NCBI RefSeq assembly: GCF_000143415.4
Contig: NW_003314370.1
Location: forward strand, 341,298 to 363,943
Length of the DNA stretch: 22,646 bases
Direction of reading: 5' to 3'
From: Selaginella moellendorffii
Taxonomy: Eukaryota > Plantae > Lycopodiophyta
The position numbers were made by a program, and so were the translations under genes. Of the stretch, positions 1 to 22,646 are shown piece after piece. The notes under the pieces were generated by a model, which was not told the origin of the DNA, searched no databases, and was given only the letters and a program-made list of their open reading frames with translations. Numbering within the stretch: position 1 is the first letter of the stretch; each line of letters begins with the position of its first letter.

Positions 1-279
1 TTTCTTCTCCCTCGATCGATTTGCACGGGGGTTTCTTTCCCAAATTTTCCAGCTACGAGTTTCATAGCTTAAGATATGGGGCCGGCTCTAGAATAAAATG
101 CCCGCGTAGATCCCCACCCTCCGCCAGCTCGACCTCGCCGCCAACACGGGTGGAGGCCCGCTATGCCGTGACCCGTCGAGCTCCATTTTATCGAGCACGA
201 AAATGCTCTTCTCCTGCACCCACGCTCTCTCACAAAAAACAACCCTAAACTCTTTCTCTGAACACAAACTATAGCTTCT

Positions 280-1359
280 TTAGATTTTTGGATTTGGAAC
301 AAATGCTAATGTGTGTGACATGGGCCAATCTTTCGGCCATGGCTGAGCTTCATCGGTTTCTTTCATTAGAGGGCACCATTTAAACTTGACTGGCGTCACA
401 AGCTTTTCAACCTTCCACACTCCAGTCTTCAAATCAAGCACCGTTTGATTCCATGGAACATGGTGGAACTCATTATCCGAGCAAATAAACACTTTCTTTC
501 TCCTATACGGGACAATTTCAGCACAAACCCATTTTTCCTCCTCTTTTACAAACCCGTCAACACGTTTTACCAGTGATAAACGCATGGGCCCGTTCATGAA
601 TCTCACGGTGACGAGCTCTCCTCTCAACGAGACTAATCCAAAAGCACCATACTTGTAGTCCTCCAAGCTTTCCAACTTCCCCACAAGCACACATTCATCA
701 TTTTGAGGCTTGTAAACCCAGTGGCCGCTTTCCCCTAAGATGTGGCAGTGCTCAAAATCAGTCCATGCAACCCTATGTCCCCTGTATCTTCCATTCCCGA
801 CCGTTCTCCACTCGTTCTGATCATGATCATGACCACCCGCAGTATAAGCATACGCATAAATGGTACCAAAGACGACAAAAGATATGCAAAAGCTGCTGCC
901 GTCCTTGGCCGCAAGCACGGCGAAGTTCTCAGGTTCAATCCAATCCTCCGTCAAAACGTCATGGCAGTGTGGCAGCGTCACTGAGCTGGATCGTACCAAG
1001 GGATTGTTTATCACCAAAGAGACCATATCTTCCTTTGTGTAATACCTCCACAACACCCAACCATTTGAGCTAGCGACTGGAATGCTTGATAGTGAAACTG
1101 ATACCTCAGGTGGCAGAAAAAAGGTGTTGGGATCGTAGAGCTGGCCACTTTTAGGGTTGAAGCACGCCAGCCTTCGAAGTTCCACTTGAAGAAACAAGAG
1201 TGGAGAATTACACCTTTGCTTGATATCGTTGCCCTCTCTACGAACAAACCCATTCCATTCCCTGCAAACAAGGGATGCTCGAACCAGTGATTCAACATCC
1301 AGCAGCTTGGACAAGATATAAAACCAAAGAACGTCTGGTAATCCCGGGTGTGGTGGCAT
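280..1359 (-). CDS. F-box protein (N-terminal F-box, probable beta-rich substrate-binding C-terminal domain), single exon, 359 aa
   Basis: N-terminal LPDVLWFYILSKLLDVESLVRASLVCREWN matches the F-box consensus (LP...IL..L....L.R...VC+.W). ASSNGWVL...LVINNPL is typical of plant F-box-associated regions. The ORF is uninterrupted. Confidence 0.85.
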   Translation of the reverse strand: MPPHPGLPDVLWFYILSKLLDVESLVRASLVCREWNGFVRREGNDIKQRCNSPLLFLQVELRRLACFNPKSGQLYDPNTFFLPPEVSVSLSSIPVASSNGWVLWRYYTKEDMVSLVINNPLVRSSSVTLPHCHDVLTEDWIEPENFAVLAAKDGSSFCISFVVFGTIYAYAYTAGGHDHDQNEWRTVGNGRYRGHRVAWTDFEHCHILGESGHWVYKPQNDECVLVGKLESLEDYKYGAFGLVSLRGELVTVRFMNGPMRLSLVKRVDGFVKEEEKWVCAEIVPYRRKKVFICSDNEFHHVPWNQTVLDLKTGVWKVEKLVTPVKFKWCPLMKETDEAQPWPKDWPMSHTLAFVPNPKI

Positions 1360-1622
1360 CGTTCTACTAATGAGAGTGACGACAAGAGTTGATTATGTAT
1401 ACAATACAAAGAGGCCATATTTGGTTTACAAGAACCATATTTGGTGTTTGCCTTTAATTTAATAATGTTTTTGATTTTTCATGGCATTCGCACAAATGTA
1501 AGAAAAAGAGAGAGATGAAAATTCTTCCAGAATTGACTGTATAGACATAAGAAATCCCGAGACTTGGGTAGGTAGGGTAGGGCGACACTCAAAATCGAGG
1601 GCGACAGTAGAATGACTTTGTG

Positions 1623-3340
1623 ATGCGGCTTCCCAGGATCACTGCTCCGCAGGCCACAATCAGGGCGTGGCTCGGCTCTCATGGTGTGTCGCCCGCCATG
1701 GATTCCTCCGATTCCTTCTCCGCAGCCTGGAGGCCGTGCTTGCTCGCCAGGGAGGGCTTCGGCAACTCAAGGTGAAATTTTCTTCCATTTTGCACGAGTT
1801 TTTAGTTGCTTAGTATTTTTTTTTTCCCCAGTAGTGATGATTCACAGTGGAGGCCGTCACAAAGGGGACTGTACCAATCCTTCAGCTTTCCATCTTCTTC
1901 AGCGAGCGAGCAAGGATTCTGGGCTTCTTCCGGAGGCTTGTTTCGCTCTTCCAGCCGCTGTTTCAGCACGGAGCGTCCAAAGCCAAGGGTAACTTTTAAC
2001 TTATATCTCGATGTTTCTTTTTCTACGCTTCATGTCGTTTTGTTTGAAAATGTAGATATTCGGTAGCATGCCAGAGTTTGTGAAGATCGTCGAGGTCGGG
2101 CCTCGAGACGGGCTGCAAAACGAAAAGAAGATTGTTCCAACTCACATCAAAGTTGAGCTTATACGAAAGCTCTGTGCTTCCGGCCTCCAAGTCGTCGAGG
2201 CCACCAGCTTTGTCTCGCCCAAATGGGTTCCACAGGTAACAAATTTCCAGTTTGTTGCCAGTTTGTTGTAAACGACATGAAAAATTCCTTTTGTTGTAGC
2301 TCTCGGATGCCAAGGAGGTTTTGCATGCCATCAAAAGTCTCCAAGGGAGCAAGTTTCCAGTCCTCACGCCAAACGTCAAGGTACTCTTGATTTCTTTCTT
2401 TCTTTCTTTCTTTCTTTCGCTTAGAATAAGGTCTAGTAGCATCCATGCTGCTCCTCAGGGTTTTCAAGCAGCACTGGATGCTGGAGCAAGAGACGTAGCA
2501 GTTTTCGCAGCAGCCTCCGAGTCATTCTCCAAGGCAAACATAAATTGCACCATCAGCGAGAGCCTGGAGCGCTACAAACAGGTCTGTGATCTAGCAAAGC
2601 AGCACGGCATCTCTGTCCGAGGGTAAGCTAAGAGGCTCGTTTTATCTTTCACCAAAAAAACAAGAGAACGAATTCTGCTTTCATTTTTTCTCACTGCATA
2701 TCATTCCTTCTTCAAGGTACATCTCTTGTGTTGTAGGCTGCCCGATCGAAGGCCCGGTTCCTCCCCACAAAGTTGGATACGTTGCTGGCGAGCTCTACCG
2801 AATGGGTTGCAACGAAATCTCTCTGGGTGATACGATTGGCGTTGGAACCCCTGGTAAGGAAAAATCACTCTTTTATTATCTAAAGCTTGGAACGATTGGC
2901 AGGAACTTTGGTGCCGATGCTCGAGGCAGTAATGTCCGTCGTTCCAGTGGAGAATCTAGCCGTACACATGCACGACACATATGGTCAAGCCTTGTCCAAT
3001 ATCCTCGTAGCTTTACAAGTGAGTGATCAATTTACTCTTCGTTTTTTCTCGTTTCTTCTAGGGAATGAGCTCTGTGGATTTGTTTTAGATGGGAGTGAGC
3101 ACCGTGGATTCGTCCGTGTCAGGGCTCGGTGGCTGCCCCTACGCGAAAGGCGCCTCTGGGAACGTAGCGACGGAGGACGTGATCTATCTTCTAAACGGGC
3201 TGGGCGTCTCCACAAACGTGGACTTGAGCTTGGTTCTCGCTGCTGGAGAGTTTATCTCGCAGCACCTGGGGCGCCAGTCGGGCTCCAAGACCGCTGTGGC
3301 TCTAGGCAAGTCTAGCAGATGCGAGCACTCCAAGATCTAA
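1623..3340 (+). CDS. HMGCL: 3-hydroxy-3-methylglutaryl-CoA lyase; predicted exons 1623-1771, 1832-1988, 2056-2235, 2300-2380, 2459-2622, 2717-2853, 2903-3018, 3089-3340
   Basis: Motifs [42 protein letters not shown], metal-binding HMHDTYGQA and [19 protein letters not shown] are joined in frame by GT-AG introns. The N-terminus [19 protein letters not shown] resembles a transit peptide and the C-terminal SKI is PTS1-like. Exons 1-2 and the start codon are less certain than exons 3-8. Confidence 0.93.
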
Positions 3341-3422
3341 CCATTTGAGAACATGTACAGAATATAATTATTGAAGATCGTCTCACCTGAGATGAAAGAA
3401 AATATTACTATATGGGCACACC

Positions 3423-3444
3423 ATATATAGAGAGAGAGAGAGAG
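3423..3444 (+). promoter_or_regulatory. Putative TATA box (atatata) followed by (AG)8 upstream of CRP-A1
   Basis: TATATA lies ~60 nt upstream of the ATG at 3489 and is followed by a GA microsatellite. An AATAAA at 3797-3802 lies downstream of the stop codon. Confidence 0.45.
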
Positions 3445-3488
3445 CCCATCTTGTAGGCATTCTTCGCTTGGTTTTCTTGCTCTTGACA

Positions 3489-3746
3489 ATGAAGTTGTTT
3501 CTTTTAATGCTGGCAGCGATCTTTCTTGCGGCAGCCATGGTGATTGAGGGAGCGCATGAGGAAGCCAAATGTCACAGGAGGTATACTTGCTTTTTTGGTG
3601 GCCTGAAGTGCAAGGACTACTGTAAGCTTTGCCACTTTGTGAGGCACGGCGAGCACTGCGAGAGGTGCCACTCTGGAAGCTGCTCCTATGGTCGATGCAC
3701 TTGCAAGGGACCTTGCAGCAGCTCCAATTGCCCCGTCTATGCTTGA
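3489..3746 (+). CDS. Secreted cysteine-rich defensin-like peptide CRP-A1 (85 aa, 12 Cys, cationic and His-rich)
   Basis: Hydrophobic signal peptide MKLFLLMLAAIFLAAAMVIEGA. The mature part has C-x5-C-x6-C-x3-C-x2-C-x8-C-x2-C-x4-C-x4-C-x-C-x3-C-x4-C, including the CxxxC, GxC and CxC elements of the CS-alpha/beta fold. The frame is conserved in the duplicate. Confidence 0.85.
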   Translation: MKLFLLMLAAIFLAAAMVIEGAHEEAKCHRRYTCFFGGLKCKDYCKLCHFVRHGEHCERCHSGSCSYGRCTCKGPCSSSNCPVYA

Positions 3747-4001
3747 TAGATCCATCCATCGATCGGAGCTTCGATCGTGCCTGTAAACTCATCATCAATA
3801 AAAACAGTTCACTCGTAAGTCTTTCAGGGACGTTTTGTTCCTTCTAGAGAATATAACGCTTGCAAAGACGACAATTAGTCCTTTTATTAATCTAGATTAC
3901 TCCTCTCTAAAAGCAGGATGATATCTAAGCTCGCTTTATTATACCATTTTAATCTAAGACCACTCGCAGCATTTTTGGTATTTTGTTAACGTGTTACTTA
4001 C

Positions 4002-4008
4002 TATAAAA
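4002..4008 (+). promoter_or_regulatory. Putative TATA box of CRP-B1 (TATAAAA)
   Basis: Canonical TATAAAA 39 nt upstream of ATG 4041, conserved in copy 2 at 12530-12536. Confidence 0.45.
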
Positions 4009-4040
4009 TGATAGAATTATTAGTAGCCAGCAATCTCTGG

Positions 4041-4262
4041 ATGAAGAAAGGAATTGTTATAACTTTGTGTCTGATGCTAGCAATGGCAGTCAACGCTCAA
4101 GACTGTTATAATTTTTATTCCTGCCCACAGGACCCTGCAATTAAATCACACTGCCACACATTTTGCAAGATGTGCCACTTTAATTGTGAGATATGTAACA
4201 GTGGCTCTTGCAATGATACCAAGATATGCATTTGTGATGATTGTCTAGTTGTTAAGTGTTAA
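4041..4262 (+). CDS. Secreted cysteine-rich defensin-like peptide CRP-B1 (73 aa, 12 mature Cys; 15-nt in-frame deletion relative to CRP-B2)
   Basis: Signal peptide MKKGIVITLCLMLAMAVNA, followed by the same 12-Cys scaffold as CRP-A with shared CKxCHF, CExC, SGSC and CxC. An in-frame upstream ATG exists at 4008, but it overlaps the TATA box. Confidence 0.85.
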   Translation: MKKGIVITLCLMLAMAVNAQDCYNFYSCPQDPAIKSHCHTFCKMCHFNCEICNSGSCNDTKICICDDCLVVKC

Positions 4263-4500
4263 AATAATACTGGAGTAAATATTAATATTGGTGTTTTGTG
4301 TGGATTGGCTATCTAAATCTATAATACAAATTGAGAAGCTTTGTTGAATTATTAAAATAGGATCTCTTCTGATAGTTGAACCAAAAGAAAAACAGACTAA
4401 AAATCTATAAATGATAAAACTCTTCATAAATTATAATAGTAGTTTAATTAAATTTACATTAAAACTAAATATATAAAAAGAAATTCCAAAAGGTAAAGAT

Positions 4501-4507
4501 TATATAT

Positions 4508-4576
<69 letters not shown>
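4501..4576. repeat. (TA)n microsatellite, ~76 nt with one interruption
   Basis: Read directly. The equivalent position in copy 2 (13078-13085) is only TATATATA. Confidence 0.98.
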
Positions 4577-4579
<3 letters not shown>

Positions 4580-4859
4580 TACTTGCCCAGCAAATGATGT
4601 GGTGTTGCTCATGCACCACGAGCAAGCAGTGGAGCCCTAGGAGTGCATGGTGTCACCACGCCCTCTTCTCTTCCTGGCCACACGGGCATTTTGCCCATTG
4701 GCTACCACAACATTGAGCCAATATTTCAGCTAACCATAGCCATTGACCCTGGCCTCGGCCTGGGGTGGCCTCCCCTTCCCAAGAACCATGGCTTCTAAGG
4801 CTGCCCTGGGCCTGGCATGGGACGGCTGCGGGGGTCTGGGCCCTTCATTCTTATTATTA
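4577..4859 (-). mobile_element. Small (~280 bp) non-autonomous Helitron-like element, inverted and head-to-head with the large Helitron
   Basis: On the minus strand it ends ...catttgctgggcaagtactca|tata, matching the large element's 3' end ...catttgctgggcaattgctag|tata (14-bp exact core, 4583-4596 vs 11767-11780). Its body (~4644-4775) is a degenerate inverted copy of the large element's 5' region (~4881-5034). Confidence 0.55.
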
Positions 4860-5103
4860 TCTATACATATAAAGCGATAGTGGGGAGGCTTGCTGGCCGT
4901 TGGATCCCAGGCCCAGGCCAGGGTCGGTAGCCATGGTTGCACGAGAAATTTTTCTGATGTTTGCTCTTGGCCAATGTGAGGCAGCCAAGCCGCATGGGGG
5001 GGGAGAAGAAGGCACAACAACACGTGTCACATGCAAGTGTCTTTCCTATCATCATCCAAACTTCTTTTGTTGAGATCTTTTAAATTTTCCTGCACAAATC
5101 GCC

Positions 5104-5400
5104 CCGTCACTCCCGATGTGGAGCGCCCCTGCTTTAGGGAAAGGGCAAGAGAGGGATGTGGTCCAGTAAATGCCCAGTGAAGCTATGGCTCCTGGATCTC
5201 CCAGGCAGAGATCTTCTACTCAAAGATCTCCTGCTCAATCGTCACAGCAATCCCCGCAAGAACAGGCACCAGCAGTAGATCTGGAGCTACAGTCTCACCA
5301 CCGTCACTCCCGGCATGGAGGATCTCCACCACTGCTTTAGGGAAAGGGCGTAGCTCTAGAGGAAAGCGAGTAAATGGCCAGTGAAGCTGCGGCTCCCAGT
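5104..5400 (+). repeat. Degenerate direct repeat with ~200-bp period in the Helitron 5' region
   Basis: ccgtcactcccg at 5104 and 5301; ctgctttagggaaagggc at 5129 and 5332; agtaaatg(c/g)ccagtgaagct at ~5165 and ~5369. Confidence 0.8.
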
Positions 5401-5511
5401 CCCCGTGGGAACAGGTGCCAGCAGCAGATCTAGACCCACAGGCTCTAGATCCAATGGGTCCAGTGGTCCACCCAGTGGCAGCAGCAGCGCCTCCACCAGC
5501 GACGATAGACG

Positions 5512-6167
5512 TGTTGAGAAGAATGCCATGGAGGACGTTTTCTCTCTTTGTTATGGAGGGATGGACGAGGGGGGTGGTGCGATGACACTTGGTGGTTTTC
5601 AGCCTCCAAAAGACATGGTTTTTACGTTGTCTGATCCCCATCGCAGGTATTCTTTCATTCTTTTTGACTTTGTTAGAGTTGAAAGCTACAAACAACAGTA
5701 GGAAAGCATTAGTTTTCCTATCATCCCAGTTTTTTTCTTCTCCACAACAATGACGAATAGACTATATCTGAGTGGTGGTGGTGGCAGTGGTGGTGGCGGT
5801 GGTGGGGGGCGGTGGTGGCACTCTCACCACCACTCCTGTTAAGACAGGATTGTTCTCCAAGTTCGCGAGATCAGCGTCGCAAGGTCCTCCCAGGACGGGT
5901 TTCTCAGCATTGGCCTCTTTAGCAGTGCTGTTCTCTGCGGAGGAGCTGCTGTTAGTGCTGAGGTTGTCGAAGCTGGAGGCGCTGGTGTGGAGCTTTGTCT
6001 TTTTTTGCAGTCTTTATTACAACTTGATGCTCAAAGGAATTCGTGTTGGTGGTAGCCTGTTGCACTTAAAGCCTGAAGTTTTTGATGGCAAGTATGGCAC
6101 CGTTTTGGACAGCAGAACGACATACGCGTACTTCCCTGGAGCTGCGTTTCAGGCTTTTAAAAGTGCA
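5512..6167 (+). pseudogene. Helitron-captured fragment of a pepsin-like (A1) aspartic protease gene: two exons, ~5512-5646 and 6011-6167
   Basis: VEKNAMEDVFSLCYGGMDEGGGAMTLGGFQPPKDMVFTLSDPHR|SLYYNLMLKGIRVGG...FDGKYGTVLDSRTTYAYFP matches plant atypical aspartic proteases. Splice sites are GT at 5647, ttttgcAG at 6010 and GTAAGT at 6168. The second catalytic motif DSGTT reads DSRTT, and the N-terminal lobe is absent. Confidence 0.85.
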
Positions 6168-6880
6168 GTAAGTGCGAGAGAGCCACCATAGCTCCGGTGC
6201 TCATTGGCTCCAAGTGAGGCAAGATAGGCATCTGACATGTGTCACCAGTGGTGTCCTGCCCCCGTGCCTGTTCTTTTTAGCTCGCCCTGGATGCCCTGCC
6301 GCAATTGAGCTAACGCTTGCTTGCCGGATCAGTGGCAATTGCAGCAATTGCACTTCTTCCTGCAAAGGTCTGTATTCACCATCAGCCCAGCAGCCGTTAA
6401 TTTGGCCCCCAACCCCAACAATCTGGATTTTTGTGTGCTGTGAAAATTTGAGACGTCTTCATTTGGATTTGTGGATGCTATCCAGTGGCAGAGCTGAAGC
6501 CAGAGCCAGCCTTCACAGCCAGAACCATCAGAGAATTTGCAGTCCCTATCCTTTTGCGAGAGAGAACAAGCTCAAGGTGACTTCTCTAACTTGCAAACTC
6601 CACCCACCTCTCACAGTTGCCTGGAAAAGGTGTGCCAGTCCTGTGTCTAGGTTTTATTGTTTACAGATTAAGGTGTGTACAGATTGTGCTCTCATTGTAT
6701 AGTCTTCGTTTTTATTTTTTCTAAATTTTTTTTCAAGTGTAAGAATGTGAGTTCTGGCTTTTATTTAGAATCTCTGAAAATTTTAAGATAAGTGCTTTGA
6801 CGTTCTTTTTCTACTTCCTACCTTAAGTTTAAATTTACACTAGATAGGTTATTTCATCTCATTTATCATCCTTAGCAAAT

Positions 6881-9800
6881 ATGCCTCGGCTCCGCAAAGT
6901 ATTAAGAGGCATATGTCACCATTTGCCTCCAACTATTGACACTAGCACATATATTCATATTCACAACAACCTTGCATATGCTAATAAAGAAACTAATCTA
7001 AACCTTGAACAGGCTAATTCAAAAATTACTTGAAATCTTGGCAATGCTAATACAAACATAGCATATGTTGATGAAGGTCATACAAATATAAACCTTGAAA
7101 ATGCTAATGAAACTAATACATATATATGTAATTATCACAGTTATACTATATATAAATTAGCACATCAAAAGAATTATAATGACCATACAATACATATGTT
7201 TAATATTGGAAACATGTCATCTGTATGTGTCTTTTGTGGTGCATTACATTTTTAAAATGAGTTAAGATCAATGTGCTGCCAGAATGGAAAGGTTTTCCTT
7301 CCCCAACTTTCATCTTTACCTACTATATTGTGTATGTTTTTTAATGAAAATAAAAACTCCAATTTTAAAATTAACATAAGAAATTTTAACAGTGCTTTGG
7401 CTTTTGCATCAATGGGTGCTAATATTGATAATTTAAGTGGTAAAGGCCCATATTGCTTTAGAATATATGGTCAAATTTATCACAATATTGCTTCAGCATA
7501 TCCTATTGCTAACGTGCCACCATCATATGGACAACTTTACATGTTTGACGCATCTGAGGCTACAAATATTAGAAAGCAAAACGCATTCAACACAAATTGT
7601 GATTCTAATTTATTATTATAATTAGATAACTTGCTAAGAACAATAAACCAGTATACATAAGCTTTTCAAATGTTGTATAATCTTGAATCACAAGAACAAT
7701 ATCACTCAATTTGCAATGGAACTCCAAAACGTGGTGTTTACATAATTGTTAGAAGTGAAAGTACTAATCTACATTGTTATAATTTGCTACAGACTAATGA
7801 TGTTGCTATTGTTTTCACTATTGATGAGGGTGAGCCCTCTTTTGACAGAGAAATATGCATACATCCATAAAATTCACAGTCAACAAAAATCTATATTCTT
7901 AATGAAAATTGTGATCCTATGGTTTATCCTTTACTTTTACCATTTGGTGATAAAGGTTAGCATGAAAAAATCTATCACAATGAGTCACATGTAATGCTAC
8001 TCCAGTACTATGCATATCGATTATCTCAACGAGATAGCATTAGCAACTCTTTCCTTTATCATCAATTGCTACATGCTGAGAAACTCACTCAACAATTTAT
8101 AATTGATGCTTATGTAAAGGTTGAATCTAACAACCTTAATTTCTTTCACACTCATCAAAAATACTTAAAAGTGGATTACTATACAAGTCTTATAGACTAT
8201 ATTAGCAACAAAGCTGCTACTAATAATGCTGAATCTGGAAAAATTGTAATTTTGCCTTTTACATTTTTTGGTAGCCCACGAGCAATGCAACAACATTATC
8301 AAGATGCTATTACTATTGTCACATATTTTGGAAAACCTGACTTATGTATTACATTTACATGCAACCCAAAGTGGCCTGAAATTGTGCAAAATTTACAATT
8401 GAATGAATCACTTGAGGATCCACTTGATCTTATTTCAAGAGTTTTCAATTTAAAGCTTAAAGAATTATTACATGATATAAGTATCAAAGGAATTTTTGGG
8501 AAGTGCATCGTATATGTTTATGTTATTGAATTCTAGAAAAAAGGTTTACCTCATTGTTATTTCTTAGCAATGTTATCAAGCGAAGATAAGATAAAAAATC
8601 GAGACTCAATTGACGAATTTGTCATTGCACAGTTGCCACACCCACTACTAGAACTAGAATTGCGTAACATAATTATAAATCATATGATACATGGTCCATG
8701 TGGTAATTAAATTCTAGAAGCCTTTACATGGAAAATAACAAATACTTTAAGAATTATCCAAAAGAATTTAATGTTGAAATCATTTATTGTGTTGATGGTT
8801 ATCTTGATTACTACCGGCCCAATAACAGACACACTTTCATAAAAAATGGTTGTACTATTGACAATAGATGGGTTGTTCCTTATAATAAATACTTTTGTAA
8901 AAAATATCAAGCACACATCAATGTAGAAATTTGCACTTCTATTAAAAGTATTAAATATTTATTTTAATATGTATACAAAGGTTATGACTGTGCAACATTA
9001 GAATTCCTAATTGCATCTAAAGAACAAGGGACTTTAAATTGGGACGAAATCTCAAGTTTTGTTGATGCTTGATATATTTCTACTCCCGAAGCCATATGGC
9101 ATATATTTAAGTTTTGTATGCATGATAAATCACTAACTATTATACACCTTCCAGTTCATTTACTCAATTTTCAATACATTTATTTCAGACCAGGTCATGA
9201 ACAAGAAGCACTAGAAAGAGCCACTCAAAATGGAACAATGCTTACACAATGGTTCAATTTAAACATGCAAGATACTAATGCAAGGCAATATACATATGCT
9301 CAAATTCCATTACATTACACATACAACAAATCTTCTCATAAATGGCAATTACACTAACGAAAAGCTAAACTTATACCAAGAATGTATTCCATATCTCCTT
9401 CTAATAGTGAGTTGTACCACTTGTGATTTATATTACTCCATAAAAAAGGTGTTATATCATTTGAGGATATACATATTGTCGAAGGTGTTACTTTCTCCTC
9501 TTTTAAGCAAGCAACTATGGCAATGGGACTTTTAGCATATGATTCAGAATGGCAACATTGCATGCAAGAAGCTTCTACTTTTAAAATGCCATCCCAATTA
9601 AGACAATTATTTGTTTTTATTTGTTTGTATTGTTCACTAAAAGATCCAAATCTATTATGGGATCAATTCAAAATTGATATGTCTGAAGATTATACTAGAA
9701 ATGATATAAATTATTTTGACATTGCTTTAATCGATATTAACTCAAAATTCCTACTACACAATAAATTTAATTGTGATTTTGGTTTACCACTCCCAACTCT

Positions 9801-11262
9801 TACTCCCATTATCAAACACATGCTTAATACAGAGATCCCTGACCCATCAGAAGACCAAATAAATGCAAATATAAATCAATTCAGTTATGAATAACATTAT
9901 ATTTTTGAACTCATTATAAATGCCATTGACACTAACCAGCATCAATGTTTCTTTATTGATGAACCTGGTGGTATTGGAAAAACTTTTCTACTTAATACCA
10001 TCATTACAGCATTACAATTTAAAAAAATAAAAGTAATCAGTATGGCATGGACTGGGATTGGAAGCATTTTGCTAAAATATGGTCAAACGACACATATGAC
10101 TTTTAAACTTCCTATTCCTTTAAATGAAACTTCTATTTCTGCTTTAATAATTAATAGTGATGCTGGAAAAACCATTAAACAAGCAAATGTTCTCATATGG
10201 GATGAAATTAGTATGGTTCATACATATGTTTTCTTTGTGGTTGATAAATGTTTAAAGCATCTCAAATGTAATTCTAAACCATTTGGAGGCGTTACAGTAA
10301 TTACAAGTGGTGACTTTCGTCAAACCCTTCTTGTTGTTCCCTATGGCCATAGAACCTCTATTATTTCAAGCTTAGTTAAAATGAATAGACTATAGTCACT
10401 TTTTAGAACACTAACATTAACAAAGAACATGCGTTCAAGCAATCTTTGTTTTTCTGAATGGCTTCTCAAACTTGGCAATGGTGATAATAATTTGAAGTTG
10501 CCATGTCTCCTACCAGATATTATCAAAATACCACATGCATTATCTATCACTACACATGTTGTAAACTTTGTTTTCCCAAATACCAATGATATTATAAATA
10601 TTTATATAGGTGCATCAAAGGTTATTCTCACCCCACTCAATGACGACACATTCAGAATAAATAATAACATTGTTGGAAGACTACCAGATGATCCATATAT
10701 TTATTTGAGCATTGACACAGTTGACTCAGATCACCTTGAAGAGATCTTAATTGAATTCTTAAATTCAATCACCCCATCGGGACTACCACCACACAAATTA
10801 ATTCTAAAACAAAATGTGATTTTGATTCTTCTTAGGAACATATCTCCATAAATTGGTTTATGCAGTGGCACTCACCTCATTCTCAAGCAAGCATCTCAAA
10901 ATGTTTTAGATTGTGAAATTATCAAAGGACAATTCAAGGGATCGCAAGTTTTTATTCCACATATTACCCCTACACCTTCTGATATTGAAATCCCTTTCAA
11001 GATGTACTGAAGACAATTCCCAATTCGTCTGGGTTATTGCTTAACTATTTCTAAATCCTAAAGACAAACTTTCAACTGTGTTGGCATTTACCTCCCCTAA
11101 CCTGTTTTCACACATGGTCAACTTTATGTTGCTCTGTCAAGGTGTAGATTACCTGAACAACTTCGTGTTCAAGTGCTTGCAACCCCCTTTCAAGGCAATC
11201 TTATACCATATGATCAACACTTTTACACTATGAATACAGTCTATGCTGAAATTCTTAAATAG
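6881..11262 (+). pseudogene. Helitron Rep/helicase (RepHel) pseudogene: Zn-finger-like N-terminus, HUH Rep domain, PIF1-like SF1 helicase
   Basis: CVFCGALHF*NE...CCQNGKV; GSPRAMQQHYQDA...GKPDLCITFTCNPKWPEI; VIEF*KKGLPHCYFL (HUH); KYLF*YVYKGYD (catalytic Tyr motif); FIDEPGGIGKTFL (Walker A); LIWDEISM; GDFRQ; QFPIRLGYCLTISKS*RQT; PVFTHGQLYVALSR; C-terminus NTVYAEILK*. It has many in-frame stops and a frameshift near 8705-8727. The start position is approximate. Confidence 0.95.
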
Positions 11263-11787
11263 ATTGACAAAAACATGGCACAATTCTAAATCTAACCATG
11301 ATTCCACAAAGCTATCTACTCAATCACCCTTGAGTTGCAGTTGTGAGTTTCAAGTGCACACCACAACAAAGTGGGCATTGACTGGTGTGCCTTGGGTGCT
11401 ATCCCATTTTGGTTATGGCAACGTGCTATTGAGTTGCTAATGGCAAAGGTACAGTTTTCATCCTATTGCTTTTTGAGTGCAGTTCTCATTGCAATATAAT
11501 GGTTTCCGGCTCATCCCAGGAACCTCTCTAGCGGGCTGTGGAGCAAGTACTAACATTTGCACCAAAGATGGACTTGGAAGTATTCTTTGGGCTTTTTGTG
11601 TTCAAAATGGAGGAATGCAACTCAACAGTGATCTAATCTAGCTTATATAATGCTCATAACACATTTTGTCACGAGAATGTCTTTCAATTGTGGAGTCAAT
11701 CAAACAGCAAACATAGCTAAGCTCAAAAAACCTCTTCAAATGGCATCAAATTTGCCAACCACCCAGCATTTGCTGGGCAATTGCTAG

Positions 11788-11939
<152 letters not shown>

Positions 11940-11983
11940 CCCATCTTGTAGGCATTCTTCACTTGGTTTTCTTGCTCTTGACA

Positions 11984-12250
11984 ATGAAGTTCATGATGTT
12001 TCTATTAATGCTGGCAGCGATCTTTCTTGCGGCAGCCATGGTGATTGAGGGAGCGCATGAGGAAGCCAAATGTTACAAGAGGTATACTTGCTTTTTTGGT
12101 GGCCTCAAGTGCAAGGACTACTACTGTAAGCTTTGCCACTTTGTGAGGCACGGCGAGCACTGTGAGAGGTGCCACTCTGGAAGCTGCTCCTATGGTCGAT
12201 GCACTTGCAAGGGACCTTGCAGCAGCTCCAATTGCCCCATCTATGTTTGA
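11984..12250 (+). CDS. Cysteine-rich defensin-like peptide CRP-A2 (88 aa; extra Tyr in the CxxxC motif)
   Basis: Near-identical to CRP-A1, with a 6-nt insertion in the signal peptide and a 3-nt insertion giving CKDYYC. The ORF is open, but the native upstream region is replaced by the Helitron. Confidence 0.75.
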   Translation: MKFMMFLLMLAAIFLAAAMVIEGAHEEAKCYKRYTCFFGGLKCKDYYCKLCHFVRHGEHCERCHSGSCSYGRCTCKGPCSSSNCPIYV

Positions 12251-12577
12251 TAGATCCATCCATCGATCGGAGCTTCAATCGTGCCTGTAAACTCATCATC
12301 AATAAAAACAGTTCACTCACAAGTCTTTCAGGGACGTTTTGTTCCTTCTAGAGAACATAACGCTTGCAAAGACGACAATTAGTCCTTTTAATAATCTAGA
12401 TTACTCCTCTCTAAAAGCAGGACGATATACCGTTTTATTCTAAGCTCGCTTTATTATAACGTTTAAATCTAAGACCACTTTACAGATTATCGGCTTGCTT
12501 GGCTTAGCATTTTTTAACGTGTTACTTACTATAAAATGAAAGAATTATGTGATCACTTAGTAGCCAGCAGTCTCAAG

Positions 12578-12814
12578 ATGAAGAAAGGAATTGTTATAAT
12601 TTTGTGTGTGGTGCTAGCAATGGCAGTCAATGCTCAAGACTGTTATAATTTTTATTCCTGCCCACAGGACCCTGCAATTAAATCACACTGCCACACATTT
12701 TGCAAGATGTGCCACTTTAACAACGAAGGAAACAATTGTGAGATATGTAAGAGCGGCTCTTGCAATGATACCAAGAGATGCATTTGTGATGATTGTCGAG
12801 TTGTTAACTGTTAA
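12578..12814 (+). CDS. Cysteine-rich defensin-like peptide CRP-B2 (78 aa, full-length 12-Cys scaffold)
   Basis: Signal peptide MKKGIVIILCVVLAMAVNA. CKMCHFNNEGNNCEIC keeps the C-x8-C spacing seen in CRP-A. Confidence 0.85.
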   Translation: MKKGIVIILCVVLAMAVNAQDCYNFYSCPQDPAIKSHCHTFCKMCHFNNEGNNCEICKSGSCNDTKRCICDDCRVVNC

Positions 12815-13205
12815 GATAATAGTAAATATTAATATTGGTGTTTTGTGTGGACTGGTTTTCTAAATGTATAATTATTAAATAATTTCAATTGGTGAATTAT
12901 TAAAATAGAAGCTTTTATGATAGTTGAACCAAAAGAAAAACAGACTAAAAAATTCTATAAATGATAAAAATCTTCATAAAGTATAATAGTAATAACTACA
13001 CCAATTTAATTAAAGTTATATTAAAACTAACTATAGCTGATAAAAATATATAAAAAGAAATTCAAAAAGGTAAAGATTATATATAGTTTTTAGTCCTATT
13101 GTGTCAAAGATAAACTAGGCAATATCATAAAAATTATGAACAAAACCATAACCAGAATAAATCACCAGATCAAAACGCAGATTTTGTAGGGTTTAAGCAA
13201 AGCCA

Positions 13206-14500
13206 ATGGCAATAGATCCAGCAGACACTCGCAAGCAATGGCTGCTCTCCAGGGACGAATGCAGGTGCTGCTGCTCTTCCACACGACCCAAAATCCTTCT
13301 CTCCATTGCGGCTCTCGCTCTTCTTGTCACTGCAGCAGTGGTGATTGGAGCAAGCGTTGGAGCAACTCGAGCATCCGCCAGGAATCACCGGCACAAGAGG
13401 AGCTCCAATGCGGCCACATTCGACGAGAATTACAACATCTCCTGGTCGGGAGATCACGTCCGGCTTCTCAACGGCGGCCTGCTCGCGGACATTCTGCTCG
13501 ACAAGCAATCCGGTAAGAGAAACTCTGTTATTTCATGGATTTCCTTCCTTTGTGATCGATCTGTGCGTGATCTCCTAGGGGCCGAATTCGGATCTAAGAG
13601 ATCCTATCTCTTTGGCCATCTCAAGATGCAAATGAAGCTCGTCGCCAATGACTCGGCTGGAACAGTAACAGCTTTCTATGTAAGCATCAAGTTTTCTTCC
13701 AAGATCTCTGTCAATGTCTTCCAAGAACATTGGATCTCATACAGTTTCTCGATCGATTTGACTCGTCCAGATGGCGTCACACACGGAGAATCGCGACGAG
13801 TTCGACTTTGAGTTCTTGGGCAACAGATCCGGGCAGCCATACGCGCTACAGACGAACATCTATGTCAATGGAACCGGTGGAAGAGAGCAGCGAATCCTAC
13901 TGTGGTTCGATCCAAGCCTCGATTATCACACGTACTCTGTTCTCTGGAACCAGTACCAAGTCATGTAAGAGAAATCTTTTCCTTGCTTTTGCCAGAAGTT
14001 CTTTTCACTCTTGGAAGCAAAGCTTGCTTTTTAAAAAAACTTCTCGCTAGAAATTTAACTTACTTTGGTTCTTTCCTTCTTTTTGGAGCAGATTTTTCGT
14101 CGACGACACTCCAGTGCGAGTCTTTCGGAACAACAGCCACCTCGGAGTCCCCTACGCGTTTAGCCAGCCAATGCGGATCTTTGGGAGTATGTGGAACGGA
14201 GAGCAATGGGCCACAGTTGGCGGCCTCGAGAAAACCAACTGGAACTACGCACCTTTCATCGCTTCCTTCCAAGACTTTGCCATCGATGGATGCGACCCCT
14301 CCTCGTCTCCTGGTGATCCGGGATTTTGTTTTAGCTCTGGGAATCGAAATCACTGGTGGGATGAGGAAAAGTACCGTGTTTTGGACGTTGGTCAGCTGGA
14401 TAATCTCGGCTCCATCGTGAGAAACTACACCATATACGACTACTGCACTGATACCAAGCGCTATTCACCAGTTCCTCCAGAGTGCGGTGCCAATCCCTGA
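13206..14500 (+). CDS. XTH: Xyloglucan endotransglucosylase/hydrolase (GH16); exons 13206-13512, 13579-13679, 13771-13964, 14092-14500
   Basis: Catalytic [13 protein letters not shown] with adjacent N-glycosylation site, [31 protein letters not shown], and XET_C-type [18 protein letters not shown]. The 101-nt and 194-nt internal exons fit the typical XTH four-exon structure. Confidence 0.96.
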
Positions 14501-14659
14501 CTTGACTTTGCTTGGAACTCAAAAACATCGACGACTCGGAGCTTAGGACGAACAATAATTTTTCTTAGAAGACATACCATTTTTTGAGACACCGTGACGA
14601 ATTTCACGTTGTGTGTAATGTTCTTTACATTGGATTCTTTCTTTCCCTGATTGTATTCT

Positions 14660-16033
14660 TTATGAGGCAGTGACCCCAGCACTGCAAACGGGGCAAGTCT
14701 GCAGGAAAACAGACTTCACGGATCAGAGACACGGATCAAAGAAAAGAAACAACTTGCCTTGTTAATCTGAAGCCATTGCTGGATACACTCGGAGTGATAC
14801 TTGTGCTTGCAAGGCAATGTCAAGAGCATCTCGTCTTCCTCGTAATCGTGTCGACAAATCACACACCTAAGTGATCCCAGTTTAGACTAGAAGTTACTCA
14901 AGAAATCAAAAACCTTTGTACGTACTGCTCACTGTCACTGCTGGTGCTGCCTCCGGTATGACCACGCTTGTAGGATGTTACTGGAAGCTCGGCTATGGCA
15001 TCTGAAGAGAGCCCTCGACTTTCTACTCCGACAGCATCACCAAGCGCCACGAGCTCCTGTGGAAGGAAAAAGAAACTTAAGAATACAGGATGAAACGAAA
15101 GAGGGAATGTTACCTCGTAAGACATATGGTCTGGATCAACATCTTGCCACTCCTGCCACGAGAATCTTAACTTTTCGCAAAATAAACGAAAAGCTCTACA
15201 TACCTGTGATTCATCACTGCCATCCTCCTCTTCCTCCTCCTCCTCCTCCTCTTCTTCTTCTTCCTCGTCATCTTCGTCTTCATCCTCATCATCTTCCTCG
15301 TCGTCTTCATGTACATCCACATCGTCCTCATCCACTTCTTCGTCATCTTCCTCTCCTTCCTCATCCTCCTCTTCTTCACCATCGTCTCCCACTGCCATTT
15401 CCCACTCATCTCAGCACCAAAACAAGATGAGTGGAAAGCAACCGAAACTCACAGTCATGGATTCCGGCGAGCGCCATCATACGAGCCGCGTGCTCGCGCT
15501 CCTCATTCTCCTGCAAAGCCCTGGCAAACGCCTCATCACTTTCGTACTGGGAGCCATCCATGGTGGTCGTCCTGTTGTCAGCGTTTAATCCAGGAGCCTG
15601 GACTCGATCATCGCTCTCCTCCTCACCATCCTCGTCGGAGTCATCCTCGTAGCCATGGTAGTAAGCCCCTCCATTTCTCAAAAGCATGTAAGCTCTTTCC
15701 TAGGCCAGAAGAACAATCCCATACATCGCAAAGAGAATCAGAGAAGCACAAAAAAGAGAGACAAAGCCCACTTACCTGTTCCTGGAGCGTTCGAGCAAGA
15801 ACCAAATCGGATTCTATCTGGCTCAACTGCGTAAAAGGCTGCCGAGCTCGCGCATTGTTGTTCCCAGCAGCGGCTCCGCCCGGCGCCGCCACTCCAGCTG
15901 ACGCGGGCGCTGCCGCCGCCGCTGCTGCCGCCGCTGGCGCCGAGGAAGCACTGGATTGAGAATCGATCTGCTTTTGCTCCTTGTTCTCCTTGGCACTCTC
16001 CTCGGAGCCGGAGGAGCGCGTCTCGCCCTTCAT
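14660..16033 (-). CDS. BBR: RING-H2 E3 ubiquitin ligase, BIG BROTHER-related type, 7 predicted exons with an acidic tract
   Basis: RQPFTQLSQIESDLVLARTLQEQ|ERAYMLL; DEAFARALQ; WQDVDPDHMSYE|ELVALGDAVGVESRGLS; RING-H2 CVICRHDY...LPCKHKYHSECIQQWLQINK|TCPVC. One acceptor site (~15392-15410) is ambiguous. Confidence 0.9.
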
Positions 16034-16272
16034 CGCTGCTACAACCCTAAATCGCTCTCCGACCTAACACGCCAGCCAAGAAGGGATCTCCATCTACACT
16101 TTCATATGCAGGCCAATTCCATTCCATTTTATTTTCCATGCTAAGTAAGAGATAATTGAAAGCCCTAATCCAAGCCACTGAAAGCTTGTAGGACAAATTC
16201 TATTTATTTTGACAATTTACATTCAAAGATTGACTCGACCAGAAATTGACAAATTCAATTTATCTTGACAAT

Positions 16273-16548
16273 TTATTTACAGATTTTCTTCCTGAGTCTC
16301 AACTTTTGGCGAAGATCTCTCTCTTTTTGTTGCCTGAGAGCCCTGGATTTGATAGTGATAATCTTCCGATTTGATGCTGCTACTGCATCGACAGACAATT
16401 TGCTCATGGCAGCAGCCAGCCTTCGCATCTTCCTGTGCCTCTCCACCAGCCGCGGGCTCTTCCTCTGCGGGATCTCACTGCGACCTCCATTCTTTGCCTT
16501 GGAACTCTTGCGATTCTTCTCACTAGCAGCCGCCATCACCATGCACAA
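16273..16548 (-). CDS. Hypothetical small, highly basic protein (91 aa)
   Basis: Intronless ORF that is GC-richer than its flanks, with 29 K/R vs 6 D/E. A TATATAT lies ~70 nt upstream on the minus strand (~16617-16623). No family is recognised. Confidence 0.45.
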   Translation of the reverse strand: MCMVMAAASEKNRKSSKAKNGGRSEIPQRKSPRLVERHRKMRRLAAAMSKLSVDAVAASNRKIITIKSRALRQQKERDLRQKLRLRKKICK

Positions 16549-16762
16549 GGAAATAGATAAACCACGCAGACCAAAGGGAAGTGAAGCTTGATGTGGTTGG
16601 CAAACCTAGCACGCAAATATATACACCGGGTTTAAGCTTGTATGCAACGCTTTTTCATAGCTTAAGTCATAAGTATCCAAACTATTCCTTTAAACTTTGT
16701 CACTTCCTTTAATTTCTTTAAGATTCTTGAGTCTTCCTTTAGACTTCTTTCTCGTTTGATCA

Positions 16763-19366
16763 TCACCAGAAGTTGGCACAGGAGCACTTGCCATCGCCAA
16801 AGACGTGAAACCTGCTTGAATCTCTGCAGAGTATACGTCTCGCTTCCATGGCGGAGACCGCGCAGAAGACGAGATGGCAGTCATCACAAACCCGGAGGTT
16901 CTTTATGATGCGCACTGTTCCTCCCGGACGAGTGTTCAGCAGCGCACACGCAAGAGCCAGCTTCTCACTGTGTCCACAGAGCGCGTCCTCTTTTGCCTCG
17001 TCACAAATGTTGTGGTGGGAGACGCTAGCGAGATGAGCGACGTAGCCGGCTTCTTTCTTGATCCTCGCCATGGTTTTCTTGAGCAAAGCTTTGATCTCCT
17101 CCCCTTGAGGATGATGGCTTGTATCACCCGCACTGAACCTGTGAACTACGCCTCTAGGATCTGTCCACCAGCTCTGTCCTTGCCGTCGTAAAACCCGAGC
17201 ACTCGTTCTCATCGTCTCGATCTTAGATTGCTCCTCCCACATTCCCAAGCTTCCATAGATGCTTCCCATGAGCATGTAGCCTGCGACGTCCCGGTCGTCC
17301 AGCTCCATCAGGGACTCAAAGGCCAGCTTCCCAACTTCCAAGTTCTTCCACTTCTTGCATGCCCCCAAGAGCGTCATCCAGGCCACGGGAGTTTTCCTGT
17401 AAGGCATGGCCTTGACCATATCCAGCGCCTCGCTGAGCTTGTTTGTTCGTGCCAAAGTATCTATCATGCAGTGGTAGTGCTCGATACCAGGCTCGATCGA
17501 GTACCTGGACCGCATGGCTTCAAAGTAGCGTCTTCCTCTCTCGACTAGACCAGCATGGCTGCACGCTGTTAACAGGCAAAGAAACGTTATACCGTCCGGA
17601 AGTACGTTCTCTTCCTGCATCGCTTGAAAGAGCTGGAATGCGTACCTGGTATTTCCTTGGCGGCTGTAGCCGGCCAGCAACGCAGTCCAGGCTATGGTAC
17701 TCCGCACGTCCGTGGAGACGAAGCTTTCTTCCGCTTCACCTACGTTGCCGCATTTCCCAAAAAAATCCACGATGCCAGTGCTCACGGCGTGCTCCTTTTC
17801 GAACCCAGCTTTATAGATCTCCCCGCATACGTATTTCCCAGCTTCCAAAGATGCAAGTCCCGCACAGGCCTTGAGTACTGCTATGAAAGTTACCGAGTCC
17901 GGAGTGCAGCCATCCTCCCGCATTCTCATGAAGAGCTCCAAAGAAGAGTCGGCTTCACCGCTTTCGACATATCCCAGGATCAGGGCGTTCCAAGTGACCA
18001 GGCAGCGAACGGGGAGCTTGTCAAACACGCTCTGAGCTTGTGCCAGGCCTCCACAGTTCGTGTACATGTCGATCAAGCTGCTGGCTATGAAATTGTCTGT
18101 CTCGTAATCATAAGCAGCAGCTTGAGAGTGAATAGCGCTCCCCTTCTCCAGCACACCTTGTTTAGCAGCCTTTCCGTCGAGCTGAGTGGCATCCTCGTTC
18201 GCAGCAAGCCAAGTGCAAGCCTTGAGTGCAACGAGAAAGGTGACACGATTTGGAGAACACAGAGCTTCTTGCTGCATGAGCTCGAAGAGCCTCAAACCCA
18301 ATCCTGCCTTCCCGTTTTCCACGTAACCCATCAGCAACGAGTTCCAAGATACCACAGTCTGCCACCTTGTCCTGTCGAAAGCTCTTCGAGCATCCAGAAT
18401 GCTTCCACAGCTCGCATACATATCCACCAGACTGTTCCCGACAAACGTATCGAGCTCGCATCCAATCTTCAGCGCTTCAGAGTGAACAGCCATGCCTTTC
18501 TCCAAGGCATTCATCTTCACAGCCTCTCCTTCAACCAGCCTTCCATTTTCCTTCGCCGCCAAGCTCGCGCAAGCTTTAAGTGCCGCGAGGATCGTAACTC
18601 GGTTTGGCTCACAGATCCCTTCTTCTCGCATCGAGTCCAAAAGTTCCAGAGCTAGATCACCACCGCCATTCTCTGCGTACCCCAGCATCAGTGCGTTCCA
18701 CGAGACAACACTGCGAGTGACCATCTTATTGAAAACCTGGCGAGCCATTCTCAAGCTTCCACACTTGGCAAACATGTCGATGGCACAGTTCTCCACGAAA
18801 GTATCCCTGTCGTAGCCAGCTTTCGCTGCCCTGGAGAAGATCTCCAAGCCTTTCTCCAGAGACTCTACCTTGACTACCTTTCCATCTACGAGCTTTCCAT
18901 CCTCCTTGGCCGAGAGCAACGAGCAGCCCTTGATAGCAGCCACAAAAGCTCGAGAGTTTGGCAAGCATCCTGTAAATTCCATCCTATGGAACAAATCCAA
19001 GCTCTCCTCAGCTTGCCCGTTCTCGGCATAGCCCAGCATCAATGCCGTCCAGGACACCACATTCGGAGAAGAAATGTGCTCGAAGACGCTGCGAGCATCG
19101 GCCATGCTTCCAGATTTCGCGTACATGTCGACTAGAGTGCTGGCGATGTAGATGTCGGCGATCATCCCACTCTGGATTGCGTGATCGTGCATCTTCCTCC
19201 CGAAATCGAGCTCCTCTGTGCTGGCGCATGCCTTCAATCCGGCAAGAAGCGCACTGGCACTCTCCGGCTCGCATCGCTGCTGCTGGATATTTCTTGTTCC
19301 AATGCGATAGCTCCGAAAGAAGGACGACTTACATGATCTGCTGATGAGACGGCAACGCCAGAGCAT
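16763..19366 (-). CDS. PLS-class pentatricopeptide repeat protein with E and DYW-type cytidine deaminase domain (organellar RNA-editing factor), 867 aa
   Basis: Repeated P-L-S motifs (LVDMYAKSG..ARSVF...NVVSWTALMLGYAENG), E region (HYHCMIDTLAR...WMTLLGAC), deaminase HSEKLA...KNLRVCDDCH, and terminal RFHVFGDGKCSCANFW. The Arg/Ser-rich N-terminus resembles a mitochondrial presequence. Confidence 0.96.
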   Translation of the reverse strand: MLWRCRLISRSCKSSFFRSYRIGTRNIQQQRCEPESASALLAGLKACASTEELDFGRKMHDHAIQSGMIADIYIASTLVDMYAKSGSMADARSVFEHISSPNVVSWTALMLGYAENGQAEESLDLFHRMEFTGCLPNSRAFVAAIKGCSLLSAKEDGKLVDGKVVKVESLEKGLEIFSRAAKAGYDRDTFVENCAIDMFAKCGSLRMARQVFNKMVTRSVVSWNALMLGYAENGGGDLALELLDSMREEGICEPNRVTILAALKACASLAAKENGRLVEGEAVKMNALEKGMAVHSEALKIGCELDTFVGNSLVDMYASCGSILDARRAFDRTRWQTVVSWNSLLMGYVENGKAGLGLRLFELMQQEALCSPNRVTFLVALKACTWLAANEDATQLDGKAAKQGVLEKGSAIHSQAAAYDYETDNFIASSLIDMYTNCGGLAQAQSVFDKLPVRCLVTWNALILGYVESGEADSSLELFMRMREDGCTPDSVTFIAVLKACAGLASLEAGKYVCGEIYKAGFEKEHAVSTGIVDFFGKCGNVGEAEESFVSTDVRSTIAWTALLAGYSRQGNTRYAFQLFQAMQEENVLPDGITFLCLLTACSHAGLVERGRRYFEAMRSRYSIEPGIEHYHCMIDTLARTNKLSEALDMVKAMPYRKTPVAWMTLLGACKKWKNLEVGKLAFESLMELDDRDVAGYMLMGSIYGSLGMWEEQSKIETMRTSARVLRRQGQSWWTDPRGVVHRFSAGDTSHHPQGEEIKALLKKTMARIKKEAGYVAHLASVSHHNICDEAKEDALCGHSEKLALACALLNTRPGGTVRIIKNLRVCDDCHLVFCAVSAMEARRILCRDSSRFHVFGDGKCSCANFW

Positions 19367-19789
19367 GAGATCGGGGTCATCGCGGCCAGGAAGCCGGGAA
19401 TCTCAAGCGCATTCTCTCAAGAACCCTAAAATATGTAGGTCCATTTTCCTTCCAGATGCCGCGATTGAAGTGTTCTTTGAGATACTTTGGAACTGTCTTC
19501 CTGCTCAGCATCACCGGCAGGGAAAAAAACTCCGGGGAACTTGGAATGGAGTCTCATAGTCTCATTTCCGGCAGCAAAGGTGCTAATGAAGTCTAGTCAT
19601 TGCAGAATCTTGGAAGAACAGCGCAAACGTTTTTGTAGATTCCTTTTCTCTTTTCTCTTATTTTTGTCTCTTGTCCAGGCCAAGTCGAAAACTATGGTTT
19701 CCCAATCGTGAGCTGGACTTCATCGCGGATATGAATCGAGTCGATCCTGTGAAAGCGGCAAGTAGTTGAAACCAAGAGAGCTCGCGACG

Positions 19790-20225
19790 AGCAAAGCATG
19801 GAGATCGATTCGGCTACGTAGGCATCACTTCGCTGGCTTTCTCGAAAGTGAGCCACGGGCCGAGAGGCTATGGCGCTTCCAGCAGCAGCGACGAAGGAAT
19901 GCAAGAGTTCTCACAAAATCGAGCATGTACGCGAGGTACGAGCCTTGCTGGGTGTTTGATGCCATGGAGCACCACGATGTTTTTCTCTGGACAGCTCTCA
20001 AGCACGGCTACTCCAAGAACGGCCAGGGAGAAGTGACTTTGGAGCGCTTCTCGCAGATTTTCTCTGGACAGCGCTCATGCTCACCGACTCCAAGAATGGC
20101 CAGGGAGACGTGGCTTTGGAGCTGATGCTGCTACTCGCAAGGCAGTGCTGTCTGAATTCTCGTGCTCAAGGTCCTTGCTAGCTTGGCTGCAAAGGCAGGA
20201 AAATCGGTGGAAAAGTGGTGAAGAG
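19790..20225 (+). pseudogene. Degenerate PLS-PPR gene fragment, divergent from the intact PPR gene
   Basis: EIDSAT*ASL; MYAR...VFDAMEHHDVFLWTALKHGYSKNGQGEVTLE; a second copy of this motif ~78 nt later; and a remnant agcttggctgcaaag...ggtggaaaagtggtgaag resembling LAAK...GKVVK of the neighbour. It has stops and frameshifts. Confidence 0.7.
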
Positions 20226-20394
20226 AAGAAGAGTCATTTCGCACCAAGAGATTTGGATAACTTTGTGAAGAGCTTGGAACTTTGAAACAAAGTTGGCCTC
20301 AGGCTCAGAGTACAGAGCTTGAGCCTGAGGGATATTCCTGTTCCAAGTTCTCTTTTCTTTTTAACGGCCTGTTGACCCTGAAATCAGTTCAACC

Positions 20395-20426
20395 AGAGAT
20401 AGGGTTTCACAGAGATAGGGTTTCAC
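20395..20426. repeat. 16-bp perfect tandem duplication (agagatagggtttcac)x2 containing telo-box-like TAGGGTTT
   Basis: Read directly. Confidence 0.85.
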
Positions 20427-20429
20427 ATG

Positions 20430-22545
20430 CTTGAGTAGTAAGTGGTAATTCTCTTATTGTCTAAAGTAATTTTTATTTTTACCTTTCTATATTGTACAAC
20501 ATGAGTATGAAGAAAAAGAAAGAGAAACTTTGGTGGAGGGAAAAGACCAAGAACAACAAGAAAGAACTTACATGCAATAAGATAAAAATGTAAAGGATTA
20601 AAAAAAAGTATAGTTTTATATTAAATTAGTTACTTGTCTTCGAATAAGCTAAAGACTAACCATTATTTGTAAATAGATGTCTAGAAAGATGATGGAATAA
20701 GGAAGGAAGCTTTGCTAAAAAAATTCTTCAAAAGGCATAAAAAACAAAATATCAAAAAGAATGACAAAGAAGAGTAAGAAATTGCTATTACACCTTAGCA
20801 AAAGAAAAAGGATAAAAACTTGAAATTAAAAATGGAGAATAAAGTTATAGGTGATAAAGCAAATGACTAAATAGTTTTTAAGCCAAATGAAAAGCTAAAA
20901 ATTAATTGCTAAATGCAAGAAAATGCAAAATGCAAAAGAACAAATGTAACTTATATGAGTTAGGATATTTTGAAGTTCTGTTCTAACTTGGATTTTTCCA
21001 TCTGGAAAGCACTTCTACAAAGTATGAAAGCTTATAATTAGATTTATAGTAAGTTCTTCGAAGAAAAATTTAAAAAAACTAATACATACATAAGTATTTT
21101 GAGCTATGTTTGAAAAGTAGTTTATGAGGCTCATCCATTATAAAGAGATAATTGTCAAAAAGCTAACACTTATTGATATAGCTTATAGCCAAAAATCATA
21201 ACAAATACCATTAATTATTTACCATTAATTTATTTTAGTCATCTAGTGGTGGGAGATAAGTCAGGTTTAGGGTGAGGGCATTTTATAGAGCTTCTTGGAA
21301 GGTGAAAGCAATAGTGTTGAAAGGGAGTTAGAGATTAGCTACTTTCCAAAACAATAGAATTTGATTTAGTTTGTGGAAATTTCTCCTCTTTTTTCCTAAA
21401 TTTTAGGTTTATTTTGTTGGTAGCCACTTGAAATGTGATTTGATTCATGCATGTGCTAGATGCCATGCCACTAGAGGAGCAACTCATTTACATTCTTTCC
21501 CAATTAATGGTGATTACTAGTTCTAGCAGTGGTGGCAGCAATCAATTGTAGCTCGCCACTGACATTTCGCCTGGAGCAATAAAGATCCACTCTTGATCAA
21601 GGTGACCACTATATTTTTTTTTCTTCGTTTTTTTCATGGTCATAAAACTTCTTTGCAACTAAGTTTGGCATCTATATTATTACTTCTTTTCTCCTATTTT
21701 TCTTTCTTTCTCCTGCTTCTATCTTTTATTTACTTCTTCTTCCTCTTTTATTTTGTCCTAGCACTAGAATTATTCTTTCTCTTGGATGATACTATTGCTC
21801 TAATCAATTTTTGCACAGATCAATTGTCAGCAAGAAAATTAGAGGAGGCATTCTAGTTTTGTGAAATTTTATCACCCATCTTTGACTTTGTGAAACATGT
21901 AAGACAAAAACTAGAGGATGTAAATAATAGATACTTCCAATGGATGGCATAAAAAATAGTCAAGGAATTATTTAGAAGGCAAGTCAGTTTTGAAGTGGCT
22001 ATTGTGGTTGTAGCACAAGAGCATGGAGGTAAACACAACACTTGTTATTCTTGCCAAGCTATGAAAGAAACAATAGAAGCAACTCTGAAAGTTTATCAAA
22101 CTTCACAAATAACATTAGATTATTATCCATGTAAAAAAGAATGTAAGAAATGACACTTCCAAGCCTAAAAAATGCTATGATTGCACATAATTTACTATCT
22201 TTAGTCTTGAGCTCAACCAAAGAATAAGGACAACTAAAAGAATTAACAACATAGGCTTATAGACTCACAAATAGAAATATCATTCTTCTTTAGTTCTTTG
22301 TTTGGCCAAAAGATGGAGAGAAATCAAATGTACAAACCCAAAACCTATAGAGTGACATTTCTTTTCATTTCTTCCTCTCTTTGAGGCTTGATAGTTCTTT
22401 TAGTTATGTTGTACGTTAGATTTTAAAAGTGCATCTTAGATAACAAGTCTTTTTCATTGGTTTGAGATTCCAACTTTAGGCATTTGAAGCTTGACATCTT
22501 AGAGTTTTTGGACTTACAACAAGAAAATCATTCACTTTAATTCTT
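20430..22545. other. AT-rich, CpG-poor degenerate region, probably decayed transposon or captured-gene sequence
   Basis: There is an abrupt compositional change, with broken Glu/Lys-rich reading frames on + (~20495-20950) and on - (~21600-21850). No diagnostic transposase motif is recognised. Confidence 0.4.
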
Positions 22546-22546
22546 T

Positions 22547-22562
22547 AACCCTAAACCCTAAA
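22547..22562. repeat. Short interstitial plant telomere-like repeat / telo-box (taaccctaaaccctaa)
   Basis: Two CCCTAAA units. Single aaccctaa motifs also occur near 241, 16043 and 19422, the last two close to predicted gene starts. Confidence 0.6.
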
Positions 22563-22646
22563 CTAGATATAATCCTTTGAGCACCTGTGCTCCATGTATG
22601 TATGTATGTATGGACCGGCTCAGTCTCTCCGGTTTTCTTTGCTTTT
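22563..22646 (-). mobile_element. Possible 3' end of another Helitron extending beyond the right edge of the window
   Basis: The minus strand reads (CATA)n, hairpin gagcac-ag-gtgctc (22592-22579), a 12-nt spacer, then CTAG (22566-22563)|T. Confidence 0.35.

What the first reader, a model, noticed from the sequence alone, without database searches (positions are those of the whole stretch)
3489..4262. Pair of secreted peptides sharing an unusual 12-cysteine extended-defensin scaffold
Seen in the sequence: CRP-A and CRP-B are very different in sequence but share C-x5-C-x(6-9)-C-x3-C-K-x-C-H-F-x6-C-E-x-C-x-S-G-S-C-x(4-5)-C-x-C-x(2-3)-C-x4-C after a signal peptide. Established: the CxxxC, GxC and CxC elements define CS-alpha/beta defensins, which in plants typically have 8 Cys (occasionally 10), and the 12-Cys snakin/GASA pattern needs a CC doublet that is absent here. 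Inference: this is an 8-Cys defensin core plus three extra Cys in the helix-to-strand loop and one C-terminal Cys. That would make a six-disulfide or metal-binding defensin-like family that I cannot assign to a named class. Such short intronless genes are easily missed by annotation.
Basis: partly seen in the sequence, partly recalled or inferred. Interest (0 to 1): 0.75.

Follow-up and report, generated by a model that had tools for sequence, protein, structure and literature searches.

The report
Copsin-like 12-cysteine defensin genes, spikemoss
Four small, unannotated genes in the spikemoss Selaginella moellendorffii encode secreted peptides whose 12 cysteines follow the order of copsin, a six-disulfide antibacterial defensin so far described only in a mushroom; expression and activity are untested.

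Summary
CRP-A (3489-3746) and CRP-B (4041-4262) are intact, intronless ORFs for a signal peptide plus a 12-Cys domain. The roughly 1.1-kb cassette is repeated 8.5 kb downstream as A' and B', with a Helitron in between.

A named class does exist. The only Pfam match is PF18251, 'Fungal defensin Copsin', at 24.1, 22.8 and 17.8 bits for three divergent paralogs, all just under the cut-off of 25. Copsin (2MN5) is the only small Cys-rich PDB chain that the family profile finds. That match is not significant (E 7.9), but ten cysteines align in register. Copsin's published sequence has the same order of 12 Cys, and its N-terminal Gln is shared by B and B'.

The only relative among 1.84 billion protein representatives is a mis-annotated S. 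moellendorffii protein, EFJ26050.1. None of the four peptides is in a 15-billion-protein collection. The flanking genes are plant genes, 98% identical to S. moellendorffii.

The fold is untested because the AlphaFold models were poor, and I could test neither expression nor activity. The scan found this family before on other DNA of this genome (s1-419394). I could not reproduce its actinobacterial relative.

Verdict: a plant variant of the copsin-type six-disulfide defensin, probably antimicrobial. Interest is moderate.

The parts
3489..3746 (+). CRP-A: intronless CDS, 85 aa. About 21 aa of signal peptide, then a 64-aa cationic (+5), His-rich (6 His) 12-Cys domain with frame C5C6C3C2C8C2C4C4C1C3C4C.
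   Evidence: Pfam PF18251 at 17.8 bits
4041..4262 (+). CRP-B: intronless CDS, 73 aa (an in-frame upstream ATG at 4008 would give 84 aa). Predicted cleavage after AVNA leaves a 54-aa anionic (-2) peptide starting Q-D-C. The loop between Cys5 and Cys6 is cut to 3 residues by a 15-nt deletion.
   Evidence: no Pfam hit
11984..12250 (+). CRP-A': duplicate of A, 88 aa, 94% identical. A 3-nt insertion turns the helix motif CxxxC into Cx4C.
   Evidence: no Pfam hit
12578..12814 (+). CRP-B': duplicate of B, 78 aa (upstream in-frame ATG at 12536). It keeps the full 8-residue Cys5-Cys6 loop and gives the best copsin-family score.
   Evidence: Pfam PF18251 at 24.1 bits, E 3.9e-5
3444..4510 (+). Cassette copy 1 (A, a 295-nt spacer, B, and 3' flank), bounded by a short (GA)n run and the (TA)38 array at 4501-4576.
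11938..13087 (+). Cassette copy 2, 90-97% identical to copy 1. It starts directly after the (AG)73 array at 11791-11937.
3424..3429 (+). TATATA, 60 nt upstream of the CRP-A ATG; candidate TATA box (inferred). Absent from copy 2, where the (AG)n array takes its place.
   Evidence: read from the sequence
4002..4008 (+). TATAAAA, 33 nt upstream of ATG 4041 and overlapping ATG 4008; candidate TATA box of CRP-B (inferred). Conserved in copy 2.
   Evidence: read from the sequence
3797..3802 (+). AATAAA, 51 nt after the CRP-A stop codon; candidate polyadenylation signal. Conserved in copy 2.
   Evidence: read from the sequence

Best explanation
The window carries two tandem copies of a two-gene cassette from the nuclear genome of Selaginella moellendorffii. 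Each gene is a single exon encoding a signal peptide and a 54-65-residue domain with 12 Cys. These Cys follow the order of the fungal defensin copsin: C..C..CxxxCxxCH..CxxCxxxxC..CxC..C..C. I read them as plant representatives of the copsin-type CS-alpha/beta defensin. Under that reading the CxxxC helix is pinned to the CxC strand, GxC pairs with Cys2, and the other six Cys form three further disulfides. After the signal peptide is removed in the ER, the peptide would be secreted into the apoplast as a very stable six-disulfide knot. In the B type the new N-terminus is Gln, which could cyclise to pyroglutamate as in copsin. It most likely acts as an antimicrobial, by analogy with copsin, which binds the peptidoglycan precursor lipid II. 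Shown here: the ORFs, their duplication, Cys conservation, lack of annotation, and a weak but specific similarity to copsin. Inferred: secretion, disulfide pairing, fold and antimicrobial function. After the duplication each cassette picked up one structural lesion, a loop deletion in B and Cx4C in A'. One canonical A and one canonical B therefore remain between the two cassettes.
For: ORFs and 12 of 12 Cys conserved across A, A', B, B' and EFJ26050.1. PF18251 'Fungal defensin Copsin' is the only Pfam match for three paralogs of 41-54% mutual identity: B' 24.1 bits (E 3.9e-5), EFJ26050.1 22.8 bits (E 1e-4), A 17.8 bits (E 3.5e-3). The family profile against 177,635 PDB sequences returns copsin 2mn5_A as the only small Cys-rich chain. 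The alignment covers copsin residues 6-54, has Cys2 to Cys11 in register, and shares CxSCH, CVxC and CxCxxPC. The copsin sequence in PMC4381204 Table 1 gives frame C6C7C3C2C6C2C4C7C1C3C2C, against C5C6C3C2C8C2C4C4C1C3C4C for A. The four inner spacings (3, 2, 2, 4) and the CxC are identical, and His follows Cys5 in all. [quoted passage not shown] B and B' start Q-D-C and EFJ26050.1 starts Q-Q-Q-C after the predicted cleavage site. The nearest ESM-Atlas clusters for the EFJ26050.1 domain are all CS-alpha/beta families (drosomycin-like, scorpion Toxin_3, nematode ABF, termicin, plant DEFL), with scores of 0.79-0.83, which are leads only. Gene-like features: a hydrophobic leader, TATA and AATAAA motifs conserved between copies, all three coding indels in frame, and pN/pS of 0.42 (A) and 0.79 (B). 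Plant context: F-box, HMG-CoA lyase, Helitron, GH16 and PPR-DYW genes; the PPR protein is 98% identical to a S. moellendorffii protein.
Against: Every similarity score to copsin is below formal significance. No paralog reaches Pfam's cut-off of 25 bits, and B and A' give no hit at all. The PDB match has E 7.9 after a 19.9-bit composition correction. The 4-sequence profile and single peptides do not find copsin. The Pfam model covers only the first 39 residues (7 Cys). Both AlphaFold models are poor (pLDDT 46.6 and 56.3) and show no helix at CxxxC, and Foldseek finds nothing. There is no expression evidence, the pN/pS values rest on 8-9 substitutions each, and no propeptide like copsin's is evident. 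The B type is anionic, which is unusual though not unknown for antibacterial defensins.
Confidence: 0.6

Rival explanations
1. These are a lineage-specific plant defensin-like (DEFL) family that added four Cys to an 8-Cys cis-defensin core on its own. Under this reading the likeness to copsin is convergence on one workable six-disulfide layout, and the function could be signalling rather than killing microbes.
For: Similarity to copsin lies mainly in Cys positions and stays below threshold. The outer loops differ in length. There is no propeptide. The nearest Atlas clusters are generic CS-alpha/beta families, including plant DEFLs. Plant DEFLs are known to diversify quickly in tandem arrays.
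Against: No plant defensin or DEFL Pfam model (Gamma-thionin, Defensin_like, SCRL) matches even at E<=10, whereas the copsin model matches three paralogs. Shared non-Cys features include His after Cys5, an N-terminal Gln two residues before Cys1, and CxCxxPC. No other plant protein is found among 1.84 billion representatives.
Confidence: 0.2
2. The ORFs are unexpressed or decaying relics: a duplicated cassette carried along with Helitron activity and no longer making functional peptides.
For: No annotation and no matching protein in a 15-billion-protein collection. Each cassette has one structurally suspect copy. pN/pS for B is 0.79. Cassette 2 lost the TATATA motif upstream of A'.
Against: All four ORFs are intact after 3-10% nucleotide divergence, and all 48 Cys codons are kept. 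All coding indels are in frame. The A and B types have kept the scaffold over a much older divergence (22-29% non-Cys identity). A third paralog exists on another scaffold.
Confidence: 0.1
3. The peptide is a metal-binding small protein. Its paired CxxC(H) knuckles (CKxCH ... CExC) and the six His of the A type would bind Zn, Cu or Ni rather than form six disulfides.
For: Weak PDB hits to the RecR zinc finger (E 0.5) and to the Fe-S region of the [NiFe] hydrogenase small subunit (E 0.1). The A type is His-rich.
Against: Those hits are not significant and come from CxxC spacing alone. A signal peptide sends the protein to the oxidising ER. Copsin has the same CxxCH...CxxC segment and forms six disulfides (PMC4381204, PMC6272156). 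An even count of 12 Cys is kept in every paralog.
Confidence: 0.05

Closest known systems
Copsin (CPP1) and copsin-paralogous peptides CPP2-7 of Coprinopsis cinerea (Pfam PF18251 Defensin_5; PDB 2MN5)
   Same: Secreted. The mature domain is 54-65 aa (copsin family 57-65). The 12 Cys are in the same order, with identical inner spacings CxxxCxxC(H), CxxCxxxxC and CxC. The B type and EFJ26050.1 have Gln at the predicted mature N-terminus. Genes sit in tandem duplicates. It is the only Pfam and PDB match.
   Different: Plant host, not fungal. Scores are below Pfam's threshold. The outer loops differ: Cys5-Cys6 is 8 or 3 residues against 6, Cys8-Cys9 is 4-5 against 7, and Cys11-Cys12 is 4 against 2. 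There is no evident propeptide. The A type lacks the N-terminal Gln and the B type is anionic. Fold, disulfide map and lipid II binding are untested.
Defensin-like peptides (DLP1-10) of C. cinerea and the N-terminal DLP domain of its GH24 lysozymes (PMC6461984)
   Same: The architecture is a signal peptide directly followed by a 12-Cys domain with no propeptide, in an expanded, clustered gene family.
   Different: DLPs are about 100 aa long. Their activity is also unknown.
Classical plant defensins (Pfam PF00304 Gamma-thionin), including 10-Cys floral defensins
   Same: Secreted plant peptides with CxxxC, GxC and CxC elements. The Atlas feature search places the family near them.
   Different: They have 8 (rarely 10) Cys. 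No Pfam match appears even at E<=10. Classical genes usually have an intron in the signal-peptide region (my own knowledge), whereas these have none.
Snakin/GASA peptides (Pfam PF02704)
   Same: 12 Cys, secreted, plant.
   Different: A different Cys pattern with CC doublets, no Pfam match, and a different fold.

Membership tests
Copsin family (Pfam PF18251 Defensin_5) | Score at or above Pfam's gathering cut-off (25 bits) | tested here: not met
   B' 24.1, EFJ26050.1 22.8 and A 17.8 bits; B and A' give no hit. It is the only family hit in each case.
Copsin family (Pfam PF18251 Defensin_5) | Twelve Cys in the order C..C..CxxxCxxC..CxxCxxxxC..CxC..C..C | tested here: met
   Hand comparison with the copsin sequence printed in PMC4381204, plus the HMMER alignment to 2mn5_A with Cys2-Cys11 in register. 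Exceptions: A' has Cx4C, and B has a 3-residue Cys5-Cys6 loop.
Copsin family (Pfam PF18251 Defensin_5) | Conserved N-terminal Gln of the mature peptide (pyroglutamate in copsin) | tested here: inconclusive
   B and B' (AVNA|QDC) and EFJ26050.1 (VEA|QQQC) have Gln at the cleavage site predicted by the -3/-1 rule. A and A' do not. The cleavage site is inferred; no SignalP run was possible.
Copsin family (Pfam PF18251 Defensin_5) | Prepro-peptide organisation (signal, propeptide, mature) | tested here: not met
   The 12-Cys domain starts 0-6 residues after the predicted signal peptide. This resembles the DLP layout instead.
Copsin family (Pfam PF18251 Defensin_5) | CS-alpha/beta fold with six disulfides | tested here: inconclusive
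   AlphaFold2 gave pLDDT 46.6 and 56.3 from 4-5-sequence alignments, and Foldseek against the PDB found no match.
Copsin family (Pfam PF18251 Defensin_5) | Lipid II binding and activity against Gram-positive bacteria | not testable with these tools
   Needs recombinant peptide.
Plant defensin (Pfam PF00304 Gamma-thionin) | Match to the family model; 8-Cys frame | tested here: not met
   No hit at E<=10 for any of the four peptides; they have 12 Cys.
Snakin/GASA (Pfam PF02704) | Match to the family model; CC doublets within the 12-Cys pattern | tested here: not met
   No hit at E<=10; no CC doublet in any copy.

The most novel reading that the evidence does not exclude
Copsin-type six-disulfide defensins are not confined to fungi. 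A lycophyte carries an expanded, unannotated family of them. The family either came from a fungus or another microbe by horizontal transfer (the genes are intronless, and no other plant relative was found among 1.84 billion representatives) or descends from an ancient 12-Cys cis-defensin lineage lost elsewhere. The peptides act as lipid II-binding antibacterials in the plant apoplast.
Probability: 0.25. Interest if true: 0.7.

Novelty: new variant of a known kind. Interest (0 to 1): 0.5.

Why it matters
Copsin is a heat- and protease-stable lipid II binder and has been studied as an antibiotic lead. Its 12-Cys scaffold has been reported only in a few fungi, and I found no paper that links it to plants: zero papers hold both 'copsin' and 'Selaginella', and zero hold 'copsin-like'. 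A plant branch of this scaffold would widen the known range of six-disulfide CS-alpha/beta defensins. It would supply natural loop variants, both cationic and anionic, for structure-activity work. It would also pose a testable question about horizontal transfer versus ancient origin. The case further shows that short intronless peptide genes are missed or mis-fused in the S. moellendorffii annotation.

Tried and rejected
- **Word-index protein searches.** CRP-A and the 4-peptide alignment found no relative.
- **Full HMMER search of 1.84 billion representatives.** It found only EFJ26050.1 and one spurious repeat protein.
- **Collection scans.** Two scans of bacterial and archaeal genomes and one metagenome scan gave no confirmed relative. 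I therefore could not reproduce the actinobacterial relative reported by earlier finding s1-419394.
- **NCBIfam.** Nothing.
- **ESM Atlas.** No usable hit with B'.
- **PDB sequence searches.** Single peptides and the 4-sequence profile gave only insignificant CxxC-driven hits to RecR, hydrogenase and WDR59.
- **Structure.** Two AlphaFold2 jobs gave low-confidence models and Foldseek found nothing. I did not run VIA-align on such models because the matches would be meaningless.
- **Exact look-ups.** None of the eight start-codon variants of the four peptides is in the protein collection.
- **Closed or unavailable.** The copsin paper itself (PMC4263892) and the supplement of PMC6461984 are not held.
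- I did not score the copsin sequence against a domain-only HMM of the five Selaginella peptides. That sequence exists only as text in a paper and has no reference, so I compared the Cys spacings by hand.
- **Readings rejected.** Snakin/GASA, classical plant defensin, a zinc finger, and contamination; the flanking genes are plant genes.

Full report
**Observation**

CRP-A runs from 3489 to 3746 and encodes 85 aa. CRP-B runs from 4041 to 4262 and encodes 73 aa; an in-frame ATG at 4008 would extend it to 84 aa. A six-frame scan for Cys-dense stretches finds only these two and a second pair, A' (11984-12250) and B' (12578-12814). A tblastn of the window finds no further copies or relics.

Each product has a Lys-containing N-terminus, then a hydrophobic core of about 12-15 residues (Kyte-Doolittle mean 2.8-3.5), then small residues at -3 and -1 (AVNA|Q in B; AAA|M or IEG|A in A). 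A domain with exactly 12 Cys follows. All 12 Cys align across the four peptides, although the A and B types share only 22-29% of their non-Cys positions.

- B has H-F-x1-C, because a 15-nt in-frame deletion removed five residues that B', A and A' keep.
- A' has C-x4-C instead of C-x3-C, because of a 3-nt insertion.

**Anatomy of the locus**

The two genes form a cassette of about 1.07 kb (3444-4510). It recurs at 11938-13087 with 90-97% identity. The left edge is a GA microsatellite, short in copy 1 and (AG)73 at 11791-11937 in copy 2. The right edge of copy 1 is (TA)38 at 4501-4576. Between the copies lies an AT-rich Helitron, with a Helitron_like_N ORF at 7994-8536 and a Pif1 2B-domain ORF at 10429-10851.

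The flanking genes are plant genes:
- an F-box gene (280-1359, minus strand);
- the last exon of an HMG-CoA lyase-like gene, ending at 3340;
- a GH16 fragment (13206-13811);
- a PPR-E-DYW gene (16763-19366, minus strand).

The PPR protein is 98% identical over its full length to a Selaginella moellendorffii protein. The window is therefore S. moellendorffii nuclear DNA, probably the alternative haplotype or another assembly, and not a microbial contaminant.

**Are they genes?**

There is no expression evidence. The indirect evidence is as follows.
- All four ORFs are intact and all 48 Cys codons are kept.
- The three indels inside coding sequence are 6, 3 and 15 nt. Of nine indels outside it, three are multiples of three.
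- pN/pS between copies is 0.42 for A and 0.79 for B, but each value rests on only 8-9 substitutions.
- TATATA sits 60 nt upstream of the A start codon, TATAAAA sits 33 nt upstream of ATG 4041, and AATAAA lies 51 nt after the A stop. The last two are conserved in copy 2.
- The stretch between ATG 4008 and ATG 4041 diverges more between copies than the sequence downstream, and it overlaps the TATA motif. I therefore prefer 4041 as the start. The mature peptide is the same either way.

None of the eight possible precursor sequences is in a 15-billion-protein collection, so the genes are unannotated.

**Relatives**

Word-index searches found nothing. A full HMMER profile search of 1.84 billion representatives found one true relative, P0001 (E 2.7e-7). 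This is EFJ26050.1, SELMODRAFT_413459, of S. moellendorffii. Its first 85 residues are a signal peptide plus a 12-Cys domain that is 52-54% identical to A. The remaining residues are an augmin subunit 5 (HAUS5) protein. The gene model has clearly fused a small defensin-like gene to its neighbour.

Scans of bacterial and archaeal genomes (twice) and of metagenomes found no relative. One caveat applies to all of this. Peptides of this kind are evidently missing from annotations, so their absence from protein databases says little about other plants.

**Family assignment**

Pfam gives exactly one family for these peptides: PF18251, Defensin_5, 'Fungal defensin Copsin'.

| Peptide | Bits | E-value |
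|---|---|---|
| B' | 24.1 | 3.9e-5 |
| EFJ26050.1 | 22.8 | 1e-4 |
| A | 17.8 | 3.5e-3 |
| B (loop deletion) | no hit | - |
| A' (Cx4C) | no hit | - |

The curated cut-off is 25 bits. No other Cys-rich family appears even at E<=10. That includes Gamma-thionin, GASA, SCRL, and the toxin and knottin families.

A profile of the five sequences, run against all PDB sequences, returns copsin (2mn5_A) as the only small Cys-rich chain. The score is not significant (7.7 bits, E 7.9, after a 19.9-bit composition correction, from a profile lengthened by the HAUS5 part). However, the alignment spans copsin residues 6-54 with ten Cys in register and shares CxSCH, CVxC and CxCxxPC.

The copsin sequence printed in PMC4381204 gives these Cys frames:

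| Peptide | Cys frame |
|---|---|
| Copsin | C6C7C3C2C6C2C4C7C1C3C2C |
| A | C5C6C3C2C8C2C4C4C1C3C4C |
| B' | C5C9C3C2C8C2C4C5C1C2C4C |

The inner spacings (3, 2, 2, 4, 1) are identical, His follows Cys5 in all, and only the outer loops vary.

Copsin is a CS-alpha/beta defensin with six disulfides and an N-terminal pyroglutamate, and it binds lipid II (PMC4381204, PMC6272156, PMC6461984). [quoted passage not shown] B and B' start Q-D-C at the predicted cleavage site, and copsin starts Q-N-C. C. cinerea also has ten DLPs built as a signal peptide plus a 12-Cys domain with no propeptide. That is the layout seen here.

A language-model feature search with the EFJ26050.1 domain lists only CS-alpha/beta families as nearest clusters. 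Its scores of 0.79-0.83 make these leads only.

**Structure**

Both AlphaFold2 runs used alignments of only four and five sequences. They gave pLDDT 46.6 and 56.3, with no helix at CxxxC, and Foldseek found nothing. These models are too poor to count for or against a CS-alpha/beta core.

**Mechanism proposed**

The steps shown are the sequence features above. The rest is inferred:
1. Co-translational entry into the ER and signal-peptide cleavage.
2. Formation of six disulfides: by analogy, Cys2-Cys8, Cys3-Cys9 and Cys4-Cys10 as the canonical CS-alpha/beta trio, plus three more among Cys1, 5, 6, 7, 11 and 12.
3. Secretion into the apoplast.
4. Antimicrobial action, possibly through cell-wall precursors as in copsin.

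The A type is cationic (+5) with six His, and the B type is anionic (-1 or -2). The two may therefore have different targets. A signalling role cannot be excluded.

After the duplication each cassette picked up one lesion in a structurally critical place: the loop deletion in B and the Cx4C in A'. These are exactly the two copies that lose the Pfam match. One canonical A and one canonical B remain, one in each cassette. This looks like relaxed constraint followed by complementary decay, but that is inference.

**Rivals**

- *Independent elaboration of a plant DEFL, with convergence on copsin (0.2).* The sub-threshold scores favour it. The exclusive copsin hits and the shared non-Cys features count against it.
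- *Unexpressed relics (0.1).* Not excluded without RNA data, but the scaffold has survived a deep A/B divergence.
- *Metal binding (0.05).* It rests only on CxxC spacing, and copsin forms disulfides with the same segment.

**Novelty**

I found no paper that links copsin to Selaginella or that uses the term 'copsin-like'. Searches for Selaginella defensins turned up nothing relevant. This scan had already reported copsin-like defensins on another piece of this genome (s1-419394). My Pfam hit came before I read that note, and I agree with it on the copsin likeness. Its claim of a closer actinobacterial relative could not be reproduced with these paralogs.

I class the finding as a new variant of a known kind. 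It has the copsin-type scaffold, but it is in a plant, scores below the family threshold, has different loops and lacks a propeptide.

**Steps not done**

- I did not score the copsin sequence against a domain-only HMM, because that sequence has no reference and would have had to be typed.

Noticed in passing
P0001 (EFJ26050.1, SELMODRAFT_413459), residues 1-85 versus 86-767: This annotated S. moellendorffii protein is a gene-model fusion. A signal peptide plus 12-Cys copsin-like domain is joined to an augmin subunit 5 (HAUS5) protein (Pfam HAUS5 at 92 bits; PDB AUGMIN subunit 5 at E 3.5e-36).
   Followed up: partly
window 7271-10851: An AT-rich (about 30% GC) Helitron lies exactly between the two cassette copies, with a Helitron_like_N ORF at 7994-8536 and a Pif1 2B-domain ORF at 10429-10851. 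Whether it caused the duplication is open. The cassette edges are microsatellites: (AG)73 at 11791-11937 and (TA)38 at 4501-4576.
   Followed up: partly
window 3489-3746 versus 4041-4262: The adjacent paralogs differ sharply in base composition. A has GC 0.52 and GC3 0.62; B has GC 0.37 and GC3 0.39. The same contrast is seen in the second cassette. Unexplained.
   Followed up: no
window 4182 (B) and 3616 (A' equivalent 12117-12119): Each cassette has one structurally lesioned gene (B: five-residue loop deletion; A': CxxxC changed to Cx4C) and one canonical gene. Only the lesioned copies lose the Pfam copsin match. This may be complementary decay after the duplication.
   Followed up: partly
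window 16763-19366 (-): An intact 866-aa PPR-E-DYW gene is 98%, not 100%, identical to its annotated S. moellendorffii counterpart. This suggests the window is the alternative haplotype or a different assembly.
   Followed up: partly
window 19981-20122: Two 65-nt direct repeats, 77 nt apart and 86% identical, lie just upstream of the PPR gene region. Not examined.
   Followed up: no
window 3337-3798 (-): A 153-aa antisense ORF with a TTG start overlaps CRP-A. It is probably a mechanical ORF and was not examined further.
   Followed up: no
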